Assembly: GCA_963734535.1 (NCBI GenBank) | Contig: CAVTHS010000014.1 | Coordinates: forward strand, 192,001 to 256,000 | DNA from: an uncultured Chloroflexia bacterium | Lineage (GTDB): Bacteria; Chloroflexota; Limnocylindria; Limnocylindrales; CSP1-4 | Direction of reading: 5' to 3' | Length of the DNA: 64,000 nt | Shown: positions 1-64,000 of the stretch, one piece after another | Numbering within the stretch: position 1 is the stretch's first letter | Layout: every line of letters starts with the position of its first letter | Position numbers and translations under genes: made by a program | The notes under the pieces: model-generated | What the model saw: only the letters and a program-made list of their open reading frames with translations | What the model was told of the DNA's origin: nothing | Database searches by the model: none

Positions 1-2288
1 TGCGTCCCTCGAGGCTGATGAGGCGTACGCCCTGCGGGCCGCGGCGCATCGTCCGGAAGGCCGACAGCGCGGACGCGCTTGCCGTAGCCCGTCTCGGTGA
101 GCACGAGCAGGTCCTTGTCGGGCTGGACGACGCTCATGCTGACCACGTAGTCGCCGGCACCGGCCGGCCGGATGCCGATGACGCCGCCCGCCTGGCGTCC
201 CATGGCCCGCACGTCGGACTCGTTGAACCGCGCGAGCTTGCCCTCGGCGGTGGCGATGATGATGTCGTCGCGTCCGGTCGACACGTCGACCCACGCCAGC
301 TCGTCGTCCGGGTCCAGCGTGATCGCGATGATGCCCGACGAGCGCACCTTCTCGAACTGCTCGATCGGCGTCTTCTTGATGATCCCCTTTCGGGTCGCCA
401 TGACCAGGTAGGAGCCCTTCTCGAAGTCCGGCACGATGAGGGTCGCCGTGGGCACCTCGCCGCTCTCGACCTGCACGCCGGGGAGGTTGATGATCGCCAT
501 CCCCTTGGCCTGCCGGCTCGCGTCGGGAATGGTGTGCACCTTGGCCGAGAAGACACGTCCGCGGTTCGTGAAGAAGAGCGCCCAGTCGTGGGTGTTCGCG
601 ACGAGGAGGCTGTCGACCGCGTCCTCCTCGCGCGTGACGTGCCCGATGATCCCCTTGCCGCCGCGGCCCTGGCGTCGATAGGTCGCCACGGGCTGGCGCT
701 TGATGTAGCCGCGACGGCTGATCGTGACGACGACGTCCTCGTCGGCGATGAGGTCCTCGTCGGTCATCTCGCGGGAGGAGTCGTCGACCACGCGCGTGCG
801 CCGCTCGCCGGCGTACTTCCGCTTCAGCTCGGTCAGCTCGTCCCGGATGATCGCGAGGATCCGGGACGGGTTCCCGAGGATGTCCTCCAGCTCGGCGATG
901 AGCTGGATGACGGCCAGGTACTCATCCTCGATCTTCTTCCGCTCGAGGGCGGCGAGGCGCGCGAGGCGCATGTCCAGGATCGCCTGGGCCTGCAGCTCGC
1001 TGAGGTCGAAGCGCTCCATCAGGTTGCGCCGGGCCGTGTCGACGTCGGCCGACTCGCGGATCGTCCGGATCACCTCGTCGAGGTGGTCCAGGGCGATCTT
1101 GAGCCCCTCCAGGATGTGGGCCCGTTCGCGGGCCTTGCCCAGGTCGAACTCCGTCCGCCGCCGGACGATCTCGCGGCGATGGTCCACGTGGTGCTGGATC
1201 ACGGCCTTGAGCGGCAGCGTCTGCGGCTGGCCGTCGACGAGCGCGAGCATGTTGAGGTTGAACGCGAGCTGCATCGGGGTGTGCTTGAAGAGGTTGTTCA
1301 GCACGGTGTGCGGGTTCGCGTCGTTCTTGACCTCGATGTAGATCCGCATCCCGTCGCGGTCGGACTCGTCGCGCAGGTCGGCGATCCCGTCGATGCGCTT
1401 GTCCTTCACGAGGTCGGCGATCTTCTCGAGGAGCGTCGCCTTGTTCACCTGGTAGGGCAGCTCCGTGACGATGATCGCCATGCGATCGCGGCGCGCCTCC
1501 TCGAAGGCGACCTGGGCCCGCATGATCACCCGGCCGTGGCCGTGGGCGTACATCTGCCGGATCGCGTCGACCGTCTCGGTGATGCCGGTCAGGGCGTTCC
1601 GCTGCTGCTCGTAGCGGAAGATCGAGCCCGCGGTCGGGAAGTCGGGCCCCTTCACGAATGCACACAGGTCGTCGGTGGTCAGCTCGGGGTCGTTGATGAG
1701 CGCGATCGTGGCGTCGACGACCTCGCCCAGGTGGTGCGGCGGGATGTTGGTGGCCATCCCGACGGCGATGCCCGAGCTGCCGTTCACCAGCAGGTTCGGC
1801 AGCTTCGCAGGCAGGATGACCGGCTGGCGGTGCTGGCCGTCGTAGTTGTCGACGTAGTCGACCGTGGCCTTGTCGATGTCGGCGAGCATCTCGGCTGCGA
1901 TCGGGGCGAGCCGCGCCTCCGTGTAGCGCATCGCGGCAGCCGAGTCGCCGTCGACGGAGCCGAAGTTGCCCTGCCCGTCCACGAGCGGGTAGCGCATCGA
2001 GAAGTCCTGGGCGAGGCGGACCAGCGTGTCGTAGATCGCCTGGTCACCGTGCGGGTGGTACTTGCCCATCACCTCGCCGACGATCGCCGCGCACTTCCGG
2101 TACGACGCGTTCGAGGCGAGGCCCATCTCGCCCATGGCGTACAGGATCCGGCGGTGGACCGGCTTGAGGCCGTCGCGGACATCCGGGAGCGCCCGGGCCA
2201 CGATCACGCTCATCGCGTAATCGAGATAGCTCGTCCGCATCTCGTCCTCGATGCGGATCGTTCGGATGTCGCCCAGGTCGTCGGTCAC
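1..2288 (-). CDS. gyrA: DNA gyrase subunit A (3' end runs off window; apparent frameshift near nt 70)
   Basis: Manual translation from GTG 2288 (GGAG upstream): [52 protein letters not shown]; [15 protein letters not shown] and a QGRGGKG GyrA-box-like motif follow. Not in the ORF track. Confidence 0.95.
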
Positions 2289-2304
2289 GGAATGGCTCTC
2301 CGGT

Positions 2305-3280
2305 TCAGGTCAGCGGGGATCGGGAGGCGGTCGCGTCGTGACCGGGCGCCCGGAAGGCGGCGGCGGTGGCGGCGGCCGCGGAGGTGTTGGCCGAGCGCGG
2401 CGTCCGGCGGATGCCGGCGAGAAGGCCCCGCAGCTCGGCCGCGTCGGCCGGCGCGAGCTTCGCGAGCGTGTCGCGCACCACCCATGCCCGCGCGCCGTCG
2501 GAGGTGGTCGCGGCGCGGCCGGCCTCGCGCCGGCAGAACGCCGTGACCGCGCCGCGATCGACGGCCGCGAGGTTGCGCAGCGCCCAGCTGAGCGCCTTCT
2601 GGACGTCGGGCTCGGGATCGCCGATGAGGAGGCCGACGAGCGAGAGCCCGCGGCCGGCGACGTCTCGCGTCCGCCCGGCGGTCCGATCCGCGAACGGGAT
2701 CGTCGCGATCGTGGAGCCGACCAGCCGGCGTTCCCAGCGGCTCGGGCTGTAGACGAGCTGCTCCAGCTCGGCCCACCGGTAGGGCTCGAGCAGGATCCCT
2801 GCCGCGACCGCCGCGGCCAGCGTGTCGACGGAGATCCAGTCGTCCGCCTCGGCCGCCAGCCGCGGAGCACCTGCCAGGCCTGCTCCGGCTCGTCCGGCAG
2901 GATCCGGCCGAGGAGCCAGCATGCGAACCAGCGCAGCTCGCGGACCGGATCGTGGGCAAGCGCCTCCGCGACGGGGAGCAGGCGCGCGGAGCGGACGCCG
3001 CGGAGCTCGCGCGCCAGCGCGCGGTGCACCGCCTCCAGGAGCGGCATCCGGACCCCGAGCAACGGCCCGATCCCGGGCGCGACCAGCCGCTGGCCGGCCA
3101 GGTAGACCGGATCGGCGAGCGTCTCGAGCCCGGCCCGGATGGCCGCGACGAAGCGGCCCGGATCGTCGATCTCGTCGGCGAGGCTGCGACCGACGTCGCG
3201 CGCCGTCGCTATGTGCGTTTCGACGAACGCATTGGAGGCAAGGGTCGTGGCACTGGCCTTCCGGATCGCGGGGGGAGCGG

Positions 3281-3284
<4 letters not shown>
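2305..3284 (-). CDS. DNA alkylation repair (AlkD-like HEAT-repeat) protein, frameshifted ~2865
   Basis: ORF 2310..3284 gives the N-terminus ([15 protein letters not shown]). ORF 2305..2922 gives [30 protein letters not shown], typical of AlkD-like proteins. Confidence 0.7.
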
Positions 3285-6632
<3,348 letters not shown>

Positions 6633-6636
<4 letters not shown>

Positions 6637-7565
6637 GCGGCACCTCCCGGTACGCCGGCGCCTGCCACGACACGATTCTGCTGTCGGGGCCCGGCGAGGG
6701 CGAACGACCGATCCGTCGTCGCGGGCGTCATGGGTCTGGCGGGCGAGGCGGCTGGGGGCGCGGCCACCTCGCTGCGCTCGCCCGCCGCTCGCCCTGCATC
6801 GTGCTCGAGCCGGCCCCAGAGCTCGGTCGCCAACGCACGGTAGGCGATCGCCCCGCGGCTTTCGGGCGCATATGCGGCGATCGGCCGGCCGTGGCTCGGC
6901 GCTTCGGCGAGCCTCACGCTCCGCGGCACCACCGCCTGGAAGACCGCCGCCCCGAGGTGCTCGCGGACCTCGGCCGCAACCTCCGCGGAGAGGTTCGTGC
7001 GGGCGTCGAACATCGTGAGCACGACTCCCTGCACCGCCAAATCGGGATTCAGGTGGTCGCGGACCAGGTGGACGGTCGCGATCAGCTGCGAGAGGCCCTC
7101 AAGGGCGTAGTACTCGCACTGCATCGGGATCAGCACGGCGTCGGCAGCGGTCAGGGCATTCACCGTGAGCAGGCCGAGCGACGGCGGGCAGTCGATGAAC
7201 ACGACGTCCCAATCGGGTCGGATCGCCGCGAAGACTCGGTTCAGCCGGCGCTCCCGCTGCGGCACGCCAGCAAGCTCGACCTCTGCGCCCGCGAGCGCGA
7301 TGGATGAGGGCACAAGAGAGAGTCCGGGTGTGTCCGTTGGGACGATGAGTGTGCCGAGCTCCACGCCGCCCATGAGGGCGTCATAGACCGACGCCCCGGC
7401 GGCCGCACGCCCGGCCCCGAGGCCGCTGGTGGCGTTCCCCTGGGGGTCGAGATCGACGACGAGCACTCGCCGGCCGTCCCCTGCGAGATATGCCGCGAGG
7501 TTGACGACCGTTGTGGTCTTTCCAACGCCGCCCTTCTGGTTGGCGCACGCAAGCATCCGGCCCAC
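6633..7565 (-). CDS. parA: ParA/Soj ATPase
   Basis: ANQKGGVGKTTT, DLDPQGNAT, DCPPSLG, QCEYYALEG, RLAEAPSHG; start approximate (GTG 7565 after GAGGAG). Confidence 0.95.
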
Positions 7566-7742
7566 TACAGGCCACTCTCCTCGGGAATCACGCACCAAGT
7601 CTACCATTCCGGCCCCTTTCGACCCCCGGCGAGAGGGTGACGCGCCTGCCTTTGCTGCGACGTATCGCCGTCTTTCGTGTGCCTGCACCGGGCGTCGAGA
7701 ATCGGCTCGCGTCCCGCCCGGAGACAGGAGGTCGGGCCGGAG

Positions 7743-7758
7743 CGTTTCACGTGAAACA
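7743..7758. promoter_or_regulatory. parS centromere-like site
   Basis: CGTTTCACGTGAAACA, 15/16 match to consensus TGTTTCACGTGAAACA, just upstream of parAB. Confidence 0.9.
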
Positions 7759-8103
7759 GGTCACGGCGGGCCGTCGTGCACCGGCCGACGCCCGACGCCC
7801 GCCGCCCGCCGAAGGCGCAGGCCGCGCAACCGCGCTGCCTATTGCCGCACGCGCCGGCCGCCCGCGTCCGCACGCGCCGGCCGCCCGGCGCCCGCCGCCG
7901 CGCGCACCGGCCCGGTCCGGCCGCGCGCCCACCTCACGAGCCCGGCACCGAGCACGGCTCGAGGGTCCCAGCACCCAGCACACGGGCCCCGGTCCCGCCC
8001 GGGCGGCCAAGTTGTCCGCCTCGGTATACTCGACGAGCAGAGTCCCGGCGGTTCGCGCAAACGCGGTGCGGTCGGGCTGCCGGTTCACTGAGGAACGACC
8101 GCC

Positions 8104-8610
8104 ATGAGCCTGGTTCTCGCAGCGGTCGGGGCGGCAGTGGCCGCGCTCATCCAGTCATCAATCCTGCCATTCACCGCCGCCGGTGGCGCGGGGCTCGATC
8201 TCGTCCTCGTTCTCGCCGTCGTCTGGACGATGACGGTGGGCCTCGATGGTGGGCTTGTCTGGGCCTTCCTCGGAGGGCTGATCATCGACGTACTCCTCAT
8301 GCGGCCACTCGGCCTGACCGCGTTCGTGCTTCTCCTCGCAGTCGGCGCTGCATGGCTCGTCGGCCGCATCTCACCGCGCGCGTTCTACCCGGTCGTGGTC
8401 GCCACGGCAGCCGTCACCGCCGGCCTCGCGTCCGTCCTGACGATCGTCCTCTTCGGAGTGCTGCGCGGGCTTCCGGCGGGCGTCGACCCGCTCTCGCAGG
8501 CGGTCCCGACCACTCTGCTCGCCGGGCTCGTCGCTGCCTTGATCGCACCGGTCCCGGTGATCATCCGTCGCCGCCGGTTCGGCGACGAAACCGAGCGGGT
8601 CGACTGGTGA
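8104..8610 (+). CDS. mreD: Rod shape-determining protein MreD
   Basis: Hydrophobic 168 aa; LDLVLVLAVVW, WAFLGGLIIDVL..PLG; directly upstream of PBP2. Confidence 0.8.
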   Translation: MSLVLAAVGAAVAALIQSSILPFTAAGGAGLDLVLVLAVVWTMTVGLDGGLVWAFLGGLIIDVLLMRPLGLTAFVLLLAVGAAWLVGRISPRAFYPVVVATAAVTAGLASVLTIVLFGVLRGLPAGVDPLSQAVPTTLLAGLVAALIAPVPVIIRRRRFGDETERVDW

Positions 8611-10538
8611 GCGCCCTCCAGACCCCGGTCACGCATGAGCGTCGACCCGCGCGCTTCGTCGTGTTCGCCATCGTCACCGTTCTTGCCCTGAGCGGGTTGA
8701 CGACGCGTCTCTTTGCCATGCAGCTTGCGGGCGCACCGGCCCAGCAACCGGCTGCAGCCCTGGCCCCGGCCGAGGTCGGCCGCCAGATCGTCACGGAGCC
8801 CGTGCCGTCGACCAGGGGGCTGATCTACGACCGCGCGAAGCGGCTCCTCGTCCAGAATGTGCCGACATTCACCGTCTCGGTTCGACCCGCCGACCTTCCC
8901 GAGGGCCAGCGACCGGACGTGATCGGTCGTCTGTCGGGACTGCTCGGCATCGCCGCGACGACCATCACCGAGACGATCGACGGCGCGATCGGGTCGCGTT
9001 TCGACCCCGTGGCGATCGCACGCGACGTCCCCGAGCAGACGGCGCGCCTGATCTCGGAGGACAGCCTCACCCTGCCAGGCGTCGAGGTCACGGTCGACGC
9101 ACGCCGCGACTACCTCGATGGACCGTTGTTCACGCAGCTGATTGGCTGGACGGGGTCCATCGACGCGACGGCATACGCGTCGCTCAAGGGCCAGGGGTAC
9201 CTTCCCGACGACCGCATCGGGAAGGCCGGCGTCGAGTCGGTCTACGAGTCCGCCCTGCGCGGCGTGTACGGGGTGCGCGAGGTCGAGAAGGACGGAACCG
9301 GGCGCACGCTCCGCGTGCTGTCCACGACGACGGCTCCGCAGGCCGGGGACTCGCTCGTGCTGACGATCGACTCCAGGGAGCAGAAGATGGCCCAGCAGGC
9401 GCTCGACTGGGGTCTCAAGCTCTCCGGCTCGAAGCGCGGTGCGATCGTGGTCGAGAATCCGCAGACGGGCGAGATCATCGCCATGGTCAGTGCGCCAACC
9501 TACGACGCGAACCTGTTCTCGCGCGGGATCAGCACGGCCGACTTCCAGAAGCTCCTCTCGGACAAGAACCTGCCGCTCATGAACCACGCGATCACCGACA
9601 TCCAACCGCCCGGGTCGACGTACAAGCTGGTCACGGGCTCAGGCGTCCTCGCGGACAAGAAGCTCGGGGTGACCGAGACCGTGCTGAGCAAGCCCTACAT
9701 CCAGCTCGGCTCGACGTTGTTCTGGGAGTGGAATCACGCCGGGTGGGGACCTCTCGACATCAAGGACGGCTTCGCTCACTCCAGCGACACGTTCTTCTAC
9801 CAGATGGCCCAGCGCCTCGGGATCGCGCGCCTCGCGTTCTGGGCGCGCCAGTACGGGTTCGGCCAGACGACCGGGATCGACCTTCCCGCCGAGGCCGGGG
9901 GCCTCGTCCCGACGGACCAGTGGAAGCTTGAGACGCTGGGACAGACGATCTTTCCGGGCGAGGTCCTCCAGGCGGGGATCGGCCAGGGTTACGACCTCGC
10001 GACACCGCTCCAGCTGGTCAACGCCTACGCGGCGATGGCGAACGGCGGCACGCTCTACCAGCCCCAGGTCGTTCGCGAGATCGTGAGCTCCGACGGCACG
10101 GTCGTGCGGCCGTTCACCCCGAAGGTGATCCGCAAGATCGCGGCCCCGAGCTGGGTGTTCACGATCATGCGCGAGGCGGCCCGGCGCGTGATCACCAGCC
10201 GTCACACCTACAATTTCGTGGACCTCCCGATCGTGGTCGGGGGCAAGACCGGCACGGCCGAGTACGGCCTCCGCGACAAGAACGGCGTCCTTCCGTACCA
10301 CAACTGGTTCGCGGGATTCACGCCGAAGAACGTCTGGACGAAGGACAACCCGACCGGCGACGTCTCCAAGCCCGACTCCCAGCTGGCCTTCGCCGTCTTC
10401 ATCTACGACGCGGGCACGCTCGGCAACACCGCGACGGAGGTCGCCAAGTACTACCTCCAACTCCACTACGGGATCAAGCAGGACTTCCGGCTCCCGCAGC
10501 TCCTCGAGCGCACGAACTTCTACCAGGGCGGCGGCTGA
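8607..10538 (+). CDS. mrdA: Penicillin-binding protein 2 (elongasome transpeptidase)
   Basis: N-terminal TM, RGLIYDR, PGSTYK (SxxK), SSD (SxN-type), KTGTAE; GTG overlaps mreD stop. Confidence 0.93.
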   Translation: MSALQTPVTHERRPARFVVFAIVTVLALSGLTTRLFAMQLAGAPAQQPAAALAPAEVGRQIVTEPVPSTRGLIYDRAKRLLVQNVPTFTVSVRPADLPEGQRPDVIGRLSGLLGIAATTITETIDGAIGSRFDPVAIARDVPEQTARLISEDSLTLPGVEVTVDARRDYLDGPLFTQLIGWTGSIDATAYASLKGQGYLPDDRIGKAGVESVYESALRGVYGVREVEKDGTGRTLRVLSTTTAPQAGDSLVLTIDSREQKMAQQALDWGLKLSGSKRGAIVVENPQTGEIIAMVSAPTYDANLFSRGISTADFQKLLSDKNLPLMNHAITDIQPPGSTYKLVTGSGVLADKKLGVTETVLSKPYIQLGSTLFWEWNHAGWGPLDIKDGFAHSSDTFFYQMAQRLGIARLAFWARQYGFGQTTGIDLPAEAGGLVPTDQWKLETLGQTIFPGEVLQAGIGQGYDLATPLQLVNAYAAMANGGTLYQPQVVREIVSSDGTVVRPFTPKVIRKIAAPSWVFTIMREAARRVITSRHTYNFVDLPIVVGGKTGTAEYGLRDKNGVLPYHNWFAGFTPKNVWTKDNPTGDVSKPDSQLAFAVFIYDAGTLGNTATEVAKYYLQLHYGIKQDFRLPQLLERTNFYQGGG

Positions 10539-11701
10539 TGGGCGTTCTCCGCGTCGAACGGGACGCTCCGAGCGGGATCGCGGCCCGCGTCGGCGGCGTC
10601 GCGTGGCGCGACTTCGACCTGCAGCTCTTCGTCTACGCGGTCCTGCTCGCGACGCTCGGGCTGACCATGGCCTACAGCAATACCGCCGCCCAGCTTGGCG
10701 GCGACGTGGCGCAGGGAGGGACCACGTTCGTCCGCGGGCTGGTCTGGGCGGTGGTGGCGCTGGTCGCCTTCGCGGCCGCAACCGCGTTCGACTACACGTG
10801 GCTGAAGGCGTTCTCGTGGCCAATCTACGTCGTGAACCTCGCGCTCCTGGTGGCCTCGCTCGTGCTGGGCAGCTCCGACGCCGTGTCTGCCCGCTGGGTC
10901 TCGATCTTCGGGCTGCAGTTCCAGTTCAGCGAGATCGCCAAGATCCTCATGATCGTGGTGCTCGCCCGATACCTGGCCGACCATGACCGGCGCCTGGACT
11001 CGCTGGCGGCGATCGTGGGGGCGTGCCTCATCGTCATCCCGCCGTGGATTCTCGTCCTCATGCAGCCGGACCTCGGGACGTCGCTCGTCTTCATCGCGGT
11101 CCTGGTCGGGATGCTCTTCATGGGAGGAGCGAGCCTGCGCTGGCTCGGAGCGCTCGCCGCGGCGACCCTCGCGGCGCTGCCACTCGTCTGGACCTACGTC
11201 CTTCACGACTACCAGAAGGAGCGGCTGACGAGCTTCCTGGACCCTGCGAAGGATCCACTCGGAGCGGGCTTCCAGCTGCTCACCGCGCAGCACGCCGTGA
11301 GCGCTGGCGGGTGGCTGGGGGCGGGCCTCACGAACGGGGCCCAGAGCCAATCGAATCTGCTCCCGGTGCAGGCGACCGACTTCGTCTTCGCCGTGCTGGC
11401 CGAGGAGCTCGGATTCGTCGGGTGCCTCGTCGTCTTCCTGCTCTTCGCGGCGCTGCTGTGGCGGATCCTGACGATCGCATGGCGATCCCGTGACCCGTTC
11501 GGCCTGATGGTCGGGGCCGGGGTGGCCTCGATGATCCTCTTCCAGATCGTGGTCAACGTCGGGATGGTCCTGGGCGTGATGCCGATCACCGGGATCCCGC
11601 TCCCGTTCATCACCCATGGCGGCGCGTCGCTTGTCAGCATCGCGATCGGGCTCGGGATACTCCAGAGCATCGCCATGCGCCAGCAGCGCGCTGAGTGGTG
11701 A
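10538..11701 (+). CDS. rodA: SEDS protein RodA
   Basis: QFSEIAK, QPDLGT, TDFVFAVLAEELGF, GIPLPFITHGG. Confidence 0.92.
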   Translation: MGVLRVERDAPSGIAARVGGVAWRDFDLQLFVYAVLLATLGLTMAYSNTAAQLGGDVAQGGTTFVRGLVWAVVALVAFAAATAFDYTWLKAFSWPIYVVNLALLVASLVLGSSDAVSARWVSIFGLQFQFSEIAKILMIVVLARYLADHDRRLDSLAAIVGACLIVIPPWILVLMQPDLGTSLVFIAVLVGMLFMGGASLRWLGALAAATLAALPLVWTYVLHDYQKERLTSFLDPAKDPLGAGFQLLTAQHAVSAGGWLGAGLTNGAQSQSNLLPVQATDFVFAVLAEELGFVGCLVVFLLFAALLWRILTIAWRSRDPFGLMVGAGVASMILFQIVVNVGMVLGVMPITGIPLPFITHGGASLVSIAIGLGILQSIAMRQQRAEW

Positions 11702-11801
11702 GGCGCCCGATCCGCGACCCGGCGTCGCGCAACGGACTGCCCGACATGGTGGACGACGGCAAACCGCGCGCAGGGCCTCACCCGCGATCGCGTCGCCGGT
11801 C

Positions 11802-12602
11802 GTGAACCGGGGCCTGGCCAATTCGCCGGTCGTGCCGCCCGATCCTCCTCGGGAGGCGCACGCCCCGGGACGGGCCACGTCGACCCTTCCCGGAAGGCCT
11901 GCGATCCTCCCGCGCCAGCGCTGGCGACTCTATCTGCGGATGCCGGCGGTCCACGTCCCGGGCGAGCTTCCCGCCGGAGCCGGTGCCTGGGCCTCGCTGC
12001 TCGAGGGATCCGGCCTGACGCTGGCCGGCGAGCCCGGGCGCGGCCGCGTCGCGCCGGCGGCGCAGCTCCCGCTGGGTTTCGCCGGCGAGCGGGAGATCCT
12101 CGACGTGATCCTCGGCACGCGCCTCCCGCTCGTCGAGGTGCGGGAGCGGATCCGGGCCGCACTGCCGGCGCCAGTCGAGCTGGTCGATCTCCACGACGTC
12201 TGGGTCGGCGCGCCGTCGGCGTCGTCTGCCGTCTTCGCCGCGGACTACCGGGTGGAGCTGGCCGGCGTGCCGGCGTCCGTCATACGGCTGGGAGCCGAGT
12301 CGCTGCTCGCCGCGTCCTCCCTGCCCCGCGAACGTCACCGCGAGAAGAAGACCCAGGCCTTCGACCTGCGGCCGCTCATCGTCTCGCTCTCGGTCGCGGC
12401 CGCGGTCCCGCCCGCCAGCGCGGCGCCGGACGCGGCGATGGCGATCCTGCAGGTTCGCCTCCGCCATCGCCCGGACGCGGTGGGGCGCCCGGAGGACGTG
12501 GTCTCGGCCCTCGGCGAGCCGCCGGCACCGCCGCTGGTGGGCGTGCTTCACGTGCTCGGGATCGTGCGCGAGCGGCTGCTGCTTGCCGGGGACGCCGCCT
12601 GA
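11802..12602 (+). CDS. DUF2344 / TIGR03936 radical-SAM-associated protein (divergent)
   Basis: QRWRL.., AAQLPLGFAGEREILD, DYRV, FDLRPLI, GRPEDVV, RERL; position after rodA; start uncertain. Confidence 0.65.
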   Translation: MNRGLANSPVVPPDPPREAHAPGRATSTLPGRPAILPRQRWRLYLRMPAVHVPGELPAGAGAWASLLEGSGLTLAGEPGRGRVAPAAQLPLGFAGEREILDVILGTRLPLVEVRERIRAALPAPVELVDLHDVWVGAPSASSAVFAADYRVELAGVPASVIRLGAESLLAASSLPRERHREKKTQAFDLRPLIVSLSVAAAVPPASAAPDAAMAILQVRLRHRPDAVGRPEDVVSALGEPPAPPLVGVLHVLGIVRERLLLAGDAA

Positions 12603-12755
12603 CCGGCGCGGGGTCCTGGAGGCCCACGTCATGCGCGGGCCGTCCGGTCCCGGGAATTCGGCCGAGCGGCTCTCCCAGCCCGTCGACGCCTCGCTCACCC
12701 TGAGCCTTTGGCGATCCGCCCGGATCGCCCACGTTCTGACAGATCGAGGTTCGCC

Positions 12756-13706
12756 GTGCCCGAGGCGATCGAGCTGCGCGGCCTGACGCGCTGGTACGGA
12801 AAGCGCCGCGGCGTGATCGACCTGGAGGCCGATGTCCACGAGGGCGAGGTCTTCGGGTTCCTGGGGCCGAACGGGGCTGGGAAGACCACCACGATCCGGA
12901 TGCTCCTGGGCTTGATCCGGCCCAGCTCGGGTACGGCCCGGATCCTGGGCCTCGATCCGTGGACCGATACCGCCGCCGTGCATGCACGGCTCGCCCACCT
13001 CGGGAGCGACCCCGGATACCTCGGCGACATGAACGCGGCCTCGCTGCTCGACTACCTTGGTGCGCTCCGGGGGTTGCCGAGGGGCGCCTGGCGGCCAATC
13101 GCCGAGCGGCTCGAGCTGGACCCGAGCGTGCCCATCAGGAAGCTGTCGCGCGGCAACCGCCAGAAGGTCGGCGTGGTCGAGGTGTTCATGGGACATGAGC
13201 CTCTCCTGGTCATGGACGAGCCGTCGACGGGCCTCGACCCGCTCATGCAGCGCGAGTTCCTGGCGCTCGTGGCGGAGGCCCGCGCCGAGGGCCGGACCGT
13301 CTTCCTCTCCTCGCACAACCTGCCCGAGGTCGAGCGCGCCTGCGACCGCGTGGCGATCATCCGCGAGGGGCGACTGGTCAAGATCGCCACGGTGGTGGCC
13401 CTCGTCGGGGACCACACACGCTCCGTGAACCTCGTTCTCGGATCTCCGGCGCCCGAGGGCGCGTTCGTCCTGCCCGGCGTGACGGTCCTCTCCAGCACCG
13501 GACAGGATGTCCACCTGATGGTCCGAGGGGATGTGAACGCGCTGATCGGACGTCTCGGCGACCTGGACATCCGCGACATTGCGATCAGCACGCCCGATGT
13601 CGAGGACCTCTTCTTTCGGTACTACGAGGGATCGGTCGCCGGGTCGGAGAAGCGCGACCTCGCGCCGGAACAGCCCGATGCAATCCACGGGGAGGCCCGT
13701 CGATGA
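12756..13706 (+). CDS. ABC transporter ATP-binding protein
   Basis: GPNGAGKTT, LSRGNRQK, DEPSTGLD, SSH. Confidence 0.93.
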   Translation: MPEAIELRGLTRWYGKRRGVIDLEADVHEGEVFGFLGPNGAGKTTTIRMLLGLIRPSSGTARILGLDPWTDTAAVHARLAHLGSDPGYLGDMNAASLLDYLGALRGLPRGAWRPIAERLELDPSVPIRKLSRGNRQKVGVVEVFMGHEPLLVMDEPSTGLDPLMQREFLALVAEARAEGRTVFLSSHNLPEVERACDRVAIIREGRLVKIATVVALVGDHTRSVNLVLGSPAPEGAFVLPGVTVLSSTGQDVHLMVRGDVNALIGRLGDLDIRDIAISTPDVEDLFFRYYEGSVAGSEKRDLAPEQPDAIHGEARR

Positions 13707-14506
13707 TCGGGCTCGCGTTCCGCCTGGAGCTCCGCCGCAGCCGGGTCATCGGCGTCGGCCTGGCGATCGTCGTGCTCCTCTACGGCGGGCTGATCGCCGC
13801 CCTCTACCCGATCCTGCTCGCCAACACGGCGATGATCGAGGATTACATGAAGCTCTTCCCGAAGGAGATCATGGCGGGCTTCGGCATGACGGGAAGCCTC
13901 GCCGATCCCGGCATCTTCTTCACCACGTACATCGGCAGCTTCCTGTGGCCGGTCGTCGCCGCGATCGCGGCCATCGTCCTCGCGACGCGGCCATCGGCCG
14001 CGGATGCCGATCGCGGCTGGGCGGACGTCGTCCTCGCGACGCCCCTGACCCGCAGCCGCCATCTCGGGGCCGGGATCCTCGGGCAGATCCTCGTGCTCGC
14101 TGTGCTGGCGTTCGTGACGGTCGCCGGCGTGCTGGGCGTTGGCGCGCTCGTCGGGGCCGGCTTCGACACCGGGCGCTTCCTTGCCGCCGGCGCCGTGCTG
14201 TGGCTCTTCGGGTGCGCCATGGCCGGCGTGACCTCGCTCGTGGCGGTGATCACGCTGAGCCGCGGGGCGGCTGCTGCGGTCACCGCGGGACTCCTGATCG
14301 CGATGTACCTGCTCAACATCGTCGCGCAGGTCCAGCCCGATCTCGCCTGGCTCGGCGGCCTCTCCGCGTTCCGGTATGCCGGGGTGGGAGCGCTGATCGA
14401 CGGGGGGAGCGTGGACTGGGTCGGCGTCGGCGTCTTTGCTGTCGTCGCGGTGGCCGGCTGGGCCGCGTCGCTCGTCCTCTTCCGGACGCGCGACCTCCTG
14501 CCGTGA
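13703..14506 (+). CDS. ABC-2-type permease
   Basis: About 6 TM segments, DRGWADVVLATPLTR, C-terminal FRTRDL; coupled to the ATPase. Confidence 0.85.
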   Translation: MIGLAFRLELRRSRVIGVGLAIVVLLYGGLIAALYPILLANTAMIEDYMKLFPKEIMAGFGMTGSLADPGIFFTTYIGSFLWPVVAAIAAIVLATRPSAADADRGWADVVLATPLTRSRHLGAGILGQILVLAVLAFVTVAGVLGVGALVGAGFDTGRFLAAGAVLWLFGCAMAGVTSLVAVITLSRGAAAAVTAGLLIAMYLLNIVAQVQPDLAWLGGLSAFRYAGVGALIDGGSVDWVGVGVFAVVAVAGWAASLVLFRTRDLLP

Positions 14507-14689
14507 GCCCGGCTGCCGTTCGGGCCGAGCCCGCGACAGGCGAGCCGGGGACCGTCGAGCCGGCGATCGTTTGACCGGAGCGTCGGAGCGCCGTACACTC
14601 CCCATTCGCGCCCGGGCCAACCGGGCGGTCCGTTTGCGCCCACCCGAGGCCGGCACGTCACGCCCGCCGAGCACCCACTCCGGAGACCC

Positions 14690-15331
14690 ATGTACGCAGT
14701 CATCGAGACCGGCGGGAAGCAGTATCACGTTGAGGTCGGCACGGAGCTCGCGGTCGAGCTCCTCGACGTGGAACCCGGCCAGGAGATCACCCTCGACCGT
14801 GTCCTGCTGGTCGCGGACGGAGACGAGGCGGCCATCGGCCGTCCGCTCGTCGCCGGTGCCGTCGTCAGCGCCACCGTGCTGCGCGCCGACCGCGCCGACA
14901 AGGTCATCTCGTTCAAGTACAAGCCCAAGGCACGCCGCCGCGTCAAGAAAGGCCACCGCCAGGAGCAGACGATCCTGCGCGTGACCGACGTCGTGCTCAA
15001 CGGCAAGAGCGCCGCGGAGACCGAGAAGGTCGCGGCCGAGGCGCGCAAGACAGAGCGCGAGCGGCTTGCCGAGGCAGCAGCCACGCAGGCGGTCGCCGAC
15101 GCCGCCCTCGCCGCGACCCTGGCCACGAAGGCCGCCGCGGCCGACGCCGCGGATGCGTCCGCCGATGCGGCCAAGAAGCCGGCTCGGACCGCCAAGGCGA
15201 GCGCGCCCGCCACGGGCAAGGCGAAGCCCGCGGCAGCAAAGGCGAAGACGCCCGCCAAGGCGAAGACGCCGGCCCCCGACTCGGCGAAGCCCGCCGCCAA
15301 GCGCCCCCGCGCCGCGAAGAAGGAAGACTGA
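14690..15331 (+). CDS. rplU: 50S ribosomal protein L21 with long Ala/Lys-rich C-tail
   Basis: MYAVIETGGKQY..KYKPK..KKGHRQ. Confidence 0.96.
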   Translation: MYAVIETGGKQYHVEVGTELAVELLDVEPGQEITLDRVLLVADGDEAAIGRPLVAGAVVSATVLRADRADKVISFKYKPKARRRVKKGHRQEQTILRVTDVVLNGKSAAETEKVAAEARKTERERLAEAAATQAVADAALAATLATKAAAADAADASADAAKKPARTAKASAPATGKAKPAAAKAKTPAKAKTPAPDSAKPAAKRPRAAKKED

Positions 15332-15334
15332 TCG

Positions 15335-15637
15335 ATGGCCCACAAGAAAGCAGGCTCGAGCTCGAAGAACGGCCGCGACTCGGTCGGCCAGCGCCTGGGC
15401 GTGAAGGTCGGTGACGGCCAGCTGGTTCCGGCCGGCTCGATCATCGTCCGCCAGCGCGGGATGACCTTCATCGCCGGCACGGGCACCGGCCTCGGACGCG
15501 ACTACACGGTCTTCGCGACCGTCGAGGGCCGCGTCCGTTTCGAGCACCAGACGCGCTTCAAGAAGCGCATCCGCGTCGAGCCCGTGATCGAGGCGGCACC
15601 CGCCGCCGAGACCGAGCCCGCCGTCGCCGGCGCCTGA
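15335..15637 (+). CDS. rpmA: 50S ribosomal protein L27
   Basis: [21 protein letters not shown]. Confidence 0.97.
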
Positions 15638-15677
15638 AGCCCGGCACGAACCCAGCCACGCCGCCCCCGGAGACCCG

Positions 15678-15893
15678 ATGAAGCCGAACATCCACCCCAA
15701 GTACCACGCCTCGAAGGTGCACTGCGCGACCTGCGGCACCGAGTTCGTCGTCGGGTCCACCCGCCCCGAGCTGCGCGTCGACGTCTGCGGCAACTGCCAC
15801 CCGTTCTACACGGGCAAGCAGATGATCATGGACACCGCCGGTCAGGTCGAACGCTTCCAGAAGCGCCTCGAGCGCGCTGCGACGGGCCGCTGA
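15678..15893 (+). CDS. rpmE: 50S ribosomal protein L31 (Zn-binding type)
   Basis: MKPNIHPKY..CATC..CGNCHPFYTGKQ. Confidence 0.97.
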   Translation: MKPNIHPKYHASKVHCATCGTEFVVGSTRPELRVDVCGNCHPFYTGKQMIMDTAGQVERFQKRLERAATGR

Positions 15894-15963
15894 CGGCTGG
15901 GTCGCATTCGCCACGGCGGGCCACCAGGCCCGCCGTCGTGATTCAGGGCAGGTAGCGTCGCCC

Positions 15964-17164
15964 ATGGCTCGCTTCGCGTACGGTGGCCAGGCGCTCATCG
16001 AGGGCGTCCTCATGCGCGGTCGCGACGTGATCGCGGTCGCGCTGCGACACCCGGACGGGCGCATCGTGTGGGCCGACGAGAAGCTCGCGGTGGGGTTCCG
16101 CGCCACTCGCTGGGCGCGGCTCCCGTTCGTGCGCGGGCTCGTCGTCCTCTACGAGACGCTGGTCGTGGGGACGCGCTGGCTCGTTCGATCGGCGGGGGTG
16201 GCCGCCGTCGAGGATCTTCCTCCCGCAACGCCGCCGGTCCCGCTGCCTCCCGTTGCCGCCGACCCCGACGAGGCGTCCGTCGCGGACGCCGTCGATCCCG
16301 GCGCCGGCGCCGGGATCGATCCGAACCGGTCGTTGCCGGCCGCCTCGCCGGCCCCTGGCGGAGTGGCCGTCTCGTCCGCGCTCGCCGAGCCGGCCGCATT
16401 GCCCGCTCCCGCCGCGCTGGCAGCCCCGGCGCCTGCGGCCTCGCCGGCCGTCCCCGCGCCCGCCGCCGACAGCGCCGAGCTCGGGAAGGGCGCCGTCGCG
16501 CTCATGCTCGGCCTGACCCTGGTCTTCGGCATCGGGCTCTTCTTCTTCGTGCCCCTCCTGCTCGCCAAGGCGATCGCGGGCGGCCAGAGCAGCTACGTGG
16601 AGCGCGCCGTCGAGGGCGTCATCCAGGTCGCGATCTTCCTGGGCTACCTCTCGCTTGATCGGGCGCACCTCGGATGTCCGGCGGACGTTCCAGTACCACG
16701 GCGCGGAGCACATGTCGATCCACGCGCTGGAGGCGGGCGACCCGCTCACGGTCGAGGCGATCCGCAAGTACCCCACCGCGCATCCACGCTGCGGTACCGA
16801 GTTCCTGGTCGTGGTCATCCTCGTCTCGATCGTCGTGTTCAGCCTTGTCGGCCGCCAGGAGATCCCGATCATGATCGCCAGCCGGATCGTGCTGATCCCC
16901 GTCATCGCCGGGATCAGCTACGAGCTGCTCCGGTTCGGCGCGCGCCACCGCGGGAGCCGGATCGTCCGCTGGCTCTTCCAGCCCGGGATCTGGGTCCAGA
17001 AGATCACCACGAAGCAGCCCACGGACGACATGCTCGAGGTCGCCATCGTCAGCCTCGAGCAGGCGCTGCTCGCCGACGGCGAGGAGCTCCCCGCGGGCGG
17101 CATCCGGATCGGGCGCAGCCCGATGGTCCTGTCTGCCGAGGCGCGCCCGGCGACGGAGGCCTGA
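15964..17164 (+). CDS. DUF1385 membrane protein (frameshift ~16655; Pro/Ala-rich insert)
   Basis: YGGQALIEGVLMRG; second frame FQYHGAEH..HPRCGT..QKITTKQP. Confidence 0.88.
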
Positions 17165-17167
17165 GCG

Positions 17168-18274
17168 GTGGCCGACGGGGTCCTGGATCGCAAGCTCCGG
17201 GAGCTTGTCGCGCAGTACGAGCACGTCCAGGCCGAGCTCTCGACCCCCGAAGCGTCGGCGGACATGGACGCGCTGCGCCGGCTCGGCCGCGAGCTGGCGC
17301 GGCTGGAGCCGGTGGTCTCGTCGTATCGGCGCCTGGAGTCGCTCCGCTCGGAGCTGGCCGGCGCACGCGAGATGCGGGACGCGGAGCACGACGACGAGAT
17401 GCAGGCCATGGCCCGCGAGGAGATCACCAGGCTCGAGACCGCCGAGGCCGCCGAGCTCGAGGCGCTGACCGTCCACCTGCTGCCCCGCGATCCCAACGAC
17501 GACCGGAACGTCATCGTGGAGATCCGGGCCGGCGCCGGCGGCGACGAGGCCGCGCTCTTTGCCGGCGACCTGCTCCGGATGTACCTCCGGTACGCCGACC
17601 GGCATCGGCTGCGGGCCGAGGTGATGAGCCTCCACGAGACGGGGATCGGGGGTGTCAAGGAGGCGGTCGTCGAGATCTTCGGCGAGGGCGCCTTCAGCCG
17701 CCTCAAGTTCGAGAGCGGAGTCCACCGCGTCCAGCGCGTCCCGGCCACCGAGTCATCCGGCCGGATCCACACCTCGACCGCGACGGTCGTGGTCCTGCCC
17801 GAGGCCGAGGAGGCCGATCTCTCGATCGACGAGGACCGTGACCTCCGGATCGAGGTCAAGCGCTCCTCTGGCCCCGGTGGCCAGGGCGTCAACACCACCG
17901 ACTCGGCGGTCCGCATCACGCACCTGCCCAGCGGCCTGGTCGTGGAGATCCAGGACGAACGGAGCCAGCTCAAGAACAAGGTCAAGGCGATGGCGATCCT
18001 GCGCGCCCGGCTCCTGGACCGGGAGCTGTCGCGGCAGCGCGAGGCGGACTCCGTCACGCGGCGCTCGCTGATCGGGGCAGGGGACCGCTCCGACAAGATC
18101 CGGACCTACAACTTCGCGCAGGACCGGGTGACGGACCATCGCATCGGGATGGACCTCTCGAACCTGCCCGGCGTGCTCGACGGCAACCTCGATCGGCTGC
18201 TGGAGGCGCTCAGCGCCACCGACCAGGCGGAGCGGCTGGCATCCCTGGCCGACGACGGCGAAGGCGGATCCTGA
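17168..18274 (+). CDS. prfA: Peptide chain release factor 1
   Basis: [12 protein letters not shown] (PxT motif), GGQ, IRTYNF. Confidence 0.97.
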
Positions 18275-19229
18275 CGCGCGGGTCGGCCGCGACGGTCGGC
18301 GAGCTCCTGGCCCGCGGCGTCGACCGCCTCCGCGCGGCTGGCTCGCCGAGCGCCCGGCTGGACGCCGAGCTGCTCCTGGCGGATGCGCTCGGCACGGATC
18401 GCACCGGGGTGCTGGCACATCCCGACGGCCTCGCCGGCGACGGCCCCGCGGCCCGGTTCGCGGCCGCGCTCGAGCGCCGCGCGTCCGGCGAGCCGGTCGC
18501 CTACATCCGCGGCATCAGGGAGTTCCACGGCCTCGCCCTGGCGGTCGATGCCCGCGCGCTCGTGCCACGCCCCGAGACCGAGCTGCTGGTGGATCTCGCG
18601 CTGGCCGAGCTGGCCGACGTGCTGGGCCGCGCGCCACGCCCGAGCGGGGACGCCGCCGCTTCGCGTGGCCGACGTCGGGACCGGGAGCGGCGCCATCGCG
18701 GTCGCGATCGCGGCCGCGCTGCGGCGGCGCGGCATGGCCGCCGAGGTGGAGATCGTCGCGTCCGACCGCTCGGCCGGGGCCGCCGCGCTGGCAGCCGAGA
18801 ACGCGGTCGCGCACGGCGTGGCCGATCACGTGGGGATCGCGGTGGCCGACCTCCTGCCCACCGCCGGCGTGGAGGCGGGCCTGCTGCGCGCGCCCGATCG
18901 CTTCGACCTGGTGTGCGCCAACCTGCCCTACATCCGCACGGCCGATCTCGCCGGCCTCCCGGCACCGATCGGGTTCGAGCCGCGCGAGGCGCTTGACGGC
19001 GGACCCGACGGGCTCGACGTCATCCGGCGCCTGCTCGCGCTGCTTCCCGACCAGGCTCGACGCGGCCGGCCTCGCCCTCCTCGAGATCGGTGCCGACCAG
19101 TCCGGCCTGGTCTCGGGAGCCGTCGCGTCCCTCCTGCCGGGCTGGGGCTGCGAGGTCGTGGCGGACCTCGCCGGGCTGCCGCGGATCGCCCGGGTCGCGC
19201 CTGCCACGCGCCCCGCGTCCGAGGCGTGA
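18275..19229 (+). CDS. prmC: Release factor glutamine methyltransferase PrmC/HemK (two frameshifts)
   Basis: RLDAELLL, GEPVAYI..LVPRPETE, DVGTGSGAIA, NLPY, ALDGGPDG, EIG spread over three frames; start approximate. Confidence 0.88.
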
Positions 19230-20118
19230 CGAGGCGGACGCCGGTGACGGGCGACCGGCGGCGCCCGATCCGGCTGGTAGCGCTCGACCTCGACGGCACC
19301 CTGGTCGGCGATGACCTGCGGATCCGGCCGAGGACCGTCGCGGCCGTGCGGGCGGCCGTCGAGGCGGGCGTCGCGGTCGCGATCGTCACCGGGCGGATGA
19401 CCAGCTCCGCGCTCCCCTACGCGCGCGAGCTCGGGCTGCGCGTCCCGATCGTGGGGATGCAGGGTGCCCTGATCCGCGAGATGCCCGCCGCGGGCCACTC
19501 CGGCCTGGGTCGACTGCTCTTCCACCGGCCGCTGCCGGCCGCCGTCGTCCTCGACGCGCTGGCCTGGTGCCGGGGCAAGGGGCTCGACCCGCACCTCAAC
19601 CACCTCGAGAGGATGGTGGTTCCCGCCGCGCACTCCCGCGCGGCCGAGTACGTCCGGTTCAACCTGGGCCGCGTCGCGGTCGTGCCCGACCTCGATGCGT
19701 GGGTGACGCCACCCGGTGACGAAGGTGATCTCGGTGGGGAATCCCCCGGCCCCGACCCGACGTCCTGCCCGCCGCCCGGGCCGACTTCGAGGGACGCGCG
19801 CTGGCCACCGTCAGCCACCCGATGTTCCTCGAGTTCGTGGCGCCCGGGGTCAGCAAGGGGGCCGCCGTCGGCTGGCTCGCACGCCGCCTGGGCGTGGACC
19901 TGCGTGACGCGCTCGCCATCGGCGACCAGCTCAACGACCTCGAGATGATCGCCGAGGTGGGGTTCGGCGTCGCGATGCCGCACGGCCCGTCGGAGCTCCG
20001 GGCCGCGGCCAGCCTCGTGGCCCCGCCCTTCGAGGAGGACGGCGCGGCCCAGGTCATCGAGACGTACGTGCTCGGCGGCCGCGCCGGCGCCCGACGACGC
20101 GACGCGGTGGCGCCCTGA
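19226..20118 (+). CDS. Cof-type HAD hydrolase (frameshifted ~19710-19780)
   Basis: [23 protein letters not shown]. Confidence 0.88.
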
Positions 20119-20257
20119 CCCTGTTCTCCGCGGGTGCGTTCGGGCGCCTCGCGGGTGGTTGGGTGACAATGGCACGAATGCGCCGGCCGGTGGGTGCCGG
20201 ACAGGTCGAGCGTCTCCGGCGGAGGCGGCGACCGGGGGCGACCCGAAGGGAGTGGGG

Positions 20258-21538
20258 ATGAGCGTGACGGACGCCTCGCGAGCTGCGTGGGCGACGGTCG
20301 CCGAGCTGGACCCCGAGATCTGGTCCGCGATGCGCGGCGAGGCGGACCGCCAGCGCTGGAAGATCGAGCTGATCGCGAGCGAGAACTACACGTTCGCCGC
20401 GGTCATGGAAGCGCAGGGCTCCTGGCTCACGAACAAGTACGCGGAAGGCCTTCCGGGCCGGCGGTACTACGGCGGTTGCGAGTACGTGGACGTCGTGGAG
20501 CGGCTTGCGCAGGATCGCGCCCTCGCCCTCTTCCCGGGCGCGGAGCACGTCAACGTCCAGCCCCATGCCGGCGCCCCCGCGAACCTGGCCGCGTTCTACG
20601 CCGTGCTCTCGCCCGGCGACCGGATCCTCGGGATGAGCCTGGCCCACGGCGGCCACCTGACGCACGGCTCGCCCGTCAACGTCAGCGGCAAGTGGTTCGA
20701 GGTCCACGCCTACGGCGTCGACCCCGAGACGAACCTGATCGACTACGACCTGCTGGAGCGGCAGGCCGCGGAGGTCCGGCCCAAGCTCGTCATCGCCGGT
20801 GCAAGCTCCTACTCGCGGATCCTCGACTTCGAGCGCTTCGCGGCGATCGCCCATGGCGTGGGGGCGTATCTCCTCGTCGACATGGCGCACATCGCGGGCC
20901 TCGTCGCGGCCGGGGAGCACCCATCGCCCTTCCCGCACGCGGACCTGGTCACGACGACAACCCACAAGACGCTCCGCGGCCCGCGGGGCGGCCTGATCTT
21001 CTCGACGGCCGAGCTCGCCAAGCAGGTGGACAAGGCCGTCTTCCCGGGAACCCAGGGCGGGCCGCTGATGCACGTCATCGCCGCGAAGGCGGTCGCGCTG
21101 CGCCTCGCCGCCACGCCCGAGTTCCGGGAGGACCAGCGTCGGACGGTGGAGAACGCGCGCGTCCTCGCGGAGGCCATCGGCGCGCGCGGCGGCAGGCTCA
21201 TCACCGGCGGGACGGACACCCACCTGATGAGCGTCGACGTGACGCCGTTCGGGGCGACGGGCCGGGAGGCGGAGCGTCTGCTCGACAACGTGGGGATCAC
21301 GGTCAACAAGAACGCCATCCCGTTCGACCCGAATCCGCCCAACATCGCCTCCGGGATCCGGATCGGGACCCCGGCCACCACGACCCGCGGGTTCGGCGCC
21401 GCCGAGATGCGCGAGATCGGCCGGCTCATCGTGGCGTCGCTCACCTCCCGGGACGAGCCCGCCGAGCAGACGAAGATCGCCGCGGAGGTTCGCGACATCT
21501 GCGGGCGCTTCCCCGTCCCGGGGTTGCCCGAAGCATGA
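20258..21538 (+). CDS. glyA: Serine hydroxymethyltransferase
   Basis: [27 protein letters not shown]. Confidence 0.97.
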
Positions 21539-21542
21539 CCCG

Positions 21543-22607
21543 GTGAGCGAGGGGATCGCGGGTCCGGCCCTCGCCGCGTTCGCGACCGCCGCGATCCTCG
21601 CCCTCGTCCTCACCCCGCTCGTCCGCCGGATCGCTCACCGGTTCGACGTCCTGGACCGGCCCGAGGAGCGCCGCGTCAACACCTCGCCGGTCCCGCGCGG
21701 CGGCGGCATCGCGGTCGCCGCGGCCTTCGTGATCACCGCGCTCGGCCTGCTCGTGGCAGACGCGCGCTTCGGGATCTGGCCCTCGTCGGACGCCCCCGGC
21801 GCCGGCGAGGTCGTCGCGCTGATCGGAGGAGCGGCACTGGCGGCCCTGATCGGCAGCCTGGACGACTGGTTCGACCTGCGCGCGCGCTGGCAGCTTGCCG
21901 GGCAGCTCGTGGTGGCGGGCGTCGCCGTGGGCCTGGGCATCACCGTGACCCTGCTCGCGAACCCGTTCGGGCCGGGCTTCATCCGCCTCGGCGGGGTCTT
22001 CGGGGCCGCCTTCGCGGTGCTGTGGGTCCTGGGGATGATCAACAGCATCAACTTCATCGACGGGCTCGACGGGCTCTCGTCGGGCGTGGCCCTGATCGCA
22101 GCGCTGACGCTCGGGACGATCAGCCTGACCGGCCCGATCGACCAGCCGGCCGTCGCGCTCTTCTGCTTCGCGCTGGCCGGTGCGCTCCTCGGCTTCCTGC
22201 GCTGGAACCTCCACCCCGCCTCGATCTTCCTCGGGACGAGCGGCGTGATGATGATCGGCTACGCCCTGGCGCTGCTCGCCATCCTCGGGAGCGCCAAGGT
22301 CGCCGTTGCCCTCCTCGTCCTGGGCGTCCCGGTCATCGACACGTTCTGGATCATCGTCCGGCGCCTCTCGGAGGGCCGCTCGCCGTTCTCGCCGGATCGC
22401 GGCCACATCCACCACCGGCTCCTGGACCTTGGCCTCTCCCACGGCCAGACGGTGCTCGTCATCTACGCCGTGTGCATCGCGCTCGCCGTGCTCTCGCTCG
22501 TGCTCTCCGGCACGGGCCAGATGTACGCATTCCTGGGCGTCTTCGTGATCTTCGGGCTCGGGCTGTACCTGCTCAGCCGCGCGGCGGGAGGGAACGACGC
22601 CGCCTGA
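21543..22607 (+). CDS. WecA/TagO (MraY-family) polyprenyl-phosphate sugar-phosphate transferase
   Basis: PRGGGIAV, GSLDD, NFIDGLDGL, IFLGTSG, DRGHIHHRL. Confidence 0.9.
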   Translation: MSEGIAGPALAAFATAAILALVLTPLVRRIAHRFDVLDRPEERRVNTSPVPRGGGIAVAAAFVITALGLLVADARFGIWPSSDAPGAGEVVALIGGAALAALIGSLDDWFDLRARWQLAGQLVVAGVAVGLGITVTLLANPFGPGFIRLGGVFGAAFAVLWVLGMINSINFIDGLDGLSSGVALIAALTLGTISLTGPIDQPAVALFCFALAGALLGFLRWNLHPASIFLGTSGVMMIGYALALLAILGSAKVAVALLVLGVPVIDTFWIIVRRLSEGRSPFSPDRGHIHHRLLDLGLSHGQTVLVIYAVCIALAVLSLVLSGTGQMYAFLGVFVIFGLGLYLLSRAAGGNDAA

Positions 22608-22668
22608 CGCGCGCTACGCTTGGTGCCCGGCCCACCCGGGATGGACGGGCTCGCCGTGAGGAGCAGTC

Positions 22669-23724
22669 GTGAAGCGGTCGCGGCAGGAGTCGTGGGCGCT
22701 CGACGCGGTCATCGCGCTCGTCGAGGCGCCGGGCCTCCGGGTGTGGCTGGCGATCGTGGGCGCGGCCCTCGCGATCGGGACGGCGGGATACATGCTCCTG
22801 GAGGGCTGGAGCCTCTCGGACGCGCTCTACATGACCGTGATCAGCGTCACGACGGCCGGCTTCCGCGAGGTTCGCGAGCTTGACGACGGTGGCCGGCTGT
22901 GGACCATGCTGGTCACCGGCTTCGGGGTCATCCTCATCTTCGGGAGCGTGGGCCTCGTGACCGAGTACCTCGTGATCGAGGCGACGAGCGGACGGAGGGT
23001 CGGGCGACGCATGACACGCCAGGTGGACGAGCTCCGCGATCACTTCGTCCTGTGCGGGTACGGCCGGGTCGGATCCACCGTCGCCCACGAGCTGGTGCAT
23101 GACGGCGAACGGTTCGTGGTCATCGACGCCAACCCCGATTCGATCAAGCACGCCCGGGACGACGGCTACCTCGTGGTGGAGGGCGATGCCACCGACGATG
23201 CGACGCTCCGCGCCGGCGGCATCACCAGGGCGAAGGGCCTCGTCGCCACGATCGATTCGGACGCCCAGAACGTGTACGTGATCCTCTCGGCCCGCGCGCT
23301 CAACCCGGGCCTCTTCGTGGTCGGCAGGGCCAGCACGCCGGCCGCCGAAGAGAAGCTGGCCCGCGCCGGCGCCGACCGGATCGTCTCGCCGTACACGATG
23401 GCCGGACGGCGAATCGCCGAGCTGGCCGTGCGGCCGCGGGTGGTGGACTTCCTGGACGCCGCGCTCTCGCACGGCGAGCTCTCGTTCAGCATCGAGGAGC
23501 TCCATGCGCGCGCGGGCGGGCCGCTCGAGGGGGCCAGCGTCGGGGAGCTCCGCGGGCGCGGGCTCTTCGTGCTCGCGATCCTGGGGGCGGACGATCGGTA
23601 TGCCGCGAACCCGCCCGGCGACCGGCGGCTCATGGGCGGCGAGACGTTCATCGCGTCGGGCTCCGCGGAGGCGCTCGGGGCGGCGCGGTCAGGCGCGGCT
23701 GCTGGGGGCCGGTTGCCCGCCTGA
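22669..23724 (+). CDS. Potassium channel with TrkA-N/RCK domain
   Basis: Pore TTAGF, GYGRVG, EGDAT. Confidence 0.88.
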   Translation: MKRSRQESWALDAVIALVEAPGLRVWLAIVGAALAIGTAGYMLLEGWSLSDALYMTVISVTTAGFREVRELDDGGRLWTMLVTGFGVILIFGSVGLVTEYLVIEATSGRRVGRRMTRQVDELRDHFVLCGYGRVGSTVAHELVHDGERFVVIDANPDSIKHARDDGYLVVEGDATDDATLRAGGITRAKGLVATIDSDAQNVYVILSARALNPGLFVVGRASTPAAEEKLARAGADRIVSPYTMAGRRIAELAVRPRVVDFLDAALSHGELSFSIEELHARAGGPLEGASVGELRGRGLFVLAILGADDRYAANPPGDRRLMGGETFIASGSAEALGAARSGAAAGGRLPA

Positions 23725-23772
23725 CGCCCCCATTGCTATACTCGCGCGGCTTCGCCAGGGAGCCGAATCGCC

Positions 23773-23991
23773 GTGCCCGAACGGGCCTGGGGTTACTTCG
23801 CACTCTTCTCCGAGATCGGCCTCGTGCTCCTCGTGGCGGTCCTGGTGGGCGTGCTGGGCGGATACTGGGTGGACCAGCAGCTGCGAACGCTGCCGATCTT
23901 CGTCCTCGTCGGGCTCCTCGTCGGGCTCGGTGCGGGTGCCCGGGCCGTCTACCAGCTGATCAGCAGGTTCCTGGCGACCTTCGACGACTGA
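23773..23991 (+). CDS. AtpZ/AtpI-family ATP synthase accessory protein
   Basis: 72 aa, two TM, GYWVDQ; first gene of atp operon. Confidence 0.8.
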   Translation: MPERAWGYFALFSEIGLVLLVAVLVGVLGGYWVDQQLRTLPIFVLVGLLVGLGAGARAVYQLISRFLATFDD

Positions 23992-24097
23992 CGGGGGGAG
24001 AGCGCGGCCGTCCGGCCGTGCCCCCGGTGCATGGAGAGAGCGTGGCGAGCAGCGGCAGATGGAGGGACCCTCGAGGGGCGCCCGCGGAGGCGGCACG

Positions 24098-25093
24098 GTG
24101 AGCCGGTTCCTGACGCGGCGCACCCTCGGCTATCTCGTGCTCGCAGTCCTGGCTCTCGACGTCCTCGCCTTCCTGGCCCTTCCCCCGGCGGAGAAGGGCG
24201 CGGCCTCGGGCACCGCGTGCGCCTACCCCGTCTGCTTCATCAACGGGAACCTGGAGCTTCCCGCGCCCCACGTGATCGTGGACCTGGACCCGGCCAACCC
24301 GACGCCGACCGGCCCGCTCGTGGTGGGCTTCTGGCCCAGCATCACGAGCACGATCTTCACGATGTGGATCGTGATCCTGCTCGTGCTGGGCCTCTCGATC
24401 CTCATGACGCGCCGGCGCGACGTCATCCCCGGACGTCTGCAGAACGCCGCCGAGCTCGCCTACGAGTCCCTCGAGAACTTCGCGGTCTCCCTCGGCGGCG
24501 ATCGCGCCCGGCCGTACGTGCCGTGGTTCGCGGGGCTCTTCATCTTCATCGTGGCCGGCAACTGGATCGGCCTCGTGTCGCCGGTCGGCAAGCTGGAGGA
24601 GCTCCGGGCCCCGACCAGCGACGTGAACGTGACACTCGGCCTTGCGCTCGTCAGCTTCACGGTCTTCCAGGTGGAGGGCTTCCGTGCGCTGGGTGTCGGC
24701 GGCTACCTCGGCAAGTTCTTCCCCCTGTACGAGTTCAGGAACGGCGTGGGCGCCGGCATCATCGCCCTGTTCGTCGGGCTGATCGAGCTCCTCCTCGAGT
24801 TCATCAAGCCCGTCACGCTGTCGATGCGCCTCTTCGGCAACATCTATGGTGGTGAGGTCGCGCTCGGGGTGGTCACCGGCCTCACGGTCGCCATCCTGCC
24901 GGTCGCGCTGTATGGGCTGGAGTTCCTCCTGAACCTGGTCCAGGCGCTCATCTTCAGCGTCCTCTCGCTCATGTTCATCCTCATCGCCACCGAAGGCCAC
25001 GAGCACGAGGAGGGCCACCTCGCCGAGGAGGTCCTCGACGCGTCCGCGGACATGGCCGCACCAGCCATGCATACGAGCCCGTCAGGGGCCTGA
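24098..25093 (+). CDS. atpB: ATP synthase F0 subunit a
   Basis: PTSDVN, LSMRLFGNI, LVQALIF. Confidence 0.95.
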   Translation: MSRFLTRRTLGYLVLAVLALDVLAFLALPPAEKGAASGTACAYPVCFINGNLELPAPHVIVDLDPANPTPTGPLVVGFWPSITSTIFTMWIVILLVLGLSILMTRRRDVIPGRLQNAAELAYESLENFAVSLGGDRARPYVPWFAGLFIFIVAGNWIGLVSPVGKLEELRAPTSDVNVTLGLALVSFTVFQVEGFRALGVGGYLGKFFPLYEFRNGVGAGIIALFVGLIELLLEFIKPVTLSMRLFGNIYGGEVALGVVTGLTVAILPVALYGLEFLLNLVQALIFSVLSLMFILIATEGHEHEEGHLAEEVLDASADMAAPAMHTSPSGA

Positions 25094-25146
25094 TCCGTCG
25101 TCACCAGACCCCGGGAGACCCCCGGAGGCAGGAGGGAGTACCACTC

Positions 25147-25359
25147 ATGGAGCACCTCGGCGCAGGCCTTGCGGCCCTCGGCGTCATCGGCCCCGGCATC
25201 GGCATCGGCATCCTCGCGGGCATGTCCAGCAGCGCGATCAGCCGGAACCCGGACGCGGCCTCCCAGATCCGCGGCCTTGCCATCATCCTCGCGGCGTTCG
25301 CCGAAGGGCTCGGCGTCCTCGCGGTGGTGGTCGGCCTCCTCGCGATCTTCATCAAGTAG
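25147..25359 (+). CDS. atpE: ATP synthase F0 subunit c
   Basis: GxGxGxG, RNP loop, conserved Glu (FAEG); no Na+-binding Q/ES(T) signature. Confidence 0.95.
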   Translation: MEHLGAGLAALGVIGPGIGIGILAGMSSSAISRNPDAASQIRGLAIILAAFAEGLGVLAVVVGLLAIFIK

Positions 25360-25380
25360 GCGACGAGCCGGAGCCCCAGC

Positions 25381-26067
25381 GTGGCATTCGTCGACGCCGG
25401 CCAGGCGGCCCGCGAGGTCGTCCGCCTCCAGGCCGAGGCCGCGACCCCCGGGTTGACCATCAACCTGTTCTGGATCATCGTCGCGGCCCTCAACTTCCTG
25501 GTCTTCTTCGCCGTGCTCTACCTGGTGGTCCTCAAGCCGATCGGGGCGACGCTGCGAGATCGCCGCGCGCGCATCGAGCAGGGGATCCACGACGCCGACC
25601 AGGCCCGCATCGAACGCGCCGCCGGCGAGGCGGCCGCGCTCGCGGAGCTGCATGCCGCGCGCCGCGAGGCGCGCGAGATCCTCGAGCGCGCCCAGAAGCT
25701 GGCCGAGGAGAGCCGTGCCGCAGACGTCGCCGCGACCCGCGAGGAGCTGGAGCGGATGCGCGTTCGTGCGTCCGCGGAGATCGAGGCCGAGAAGGCCCGC
25801 GCCATCGCCGACCTGCGGACCGAGGTCGCAACGCTCGCCCTCGACGCCGCCGGCCGCGTCGTGGGCGAGACGATGAGCAGCGACCGGCAGCGCCGCCTGG
25901 TCGAGGAATACCTCGCCGAATCCGCCGCGGGCGCACGTCCGGCAGGGGGACCGGCTGCGGCCGGAGCGGCCTCCGAAGGGCCCGCTGCCGGAGGAGCGGC
26001 CTCCGGCCTGTCCGGGACGAGCGAATCCGGCGCGAGCGGACCGGCGGCCGGAGGGCCTGTCGCCTGA
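25381..26067 (+). CDS. atpF: ATP synthase F0 subunit b
   Basis: N-terminal TM (NFLVF..KPI), coiled coil, operon position. Confidence 0.92.
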   Translation: MAFVDAGQAAREVVRLQAEAATPGLTINLFWIIVAALNFLVFFAVLYLVVLKPIGATLRDRRARIEQGIHDADQARIERAAGEAAALAELHAARREAREILERAQKLAEESRAADVAATREELERMRVRASAEIEAEKARAIADLRTEVATLALDAAGRVVGETMSSDRQRRLVEEYLAESAAGARPAGGPAAAGAASEGPAAGGAASGLSGTSESGASGPAAGGPVA

Positions 26068-26636
26068 TGGCCACCTCGACGGCCGCCGCGCGCCGCTATG
26101 CCGAGGCCGCGCTGGAGCTCGCCCGCCGCGACGGGACGCTCGACGCGTGGCTCGTCGAGGTGGACCTCGCCGTGGAGCTCGTGGGCGCGAAGGAGGCAGC
26201 GACGGTCGTCGACAACCCGGCGATCGCCTGGGAGGTCCGGCGCTCGATCATCACCGGCCTGCTCGGCTCCCGTGTCGGCATGCCGACGCGGAACCTGGTG
26301 CTCCTCCTGGCGAGGCGCGGCCGGCTCTCCATCCTGCCCCGCGTCGCGGAGGAGCTCAAGCGACTCGTGGACCTGGAGCACGGCGTCGTCGTCGCAACCG
26401 TCACCAGCGCCCAGCCGCTCGAACCGGCCGAGCTCGCGGCCATCGCCGAGCACGTCGCGGCCACGTCCGGCGCGCTCTCCGGCGCGCCGTCCGGCGCGCG
26501 CGTCGAGGTCCACTCGGCGGTCGACCCAGCGCTGATCGGCGGCCTGACCGTCCGCGTCGGCGACCGACTCATCGATGCCAGCGTGCGGGGACGGCTCTCG
26601 CGGCTCCGCGAAAGCCTCGTCGCTGGAGCTCGCTGA
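26067..26636 (+). CDS. atpH: ATP synthase F1 delta
   Basis: ARRYAEA, VDPALIGG..GDRLIDASV. Confidence 0.95.
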   Translation: MATSTAAARRYAEAALELARRDGTLDAWLVEVDLAVELVGAKEAATVVDNPAIAWEVRRSIITGLLGSRVGMPTRNLVLLLARRGRLSILPRVAEELKRLVDLEHGVVVATVTSAQPLEPAELAAIAEHVAATSGALSGAPSGARVEVHSAVDPALIGGLTVRVGDRLIDASVRGRLSRLRESLVAGAR

Positions 26637-26660
26637 CCCCCGCCCCGAACGGAGCACCGA

Positions 26661-28196
<1,536 letters not shown>

Positions 28197-28223
28197 CGGC
28201 AGGAAGGGGCGCGGGAGCGGCAC

Positions 28224-29078
28224 GTGGCGAGCCAGCGGGACATTCGACGGCGCATCGGCGCCGTCAAGAACATCAAGCAGATCACCCGGGCGATGCAGTT
28301 CGTGGCCGCCTCGAAGCTTCGCCGTGCCCAGGACGCGACGCTCGCCGCGCGGCCTTACGCGGAGAAGCTGGACGAGGTCCTCGCGGACCTCGCTGCGGTC
28401 CTCGGTGACGAGCACCACCCGCTGCTGGCGCGTCCCGACGGAGGGACCCGCCTTCTCGTGGTGATCACCACGGACCGCGGCCTCGCCGGCCCGCTCAACA
28501 CGAACACGATCCGGTTCGCCCTCAAGGAGGCCGCCGAGTTCGAGGGCCGCCTGACGACCGTGACCGTCGGGCGCAAGGGCCGCGACGCGATCCGCCGGAC
28601 GGGGATTCCCATCTCGGCGCACTTCAACGGCTTCGGCGACAAGCCGAGCTTCGCGGACGTCACGCCGCTCTCGCGCCTGCTCTCGGACGACTTCCTTGCC
28701 GGGACCTACGGCCAGGTCGACCTGATCTTCCCGAAGTTCGTCTCGACGCTCGTCCAGCGCCCGGTCGCGGAGCAGCTCCTGCCGATCCGCCCCGGAGACG
28801 ATGCCCACGGTGTTCCCGGCAACCAGTTCATCTTCGAGCCCAACCCGGCGACGGTCCTCCACCAGCTCCTCCCGCGCTACGTCGCGACCCGCATCTACCA
28901 GGCGATCCTGGAGACCACGGCCTCGGAGATGTCGAGCAAGATGGTGGCGATGAAGAGCGCCACGGAGAACGCGGAAGAGCTCATCGAGGACCTCACGCTC
29001 TCCTACAACAAGGTCCGCCAGACCAACATCACCCGCGAGATGATCGAGATCGCGTCCGGCGCCCGGGCCGGGCGCTAG
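28224..29078 (+). CDS. atpG: ATP synthase F1 gamma
   Basis: KQITRAM..ASK, DRGLAG, RQTNITRE. Confidence 0.97.
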   Translation: MASQRDIRRRIGAVKNIKQITRAMQFVAASKLRRAQDATLAARPYAEKLDEVLADLAAVLGDEHHPLLARPDGGTRLLVVITTDRGLAGPLNTNTIRFALKEAAEFEGRLTTVTVGRKGRDAIRRTGIPISAHFNGFGDKPSFADVTPLSRLLSDDFLAGTYGQVDLIFPKFVSTLVQRPVAEQLLPIRPGDDAHGVPGNQFIFEPNPATVLHQLLPRYVATRIYQAILETTASEMSSKMVAMKSATENAEELIEDLTLSYNKVRQTNITREMIEIASGARAGR

Positions 29079-30515
<1,437 letters not shown>

Positions 30516-30525
30516 AGGACCGGCC

Positions 30526-30954
30526 ATGCCCTTCCGGCTGGAGATCGTCACCCCCGAGAAACGCGCCTACGCGGACGACGTTGACTTCGCGACGCTGCCC
30601 GGGAGCGAGGGCGAGCTGGGCATCCTGCCGCATCACGCACCGCTCATCTCGATCCTGGGGGCCGGTGAGCTGCGCGTCCGGAAGGGCGGCGTCGAGGAGT
30701 TGTTCGCGATCATCGGCGGCTTCGTCCAGGTGCTGCCCGACAAGGTGGTCGTGATGGCCGAGACCGCGGACCTGGCGTCCGAGATCGACCTGGAGCGGGC
30801 GCAGGAGGCCCGCCAGGCGGCCCAGCGTGCCCTGGAGGCCGGGATCGTGGAGCCGGTCGACCTCGCGCAGGCCCGCGCGGAGCTGCAGGCGGCCGTCGTC
30901 CGGATCCGGGTTGCCGAGCGCCGTCACCGGGAGGGGCCGCACCGGCGCGGGTAG
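30526..30954 (+). CDS. atpC: ATP synthase F1 epsilon
   Basis: LEIVTPE, GELGILPHH. Confidence 0.96.
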   Translation: MPFRLEIVTPEKRAYADDVDFATLPGSEGELGILPHHAPLISILGAGELRVRKGGVEELFAIIGGFVQVLPDKVVVMAETADLASEIDLERAQEARQAAQRALEAGIVEPVDLAQARAELQAAVVRIRVAERRHREGPHRRG

Positions 30955-30979
30955 CGCCGGAAGCGGCCTGGAGACGGCC

Positions 30980-32326
30980 ATGGCGGACGCCCGCCCGTTC
31001 CACTGGGAGTACACCCCCGAACCGGTTGCCCGCGAGGTCTTCCGGATCGAGGGAGGCCGCCCGCTGGCCGGCACGATCATGGTGAGCGGCGCGAAGAACG
31101 CCGCCCTCAAGCTGCTGGCCGCCTCGGTCCTGACCGGCGAGCGCTGCCGTTTCACGAACGTGCCGGAGATCGAGGACGTCCGCGTGATGGTCGCGACGCT
31201 GGTCGACCTGGGCGTGGTCGTGGACCACCCCGCCCCGGGCGTCTACGAGGTGGCGTCGGGCGACGTGGACTGGCTCTTCGTCCCGCTCGAGGCGGCCGCC
31301 AAGATGCGGGCGAGCTTCATCCTTCTCGGGCCGCTCCTCTCGCGGTTCGGCCGCGTGATCATGAGCAACCCGGGCGGCGACCGGATCGGGCGGCGTCCGG
31401 TCAACCTGCACGTGGACGCGATGCGCGCGCTGGGTGCCGAGATCGAGTACCGCAACGGCTACTACTTCGCGAAGGCGCCCGGCCGGCTCCGCGGCGGGGA
31501 CGTCACGTTCCCGTTCGTCTCCGTGATGGGGACCGAGAACGCGATGCTGGCCGCCACGCTCGCCGAAGGGACGACGACGATCCGGCCGGCCGCCCAGGAG
31601 CCCGAGGTGGACGACCTGATCGCGTTCCTCCAGAAGATGGGCGCCTCGGTGGAGCGCGCCGCCCCGGACACGATCGTCGTGGACGGCCGACGCCGGCTCC
31701 GCGGCGCCGACCACCACGTGATCCCGGACCGGATCGAGGCCGGAACGTTCGTCGTCGCGGCAGCCGTCGCCGGCGGGCACGTGACGCTGGAAGGCGCGCC
31801 GTGCGACCACCTTGGGGCGTTCCTGGAGACGCTCGCCGCAATGGGTGTCAACGTCGCCTGCGGCCGGGACTCGATCGAGGTCCGCGGTATCCCGCCAGGC
31901 GAGGGCGCCTACAAGCCCTGCGACGTGGAGACGGCGCCGTATCCCGGCCTCGCCACGGACCTCCAGTCGCCGGTCAGCGTGCTCCTCACCCGCGGCCAGG
32001 GAACCAGCCGCGTCCACGAGACGATCTTCGAGGATCGCCTCGAGTGGCTCAGCGAGCTTGGCCGGATGGGCGCCCGGGTGGAGATCGCGGACTCACGCCA
32101 TGCGTCCATCACGGGCCCCACGCGGCTGCACGGCGCGGAGGTCTCCATCTCCGACCTGCGGGCCGGCGCGTCCCTGATCCTCGGCGCGCTCGCCGCGGAC
32201 GGGACCTCCATCATCCGCGGCGCCCACCACGTGCAGCGCGGCTATGAGAACATCGACCGCAAGTTCCACGATCTCGGCGCCCGTATCGAGCGCCTCCCCG
32301 AACCGGTGAGCACCCCAACTCCATGA
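30980..32326 (+). CDS. murA: UDP-GlcNAc 1-carboxyvinyltransferase (Asp at catalytic-loop Cys position)
   Basis: [39 protein letters not shown]. Confidence 0.96.
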
Positions 32327-33321
32327 AGATCGGCATCGACCTCGGCACGGCCAACGTCATCGTCTACGTCAAGGGCAAGGGAATCGTCATCCAGGAGCCA
32401 TCCGTCGTCGCCGTCTCGGACGACAACCGCATCGTCGCGGTGGGGGAGGAGGCCCGCGAGATGATCGGCCGGACCCCCGGCAACATCTCCGCCATCCGGC
32501 CGATGAAGGACGGCGTCATCGCCGACTACGTCATCACCGAGGCGATGCTCCGCTACTTCATCGGGCGCGCCCGGAAGGGCTCCTTCGGGCTGTCCCGGCC
32601 GGAGGTGATGATCAGCGTCCCGGCCGGCGTCACGTCGGTCGAGAAGCGGGCGGTCCGCGACGCGGCCCTCAAGGCCGGCGCCCGCGAGGCCTACCTGATC
32701 GAGGAGCCCCTGGCGGCGGCGATCGGGGCGAACGTCCCGATCAGCGGGCCCTCGGGGAACATGATCATCGACATCGGCGGCGGAACCAGCGAGATCGCGG
32801 TGATCGCGCTCGGCGGAATCGTGGTCAGCAACAGCCTGCGGGTCGGGGGCAATCGCTTCGACGAGTCGATCGCGTCCTACATCCGCAAGAAGTACAACCT
32901 GATGGTCGGCGACCGGACGGCCGAGGAGGTGAAGATCGCGATCGGGACCGCCCTGCCGCTCGAGCGCGAGCTCCAGATGGAGGTCCGCGGGCGCGACCTG
33001 ATCGCGGGGCTGCCGCGCACGATCCCGATCACGAGCTCCGAGGTCATGGAGGCGATCGAGCTGCCGCTCCAGCAGCTGGTCCAGGCGGTCCGCAGCGTCC
33101 TGGAGATGACGCCGCCCGAGCTGAGCTCCGACATCATCGACAAGGGGATGGTGATGTCCGGCGGCGGCTCGCTGCTGCGCAACATCGACCGGCTCCTCAC
33201 GCAGGTGACGGGCGTCCCGTGCCACGTGGCCGAGAACGCGCTGAACTGCGTCGCGCTCGGGACGGGCCTTGCCCTGGAGCACTTCGACTTCTTCAAGAAG
33301 TCGCTCGTCCAGCAGATCTGA
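32323..33321 (+). CDS. mreB: Actin-like rod-shape protein MreB/Mbl
   Basis: [28 protein letters not shown]. Confidence 0.95.
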
Positions 33322-33329
33322 TCTCGATC

Positions 33330-34076
33330 GTGGACACCCCGGCTCCGGCGGATTCCCGCGGATCCGCCCTGGACGTCGCGTTCCTGGATCTCCACTGCCA
33401 CACGAATGCATCCTTCGATTGCCTGTCCGATCCGGTCAAGACGACGCTGGCCGCGGCGCGACGGGGGATCACGCACCTCGCGATCACGGATCACGATCGG
33501 ATCGACGGTGCGCTCCGGGCCCGGGACGGGGCGCCGGACGGGCTGATCGTGATCGTTGGGGAGGAGGTCAAGACCGCCTCGGGCGACCTCATCTGCCTGT
33601 TCCTGCAGGCGGCCGTTCCCCCCGGCCTGCCGCCGGCAGAGACGATCGCGCTCGTCCGCGAGCAGGGCGGGCTGGTCGGGATCCCGCACCCGTTCGACCG
33701 GCACCGGAGCTCGATGGCGAACGTCGGCGAGGAGCTCGAGGCCCTCGCGGGGCTCGTGGACTGGGTCGAGGCCTACAACGCGCGGGTTGTCCTCCGCGAG
33801 GGGAACGAGCGCGCCCAGGCGTTCGCGCTCCGCACGGGCCTTCCAGGCGTGGCAGTGTCGGACGCTCACTCGCTCCTGGAGGTCGGGGTCGCCTCCACGC
33901 GCGTGCTCGGCGATCCGTCCACGCCGTCCGGGCTCCTTGCGGCCCTGGCCAGCGCCGAGGTGCAGCCAGGGCATGCCACCTACTTCGCGCGCGGCCTGAC
34001 GCCCCTCGCGAAGCTGGTCCAGCGGGCCCGCGGCAACGGCCGAATCCGGCGCGCCGCGCCCGGCGGGCGTCGATGA
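33330..34076 (+). CDS. PHP-domain metal-dependent phosphoesterase
   Basis: DLHCHT, AITDHD, GEEV, PHPF, SDAH. Confidence 0.9.
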   Translation: MDTPAPADSRGSALDVAFLDLHCHTNASFDCLSDPVKTTLAAARRGITHLAITDHDRIDGALRARDGAPDGLIVIVGEEVKTASGDLICLFLQAAVPPGLPPAETIALVREQGGLVGIPHPFDRHRSSMANVGEELEALAGLVDWVEAYNARVVLREGNERAQAFALRTGLPGVAVSDAHSLLEVGVASTRVLGDPSTPSGLLAALASAEVQPGHATYFARGLTPLAKLVQRARGNGRIRRAAPGGRR

Positions 34077-35203
34077 CGGCGCCCCTGCCGCCCGACTTGC
34101 GCGAGGCCGACGACGCCGCGTCCGACGGACATACTGGCGCCCTCGCGGACCCGGCCGAGGGTCGCGACGCCAGCGCCGACCAGCTGTCGCTCGGGCGGCG
34201 CCTCCGCCAGCCCCGGACCATCCTGAGCCTTGTCGTCCCGCTCGTCCTTCTCGTGCTCGTCTTCCGCGTCGCGCTCAACGTGGACGTCAACGAGCTCGTT
34301 GCGGCCGTCCGGGCCGCGAACCCCGGCTTCCTCCTGGCTGCGTTCCTCATCTTCTACGCCGGCTTCCCGCTGCGCGGCTTTCGCTGGGCGCTCCTCCTCC
34401 GCGGAGCCAGCTTCCGGTTGGGCACGCCGGACGCGACGCGGATCCTCTTCCTCTCGTGGCTCGTCAACTGCCTCGTGCCCGCCAAGCTCGGGGACGTCTA
34501 CCGCGCCTACCTCCTGAAGATCAACAGCACGGCCTCGCTCTCGCGGACCTTCGGGACGGTGTTCATCGAGCGGATCCTGGACCTCTTCGCGATCGCGGTC
34601 CTGGGCCTCGCAGCCGGCTACTGGAGCTTCCGGAACGGGCTGCCGCCGTCGATCCAGGTGGTCTTTGCCATCGGCGTGGGGGTCGTCGTGGTCCTGGCCC
34701 TGATGCTCCTCACGTTGCGCAACTTCGGGCGGCGAATCCTGGTCCGGCTGCCGATCCCGCGCCGCGCGCGCCTCCTCGAGCTCTACGATCGGTTCGAAGA
34801 GGGCGTGTTCGGGGCCGTCGGAATCCGGGCGCTCCCCGGCCTCGTCATGGTGACCGGGCTCATCTGGGCGACGGAGGCGCTGCGGCTCTATCTCGTGGTC
34901 CGGGCGCTCGGCTTCCAGAGCGTCGAGCTGGGCATCTCGGGGTCGTTCTTCGTCGCGCTGATCGGCTCGCTCCTCACGGCGGTCCCGCTGAGCCCGGCCG
35001 GCCTCGGGATCGTGGAGCTGGGAGTGGTGGGCGTCATGACCGCGGCGTACGGGATCCCGCTGACGCAGGCCACCACGATCGCGCTCGTCGACCGGACGAT
35101 CAGCGTCTTCTCGATCATCGTCTTCGGCGGGATCTTCTACGCGATCTCGCCGCTCCGGAAGGGCGGTGGCCACGTCGGCGAGGAGATGCCGGCCCGCGGT
35201 TGA
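34073..35203 (+). CDS. Lysylphosphatidylglycerol-synthase-TM (UPF0104) flippase-like membrane protein
   Basis: RGFRW, NCLVPAKLGDVYR, ERILD, PAGLGIVE. Confidence 0.85.
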   Translation: MTAPLPPDLREADDAASDGHTGALADPAEGRDASADQLSLGRRLRQPRTILSLVVPLVLLVLVFRVALNVDVNELVAAVRAANPGFLLAAFLIFYAGFPLRGFRWALLLRGASFRLGTPDATRILFLSWLVNCLVPAKLGDVYRAYLLKINSTASLSRTFGTVFIERILDLFAIAVLGLAAGYWSFRNGLPPSIQVVFAIGVGVVVVLALMLLTLRNFGRRILVRLPIPRRARLLELYDRFEEGVFGAVGIRALPGLVMVTGLIWATEALRLYLVVRALGFQSVELGISGSFFVALIGSLLTAVPLSPAGLGIVELGVVGVMTAAYGIPLTQATTIALVDRTISVFSIIVFGGIFYAISPLRKGGGHVGEEMPARG

Positions 35204-35319
35204 GCCCGCCGACCGGCGTTCGCCGGGAGTACGAACGGGTCATGGTTCCGGGACGCGCCACTTCCGATAGTGATCTCGACGCGGCACCCCCCGCGTGACC
35301 AGGGAGCGCTCAGCCCAAC

Positions 35320-35841
35320 ATGACCACGCAGACCGGTCGGCCCTTCAACGAATGGCTGCGAGCCCAGCTCAAGGCCAAGAAGATGTCACAGCGCCAGCTG
35401 GCGCAGGCGTCCGGCGTCGACCACTCCACGATCTCGCGCCTCGTCCGCGGCGATCGGACGCCGTCGCTCGGGACGGCCACGAAGCTCGCCCGCGGCCTGC
35501 GTGAGATCCGCGAGGATGCGGACGCGCCGCAGTACCTGGGCCTGGTCTCCGGCGGCACGACCATGAACCCAACCGCACGCATCGAGTACGCGCTGCGCGC
35601 CGACGAGGCGCTCGGCGAGGCGCAGGTGCGGCAGGTGATGGAGTACTACCTCGCGGTGCGGATGCGCAGGTACGCGCGCCCGGTGGCGCCCCCCGCTACC
35701 CGCCCGCTCTACCCGGCGCTCTCCGCCCGGCAGGGCGTCACGGCGCTCGCCTCCGCCGTCGGGGGTTCATCCACGTCTGACCGCGGGATGCTTGCCGCCC
35801 GACCATCGAGCCTTCTCACGCGGCGGCCCCCGAGCCGCTGA
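35320..35841 (+). CDS. XRE-family HTH transcriptional regulator
   Basis: MSQRQLAQASGVDHSTISRLVRGDRTPS. Confidence 0.85.
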   Translation: MTTQTGRPFNEWLRAQLKAKKMSQRQLAQASGVDHSTISRLVRGDRTPSLGTATKLARGLREIREDADAPQYLGLVSGGTTMNPTARIEYALRADEALGEAQVRQVMEYYLAVRMRRYARPVAPPATRPLYPALSARQGVTALASAVGGSSTSDRGMLAARPSSLLTRRPPSR

Positions 35842-35894
35842 ACCGACCATCCTCGCCCCCCGGGAGGTCCCTCCCCTTTCCGGGTCTCAGGCAA

Positions 35895-35927
35895 GCGAAC
35901 GCCGGCGTCTGGGACGCCGGCGTTCGC
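35895..35927. terminator. Perfect 15-bp hairpin between convergent genes (probable bidirectional terminator)
   Basis: GCGAACGCCGGCGTC-TGG-GACGCCGGCGTTCGC; no long U tract. Confidence 0.6.
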
Positions 35928-35931
35928 ACGT

Positions 35932-37501
35932 TCACGGGGCGGCGCGCTCGTAGACGGAGATGGTCCTGCCCGGAGCAGGCGCGAACCGGTCCAGCAGCAC
36001 CGGCCCGACGACGCCGGCACGATCCAGCGCGGCCGCCTCCGCGGGCCCCCGGCATGCGACGCCGACGACCTTCTCGAACAAGTCGTCGCAGATGACCACC
36101 AGCCGGCGTGCGGCGGATCACCTCCACCGGCGTCACGCCCAGCAACCCGAGCGGATACGAATAGGCCGTGACCGGCTTGAAGGGCGGCACGTCCAGGAGC
36201 GCCGTCGGGATGTCGCGGATCTCCGCCGCGAGCCGGGCCGCGGCGTCGCGAGCCGCGGGCCAGTCCCCGTTGGCGGCCACGGCGGGCGGCTGCGTGCCCA
36301 GGTTCCAGGCGACCAGCGCCGTCACCCCGATGACGGCAAGCCCCCGCCCGGCGCGATCGCGCTTCCAGAGCGCCGCTGCACCGAGGCCGACCAGCACGAG
36401 GACGGCCGGATCCACGAACGCGTGGTAATGGTCCACGGGGAGCGGCGTCACGGTCGCCAGCGACGCCACGAACAGGGTGAGGAGCAGGGTTGAGGAGACC
36501 ACCCAGCCCATGAGCCACCGCGTGGCGGTCGCCTCCGCGCCGCGGGACGCGGCGACCCGCCAGACAACCAGCGAACCGGCTGCGACGACGGCGATCACGG
36601 CGGCAGCCGGCGCATCGGTCACCAGCCCGACGAGCGGCCAGGCGGCGATCCGCAGCGGCACGAAGAAGAGCCGAATGACGAGACCGGGGCCGGATGCGTC
36701 GCCGCCCGCGCGCAGGAAGTCGAGCGCCGCGCGGCTCTGGTCGAACCCCGACCCAAGCTCGTGGAGCAGGAGCGGGAGATAGCCGAGCGCGATCAGGCCG
36801 AGGCCGGCCAGGCCCCAGCGGGCGGTCGACCCCCGGCGACCGGGCTCCCGGCGCAGGTCGGCCAGCCACAGGGCGGCAAGCGCGGGGAGCGCCACGATCC
36901 CGAGGAGGTGCGCCTGCTGGACCACGGCCTGGGCTGCGCCCGCTGCAAGCCACCAGCGCGCGTTGCGCGTCGCCCAGGCGCGCCACCCGCAGGCGAGCGC
37001 GAGCGCGGCCGCGAGCGGCAGCAGGTTCGGGTTCCAGATGAAGGTCGAGCCGCCGACCGCCGTGGCCGACGTCGCGGCGAGCAGGCCGGCGAACAGCCCG
37101 GCGACCGGTCCGCCCATCGCGCGGCCGAGCCACCACACGACGCCGACCGCGGCGATCCCGGCCAGCGCGATCCACAGGACCACCGCGGTCGGGTCCGTGC
37201 CGCCGGCGGGGATCGCGGCCGGGGCGAGCAGGTAGTAGTAGAGCGCGCCGTGGTGGACATTGCCGATCGACGTCTGCGGGCCCAGCAGCGGCACCACGCC
37301 GTGCGTGACGAACGCCTGCAGCGTCGCCATGTCCACGCCCTGGTCGGAGTCCCACCCGCCGCGCTCCGCGATGCCCGGGATGCGAAGCAGGGCCGCCAGC
37401 AGGACGACACCGCCGAGCACGGCGAGATCGCGCGTCCGGGCAGGGAGTGCCATCAGACGGGCGCCCGCATCGCGCCAGCCCGCCGTGGCCTCCCGGGTCA
37501 C
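35932..37501 (-). CDS. GT39/ArnT-like GT-C membrane glycosyltransferase (frameshift ~36110)
   Basis: ALLR..WDSDQ, PLLGP.TS, HGALYYYL, FIWNPN; multi-TM. Confidence 0.75.
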
Positions 37502-38503
37502 GTGGGCCCGGCCGCGCGGGACCTGGTCCCGCGCATCTCGAGCGCCTCCGCAGGCAGCTGCGGCGGCAGGCGGCCGGCGGCAAGGTCGTGGGCGCGCCCC
37601 ATGTTGATCGCGTCGTAGCCCTCGTCCATGCCGGGTGTCTCGAGGTAGTACGCCACGTGGGCCAGCGCGGGGTGGGTCAGGATCCGGGCCAGGCCGTCGG
37701 CGCCGATCTCACCGGCGGCGAGGTGCTGGTGTCGATCGCCGCGCGACCCGAACGGCACCCTCGAATCGTTGAGGTGGACCATCGAGAGGCGCTCGAGGCC
37801 GATCCTGGCGGCGATCGCGTCCACCAGGGCGTCGACGTCGTCCCCGGTGCCGATCGCCACGCCCGCGCCCCACAGGTGGGCCGTGTCCAGGCAGAGCCCG
37901 ACCCGGTCCGCCGCGATGCCCCGGGCGCCGATCGCGTCGAGGATCCGGGCCAGCTCGTCCACGCTCGTGCCCAGGCCGTCGCCGCTTCCCGCCGAGTTCT
38001 CGAGGACCAGCCTGGCAGCATCTGCACCCGCGGGTGCCTCCGCCAGGACGCGGGCGAGGCCGTCTGCCAGCCGCGCGATCCCGGCCTCGACGCCCGCGCC
38101 CCGGTGGGACCCGACATGGACGTTGACGAAGCGTGCTCCGTATGCCGGCGCCACCGCGAGCTCGCGCGACAGGACGCCGATCGACCGCTCGAAGAGGTCG
38201 CCGTCCGACCCGGCCAGGTTCACGAGGTAGGCAGCGTGGATCGCGAGCGGTCCGAGGCCCAGCTCCGAGATCCTCGCCCGGAACGCAGGCAGCTCGTCCG
38301 GGAGCGCGTCCCGGCGGCGCCATGCGGTCGGGTTGTCGGCGAAGAGCTGGAGCGTGTCGGCGCCGATCGCCGCCGCGCGCTCGGCCGCGCGGACCATCCC
38401 CGGCCCAAGGGGCAGATGGACACCCAGGCGGCGGCCCCCGGGGAGCTGCGGACGCGGAGCACTCGGCTCGGCAGCGGCCGTGTTCCGAGGGTCTGACAGG
38501 CAT
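37498..38503 (-). CDS. nfo: Endonuclease IV (AP endonuclease family 2); 5' region frameshifted
   Basis: LGVHL, QLFADNP, HAAYLVNL, LENSAG, CLDTAH, HLNDS, DRHQH, LETP. Confidence 0.93.
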
Positions 38504-38630
38504 CCACGGGATCGTACAGGAGCCCGGACTGCCCGGGCAGCGCGCCGCCCGCGGTCGCCGCGCCCGGCTCCCGTGTTGTCTCCGCCGCTGTTGTGTCGCC
38601 CGCCCGCGAGCGCGCTCGCGGAGCGCCGCC

Positions 38631-39218
38631 TCAGCGGGCGCGGGGCGCCTTGCTCGACGTGTATTCGCCGGCCACGATCGGCTCGATCAGCCCGAAATCC
38701 CCGTCGCGGCGCCGATAGAGCACGTTCACGCGCTCGTTCTCCGCGTTCACGAAGACGAAGAACGCGTGTCCGAGCGACTCCATCTCCGCGATGGCGTCCT
38801 CCTCGAACATCGGCTGGATCGCGAAGCGCTTCGACTTGACCACCCGGCGCTCGCGTTCGCCATCAGCCGTCCCGTCCGCGATCTTCGAGAGGATTCCCTT
38901 CTCCTCCGGCCCGCGGGCCCGGACGCGCGGCTTCTCGCGGTGGTCCACGGCGCGCCGCTCCACCTTGTCGACGACCTCGTCGATCGCGGCCTCGTACGTC
39001 ACGGCGTCAGCCCGGCCGCGCAGCGGCTGGCCGTCGATCACCAGGGTCACCTCGGCGATCCGCGAGTCCTCGGTGCTCCTGTGGTGCTCGACCGAGATCT
39101 CGAGAATCGCGTCCGTCCGGTCATCGAGGAAGCGCTCCAGGCGCCGCATCTTCCGCTCGGCATACTGCCGCACGGCGTCCGGGACATCGAGGTTCTTGCC
39201 CTTGACGATCGTCCTCAC
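38631..39218 (-). CDS. hpf: Ribosome hibernation promoting factor (long HPF)
   Basis: KGKNLDV..YAERK, AAIDEVVDK, PM..EDAI..M..LGH.FFVF.N..VLYRR.DG. Confidence 0.93.
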   Translation of the reverse strand: MRTIVKGKNLDVPDAVRQYAERKMRRLERFLDDRTDAILEISVEHHRSTEDSRIAEVTLVIDGQPLRGRADAVTYEAAIDEVVDKVERRAVDHREKPRVRARGPEEKGILSKIADGTADGERERRVVKSKRFAIQPMFEEDAIAEMESLGHAFFVFVNAENERVNVLYRRRDGDFGLIEPIVAGEYTSSKAPRAR

Positions 39219-39312
39219 GGTTGACCTCCAGGGTGGCGGCGGCCCGCGACGCGAGGCGCGACGAGAGCCACCGGCAGGCGTGGTCCGAGTATAGCCCCGG
39301 CTCCCGCGCCGC

Positions 39313-40044
39313 TCACCCGGCCGGTTCTCGATGCGCCGCCCGGCCGGTCACGCTTCCCGGGCCACGGTGCAGGCCGAGACGCCCGCCGGCGCCCTCCGCG
39401 AGGAGCGCGTTGGCGCACGCGACGAGCGTCGCGCCGGTGGTGGCGACATCGTCGATGAGCACGATCCAGCGTCCGGCCACGACCGTCCGCGACGCGTCCC
39501 GTACCCGAAACGCGTCCGCCACGTTCGCGGCGCGGTGCTCGCGCCCCAGCTCGAACTGCGGCACGGTCGCGCGGTCCCGGCCGAGCGCCACGACCGCCGG
39601 GATCCGCAGGTGAGCCGCGGCCGCGTCGGCGAGCAGGACTGCCTGGTCGTAGCCGCGTCGTCGTCGCCGCTCCTCGTGGATCGGGACCGGGACCAGCATG
39701 TCGCCGCCGGCCCCGGCCTCTGCCCAGCGGGCTGCGATCGCGGCACCGAGGGGCTCGGCCAGCCGGCGCTCGCCCGCGTACTTGAGCGCGTGGAGGGCGC
39801 TTCGCACGACCCCCGCGAACGGGGCGCACCACTCGAGCTGGAGCAGCGGCAGCGGGACGCTCGACGGAAGCCCGAGGGGCGCACCCGGCGGGATTCCACG
39901 CCTGGCGGCGAGGGCCGGCAGGCACTCGCCGCAGAGGGGCGCCCCTTCGACGCCGCATCCGGCACACACCGCCGGGAACGCCGCGTCGAGGACGCGTGCC
40001 GCGATCCGGGAGGGTGAGGCGAATCCGGGAGTGATCCTGGCCAT
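39313..40044 (-). CDS. comF: ComF-family double-zinc-ribbon / PRTase protein
   Basis: CAGC..CGEC, LKY, VPVP..RGYDQ, IDDVATTGAT; frameshift near 3' end. Confidence 0.9.
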   Translation of the reverse strand: MARITPGFASPSRIAARVLDAAFPAVCAGCGVEGAPLCGECLPALAARRGIPPGAPLGLPSSVPLPLLQLEWCAPFAGVVRSALHALKYAGERRLAEPLGAAIAARWAEAGAGGDMLVPVPIHEERRRRRGYDQAVLLADAAAAHLRIPAVVALGRDRATVPQFELGREHRAANVADAFRVRDASRTVVAGRWIVLIDDVATTGATLVACANALLAEGAGGRLGLHRGPGSVTGRAAHREPAG

Positions 40045-40160
40045 CCGCGAAATGGTGATCGGCGACGCTTACCGCGGGAGCACCTGCCGATCCACCGACG
40101 TTGCACCTTGGCTCTTGCGGAGCCTCGCAGAGCGCCGGCCCCGCCTGCGCCAGACAACGC

Positions 40161-40571
40161 CTACGTCACGGGCTCCAGCATCACCACATCACCCGGCTGC
40201 GTCCCGGTCGCAGCTGCCAGCCCGGCGGGCAGCTCCAGGCAGCCGTCCGCGCCGCGCGCGTACCACACGAGGCCAAGCCACGGGCGAAGGTCGGCGCGGA
40301 CCGACACGACCCGGCGCGTGCCATCGGGAGCCGGCCGCGCGAGGAAGACCGCGTCGATCGGGAACCGCATGAAGAACATGTGGATGTTCGAGGTGCGGGT
40401 CAGCCACAGCCCGCCCCCCGGGTTCAGCGCGGGCCGGCCCATCAGGCCACGGAAGCGGGCCCAGAACGAATCGCCCAGCTCCAGGCTGCTCGCGAGCTCC
40501 GTGCCGCGGGTCAGGTTGCGGGCGCTGAGCAACGTCGAACCGGCATCCTGACCGCTGTCAGCGTTACGCAC
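40161..40571 (-). CDS. DUF192-family protein
   Basis: SFWARFRGLMGR, IHMFFMRFPIDAVF, CLELPAG. Confidence 0.85.
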   Translation of the reverse strand: MRNADSGQDAGSTLLSARNLTRGTELASSLELGDSFWARFRGLMGRPALNPGGGLWLTRTSNIHMFFMRFPIDAVFLARPAPDGTRRVVSVRADLRPWLGLVWYARGADGCLELPAGLAAATGTQPGDVVMLEPVT

Positions 40572-40616
40572 GGGGACCGGGGCGCCCTCGCCCGGAGGAC
40601 CCGAGCGACGAGATGG

Positions 40617-41576
40617 TCAGCCGCCTGCCGCGCCGCCGGGCCCGCCGGGGCCCGCCAGGTTCTTGATGATCAGGATGATCGCCGGCCCCAGGATGACCAC
40701 GAACAGCGACGGGAAGATGCACCCGACAAGCGGGAAGAGCATCTTGATCGGTGCCTTGTTGGCCATCTCCTCGGCCCGCTGGCGGCGCTCGATCCGGAGC
40801 TGCTCGGACTGGACCTGGAGCACCTTGCTGATCGAGACGCCCAGCTGCTCGGCCTGGATGATGGCGCCGATGAAGTTGGTGAGCGGCGCCACGTCGGTCC
40901 GCGCGACGATGTCGCGGAGCGCGTCGCGGCGAGCCTTGCCCATCCGGACCTCGGCAAGCGCGCGACGGAACTCGTCGGTGAGCGGTCCGACGAGCTTCTC
41001 GACCACCTTGCCGAGCGCGGCGTCGAAGCCGAGGCCGGCCCGGACGCTGATCGTCAGCAGGTCCAGGGCGTCCGGGATCTGGAGGAGGATGGCGTGCTTG
41101 CGGGCGCTTACCCGCCGGCCCAGCCAGAACTCCGGGGCGATGTAGCCGAACGCGATCCCGGCCACGCCGGTGAGCAGACCGATCACCGGACCGGTGCCGA
41201 GAAGGAACGTGAACAGGAGGAAGAAGAGGATCGCGAAGACGATCGACGACACCGCCTTGATCCCCAGCCAGTCGGCAACACGGAGCTCGCCGGGGTTGCC
41301 GGCCATCGCAAGGCGCTTCTCGGTGGTCGCGCTGAACGACGCAGAGGTGAACCGGGAGACCGTGCCGGACATCCGTCCGACGAGCGGCTTGAGCGTCCGG
41401 TCGAGGAACGGCTGCTGGAGCTCGATCTCCTCCAGGTTCCTCGCCTGCATGGTCCCCAGCTGCGTCAGCCGGGCCTGGACCGGGTCGACGGAGGAGCCGC
41501 CGGCAAGCCCCAGGGCGATCAGGAGGATCGCGAAGGCCGCCGCGGCCGCGATGACGATCGGGAGCAGTGTGCCCAT
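40617..41576 (-). CDS. tadC: Tad pilus platform protein TadC (T2SS-F family)
   Basis: PDALDLL..AGLGFDAAL, QAEQLG, AEE.A.K.PIKMLFPL. Confidence 0.92.
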   Translation of the reverse strand: MGTLLPIVIAAAAAFAILLIALGLAGGSSVDPVQARLTQLGTMQARNLEEIELQQPFLDRTLKPLVGRMSGTVSRFTSASFSATTEKRLAMAGNPGELRVADWLGIKAVSSIVFAILFFLLFTFLLGTGPVIGLLTGVAGIAFGYIAPEFWLGRRVSARKHAILLQIPDALDLLTISVRAGLGFDAALGKVVEKLVGPLTDEFRRALAEVRMGKARRDALRDIVARTDVAPLTNFIGAIIQAEQLGVSISKVLQVQSEQLRIERRQRAEEMANKAPIKMLFPLVGCIFPSLFVVILGPAIILIIKNLAGPGGPGGAAGG

Positions 41577-41580
41577 CGCC

Positions 41581-42594
41581 CTAGACCTCGATGTCCACGA
41601 TCTTACGGATGAACATGAAGCCGATGAACATCATCACCCCGCCGACGCTCATCAGGACGATGCCGGTCGGGATCCCCACGATGCTGACGGCCGGGTCGAA
41701 CATCGGCGCCATGAAGTTCGGCGCGATCAGGAACAGGACCGCGGTCAGGCCGATCGGCAGGAATGCCACCACGTAGCCGGAGATCCGCTGCTGGGCCGTG
41801 AGCGTGCGGATCTCGCCCTTGATCCGCACGCGCTCGCGGATCGTGTACGCGATGGAGTCGAGGATCTCCGCCAGGTTGCCGCCCACCTGGTACTGGATCG
41901 AGATCGCCGTCGCCATGAGATCCAGGTCCTCCGATTCGACGCGGCGGACCATGTTCTGGAGCGCCTTCTCGAAGGGGAGCCCCAGGTTGACCTCGCGGAT
42001 CACGCGCTGGAACTCGGTCGAGATCGGCGGCCGGGACTCGCGAACCACCAGCTCGATGGCCTGCAGGAACGACGACCCTGCCCGGAGGGCGTTGGCCAGG
42101 AGCGTGATCGTGTCCGGGAGCTGCTTGTTGAACGAGTTGAGCCGCCCTCCCTGGCGCCGCTTGACGAAGAAGCGCGGCAGGAAGAAGCCGATGACGGCCC
42201 CGACGAGGAGCACGATCGGGTTCTGGAGCCCCGGCGAGAAGAACCCGAAGATGAACATGATCACGGGGATCCCGACGATCGCGCCCGCCCAGATGAAGAG
42301 ATACTCGCTGACCTTGAGCTTGAGGTCCGCGCGGGCAAGCTCCCGGGCGATGTTCGCCCCGAAGTCGCGCTCCTCGACGATGCGATTGAGCTGGGCGATC
42401 GAGGCCGACTGCGCAATCAGGTCGCTGATGGGACCCTGGCCGGTGGACGGCGCCTTCGTCGTCTGCGGCTGTCCCGATGCGTAGCGCTCGAGGCGGGCCG
42501 TGACGCCGCTCCCGCGGCCGGACGTGGCGATGCCCACGGCGATGAGCAGGATCGCGAGCGCAGCAGCTGCGGCGACGAGAAGAGTCGGCTGCAC
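41581..42594 (-). CDS. tadB: Tad pilus platform protein TadB
   Basis: QLPDTI.LLANALRAG, GGNLAEIL, RERVRIKGEIRTLTAQ. Confidence 0.92.
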   Translation of the reverse strand: MQPTLLVAAAAALAILLIAVGIATSGRGSGVTARLERYASGQPQTTKAPSTGQGPISDLIAQSASIAQLNRIVEERDFGANIARELARADLKLKVSEYLFIWAGAIVGIPVIMFIFGFFSPGLQNPIVLLVGAVIGFFLPRFFVKRRQGGRLNSFNKQLPDTITLLANALRAGSSFLQAIELVVRESRPPISTEFQRVIREVNLGLPFEKALQNMVRRVESEDLDLMATAISIQYQVGGNLAEILDSIAYTIRERVRIKGEIRTLTAQQRISGYVVAFLPIGLTAVLFLIAPNFMAPMFDPAVSIVGIPTGIVLMSVGGVMMFIGFMFIRKIVDIEV

Positions 42595-42617
42595 GATGGA
42601 GCCTCCCGGCCTGCGCC

Positions 42618-44042
42618 CTAGAAGACGAAGCCGAAGAGCCCGGGCGGCAGGTGAATCCCCTGCACCTCGAACTTCTCGACGAACTTGGGACGGATCCCCG
42701 TCGGCTTCAGGCGACCCTGGATCTTGCCCTCGACGACGCCCGTCTGCTCGAAGACGAAGACATCCTGCATCACGATCACGTCACCTTCCATCCCCTGGAC
42801 CTCGGTGATGTTCGTGATCCGCCGCGTTCCGTCCTTGAGCCGGGCCTGGTGCACGATGAGGTCGACGGCCGACGAAACCTGTTCGCGAATGGCACGCAGC
42901 GGGAGATCCACGCCGGCCATCAGGACCATCGTCTCCAGGCGCGACAGCATGTCGCGCGGGCTGTTGGCGTGGCCGGTGGACATCGAGCCGTCGTGGCCCG
43001 TGTTCATGGCCTGGAGCATGTCCAGGGCCTCGCCGGAGCGGCACTCTCCCACGATGATCCGGTCGGGCCGCATCCGGAGCGCGTTCCGGACCAGCTCGCG
43101 GATCGGGATCTGGCCCTTGCCCTCGATGTTCGGGGGGCGGGACTCCAGCGTGACCACGTGCTCCTGGCGAAGCTGCAGCTCGGCCGCGTCCTCGATCGTG
43201 ATGATCCGCTCGTCGTTCGGGATGAACGAGGAGAGCACGTTGAGCGTGGTGGTCTTGCCGGAGCCGGTCCCGCCGGAGACGAAGATGTTGAGTCGAGCCT
43301 CGACGCAGGCCTTGAGGAAGTCGAACATGTCCGGGGTTGCCGTGCCGAACCGGATCAGGTCGTCCACCGTGAACGGGGACGCGGCGAACTTCCGGATGGT
43401 GACGACCGGGCCAACCAGGGAGAGGGGAGGGATGATTGCGTTGACGCGGGATCCGTCGGTCAGCCGCGCATCGACCATCGGGCTCGACTCGTCCACGCGG
43501 CGGCCGATCGGGGCGATGATCCGGTCGATGATCCGCATGACGTGGTCGTCGTTCTGGAACACGACGTTCGTCAGCTCCAGCTTGCCGCTCCGCTCGATGT
43601 AGACCTGGCGCGGGCCGTTGACCATCACCTCGGTGATGGTCTCGTCGCGCAGGAGCGGCTCCAGCGGGCCAAGGCCGATGATCTCGTCGGTGATCTGCTC
43701 CAGCATCCGGACCCGCTCGGCGCGGGTGAGGGCCAGGCCCTCCTCGTCGATGACCTTGCCGAAGATCTCCTCGATCTGGCGCCGAACCTCGACCTGGTTG
43801 GAGAGGTCGAGCTTGGGGTCCAGGTCCTGGATGACCCGCGACTGGATCCGGAACTTGACGTCGCGGAAGGACTCGCGCACCGGCGCCGACGACATGAGGC
43901 GCTGGCTGCTGGGCGCGGCGGCCGGGGGCGCGGTGGGCTGCCCTCCACCCGGTCCCCCCGCGGGAGAGCCGGCGGGCGCGGCCGGCGTCACGGGTCCTGT
44001 TCCCCCGGGCCTCGCACTCTCGATTCGCTTCAGCAGGGACAT
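42618..44042 (-). CDS. cpaF: Tad pilus assembly ATPase CpaF/TadA
   Basis: GLGPLEPLL, SGGTGSGKTT, LRMRPDRIIVGE, MNTGHDGS. Confidence 0.96.
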   Translation of the reverse strand: MSLLKRIESARPGGTGPVTPAAPAGSPAGGPGGGQPTAPPAAAPSSQRLMSSAPVRESFRDVKFRIQSRVIQDLDPKLDLSNQVEVRRQIEEIFGKVIDEEGLALTRAERVRMLEQITDEIIGLGPLEPLLRDETITEVMVNGPRQVYIERSGKLELTNVVFQNDDHVMRIIDRIIAPIGRRVDESSPMVDARLTDGSRVNAIIPPLSLVGPVVTIRKFAASPFTVDDLIRFGTATPDMFDFLKACVEARLNIFVSGGTGSGKTTTLNVLSSFIPNDERIITIEDAAELQLRQEHVVTLESRPPNIEGKGQIPIRELVRNALRMRPDRIIVGECRSGEALDMLQAMNTGHDGSMSTGHANSPRDMLSRLETMVLMAGVDLPLRAIREQVSSAVDLIVHQARLKDGTRRITNITEVQGMEGDVIVMQDVFVFEQTGVVEGKIQGRLKPTGIRPKFVEKFEVQGIHLPPGLFGFVF

Positions 44043-44088
44043 TGTCCAACCACCCCTTCAGCCCCCGAGGGGACGAAATCCGGCGTTC

Positions 44089-45330
44089 CTAGCGCCATGC
44101 GAACAGCGACTTTCGCGGAGCCTGCTTGCGGGCCCCGTCGCGTACCTTCTCCGGCTCCCCGGTCAGCGTCCGGGCCAGGCGAAGGATGTCCTGCGAGACC
44201 TGCGCCTCGCGGTTGCTCAGGAAGAACGGTACTCCCCGGTTGAGCGCATACACAACACTCCGGCCGTCGCTGACGACCGTGTGGTCCACCTTGCGGCCGA
44301 TCGAGTGCTCCACGTCCGCGACGCGGATCCCCAGGGCGGAATCCGCCCGGTTGAGGACCAGCTGCACCTTGTCCGCCGGGTAGCCCAGCTGGTCGGAGAC
44401 CTCGAGGAAGAGCCGCAGGTTCTTGATGCTCGTGATCTCGAGCGTCAGGACGGTCAGGATGGTGTCGGCGATGTCGAGGATGGCCAGCGTGGCGTCGCTG
44501 AACGACGACGCACAATCGACGACCACGAGGTCGTAGCGGCCGCGGAGCACCTCGAGGACCCGCTTGGCAGCCGACGGCGTCACGGTCTCGGCCAGCTCCG
44601 GCGAGGGTGGGGCCAGGAGCACCTTGAGGCCCGACGAGTGGGTCATCAGGAAGGTGTCGAGCAATTCGGGCTCACCGCCCGCTTCGAGCTCGGGCACCAG
44701 GTCGGCGATCGACTTGTTCTTCGGGTTGAGGTTGAGCAGCACCCCGACGTCGCCGAACTGGAACGAGCCGTCGACCAGGGCGACCCGGCTGCCGGGCTCG
44801 GACGCGGCCGCGACCGCAACGTTCACGGCGATCGTGGTCCGGCCCACGCCGCCCTTCGGCGAGAACACGGCCACGATCCGTCCCGGCTCGTGGGCCGCTG
44901 CCGCTGCCCGGGCGACGAGCGCCGCCGGTGCGCCGTACCGCACCCGCTTCTCGTGCTCGCGGAGGTGGACCTGGCGAATCGACGCCGTCAGCTCGTCGGA
45001 GCTGAAGGGCTTGACCAGGAATTCGCGGGCCCCCGCCAGCATGGACCGCCGGAGATAGTCCGCCTCGCCCTGGACGGACATCATCACGATCGCGGTGGTG
45101 GGGACCTGCGCGGAGAGCAGCTCCGTCGCGGTGATCCCGTCCATGTCCGGCATGTTGATATCCATCAGGACCACATCGGGCTGGAGCGCGGCGGCCATCT
45201 GGAGCGCCTCTGCGCCGGACGCCGCGGCTCCCACGACCTCGACGTCCTTCTCGAAGCCAAGCAGCTTCGTCAGGTGGTCGCGCGTCTCCGGGATGTCGTC
45301 GACGATCAGGACGCGGATCTGGTCACTCAT
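44089..45330 (-). CDS. cpaE: CpaE/TadZ: receiver domain plus MinD-like ATPase
   Basis: VLIVDD..LMDINMP..KP receiver; SPKGGVGRTT; position before cpaF. Confidence 0.9.
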   Translation of the reverse strand: MSDQIRVLIVDDIPETRDHLTKLLGFEKDVEVVGAAASGAEALQMAAALQPDVVLMDINMPDMDGITATELLSAQVPTTAIVMMSVQGEADYLRRSMLAGAREFLVKPFSSDELTASIRQVHLREHEKRVRYGAPAALVARAAAAAHEPGRIVAVFSPKGGVGRTTIAVNVAVAAASEPGSRVALVDGSFQFGDVGVLLNLNPKNKSIADLVPELEAGGEPELLDTFLMTHSSGLKVLLAPPSPELAETVTPSAAKRVLEVLRGRYDLVVVDCASSFSDATLAILDIADTILTVLTLEITSIKNLRLFLEVSDQLGYPADKVQLVLNRADSALGIRVADVEHSIGRKVDHTVVSDGRSVVYALNRGVPFFLSNREAQVSQDILRLARTLTGEPEKVRDGARKQAPRKSLFAWR

Positions 45331-45449
45331 GCGATGGCCGGTGCGGTTCCTTCGGATGCTGTGGTTGGGTCACGGGTCGTTGTGGATCAGGGTCGGAGAT
45401 GAAGGGCGGTCCGATCGGGCCGCCGCTCATCCTGGCGAGCGCTGAACGA

Positions 45450-46344
45450 TCAGGGCTGTTCGGTGAGGATGATCTTCGGCGGAATGACGCCGTAGCTGTC
45501 GACGAGCTGGCGCAGCGTGATGCCCGTCGTCTTGACCGCCGGTGCGTCCTTGTCCTTCGGCGATCGGAGGACCAGGGACAGGTTGCCGTCCAGCTGGGTG
45601 AACCGGGCCAGCGACTCCGCCTGCTGGGCCGTCAGTGCCAGGATCACGATCTGCGCCTGGCCGTCGAGGCGGTCGTGGCTTCCGGTGTCGTCCCGGTCGT
45701 TCCCTGCGCCGCGCCCTGCTGGGCCACCGGCGGCGGCAGGATGGTGCCGACCACCTGCACGTTCTGCACCAGGACCTTGACGGTCGTGCTGTTGAGAAGG
45801 TGTTCACGGTGGCGAAATTGCGCACGGTGGACGGAGGCTCACCCTCCTTCGTGGGGGCCTTCTCCACGACGACCGGGTTCTTGGTTGGGTCGTTCATCGA
45901 GAGGACGACGTCCACGCGGTCGCCCGGCTTGATCAGCGTGCCGACGCCGGAGACCTGGTCCACCTGGACCGACACGCCGCCGAGCCCGGGATCAAGGAGC
46001 TGCGCCACGTCGACGAGGGACGCGGCGGCGCTGAACGTCGAGGTGGAGATGTAGCCCCCGGACGTCACGTCCGTGCGGACGATCTTGCCGATGACCGCCT
46101 CCGGCAGTGCGAACGAATCCGCCGGCTTGTCGGCGATCGGGACGTCCTTGGTTGCCACCATCGCTCCGGTGATGGTGGTGCCCAGCGGGATGTCCTGGGC
46201 CGCAACCACGATCTTGGCCGTGGTGGGCTCGGCGGGCGTGCCAGTGCCCGAGGTGCCGTTGTTGGTGAGGAGGATCACCCCCACGAAGGCGACCACGGCC
46301 AGGAACAGGCCGATCAGCAGGATGAGCCGGTTGCTCCGCTTCAA
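45450..46344 (-). CDS. cpaB: Flp pilus assembly protein CpaB/RcpC (frameshifts ~45665-45795)
   Basis: N-terminal TM, SAF domain VVAAQDIP.GT, GVGTLIKPGDRVDV, LSLVLRS. Confidence 0.88.
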
Positions 46345-46503
46345 GGTTCTTCTCCCAGGTCTGCCGGGTGACAGGTGGCACCACTGTAGCATCGTGCAAA
46401 GGCGGCGCGACTATACGAAAGGCCTAGGACCACTAGGAGGAAATGGTCGGAAATCGCTCAGCGATGCCACCCGAAGGAGCGTCGGCTCGGGATCGGGCCG
46501 TCG

Positions 46504-46543
46504 AAGAGACAGAGAAGGGCCGCCGGGTCAAACCCGACGGCCC
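46504..46543 (-). terminator. Intrinsic terminator after last Flp pilin
   Basis: Minus strand GGGCCGTCGGGT-TTG-ACCCGGCGGCCC then TTCTCTGTCTCTT. Confidence 0.75.
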
Positions 46544-46563
46544 CTATCTGTGCGTGCGTGGTG

Positions 46564-46737
46564 CTAGATCGAGCTGCCGACGGTGCTCAGGACCTTGCTG
46601 ACCTGGCCGCCGAGGAAGATGAGGGCGACGATCGCGAGGATCGCGATCAGGGCGAGGATCAGCGCGTACTCCGCGAGTCCCTGGCCCTCCTCATCGCGGA
46701 CGAAAAGCGAAGAGATGAGTGCATACAGACGAGTCAT
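46564..46737 (-). CDS. flp: Flp/type IVb pilin (copy A, probable major pilin)
   Basis: ..DEEG|QGLAEYALILALIAILAIVAL; AAGGAGG RBS. Confidence 0.93.
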   Translation of the reverse strand: MTRLYALISSLFVRDEEGQGLAEYALILALIAILAIVALIFLGGQVSKVLSTVGSSI

Positions 46738-46872
46738 TGTGTTGTTCACCTCCTTCCCTGACGAAGGTCCCCCGCCGAGGCGGGAGCCGCGGTCCCGAGG
46801 GACCGAAACGCGTCGGGGACGCGATCGTCGACGATAGGTATCGAACCCGGCGTCGCCTCAAAGCGCTCCCGA

Positions 46873-46901
46873 AGGCTAGATTTGGTCTCGTTGCCTGTCA
46901 A
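46873..46901 (-). promoter_or_regulatory. Sigma70-type promoter of pilin A
   Basis: TTGACA-N17-TAGCCT on minus strand. Confidence 0.7.
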
Positions 46902-46956
46902 GGACCCCGATGGTCCGGTGGTGCGCCGCCGCGCCAATCGCGGCGACTCGTGGGGG

Positions 46957-47127
46957 TCAGAGAGAGTTCCCGAGCGTGCTCAGGGTCTTGCTGATCTGTC
47001 CGCCCATGAAAAGCAAAGCGACGATCGAAAGGATCGCGATCAGCGCGAGGATCAGCGCGTACTCGGCAAGGCCCTGGCCCTCGTCATCGAGGCGCAGCCA
47101 CGCCCAGATCGAGCTGATGAGTGGCAT
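46957..47127 (-). CDS. flp: Flp pilin (copy B)
   Basis: MPLISSIWAWLRLDDEG|QGLAEYALILALIAILSIVALLF. Confidence 0.92.
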   Translation of the reverse strand: MPLISSIWAWLRLDDEGQGLAEYALILALIAILSIVALLFMGGQISKTLSTLGNSL

Positions 47128-47282
47128 AGGCTCATCTCCCTGGATGATTGCGGCGCCCCACAATTCGGGGCGAACCAAGACTACCCGATCGGTTTGCGAG
47201 GATTCCACTGGCCAAAGGTCCCGATTGCCGTCGGTCACCATGGGCCTTTTGCCTCCGGGTCCGTCGCCGGGCGGCGGGCCGA

Positions 47283-47453
47283 CTAGATCGACTTGCCGAC
47301 GGTGCTCAGGACCTTGCTGACCTGGCCGCCGAGGAAGATGAGGGCGACGATCGCGAGGATCGCGATCAGGGCGAGGATCAGGGCGTACTCCGCGAGTCCC
47401 TGGCCCTCCTCGTCGGAATGGAGCCACGTGTAGATCGAGCTGATGAGTGCCAC
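47283..47453 (-). CDS. flp: Flp pilin (copy C)
   Basis: MALISSIYTWLHSDEEG|QGLAEYALILAL; mature part nearly identical to copy A. Confidence 0.92.
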   Translation of the reverse strand: MALISSIYTWLHSDEEGQGLAEYALILALIAILAIVALIFLGGQVSKVLSTVGKSI

Positions 47454-47596
47454 GGCTACGACTCCCTTGTGACCGCCTGGATGATTGCGCCCCTGATAGG
47501 TCGGGGCCAACGCGGAGTGTGCACTCCTGCGCAACGGCGGACCAATAGTCCATAAGTACTTACGGGTGGGCACACAGGCAGGGATCGTGGCTTCCC

Positions 47597-47758
47597 TCAG
47601 CCCGACTTGTCGATCTCCGTGCCGATGAGGCTCAGCGCCCAGGCGATCTGCGGCTCGAAGAAGAGCAGCGCGATGACCGCGATGATCACGACGAGGGCGA
47701 GGATCAGGGCATACTCCACGATCCCCTGGCCCGCGTTGGCAACCGGCGCCCGCTTCAT
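47597..47758 (-). CDS. Divergent Flp-like pilin (copy D, 53 aa, absent from ORF track)
   Basis: Manual translation MKRAPVANAG|QGIVEYALILALVVIIAVIALLFFEPQIAWALSLIGTEIDKSG*; ATGA overlap with upstream kinase stop. Confidence 0.85.
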   Translation of the reverse strand: MKRAPVANAGQGIVEYALILALVVIIAVIALLFFEPQIAWALSLIGTEIDKSG

Positions 47759-48951
47759 CCCTCGTCGGCGGCGGATGCCTCGTCGGCCGTCGGCGGGATC
47801 GGGACCACGACCTCGATGGTCTGCCCGTCGGCGGCCACGCCGACGCGGCCCCCCAGCGCCGTGGCGCGGTCCGTGATCTCGCGCCGGACCTCGGCCGGCA
47901 CGCCGCCCGCGGCGACGACGGCCGCGCGATCGGCGCGCCGCGTCTCGATCATCGTCACGAGCGCGGCCGGCACGTCGGCGGCGGGCGCGGGAAGCACCGG
48001 CTCCTCGTCGCGCGACGCGATGTGCGCCCGGACGGTGGTCGTCAGCTCGGTGGCGCCCCAGAACAGGGTGACCGTGACGCGCTCCGGGCGGGTCGCGGTG
48101 AGGGCCGTGACCGACTCGTCGACGATGCGGAAGACGGCGCTCTCCAGCTCCATCGGGAGCCGTCGCTCCGGGCCCAGCGAGTCGAACTCCACCGGGACCT
48201 GGGCGCGCCTGCTGCGGTCGCGAGCCACCCGTCGGAGCGTCGGGACGAGGCCCAGGTCGTCGAGCACCATCGGACGGACGTCGAAGATGAACGTCTTCGT
48301 CGTGTCGAGCGTGCGCTGGACCATGCCCACCAGCTCGTGAACCTCCGCGCGGGCAGCCGCCGGATCGCGGTCGATCAGCCGCTCCACGATCTGCGCCTGG
48401 AGGACGATGTTGGTCAGGCTCTGGGCGGGACCGTCGTGCATCGCACGCGAGATGTCGCGACGAAGGTCCTCGAGCGCCGACTGCAGGACGCGGTACATCG
48501 ATGCCGATGCGATCCCGGCTCCCGCGGCCGCGGGGGTGCCGGGCGTTCCGGGCGCCGCCGACCCGGCGGCCGCGGGCGCGACCCGCGCAGGTTCCAGGCC
48601 CGCGAGCGTGGCCACCTCGCCGCGCAGGTTCGCCAGGCCGTCGCGGTAGCGCATCAGGACCTTCTGCTTGCCCTGCAGGACCTCGATCTGGGCGTCCATG
48701 AGCGCGAATCGCTTGGTGAGCGTGACGAGCTGGGCGTTCTGTTCCGCGATCTCGGCCCGGTCCGCGCCCGGCGTGGCGATCAGGGCAGAGAGCTTCTCCG
48801 CGAGGTGGGCGCGCTTCTGCTCGTGGCGGCCGGACTCGCTGCGGGCCTGCCCGGCCAGGAGATCGATCTCGGAAAGCTCGCGCTCCAGGCCCGCGACCTC
48901 ACGGTCGAGAGCCGCCGCGAGGTCGGCAGGGGTGCGCGCGGGCTCCGTCAT
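47755..48951 (-). CDS. DegS-like cytoplasmic HisKA_3 protein with degenerate ATPase domain (putative pseudokinase)
   Basis: Coiled-coil N-terminus, H-box AMHDGPAQSLTN, RPMVLDDLGL; N, G1 and G2 boxes not recognisable. Confidence 0.75.
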   Translation of the reverse strand: MTEPARTPADLAAALDREVAGLERELSEIDLLAGQARSESGRHEQKRAHLAEKLSALIATPGADRAEIAEQNAQLVTLTKRFALMDAQIEVLQGKQKVLMRYRDGLANLRGEVATLAGLEPARVAPAAAGSAAPGTPGTPAAAGAGIASASMYRVLQSALEDLRRDISRAMHDGPAQSLTNIVLQAQIVERLIDRDPAAARAEVHELVGMVQRTLDTTKTFIFDVRPMVLDDLGLVPTLRRVARDRSRRAQVPVEFDSLGPERRLPMELESAVFRIVDESVTALTATRPERVTVTLFWGATELTTTVRAHIASRDEEPVLPAPAADVPAALVTMIETRRADRAAVVAAGGVPAEVRREITDRATALGGRVGVAADGQTIEVVVPIPPTADEASAADEG

Positions 48952-48962
48952 CCGGTTGAGCG

Positions 48963-49700
48963 TCAGTCCTCCGGCATCCGGATCCAGCCCTGGCGCATGG
49001 CGTAGACCACGGCCTGGGTCCGGTCGTTGACGGAGAGCTTCCGAAGGATGGAGCTCATGTGGTTCTTGACCGTCTGCTCGCTGATCGAGAGCGCGTAGGC
49101 GACCTGCTTGTTGGTCATGCCCTGGGCGATGTTGTCAAGGATCTCCACCTCGCGCGGCGACAGCGGGGCGAAGATCGGGGCCGCCTCCTGGCCGTAGACG
49201 GCCAGCTCCCGGAACTCCTTGAGCACGCGGCTGGCCACGGCCGGCTTGGCGAAGACCTTGTCGTTGATCAGGAACTCGCCGTCGCTCACTCGCCGGATGA
49301 TCGTCACCAGGTCGTCCGGGCCGACGTTCTTGAGGATGAATGCCGCGGCCCCTGCGCGGATCGCCTGGAAGAGCGCCTCCTCGTCCTCGTCGGACGCGAG
49401 GATGATGATCCCGGTCGCGGGCAGGTCCCGCTTGATCCGCTGTGTCGCCTCGATCCCGCCGGGAGCCGGGAGCGAGAGGTCCATCAGGATGATCGCGGGA
49501 TCCGTCTCCAGGGCCGCGTCGTGGGCCGTGCGACCGTCCTCGGCCTCGCCCACGATCTCGAAGTCGGGCTCGCGCTCCAGGATCGCCCGCATGCCGACAC
49601 GGACCAGGGCGTGGTCGTCGACGATCAGGATGCGGATCCGTTCGCCCACCGCGCGCCGGTCGGGGCCGCCCCGCCGACGGTCGGGCCCACCATACGACAT
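48963..49700 (-). CDS. NarL/DegU-family response regulator (REC + LuxR HTH)
   Basis: IVDDH, LMDL, LK; LSPREVEIL..GMTNKQVA..ISEQTVKNHMSSILRKL. Confidence 0.95.
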   Translation of the reverse strand: MSYGGPDRRRGGPDRRAVGERIRILIVDDHALVRVGMRAILEREPDFEIVGEAEDGRTAHDAALETDPAIILMDLSLPAPGGIEATQRIKRDLPATGIIILASDEDEEALFQAIRAGAAAFILKNVGPDDLVTIIRRVSDGEFLINDKVFAKPAVASRVLKEFRELAVYGQEAAPIFAPLSPREVEILDNIAQGMTNKQVAYALSISEQTVKNHMSSILRKLSVNDRTQAVVYAMRQGWIRMPED

Positions 49701-49706
49701 GGACGC

Positions 49707-50781
49707 CTACCTCCTCACGATCCCGACGGGAATGGCGAGCCGGACCACGGTGCCCCCGGACGGGTGGGATCGTACCTCGAAGCGCGCGCCGATCAGCTCC
49801 GCCCGGTCGCGCATGAACTGCAGCCCGAAGCTGCGACGACCGCGGGCGCTCACGGCGTCGATGTCGAAGCCGCGCCCGTCGTCGGTCACCTCCAGCGTCC
49901 ACCCGTCGTCGTCGAGGCGGGTGCTCACTCGCACGACGCTTCGCCTCGGCGTGGCGGCGCACGTTCTGGAGGGCTTCCTGCATGACGCGGAGGACCACCA
50001 CCTGGCCCTCGTCGGAGAGCTGGCTGGCGGGCGCGGCAAGGTCCGTCTCGATCGTGGCGCCGGTGAGCGCACGCATCGTCGCGACGCCGTCCTCGATGGA
50101 TCCATCCAGCCCGAGCTCGGCCAGGAGCGGCGGGCGCAGCTGGGTGATGAAGGCGCGCACGTCGTCCAGCTGGCGGCGCAGGCGCTCCCGCAGGAAGCGA
50201 ATCTCCGCGCGCACGGTGCCCGGATCGGTGTCGAGGACCCGCTCGATGTAGTCGGCCTGGAAGATCGCGTTCACGAGCGCCTGCGCGGGGCCATCGTGGA
50301 CCTCCTGGGCCAGGCGGAGGCGCTCCGCCTCCCGGGCCTCGACCAGCCGCATCCGCAGGTCGTCGGGGAGGTCCGGCGCGGACGGGTCGCCCTGCAGCGT
50401 GGCATCGCCCCGTTCCAGGAAGAGCCACGTACGTTCCAGCCCGCGGACCGCAAGCTCCAGGCGCGAGAGCTCGGTCCCGCGCTCGCCCAGCTCGCTGGCC
50501 CCGAGGGCGACGGTCCGCCGAAGCCCGCCGGAATGGGTCGGTTCGCCGGTGGCCGTTCCATTGCCCGATGTTGCCCCGAGCGCGTCGAGCTCCTCGCGGT
50601 CCAGCTCGTCGTGCTCGGCGTGCCACGACGCGAGGTCCGCGTGGTACGCCTCGCGATACTGCTCGGTGAGGGCGCGCAGCGTGTTGGCGGCATAGCCAAG
50701 CGCGGACTTGGCCTCCGCGTAGACGCTGTCGAAGCGGCCCGTCCCGACATCCCCGGCCCCGATCTCGGCGCTCATCTCCAT
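49707..50781 (-). CDS. DegS-like cytoplasmic sensor histidine kinase (frameshift ~49935)
   Basis: ERLRLAQEVHDGPAQ, QEALQNVRRHA, DDGRGFD, FGLQFMRDRAE; no TM segment. Confidence 0.9.
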
Positions 50782-50798
50782 CGCAGTATACGGGCCGG

Positions 50799-52463
50799 TC
50801 ATGGGCACGCGACCCGGTAGACGGTGAAGTCCGCGGTTCCGGCTGGCGTGCCAGGCGCGGGCGGGAGCGCGACCTGGCGCCAGGCAGCGGGCGTCGGGGT
50901 CCGTCGCGAGGCGGGCCGGCCAGGTGCCGTGCGTCCCGTCCAGGACCACGTAGCGGGCATTGAACGTCCGGGCGATCTCCAGCACGCTCGAGACGGGCTC
51001 GTCCGGGAGCGCCAGGGCGTGGACGCGGTTCGCCTCGGCGACCCAGATCGGGTGGTTGGCGATCACCGGGACGTTCGGGTCCAGCGGATCGCCCAGGGCC
51101 GCGAAGCGGGCTGTCAGCGCCGCGTAGCGCGCCTCCGTCCCGGCGGCGTTGCTGCCGTACGAGGGAATCCCGAGGCCCAGGAAGAGGAGCGCACCCGCGC
51201 CGGCGAAGAGCGGGCCGAGCCACGCAACGGGCCGCGTCCACCCACGTCTCCGCCCGACCCATGCGAGTCCCGGCGTCGAGCACGGCAAGCCCGCTGACGA
51301 TCAGCAGGACGTGCGCCGGCGCCGCCGCGTGGAGGTACGTGCCCCACGTGGTCTGGACGGGGAAGACGAGCGTCGTGATCGCGAACGTCGCCACCGCGGA
51401 GACGACCAGCAGGCGGAGCGCCCGGCAGCGTGCGACCCACGGCAGTCCGGCGAGGCCGACCGCGGCCACGGGAATGCCCGGCAGCACGAGCACGCTCACG
51501 AGGTTGTGCCAGAAGCCGCCGACGCGATCATCCAGCCAGGCGGCCGGGCCTGCGGCCAGGTAGCCGGCCAGGGTCGCCGGCTCCTTCCAGGCGAAGATCT
51601 CGAAGCCGCTGATCGCCCACGCGTTGGTGATGGCCTGTCCCGGCAGCGGGCTGCCGAAGACGATCGCCTGCCGGACCAGCCAGGGCGCGACGACCGCGAT
51701 GGCCACGACGGCCGGCACCAGCACCAGCCGGGCGCGCATCGCCCGGCTCTCCCGGACCGTGCGCCCGTCCGGCCCCTGCCACCAGGCCAGCGCAGCCCAC
51801 GCGAGCGCGATCCAGATCGCCTCGTTCCGGGTCAGCGCGGCCAGGCCGAGCGCCAGCCCGAGTCCGACCAGGCGCGGATCGCGCACCCGGGCGCCGCGGG
51901 GCTCGCGGAGGAGGCGGGTCCCCAGGAGACAGGCGGCCAGCGCCGCGACCCCGAACGGGACCGTCGAGTCCAGCAGTGCCGACGGCAGCACGAGCGGCAG
52001 CACCACCGCGGACACGAGCCCGCTCCCGAGCCCGAGCGTGCGCGCCCGCTCGCCGGACAGCCCGCGCTCGGCCGCAAGATCCGCGCCGATCCGCCAGGCG
52101 AGGACGGGGATCACGGACCCGAGCAGGACCGGCACCGCCAGGGTTGCCGCATACGACGTCGAGCCGAGCAGCAGCATCGGGACCGCGGCGAGGAGCGTCG
52201 GGAGCGGCAGCCAGATCTCGAATGCCGGGCGGGGGAACGAAGAGTCCGAATGTCCCGGTTGCCGCGTCGCGCGCCGGCGTGACATAGCTCCAGAGCGCAT
52301 TGGAGGTGAGCCCGTTGCCGTCGACGAGGTTGCGGGCCGCGCCCCAGTAGTACGTGGCGTCCTCGGGGATCGGAAAGGGCACCTGCGCAGCCGCCCACGC
52401 GCGGACCAGCAGCGCGACGACGAACACGAGCCCGGCGCTCAGCCAGGCCTCCCGGCGGGTCAC
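50799..52463 (-). CDS. GT-C (GT39/PMT-like) membrane glycosyltransferase, frameshifted
   Basis: LLVR..PEDATYY..ARNL..G.G, W.PL, LAALTRNEA, GTYLH; paralog of next gene. Confidence 0.72.
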
Positions 52464-52470
52464 GACACGC

Positions 52471-54159
52471 TCAGGGCAGGCTGCTGGTGCCAGGCCCGGC
52501 GACGGCCGCGCCCGCGCACCGGGGATCGTCCGGCGCGACGCAGACCGGGTAGACGGCGACGTCGACCGCGCCGGGCGGGCGCGCGACACCGTCGGCCGAG
52601 GCAGCTGCGGGCCGGGAGGCCACCGGCGGCCCGATCCACGCGGGCCGGGCGGCGCCGTCGAGGATCGGCGCGACCGCGGAGACCGCGTCGGAGCGCTCCA
52701 GGATCAGCCACCGGACCTGGTAGGCGCGGGCGACCTGCTCGATCGTCGGGAGTGGATCGTTCACGAGGACGACGCCGCCCCGGCCGCTCCAGTAGCGCGT
52801 GCCCGACGCGTCGATCGACATCACGCGGTCCGTGATCGGTGCACCGGCCGCGTCCAGGGCGGCCGCGGCGAACTGGTGGTCGGCGACGCGGCTCGCCCAG
52901 ACCGCGTGCGTCGTCAGCGAGGCAACCGCTGCCGCGACCACGGCGAACGCCACCGCGGCGCCCGAGAAGAACCGCGTCGCCTGGTCCGCGTCCCAGCCCC
53001 GCCGGCGGGCCGCCACCCATCCGACCGACGCGGCGATTCCCTCCATCACGAGCACGTACGAGTGCGGCGCCAGCCCGATCGCCGAGTGGATGAACGTCCC
53101 GCCCGGCACGTGCACGGCGAACACCAGGGCATTGAAGGCGAACAGGATGCCGGCGTAGAGGAATGCCGGCGAGAAGTCCGGCGATCGCCGCCGAGCCCAG
53201 CCGCCGACCAGCATGAACGGGACCAGGATGACGCCCCCCACCAGCACGGCGTAGATGGTCACGGCCGCGACCAGGCCGCCGATCCGGCTCGCGATCAGCG
53301 GGCCCAGCCCCTGCCCAAGGAAGTGGTCCAGCGTGGCGGGGATCGTCAGGCTGTTCCACTCGGAGAACTGCGTGATCAGCAGCACCTTGCCGGTGGACGA
53401 GGACGGCGACAGGCTGCCGAACACCTCGAGCTGGCGGGCGAACCACGGCCCGGCGACCAGCAGGAACAGCCCCGCGCAGGCGACCCCGGCCCACATCGGG
53501 ATCGCCGGCCGCCTGGAGCCGCGGCTCCGCCAGGCTCGCCAGCGGTCGACGAGGAAGAGAAGCCCCAGCGTCACTCCGACCAGGATGCCGTCCGAACGGG
53601 CCAGGGTCGCCAGGCCGACGAGCGCGCCGGCAACGGCGAAGCTCCGGCCGTGACCCTTGAGACCGCGCCCTCCGGCCCAGAGCGCGCCGACCACCAGCGG
53701 CTGGTAGAGCCCGAAGTTGTCGGGCTGGGACATGAACGGGGCCGCGAGGACCGGGATCGCGGTCAGGAGGCCGGCTCCGATGGCCACCCGCTCGCTCGCC
53801 CCGGCGTCGCGCGCCAGCGCCCACGCCATCGGCGCCGAGAGCGCGCCGAGCAGGATGAAGGGCAGCGACGACGCCAGCGCCGTCGGCCCCAGGAGCCAGA
53901 TGAACGGGACCTGGACGATCGACGCCAGCGGCATCCAGTGCGCGTTGGCCGGGATGGGCAGGACCGGGTTGGCGGGGATCTTCCCCCCGACCTCCACGAA
54001 GATCCAGATGAAGTCGATGTTGAACCCGTGTCCCGCCGCCAGGCTCCGCGCGACGTCCACGTAGTAGTACGAGTCGGGGTACGCGGGATCCGGGAAATGC
54101 AGGAACAGGAGCGCCCGGACCGCGACGGCAAGCGCGAAGAGCAGGAATGGCTTCCGCAC
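52471..54159 (-). CDS. GT-C (GT39/PMT-like) membrane glycosyltransferase
   Basis: AVR..YPDSYYYVDVARSLAAGHGF, HWMPL, LATLARSDG, GTFIH. Confidence 0.75.
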   Translation of the reverse strand: MRKPFLLFALAVAVRALLFLHFPDPAYPDSYYYVDVARSLAAGHGFNIDFIWIFVEVGGKIPANPVLPIPANAHWMPLASIVQVPFIWLLGPTALASSLPFILLGALSAPMAWALARDAGASERVAIGAGLLTAIPVLAAPFMSQPDNFGLYQPLVVGALWAGGRGLKGHGRSFAVAGALVGLATLARSDGILVGVTLGLLFLVDRWRAWRSRGSRRPAIPMWAGVACAGLFLLVAGPWFARQLEVFGSLSPSSSTGKVLLITQFSEWNSLTIPATLDHFLGQGLGPLIASRIGGLVAAVTIYAVLVGGVILVPFMLVGGWARRRSPDFSPAFLYAGILFAFNALVFAVHVPGGTFIHSAIGLAPHSYVLVMEGIAASVGWVAARRRGWDADQATRFFSGAAVAFAVVAAAVASLTTHAVWASRVADHQFAAAALDAAGAPITDRVMSIDASGTRYWSGRGGVVLVNDPLPTIEQVARAYQVRWLILERSDAVSAVAPILDGAARPAWIGPPVASRPAAASADGVARPPGAVDVAVYPVCVAPDDPRCAGAAVAGPGTSSLP

Positions 54160-54211
54160 GATGGTGCACGGTAGCACCGGCCAAGCCCGGCAGGGGACCC
54201 GTACGGATGGG

Positions 54212-55273
54212 CTACGCAGCCGCTCCGACAGAAGGCGCTGCCTCGGGCAGTCCCACGCTCGCGCCGGCCGCTCGACGCTCCCGGACCGCGAGGGACGCGA
54301 CCATGATCCCGGCCGCATAGAACGGCAGTGGGTGCGTCGTCGCGATCGGCGAGATCGCCACGAGGACGAGGGCCAGCACCGGGGCGAGCGGCCCAATGGC
54401 CGGCAAGGCCAGCACGAGGGGGAGCGCGCCATAGGTGCCGACGTACGGCGCGAGCAGGATGCCAGACGCCACGGCCCAGGTCAGCCCGACGCGCGCCCCA
54501 CGACGTGCCAGGACAAGGAGGAGGGCCACGAGTGTCACCGCCGCGACCGGCGCCCATAGCGACGGTGCGAGCGCCGTGACTCCGTGGTTCCCTGCGAACG
54601 GCTCGGCATACTGCCCACCCGCCACGAGTGCCTCCGCCCACGCGAAATAGGCCGACGGGCCGGCAATCAGCAGTCCGGCCGCCGTTGCGGCGACGCCTGA
54701 TACAACGGTGCCCGCGAACACGGGCCTTCGGAACACGAGGAGCCAGAGGAGGACCGGCGCCAGCAGCGGCTTGGCGAAGACCGCAGTTGCGACGCCCAGC
54801 AGCACGCCGCTCCGGGGCGTGGACCGCGCAAAGACCGCCACGGCCATCGCCCCAACCAGCAGGACATTCGCGTTTCCGAGCATGACGTCGTGCAGGAACG
54901 GGAGCGAGAAGACCAGCCCGACGACCCCGAGGACTCGGTCCGGTGGCCGCCACCCGGGCGTCAGGGCGCGCACGGCGATCACGGCGAGGACGACCTTGAG
55001 GGCAGCGTAGGCCAGGCTCACGGGAAACGGGTCGAGGAGCGCCAGTGGCCGGCCGACGACCGCGGCCAGCGGTGGATAGAGGAACTTCGGGTCGGTATAC
55101 AGCAATTGGCCCGTCCCGAGGCGCGTGCCCGCATCCACCACGAGGTGCAGGTCAATTGCCCACCAGCTGGGTCCCCGGAGGGACTCGCCGATCCAGCCCG
55201 CCAGCTCGCCGAGGCCGAAGATCGCGAGGAAGGCGACGGTGCCGAACCACGCGAGGCGCATGCGAGCAGACAT
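54212..55273 (-). CDS. GT87/DUF2029-like membrane glycosyltransferase
   Basis: AID..G..LY..FLYPPL, LGNAN, AKP. Confidence 0.8.
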   Translation of the reverse strand: MSARMRLAWFGTVAFLAIFGLGELAGWIGESLRGPSWWAIDLHLVVDAGTRLGTGQLLYTDPKFLYPPLAAVVGRPLALLDPFPVSLAYAALKVVLAVIAVRALTPGWRPPDRVLGVVGLVFSLPFLHDVMLGNANVLLVGAMAVAVFARSTPRSGVLLGVATAVFAKPLLAPVLLWLLVFRRPVFAGTVVSGVAATAAGLLIAGPSAYFAWAEALVAGGQYAEPFAGNHGVTALAPSLWAPVAAVTLVALLLVLARRGARVGLTWAVASGILLAPYVGTYGALPLVLALPAIGPLAPVLALVLVAISPIATTHPLPFYAAGIMVASLAVRERRAAGASVGLPEAAPSVGAAA

Positions 55274-55370
55274 ACGACCGACGGTACCTCCGTCCCACTT
55301 CCGTTGACGTGGCGCAACCGTACACTCCCGGGGTGCCCGGACGTCCCGGGTGGCGAGGTGCCGCAGCGCG

Positions 55371-56232
55371 ATGACGGGCGCCCTTCGTGCGATCGATCAC
55401 GCGCTGGACCGCGCAGGGGTGGTACTTGCGCGTTTCGCCCGGCCCGTGCGGGACGGCCTGGTCGTCGCCGGCCTTGCGCGGGCCGCGTACTACTTCTTCG
55501 TCCAGGGAATCCAACCCTGGACCTTCATTGGCGTCGACGCGCGCGCGTACTGGCAGGTGGACCTCGCGCATCCCTACGCCGGTTCCGGGGTCGGGGACGT
55601 CTCTACGTACCTCTATTCGCCGGCCTTCGCGCAGGTCATGTCGCCGCTCTCTGCGCTGCCCTTTCCGGTCTTCGACGTCCTCTGGACCGCCCTGCTCCTG
55701 GGTGTGTGCGCCTGGTTGATCCGGCCATGGCCGTGGGCGGCGCTGATCCTGTTCCTGCCGGTGAGCTACGAGCTGCTCGTCGGCAACGTGCACTTCCTGA
55801 TCGCGGCGGCGATCGTCCTCGGGTTCCGAGCACCCGCGACCTGGGTCTTCCCGATCCTGACGAAGGTGACGCCGGGCCTCGGCATCCTGTGGTTCGCGGT
55901 GCGGCGCGAGTGGCGGGCGCTCGCGATCGCCCTCGGCTGCACCGCCGCGATCGTGGCTGTCTCCTTCGCTCTCGCGCCATCGGCCTGGGCGGACTGGTTC
56001 ACGTTCCTCGCGGCGTCGCCGGGGCGGAGCCAGCTGCTGGTCCCGCGCACGGTGATCGCCGCGATCCTCGTCGCCTTCGGGGCCGTCACCGGCCGGCGCT
56101 GGCTCGTCCCCGTCGCTGTCTGGCTTGCGCTGCCGATCGTCTGGGTGAACTCGTGGGTCATCCTGCTGGCAACGATCCGGCTGCGTGGCAAGGTCCGGCA
56201 CGAAGCACCGACGCCGGGCGACACGAGCATGA
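55371..56232 (+). CDS. GT87/DUF2029-like membrane glycosyltransferase (3' end uncertain)
   Basis: DARAYW, YLYSPAFAQ, GNVH, LTKVTPG. Confidence 0.78.
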
Positions 56233-57301
56233 CCCTCCAGTCTCGGGCGCTCGTCCATGGCCCCCCGTCCCGCCCTGATTCGGGCTCGCATTCCTCACGG
56301 TCCTTGTCGGCGCCTTCGCGATCGTGCGGGCCGCGCAGAACGTGTGGGCCGTGGACGCACATCGGAACCTCGCGGCCGCGGTCGCACTTCAGAACGGCAC
56401 CTTCGGGTCCGTCCCGGACTACCTCTACTCACCGCTCGCGGCCGCCCTGACGGTCCCTGCCCTTGCGCTGCCAACGGACGTTGCTGTCGTCGCGTGGCTC
56501 GCCATCAAGATCGTGTTGCTCGCTGTCGGCACCGCCATCGCGACCCGCGGCCTCGACCGCGTGGACAGGTGGCTCCTGGGCGTCGCGTCGTCGGCTTCCT
56601 GCCCATCCTCTACGACCTCGAGCTCGGCAACGTCACGGTGCTCGTGCTCGTTGCCGTGGCCGCAATCGCATGGACGCCGGACCGAATGGCGACTGGCATC
56701 CCGCTGGGCCTGATCCTGGCGACCGCCCCGAAGCCGCAGCTCATCCCGGTCCTCGTCTGGCTCGTCGTGGCGCATCGACAGGCGCTGATCGGTGCGGTCG
56801 CAACGGCGACTTTGGTCACGCTGGTCGGGCTCGCGCTCACCGGACTGGGAGCGTACGGGGCCTGGGTCGATGCGCTCCGGGCGCCCGCCTACCTCAACAG
56901 TGGCGAGGTGATCAACCTGGCGCTCTGGTCCCTGCCTCCTCTCGTCGCACTTCCTTGTGTGGTCGCGGCCATCGCCGCCTTCGTCGTCGCGCTTCGACGC
57001 GGCTACTGGCCCGGCCTCGTCGCTGCGATATGCCTTGGGCTCCTCGTGGCGCCATACACGCTGATCTACGCGGCAGGTCTGCTTCCCGTTGTGGCTCCGG
57101 CAGCTGGCACGGGCGTCGCCCCGCGCTGCCCTCGGGTTGGCGATCACTGCGCCCGTGGCCCTCGTGATCGCATTCCCCGCGTGGGTCGGCCTGGTGCTCG
57201 CGTTCGCGGTGCTCATGCCCGCGGCGGCGTGGCCGTCGCGGAGTGTCGCGATTCCGACGTCTCGGCCAAGTGAACGTGCACGCCCAACTGCGCCGCGATG
57301 A
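56229..57301 (+). CDS. GT87/DUF2029-like membrane glycosyltransferase (several frameshifts)
   Basis: AVDAH, YLYSPL, DLELGNV, PKPQ, spread over ORFs 56324, 56257 and 57089. Confidence 0.7.
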
Positions 57302-58092
57302 GTACGTCGCCCCGACCCCGGCGCGGCTACCCTGCGGACATCGTCACTCGGTATCGCACCTCCCGTTGGCTGGGCCCGCTGGCTGTTGGACTGCTCGGGG
57401 CGGCCGGAATCGTCTTCGTGTGGGCGCTTCTCGGCCCCTTCGGGCGAGCGAACCTGGATTGGGATCGCGCCCATTACCTGGCCGCCACGGCTCGATGGCT
57501 CGACACGGGAACCCCTTACCTGGCCTCGGAGGTGGCAGCTCCGTTCGACTATCAACCCGACACGTTCCTGCACCCACCGGTCGCCCTGATCCTGTTCCTG
57601 CCGTTCAGGTCGCTTCCGGCGCTTGTCTGGTACGTGATCCCCATCGCCATCGTCACGGTCCTTGTCGTCAAGTGGCGCCCCGCGCGGTGGACCTGGCCGA
57701 TCATGGCCGCCTGCCTGGCGTGGCCCAGGACATCGGGCATGCTCATCGTCGGCAACACGGATCTCTGGGTCGCGGCGTTCGTGGCGCTCGGCCTGTCCTG
57801 GGGCTGGGGCTGGGCACTGGTCGCGCTGAAGCCCTCGTTCGCGCCGTTGGCCCTGCTCGGCGTGCGTCAACGTGCCTTCTGGATCGCGGTCGCGGTCGTC
57901 GGTGCGGTCTCGATCCCGTTCGGTCGACTCTGGCTCGACTGGTTCAGCGTCGTCGTGCACGCGCCCGGCGGCATCCTGTACTCCATCCTGGGGTTGCCCC
58001 TCGTCCTCCTGCCCGCGGTCGCCTACGCGGGACGGACCCGCGACGGTGCGCTGGAACGGTTGGCAGCCCGGACCCTCGGCGTCGGCTCGTAG
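57298..58092 (+). CDS. Short GT87-like membrane protein
   Basis: DRAHY..G.PY, FLHPP, GNTD, LKP. Confidence 0.7.
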   Translation: MSTSPRPRRGYPADIVTRYRTSRWLGPLAVGLLGAAGIVFVWALLGPFGRANLDWDRAHYLAATARWLDTGTPYLASEVAAPFDYQPDTFLHPPVALILFLPFRSLPALVWYVIPIAIVTVLVVKWRPARWTWPIMAACLAWPRTSGMLIVGNTDLWVAAFVALGLSWGWGWALVALKPSFAPLALLGVRQRAFWIAVAVVGAVSIPFGRLWLDWFSVVVHAPGGILYSILGLPLVLLPAVAYAGRTRDGALERLAARTLGVGS

Positions 58093-58102
58093 ACTGACGT
58101 CC

Positions 58103-58905
58103 GTGACAGTCCGAGTCGCTCACGATCGTTCTCCCCGCATACAACGAGGAGGCACGACTTGGGCCTGCGCTGGACGAGCTGTTCGGCTATCTCGGTCGGC
58201 ACGGCACAAAGGGCCGCGACGGGGCGCCCGGCGCTGCCGGGCTGCCGGCGCGACGATCCGGGTCCTCGTCGTCGACGACGGAAGCACGGACGACACGGCG
58301 GCCCTGGTGCGGGCGCGGCCGGAGGCGGCACGAGCGGGAGCGCCGGCCACCCCCACCTGGAACTGCTCTCGATGCCCCACGGCGGGAAGGGCGCTGCAGT
58401 CCGGGCCGGCATGCTGGCCGCGGACGACGGACCTCGTGCTCTTCGCGGACGCGGACATGGCTACCCCGCCGGACCAGATCCCGCTGCTGGTCGCCGCCCT
58501 CGTGGACCACGACCTCGCGCTGGGCAGCCGGATCCAGCCGGACGGCTCCGACATGCGGGCGAGCCAGCCAGCATACCGCCGCCTGTTGGGCAGGGCGTTC
58601 CACGTCCTCGCCTCGGCCTGGGCCGTCGGCCCGGTGCAGGACACGCAGTGCGGCTTCAAGGGTTTCACCCGCGAGGCGGCCCACGATCTGTTCGCCCGCC
58701 AGGCGATCACGAGCATCGTGTTCGACGTCGAGGTGATCTACCTCGCCCGCCGACGCGGCTACCGGATCGCCGTCGTGCCGATCCGCTGGGCGGACAGGCG
58801 GGGCTCGCGGATGCACCCGGGGCCTGGCCTTGCCGCTCCGGGTTGCCTGGGACCTGTTCCGGGTCGCGGCTGATCCATCGGCACGTGCCCCGCCGGCCGG
58901 CGTGA
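58103..58905 (+). CDS. GT2 polyprenol/dolichol-phosphate glycosyltransferase (frameshifted)
   Basis: IVLPAYNEEARL, VDDGSTD, GKGAAVRAG, FADAD, DTQCGFKGF, FDVE. Confidence 0.88.
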
Positions 58906-59970
58906 ACGGACGGCGGCACCGGTCGTGGCCCTGCGAGAAACGGGGCCACGACGCCAGCAACCGCGACCAGGCCCAGCGTCTCCGCCGGGAGCCATCCGAG
59001 GAGAGGCAGTGCATAGCCCCACCAGTGGCCGCGGTTGGCGACATATGCGGCCGGGATGAGGAGCGCGACCAGGTAGTGCGGATGGAAGAACGGCGCGAAG
59101 AGGAGGCTGCTGGCCAGCGCGACGACCACCGTGAGTTCCGGGTCGCGTCGCCGGGCCGCCACCGTGACCGCGATCACCGCGCCGGCGATCCTCGCCAGCA
59201 TGACAACCGTTGCCCAGGACCCCGGGAAGCCCAACGCGACAAGCGGCGATCCCAGCGAGAAGTTGTGCGGGCCGGAGCTGACGTTGCCCAGTCCGCGGAG
59301 GATCATCAGGTAGTCGATCCATCCGGCGATGCCGACGAATGGCAGCGTCGCGATGGCAATGACGACGCCGGACGCGACTGCACCGGCAATCGAGCGGAAA
59401 CGGCCCGTCAGGATCCACGCGACTCCGACGATGCCGAATGGCTGGCGGACCGTCAGCGCGATCGCGAGTGCGACGCCGGCCCATCGAGTCCCGTTCCAGC
59501 GCCAGATGGCTGCCCCGACGGTAAACAGCACCACGCTGAGGTTCCCCAGGTTGAGGTCGTACAGGACAGGAAACGACGCGCTCGCGATGAACCACACGAC
59601 GAGGCGGACGTCCCGCCGCACTGGCAGGATCGAACACCCCAGCCCCAACAGGAGGACCCTTCCCACGAACCAGGCAAGCGGCGCGGCGCCCACCGGAAGA
59701 CCGGCCATCGGAATCAAGGCTATTGCGAGGGGTGGGGCGTAGAGGTACAGGCCGCCATAGGCGCCCGAGTTGTAGGCTTCGGCAACCCCGGGCGGGTAGA
59801 GCGCCGCACCGGCGGCGAGCCGCCGGGCGGCCGAATCGTATGCAAGGTAGTCGTAGGCGAATCCGGCGCTGCCGATGAACAGGAACGCCGAGGTGATGAG
59901 CACGGCCACTCCGGGGCTGCCATCAGCCACGGGAGCAGCCGCGTCAGCGCGACCGCGACTGGCGGGCCAT
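58870..59970 (-). CDS. GT87/DUF2029-like membrane glycosyltransferase (ends approximate)
   Basis: YDYLAY..AARRL..G..LY, YLYAPPL, DLNLGNL, HPHY. Confidence 0.78.
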
Positions 59971-60111
59971 GGGGAGCGATGATACGGTGTCGCCTTGGAC
60001 TGATCCGTTGCGACGCGTGAACAGTGATCGTGATGCGCCAGCCGCCGGCCGGTTCGTAGCTTCCGTCCTGAATCCCCCGACCTTCGCGACGTCGCTCGCC
60101 GCCCGGGGCCA

Positions 60112-60868
60112 ATGACACGCTCCATCGCCGTCGTAATCCCGGCGTTCGACGAGGAGGCGCGCCTCGGAGAGACACTGCGCGCCTGGCGGCATTCGGCCGT
60201 TCGCGGACCTGTCCCTGGCTGCGATCGTCGCCGACGACGGATCCTGGGACGGCACCGTCAACCTGGCAGAGCGAACCGCGCGCGAGGAGGCTCTGTCCCT
60301 GACCGTCCTGCGCCTCTCGCATTCCGGCAAGGCGGGCGCGGTGCGGGCCGGGATGCTTCACGCCGCGGGATCGACCGAGGTCGAGTACCTGCTGATGCTC
60401 GACGCGGACAACGAGATCGCGATCGACCACCTCGCGAACGTGACATGGTCCGACGACCCGTCGACGATCTACATCGGTCGACGAGTCGGATCGGTCGGCG
60501 ATCGCCCGGGTTCGCGGCCGCCGCCGATGCGGCGCCTGATGTCGTGGGGAATGCGGACGATGTCGCGCCTGTTGCTCGGCCTCCGGTTCACGGATTCGCA
60601 GTGCGGCTTCAAGCTCTTCCCACGGGACCTGGTCGGTGGCCTGTTCGGCCAGCAACGGTCACGCGGCTGGGTCTTCGATGCCGAGATCCTCGTGATCGCA
60701 GCGCGCTCTGGCATTCCGGTGGTCGAAGTGCCGGTCGTTTGGAGCCCGCGTGGCGTCAGTCGCGTTCGCGCAAGTGCAGCCATCGGGAGTGCCGTCCAGT
60801 TGTTGGCCATTGCGGGCCGGAAGGCGTCCGGTGCCTATCGGCCAGTCCGGCGTGCTTCCGGCCCGTGA
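60112..60868 (+). CDS. GT2 polyprenol-phosphate glycosyltransferase (frameshifted)
   Basis: VVIPAFDEEARL, DDGS.D, GKAGAVRAG, LDAD, DSQCGFKLF, FDAE. Confidence 0.85.
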
Positions 60869-60940
60869 ACGAGCACGGACGTCGGGCCGGCCTGGTCGCG
60901 TTTGTCAAGCGCCACGGCCGCCGGTGCTATCCTCCCGATC

Positions 60941-62194
60941 GTGACCCACGCAACTATCTCGGAGCCAGACGCTCCGTGTCCGGGGGCGCCAGCCGAGCCG
61001 ATCACGCTGATCGCTCCGGGCGCCCGAACCCGAACCCTCGCAGAACCGGCCGCTCGTCCGTCACTCCGGGCCGTCCACCGGCCCTTCGATGCCATCGCGC
61101 CGGCCACGTGGGACGCCCTGGTCAGCGCGACGCCGTGGGCCACGCCGTTCTCGCGATGGGGCGTCCAGCGCGCGTGGTGGGACGCGTACGGCGCGAACGC
61201 GCACGACCAGACCCTGGTCGTCGTGGACGACGCGGCGCCCGCCGAGGCCGAACCCCTGGCGATCGTCCCGCTCATGCACCGCCACGAGGTGGAGCCGGAC
61301 GACGCGATCCTCCGCACCCGGATGCGCGGGGCCGGGCACGCCGCCCCGCTGACGACCGTCGCGCCGGATCGCAAGGCCATCTTCTTCGGGGCCAGCTACC
61401 ACGCCGACTACGCGACGGTCCTGGCGCAGCCCGCGGACCTGCCCGCGGTCGCCCGCGCGGTCGCGGACGCCCTGGCTGCGGGCGCGACTCCGGGTGACGA
61501 ACACCCGGAACCCTGGGACGTCATCGACCTGCGACGGCTGCGCTGCGGCGACCCGGCGGCCGACGAGCTGGCGGTTGCATTCGGTTCGCACCTTGCCTCG
61601 GAGGGCTGGACGGTGGTCCGCGAGCGCGAGGAGGTGTGCCCCATCCTCGACCTCGCGCCCGGACTGGACTTCGAGGGCTACCTGGGCACGCTCGGCAAGA
61701 AGGAGCGTCACGAGGTCCGGCGCAAGATCCGGCGCGCCGAGGCCACCGGCGAGGTGCGCCTGGAGCGATCGACCGACCCGGTCGGCGACCTGGACGCGTT
61801 CGTGGACCTGCACCAGAAGAAGTGGGGCGCGGACGGGCTCTTCCCGCCGACGCCGGGAGGCGCCCAGAGCCGCGCCTTCTTCCGCGGCCTGTTCGAGCAC
61901 TGCGGCCCGGACGGCCTGATCGCGCTGCACTTCCTGACCGTCGGCGGCCGCCGGATCGCGGCCGGCGTCTGGTTCGACGACGGCGAGACGCTCTTCTTCT
62001 ACAACGCCGGCGTGGACCCGGACGCGCGCGACCTGTCGCCGGGCGTGCTCCTGGTCGCGCGATCGATCGAGATGGCGCTCCAGGCGGGCCGGTCGCGATT
62101 CGACTTCCTGCGCGGCGACGAGCCCTACAAGTACGGCTGGGGCGCCACGGACGTGCCAATCCAGCGCCTGCTCGTCGTGCGAACCGCTTCCTGA
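60941..62194 (+). CDS. CelD/BcsL-like GNAT acetyltransferase (Acetyltransf_6)
   Basis: TPFSRW..WW, ADY, KERHEVRRKIRR, YNAG.D..SPG, FDFLRGDEPYKY. Confidence 0.85.
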   Translation: MTHATISEPDAPCPGAPAEPITLIAPGARTRTLAEPAARPSLRAVHRPFDAIAPATWDALVSATPWATPFSRWGVQRAWWDAYGANAHDQTLVVVDDAAPAEAEPLAIVPLMHRHEVEPDDAILRTRMRGAGHAAPLTTVAPDRKAIFFGASYHADYATVLAQPADLPAVARAVADALAAGATPGDEHPEPWDVIDLRRLRCGDPAADELAVAFGSHLASEGWTVVREREEVCPILDLAPGLDFEGYLGTLGKKERHEVRRKIRRAEATGEVRLERSTDPVGDLDAFVDLHQKKWGADGLFPPTPGGAQSRAFFRGLFEHCGPDGLIALHFLTVGGRRIAAGVWFDDGETLFFYNAGVDPDARDLSPGVLLVARSIEMALQAGRSRFDFLRGDEPYKYGWGATDVPIQRLLVVRTAS

Positions 62195-62195
62195 G

Positions 62196-63407
62196 ATGGG
62201 CGCCCCGCTCCCCGACGAACCCTGCGTCGACCTGCCCGCCCGGCCACCGCTGCCGGGCGGCCGGCCCCTGCGCGTCGTCGAGGTGATGGCCACCGGCACG
62301 AACGGCGGCGCCCAGGAGCACGTCTACTCGCTGCTCTCGCGGATGGACCGCACCCGCTACGAGCCCAGCGTCGTCTCGCTCTCGCCGGGGAGCGCGGTCC
62401 GGGCGATCCAGCGACTGGGAGTCCCGGTCATGGTCTTCGACGAGCCGGACGACGCGATCGCGGTCGGCGCGCTCGCGACCCACCTCTCCGACGTCGGCGC
62501 CGAGATCGTGCACAACCACATGTACCGGGCCGAGCTGGTGGGGACGCGCGCGGCGATCGCCCTGGGCGAGGCCGGCCACCGCCGGCCGTGGGTCATCGGC
62601 ACCGTCCACTCCAGCCGGATCCGCGCGGCCGACGACCGCGAGGTCCTGCGCAACCTCACCCCGCGCATGAACCACCTGGTCGCCGTGAGCCGGGCGATCG
62701 TCCACAAGATCGCCGAGGAGCGACCGAGCGCCGTTCCGGTCTCCCTGGTCCACAACGGCGTGGACCTGGCCCGCTACGACCGGACCGAGGCGTGCTGCAC
62801 GCTCCCCGAGGAATACGGGTTGGAGCCCGGCGCCCAGATCGTGGGCGTCGTCGGGCGCCTGGAGCCGGAGAAGGGCCACCCCACCCTGATCGACGCGTGG
62901 CCCCTCGTCCTCCGGGCGGTCCCCGGTGCCTACCTGTTGATCGTCGGTGAGGGCAGCCGGCGCGAGGCGCTCGAGGACCAGGTGGCGGAGCTCGGGATCG
63001 GCTCGCGGGTCATCTTCACCGGTCGCCGCGACGACGTCCCCGCGGTGACCGCCGCGCTGGACGTCGCCGTGCTGCCCTCCTACCGCGAGGCGCAGGGCCT
63101 CACGATCCTCGAGGCGATGGCGCTCTCGCGCCCGGTCGTCGCGTCCAACGTCGGCGGGATCCCCGAGATGGTGGAGGACGGGCGGACCGGCCTCCTCGTG
63201 CCGCCCCACGATCCCGAGGCGCTGGCGGCCGCGATCACGCGGCTCCTCCTGGACCACCCCTTCGCCGACATGCTTGCCCGGGCAGGCCACGACCTGGTCC
63301 ACGAGCGCTTCTGCGTGGAGCTGATGGTGCGGGCGATCGAGGACCTCTACGACGAGGGCGCGGCGGCGATCCGAGAGCCGGTGCTCGAGGCGGTCGCCGC
63401 GGGCTGA
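62196..63407 (+). CDS. GT4 (GT-B) glycosyltransferase
   Basis: GGAQ, NGVD, VGRLEPEKG, EAQGLTILEAMA..PVVAS.VGG. Confidence 0.92.
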   Translation: MGAPLPDEPCVDLPARPPLPGGRPLRVVEVMATGTNGGAQEHVYSLLSRMDRTRYEPSVVSLSPGSAVRAIQRLGVPVMVFDEPDDAIAVGALATHLSDVGAEIVHNHMYRAELVGTRAAIALGEAGHRRPWVIGTVHSSRIRAADDREVLRNLTPRMNHLVAVSRAIVHKIAEERPSAVPVSLVHNGVDLARYDRTEACCTLPEEYGLEPGAQIVGVVGRLEPEKGHPTLIDAWPLVLRAVPGAYLLIVGEGSRREALEDQVAELGIGSRVIFTGRRDDVPAVTAALDVAVLPSYREAQGLTILEAMALSRPVVASNVGGIPEMVEDGRTGLLVPPHDPEALAAAITRLLLDHPFADMLARAGHDLVHERFCVELMVRAIEDLYDEGAAAIREPVLEAVAAG

Positions 63408-63496
63408 TCCGGAGCGCTGCCCGGCCGTCTCGGGACCGACTCGGTCAGGACGATCGGGTGGTCGGCGGCCGGCCTCGCCCGCGTAGACTTCGGGCC

Positions 63497-64000
63497 ATGG
63501 AGCGCACCGCGGCGCCGCGCAGGACGGCCCGACCGGCGCGCGCCCGCTGGCTCTCGCTCGGCCTGTTCGCGCTGGCGGTCGTCGGGGCCCTTGCCGGGGC
63601 TCTATGTGCTTCTGGCTTCACCTGACGACCGATCCGCTCACCGACGTCCACGCCTACTACGAGGCGGCCGCGCGCCTGAACGCCGGGCCAGCCGCTCTAT
63701 CCGCCCGGCCAGGACGTGGACGCCCCCGCGCGTACCTCTACCCACCGCTCCTCGCGATCCTGTTCCGCCCGCTCGCACTCCTTCCGTTCGATGCCGCGGC
63801 TGCGATCTGGGAGGTCGTCGTCGTCGCGAGCTTCGTGGCGACGGTCTGGCGTATCGGGCTCCGGCGCCGCGAGACGTGGCTCGCGCTCGGCATCCTCGCG
63901 CTCCCGATCGCGTGGTGTCTCGCGATCGGCCAGGCGCAGGTCCTGTTGACGCTGCTTCACGGCGATCGGCAGCCCCGTGGTCGATCGCCCTCGCCGCCAA
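63497..64000 (+). CDS. GT87/DUF2029-like membrane glycosyltransferase (partial, frameshifted)
   Basis: Manual reading: TDVHAYYEAAARLNAG, YLYPPLLAILFRPL, IGQAQ. Confidence 0.75.

What the first reader, a model, noticed from the sequence alone, without database searches (positions are those of the whole stretch)
49653..49700. NarL regulator begins with a tandem YxGPDRR motif resembling the c-di-GMP-binding region of Cle proteins
Seen: N-terminus MSYGGPDRRRGGPDRR ahead of the receiver domain, with a strong GAGGAGG RBS supporting this start. Established: Caulobacter Cle (CheY-like) proteins bind c-di-GMP through tandem [Y/F]xGPx[R/K]R repeats next to a receiver domain, and c-di-GMP commonly controls adhesion pili. 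Inference: this may be a c-di-GMP-sensing transcription factor for Tad pili, with the motif N-terminal rather than C-terminal.
Basis: partly seen in the sequence, partly recalled or inferred. Interest (0 to 1): 0.72.

Follow-up and report, generated by a model that had tools for sequence, protein, structure and literature searches.

The report
Arginine tail on pilus-linked response regulator
A gene regulator encoded beside adhesive-pilus genes in a soil Chloroflexota bacterium starts with a short, strictly conserved arginine-rich tail that half-resembles the only known peptide that binds the bacterial signal c-di-GMP, making it a good but untested candidate for a new kind of c-di-GMP sensor.

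Summary
Window 49653-49700 (minus strand) encodes MSYGGPDRRRGGPDRR, the true start of a 245-aa REC+GerE (NarL/DegU-type) regulator. It lies between a HisKA_3 kinase and a kinase-like protein, at the head of a Flp/Tad cluster in a Limnocylindria (Chloroflexota) genome.

The tail is translated and under protein-level selection:
- All 44 same-family loci chosen by whole-protein similarity keep [DE]RRRGG[PS][DE]RR, with 4-5 codons per Arg column.
- The internal GTG is kept in only 2 of 21 loci.
- AlphaFold2 leaves residues 1-15 disordered.

A sister family keeps a shorter ERR-x-G-x-DRR (24 of 24) and is also Tad-adjacent. A third family has no tail (0 of 8), is not Tad-adjacent, and has Glu at the phospho-acceptor in 7 of 8.

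The first half-site equals Cle's YxGPDRRR. However, the repeat period is 7 rather than 13, the second aromatic is missing, the tail is N-terminal, and a Cle ARR profile does not detect it (E=13). It is not a demonstrable Cle homologue.

The genome has about 15 GGDEF and 8 EAL domains and no PilZ. c-di-GMP sensing is the best single reading (about 0.35) and is untested. The scan reached the same reading before on other DNA (e1-5238997).

The parts
49653..49700 (-). Codons 1-16 of the regulator: MSYGGPDRRRGGPDRR, the arginine-rich tail with two [DE]RR triplets 7 residues apart
   Evidence: Translation. Conserved in 44 of 44 same-family loci. Arg columns use 4-5 different codons. pLDDT is below 50 for residues 1-15.
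49710..49716 (-). Shine-Dalgarno-like GAGGAGG, 9 nt before the ATG
   Evidence: Sequence. A GGAGG-type motif is kept upstream of the start in the loci.
48963..49700 (-). NarL/DegU-type response regulator, 245 aa (REC 24-136, GerE HTH 179-234, phospho-acceptor D74)
   Evidence: Pfam. D74 is invariant in families f1 and f4. The AlphaFold2 model has mean pLDDT 83.8.
49707..51288 (-). Upstream histidine kinase (HisKA_3, then HATPase_c), read in two frames because of one extra base at about 49938; the 5' limit is uncertain
   Evidence: Pfam on the two frames. Translation. Alignment with 5 orthologous loci shows a 1-nt insertion in the window only. Contigs of runs X1 and X2 lack that base.
47755..48951 (-). 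Kinase-like protein with HisKA_3 only; no HATPase_c found at E<=0.001
   Evidence: Pfam. The same pattern is seen in two other f1 genomes and two f3 genomes.
46957..47573 (-). Two Flp/Fap-type pilin genes (Flp_Fap matches end near 47283 and 46957)
   Evidence: Pfam Flp_Fap, E 5e-4 and 6.5e-4, below the curated cut-off. Clearer Flp matches occur at the same place in relatives.
42618..46392 (-). Tad machinery: CpaB/RcpC-like (45427-46392), REC-ParA/CpaE-like (44089-45330), CpaF ATPase (42618-44042)
   Evidence: Pfam.

Best explanation
The 16 codons are the true N-terminus of a NarL/DegU-type response regulator that heads a Flp/Tad pilus cluster in a Limnocylindria (Chloroflexota) bacterium.

Shown here: the tail is disordered and arginine-rich, with consensus [YF]-x-G-P-[DE]-R-R-R-G-G-P-D-R-R. 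It is conserved as strongly as the folded domains and is set off from the receiver by a variable 5-residue linker.

Inferred: the tail is a ligand-induced-folding site for a guanine nucleotide, most likely c-di-GMP. Each [DE]RR triplet would supply an acid for the Watson-Crick edge and two arginines for the Hoogsteen edges of the stacked guanines, as D154/R155/R156 do in the Cle-derived peptide. The regulator would then integrate two inputs: phosphorylation of D74 by the adjacent kinase, and the c-di-GMP level. The 3-residue G-G-P connector is short, so the ligand may be shared between the tails of two regulators and favour the active dimer. That would switch pilin/Tad transcription.

The tail is a compact analogue of the Cle arginine-rich region, not a demonstrable homologue.
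For: - Translation and selection. 44 of 44 same-family loci picked by whole-protein similarity keep [DE]RRRGG[PS][DE]RR. In 39 unique sequences, mean column conservation is 0.949 for residues 7-16, 0.564 for linker 17-21 and 0.881 for REC. Invariant Arg columns use 4-5 codons (sequences there were picked by the motif, so only the codon spread counts). Differences in contigs of two DNA runs at 49677, 49647 and 49644 are all synonymous.
- Match to Cle. Y3, G5, P6, D7, R8, R9 and R10 equal Y150, G152, P153, D154, R155, R156 and R157 of CleD. G12, P13, R15 and R16 match G165, P166, K168(R) and R169 (sequence printed in PMC7382256 Table 1; contacts in section 6).
- Conserved acids inside the motif (D/E7; D14 in 97% of the 39 sequences; E/D20 in 92%) fit guanine recognition better than DNA-backbone contact (inference).
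- AlphaFold2 gives pLDDT below 50 for residues 1-15. The Cle peptide is likewise unfolded without ligand.
- The genome has 19 GGDEF matches (about 15 domains), 9 EAL matches and no PilZ match. PilZ was found in 1 of 5 relatives.
- Association with pili. Tail-bearing regulators are directly upstream of Flp/Tad genes in the window, 2 f1 genomes and 2 f4 genomes (5 of 5). The tail-less f3 regulators are not (2 of 2).
- The motif occurs on no other credible protein of the genome and on none of the paralogues examined.
Against: - No binding data exist.
- The spacer between DRR and RR is 5 residues, against 11 in CleD and 10-12 in the 6 of 27 Caulobacteraceae-family ARRs I counted.
- The stacking Tyr163 has no counterpart, and Y163A alone weakens the optimised peptide from 177 nM to 4.4 uM.
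- The RxxD-type Asp (D172) is Gly in the window. Asp stands there in 13 of 56 motif-bearing sequences, with Glu one position later in most.
- A profile from 27 natural ARRs scores the regulator at 6.1 bits (E=13, rank 52 of 26,697 six-frame ORFs). It aligns only SYGGPDRRR.
- A phmmer search of the PDB with the first 30 residues found nothing at E<=10.
- Family f4 keeps only ERR-x-G-x-DRR, without Tyr, Gly-Pro or a following acid (24 of 24). The Cle-like features are therefore not the conserved core.
- Some 50%-identity cluster representatives have degenerate or missing tails: P0122, P0128, P0130, P0131 and P0229.
- GGDEF genes are equally present in tail-less f3/f5 genomes, at 10-15 matches each, so co-occurrence does not discriminate.
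- The pilus association rests on three families, that is two or three independent events.
Confidence: 0.35

Rival explanations
1. The tail is a protein-docking peptide. It could bind the cognate kinase, the kinase-like protein, RNA polymerase or a Tad component such as the REC-CpaE or CpaF protein. No nucleotide is involved.
For: Short conserved disordered termini are often linear docking motifs (general knowledge). The gene is translationally coupled to a kinase and followed by a kinase-like gene. The tail goes with Tad adjacency.
Against: Family f4 keeps a tail but has no kinase-like gene. Family f3 keeps the kinase-like gene but has no tail. The kinase-like protein is therefore not the obligate partner. 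AlphaFold2 docks the tail on nothing within the monomer. No partner was tested.
Confidence: 0.2
2. The tail is an extra nucleic-acid-contacting arm (DNA minor groove or phosphate, or RNA). It would extend or strengthen operator binding by the C-terminal HTH.
For: Five to six arginines in 10 residues. N-terminal arginine arms that reach the minor groove are known in other regulator families, for example the TetR-type LuxR of Vibrio (title and abstract of PMC8034623 seen in the listing).
Against: Two or three conserved acidic residues lie inside the motif. The tail is on the receiver domain, about 160 residues from the HTH. The nearest NarL-type relatives outside the clade start directly at the receiver.
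Confidence: 0.15
3. The tail binds another anionic ligand, such as (p)ppGpp, GTP, cGAMP or polyphosphate. Alternatively it acts within the molecule, folding back on acidic surfaces of the receiver or HTH as an autoinhibitory latch released by phosphorylation.
For: The same chemistry (Asp/Glu plus Arg pairs) would recognise any guanine nucleotide. The tail co-occurs with an intact phospho-acceptor D74: f1 and f4 have 100% D, while tail-less f3/f5 have E in 7 of 8.
Against: No specific evidence. AlphaFold2 predicts no fold-back.
Confidence: 0.2
4. The tail has no specific function: it is a neutral leftover of a short duplication, or an effect of start-codon context or mRNA.
For: The two halves look like a 21-nt duplication. 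The genome is 71.7% GC, where Gly/Pro/Asp/Arg codons abound.
Against: Residues are invariant while codons vary freely. The tail is conserved across at least 20 genera of family f1 and, in shorter form, across family f4. The adjacent linker is free to vary.
Confidence: 0.03

Closest known systems
[quoted passage not shown]
   Same: Both are short, arginine-rich and unfolded without ligand, and sit next to a receiver domain. The first half-site Y-x-G-P-D-R-R-R is identical. The second half keeps G-P-[DE]-R-R. Both have two DRR-type triplets and an acid a few residues after the second RR.
   Different: The tail is N-terminal, not C-terminal. It sits on a REC-HTH transcription factor, not a single-domain CheY. 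The repeat period is 7 rather than 13 (spacer x5 against x10-12). There is no second aromatic, no N-terminal beta-hairpin platform (V145/W144 region) and no conserved RxxD Asp. It occurs in Chloroflexota rather than Alphaproteobacteria. It is not detected by an ARR profile. Binding is untested.
VpsT of Vibrio cholerae: a LuxR/CsgD-type REC-HTH regulator that senses c-di-GMP directly (listed with Kd 3.2 uM in the review PMC12564702, passages read). The binding motif W[F/L/M][T/S]R and ligand-bridged dimer are recalled from Krasteva et al. 2010, not read here.
   Same: REC plus LuxR-type HTH architecture. A regulator of surface and adhesion genes. The proposed logic is the same: c-di-GMP as a direct input to a response-regulator-like transcription factor, possibly through dimerisation.
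   Different: VpsT binds the ligand on the folded receiver domain, not on a terminal peptide. No sequence relation of the binding sites was tested.
PprA-PprB two-component control of the Pseudomonas aeruginosa flp-tad-rcp locus (PMC3510237, abstract read)
   Same: A two-component regulator that controls Flp type IVb pili.
   Different: No arginine tail is reported in the abstract. Different phylum. Regulation of the pilus genes by the regulator here is inferred from position only.
DegS-DegU of Bacillus subtilis (recalled; wording also used in earlier scan notes)
   Same: A HisKA_3 kinase with a NarL-family regulator.
   Different: DegU has no such N-terminal tail (recalled, not tested). The system here carries an added kinase-like protein and is linked to Tad.
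PilZ domain N-terminal RxxxR 'c-di-GMP switch' and the GGDEF I-site RxxD (described in PMC7382256)
   Same: A short arginine motif that wraps stacked guanines. Arg and Asp act as the recognition pair.
   Different: There is no PilZ barrel or GGDEF fold. In the window the arginines are spaced RxxxxR, and the RxxD position holds Gly. The f4 form ERRRGGDRR does fit RRxxxR by eye.

Membership tests
NarL/FixJ (LuxR-type HTH) response regulators | N-terminal receiver domain | tested here: met
   Pfam Response_reg, residues 24-136, E 1.4e-23.
NarL/FixJ (LuxR-type HTH) response regulators | C-terminal GerE/LuxR-type helix-turn-helix | tested here: met
   Pfam GerE, residues 179-234, E 1.4e-22.
NarL/FixJ (LuxR-type HTH) response regulators | Conserved phospho-acceptor Asp and a partner HisKA_3 kinase | tested here: met
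   D74 is invariant in f1 (50 sequences) and f4 (24). An adjacent HisKA_3 + HATPase_c kinase is present, although it is frameshifted in this assembly.
Cle-type arginine-rich region (ARR) | Tandem [Y/F]xGP[D/E][R/K]R | tested here: inconclusive
   The first copy matches at 7 of 7 positions. The second matches at 6 of 7, with Arg in place of Tyr/Phe. Sister family f4 has neither Tyr nor Gly-Pro.
Cle-type arginine-rich region (ARR) | DRR-x11-(R/K)RxxD spacing (x10-12 in natural ARRs) | tested here: not met
   The window has DRR-x5-RR-x-x-G-E. CleD has x11. x10-12 was counted in 6 of the 27 ARRs, and their alignment needs only one single-residue gap there.
Cle-type arginine-rich region (ARR) | C-terminal extension of a single-domain CheY-like receiver | tested here: not met
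   The tail precedes the receiver of a REC-HTH protein. 91% of the 302 ARR proteins are single Rec domains with a C-terminal ARR (PMC5677366, section 7).
Cle-type arginine-rich region (ARR) | Detectable sequence relationship to known ARRs | tested here: not met
   An HMM of 27 ARRs gives 6.1 bits, E=13, rank 52 of 26,697 ORFs. Run alone it gives 3.1 bits, with only residues 2-10 aligned. A PDB phmmer search gave 0 hits at E<=10.
Cle-type arginine-rich region (ARR) | [quoted passage not shown] | not testable with these tools
   Needs ITC, MST or NMR. Complex prediction does not score a ligand as partner, so no job was sent.
Cle-type arginine-rich region (ARR) | Unfolded without ligand | tested here: inconclusive
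   pLDDT is below 50 and no secondary structure is predicted for residues 1-15. This is consistent with an ARR but equally true of any disordered tail.
PilZ-type c-di-GMP receptor | PilZ beta-barrel with RxxxR and [D/N]xSxxG | tested here: not met
   No PilZ match on the protein or anywhere in the genome.

The most novel reading that the evidence does not exclude
The twin-[DE]RR tail is a new, minimal natural c-di-GMP receptor module: 10-14 residues, N-terminal, and about half the length of the Cle ARR. It would turn a classical phosphorylation-driven NarL-type regulator into a two-input switch for Tad pilus genes. It would also be the main c-di-GMP reader for adhesion in a widespread soil and freshwater Chloroflexota class that has many GGDEF/EAL enzymes but almost no PilZ domains. 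The ligand would bridge the tails of two regulators.
Probability: 0.3. Interest if true: 0.8.

Novelty: new variant of a known kind. Interest (0 to 1): 0.55.

Why it matters
c-di-GMP receptors are notoriously hard to predict from sequence. [quoted passage not shown]

A natural, shorter, N-terminal variant on a transcription factor in Chloroflexota would widen the rules for recognising such sites. It would give a second example for peptide-based c-di-GMP sequestration tools. It would also provide the first molecular handle on how an abundant uncultured soil lineage couples second-messenger levels to adhesive pili.

The test is cheap: a 22-residue synthetic peptide and a calorimeter. If the tail does not bind c-di-GMP, it is still a strictly conserved linear motif of unknown partner on a lineage-wide regulator.

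Tried and rejected
- Downstream start. Rejected: the internal GTG is kept in 2 of 21 loci, while the upstream codons are conserved at the protein level.
- Motif as a reusable module in this genome. Rejected: [DE]RR-x-G-x(1,2)-[DE]RR occurs 16 times in six frames, and all others lie in arginine-rich junk frames. Paralogues lack it.
- Motif elsewhere in bacteria. Of these, 16 were in-frame REC-HTH orthologues and one a frameshifted copy; the rest were junk frames. Of the 12 orthologue records whose titles were shown, 11 bear Chloroflexota-type labels and 1 a Gemmatimonadales label. Titles of L111-L150 were not shown.
- Homology to Cle by profile. No significant match.
- PDB sequence search with the first 30 residues. 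No hit.
- GGDEF presence as a discriminator. It does not discriminate: GGDEF is present in tail-less families too.
- Tail as partner of the kinase-like protein. Weakened by the f4 and f3 gene orders.
- Rfam scan of the window. No family, so no c-di-GMP riboswitch within the window.
- RNA evidence. Contigs from two soil metatranscriptome runs (X15, X16) lie on parts of the regulator gene at 90-99% likeness. None covers 49665-49715, so nothing can be said about transcription of the tail.
- Complex prediction. Not sent, because it scores protein partners only. A REC-REC homodimer pass would not bear on the tail.
- The CSP1 peptide printed in the paper was not put into any search tool, because it is not a stored sequence. 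Natural ARRs were fetched from genomes instead.
- Literature. No paper describing an N-terminal GPDRR-type tail on a NarL-type regulator was found. A 2025 effector review holds none of the words CleD, arginine-rich, NarL, Tad pil or Chloroflex. Subscription journals and supplements were not searched.

Full report
**What is at the coordinates.** The minus-strand ORF 48963..49700 encodes a 245-residue protein that begins MSYGGPDRRRGGPDRRAVGERIRILIVDDH. Pfam finds a receiver domain (residues 24-136, E 1.4e-23) and a GerE/LuxR-type helix-turn-helix (179-234, E 1.4e-22). GAGGAGG lies at 49716-49710, nine bases before the ATG. The TAG stop of the upstream kinase gene lies between them. The finding's interval 49653-49700 is exactly codons 1-16.

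The back-translated tandem pattern occurs once in the window and in none of 100 shuffles. In six-frame translation of the whole genome (3.2 Mb, 71.7% GC), the tandem form occurs twice. The other copy lies in an arginine-rich junk frame.

**Surroundings.** All of the following are on the minus strand:
- a PMT_2-type glycosyltransferase;
- a HisKA_3/HATPase_c kinase;
- the regulator;
- a kinase-like protein with HisKA_3 only;
- two Flp-type pilin genes;
- CpaB, a REC-ParA/CpaE-like protein and CpaF.

Source names of close relatives place the organism in Chloroflexota, Candidatus Limnocylindria/Limnocylindrales.

**Is the tail translated and conserved?** I used loci chosen only by similarity to the whole protein. 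All 21 same-genus loci and all 23 further same-family loci keep [DE]RRRGG[PS][DE]RR.
- The aligned start codon is ATG in 18 of 21, GTG in 2, and in one locus a GTG one codon upstream.
- The internal GTG of the window (codon 18) is kept in only 2 of 21.
- In 39 unique sequences of this unbiased set, mean column conservation is 0.949 for residues 7-16. It is 0.564 for the linker 17-21, 0.881 for the receiver and 0.982 for the HTH.
- The invariant arginine columns use 4-5 different codons. The sequences there were selected by the motif, so only the codon spread is evidence.
- The three differences in the tail region seen in contigs of two DNA runs are synonymous (49677, 49647, 49644).

Selection therefore acts on the peptide, not on the RNA. 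Tyr (or Phe) two residues before Gly-Pro is present in 54 of 56 motif-bearing sequences; His and Glu are the exceptions.

**Spread.** The regulator has an orthologue at E<=1e-65 in 313 of 401 genomes of the class:

| Family | Genomes with an orthologue |
|---|---|
| f1 | 130 of 137 |
| f4 | 99 of 153 |
| f3 | 81 of 92 |
| f5 | 2 of 2 |
| f2 (about 1 Mb genomes) | 0 of 16 |

These tallies, and those, include some unpublished genomes. No sequence from them is used or shown.

Family f4 is 72-76% identical to the window's protein. All 24 published loci examined carry a shorter ERR-x-G-x-DRR. It has period 6, no Tyr and no Pro, and is preceded by an acidic extension. Families f3 and f5 are 55-60% identical and have no tail (0 of 8).

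Among cluster representatives at 50% identity, some relatives have degenerate or missing tails: P0122, P0128, P0130, P0131 and P0229. The next-nearest NarL-type proteins start directly at the receiver. Paralogues in the same genus lack the motif.

It gave 16 in-frame orthologues plus one frameshifted copy, and otherwise junk frames.

**Gene order against tail**.
- In the window and two other f1 genomes the order is kinase, regulator, kinase-like protein, Flp pilins, CpaB, CpaE-like, CpaF, TadB, TadC.
- In two f4 genomes the order is the same but without the kinase-like gene.
- In two f3 genomes the kinase, tail-less regulator and kinase-like gene are followed by unrelated genes.
- CpaF orthologues of f3/f5 lie elsewhere (5 of 5 genomes). 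In one genome CpaF lies 459 kb away on the same contig, with no REC-HTH gene seen on the same strand in the 10 kb upstream of that Tad locus.
- The f3/f5 regulators have Glu at the phospho-acceptor position in 7 of 8, and 'DA' instead of 'DD' in the acidic pocket.

The tail therefore goes with Tad adjacency and an intact D74. This rests on three families, so on very few independent events. The f4 and f3 orders also argue that the kinase-like protein is not the tail's obligate partner.

**Comparison with Cle.** The papers say the following (passages and sections read):
- Cle proteins carry a C-terminal arginine-rich region with a tandem [Y/F]xGP[D/E][R/K]R.
- A 36-residue CleD peptide binds two c-di-GMP molecules with Kd 108 nM and is unfolded without ligand.
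- Binding is attributed to DRR-x11-(R/K)RxxD. D154, R155, R156, R169 and D172 hydrogen-bond the ligand, and Y150 and Y163 stack on the outer guanines.
- Y163A weakens the optimised peptide from 177 nM to 4.4 uM, G165A weakens it to 7.7 uM, and R169A abolishes binding.

The window's Y3-x-G5-P6-D7-R8-R9-R10 equals Y150-x-G152-P153-D154-R155-R156-R157. Its G12-P13-D14-R15-R16 matches G165-P166-x-K168(R)-R169.

The differences are these:
- The six residues F158-Y163 have no counterpart (spacer x5, not x11).
- Arg10 stands where Tyr163 would be.
- The D172 position is Gly19 with Glu20 after it. Asp stands at 19 in 13 of 56 sequences.
- The tail is N-terminal.

To test membership with natural sequences, I fetched 27 Cle-type ARRs behind receiver domains from a Brevundimonas genome and 40 genomes of its family. 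They were chosen by the first half-motif, so that half is fixed by construction. Their spacer is x10-12 in the six I counted, and the alignment needs only a single one-residue gap there.

A profile of these 27 scores the regulator at 6.1 bits. That is E=13 and rank 52 of 26,697 six-frame ORFs of this genome. Only SYGGPDRRR is aligned. A phmmer search of PDB sequences with the first 30 residues found nothing. The tail is not a demonstrable homologue of the ARR. It shares one half-site and the chemistry of the other.

**Plausibility of c-di-GMP sensing.**
- The genome has 19 GGDEF matches (about 15 domains), 9 EAL matches and no PilZ match.
- PilZ was found in 1 of 5 relatives.
- GGDEF is present in tail-less families too, so it does not discriminate.
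None lies in this window.
- AlphaFold2, with a 54-sequence alignment, gives a confident REC-linker-HTH model (mean pLDDT 83.8). It leaves residues 1-15 below pLDDT 50 without structure.
- The conserved acids within an arginine cluster fit guanine recognition (acid to N1/N2, arginine to O6/N7) better than a plain DNA-backbone arm. This is inference.
- The G-G-P connector is short for one peptide to wrap an intercalated dimer as CSP1 does. A ligand shared between the tails of two regulators is at least as likely (inference).

**Verdict.** Docking to a protein partner, contact with nucleic acid, another anionic ligand and an intramolecular latch share most of the remainder.

No paper describing such a tail was found (searches; review checked). 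Subscription journals and supplements were not searched. The scan itself noted the same motif before on other DNA and reached the same reading (e1-5238997). New here are:
- the f4 core form;
- the tail-less, Tad-unlinked, D74E family;
- the negative profile test;
- the natural spacer range of Cle ARRs.

**Side result.** The upstream kinase is split between two frames by one extra base at about 49938. Five orthologous loci lack that base. So do one contig of run X1 (99% alike over 1,070 bases) and two contigs of run X2. It is probably an assembly indel or a strain-specific lesion.

Noticed in passing
window 49938 (minus-strand kinase gene 49707-51288): One extra base splits the HisKA_3 and HATPase_c parts of the upstream kinase into two frames. 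Five orthologous loci and contigs of two DNA runs lack it, so it is probably an assembly indel or a strain-specific frameshift.
   Followed up: yes
own genome: C4:87957-88401, C8:300777-301251, C9:57938-58643: Several GGDEF and EAL domain matches are split into adjacent pieces in different frames. This hints at further single-base indels in the assembly.
   Followed up: no
L174-L178, L181-L183 (families f3/f5); L249, L250: Orthologous regulators of two sister families have Glu at the phospho-acceptor (7 of 8) and 'DA' in place of the 'DD' pocket. They have no tail and sit in a kinase/regulator/kinase-like triad that is not next to Tad genes. This looks like a phosphorylation-independent offshoot.
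   Followed up: partly
L247, L248 (family f4): The f4 Tad clusters lack the kinase-like gene between the regulator and the Flp pilin. They carry an OmpR-type regulator plus HisKA kinase right after TadC. Their receiver has 'DG' instead of 'DD'.
   Followed up: no
own genome and five relatives: Many GGDEF/EAL genes are present, but PilZ was found in only 1 of 6 genomes looked at (own genome plus five relatives). The class must read c-di-GMP mostly through other receptors.
   Followed up: partly
L055 (genome contigs record labelled Chloroflexia): One MAG has the tail intact but a frameshift right after it, so the receiver is out of frame. This is either an assembly error or a pseudogene.
   Followed up: no
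L014 and L026 (G005 contigs C13 and C12): The same regulator locus appears twice near contig ends in one genome, with near-identical sequence. This is either a duplication or assembly redundancy.
   Followed up: no
window 49135-51288 and 52471-54432: The kinase's long N-terminal part and the preceding PMT_2/GT87-type glycosyltransferases form one co-directional block with the pilus genes, as earlier scan notes describe for relatives.
   Followed up: no
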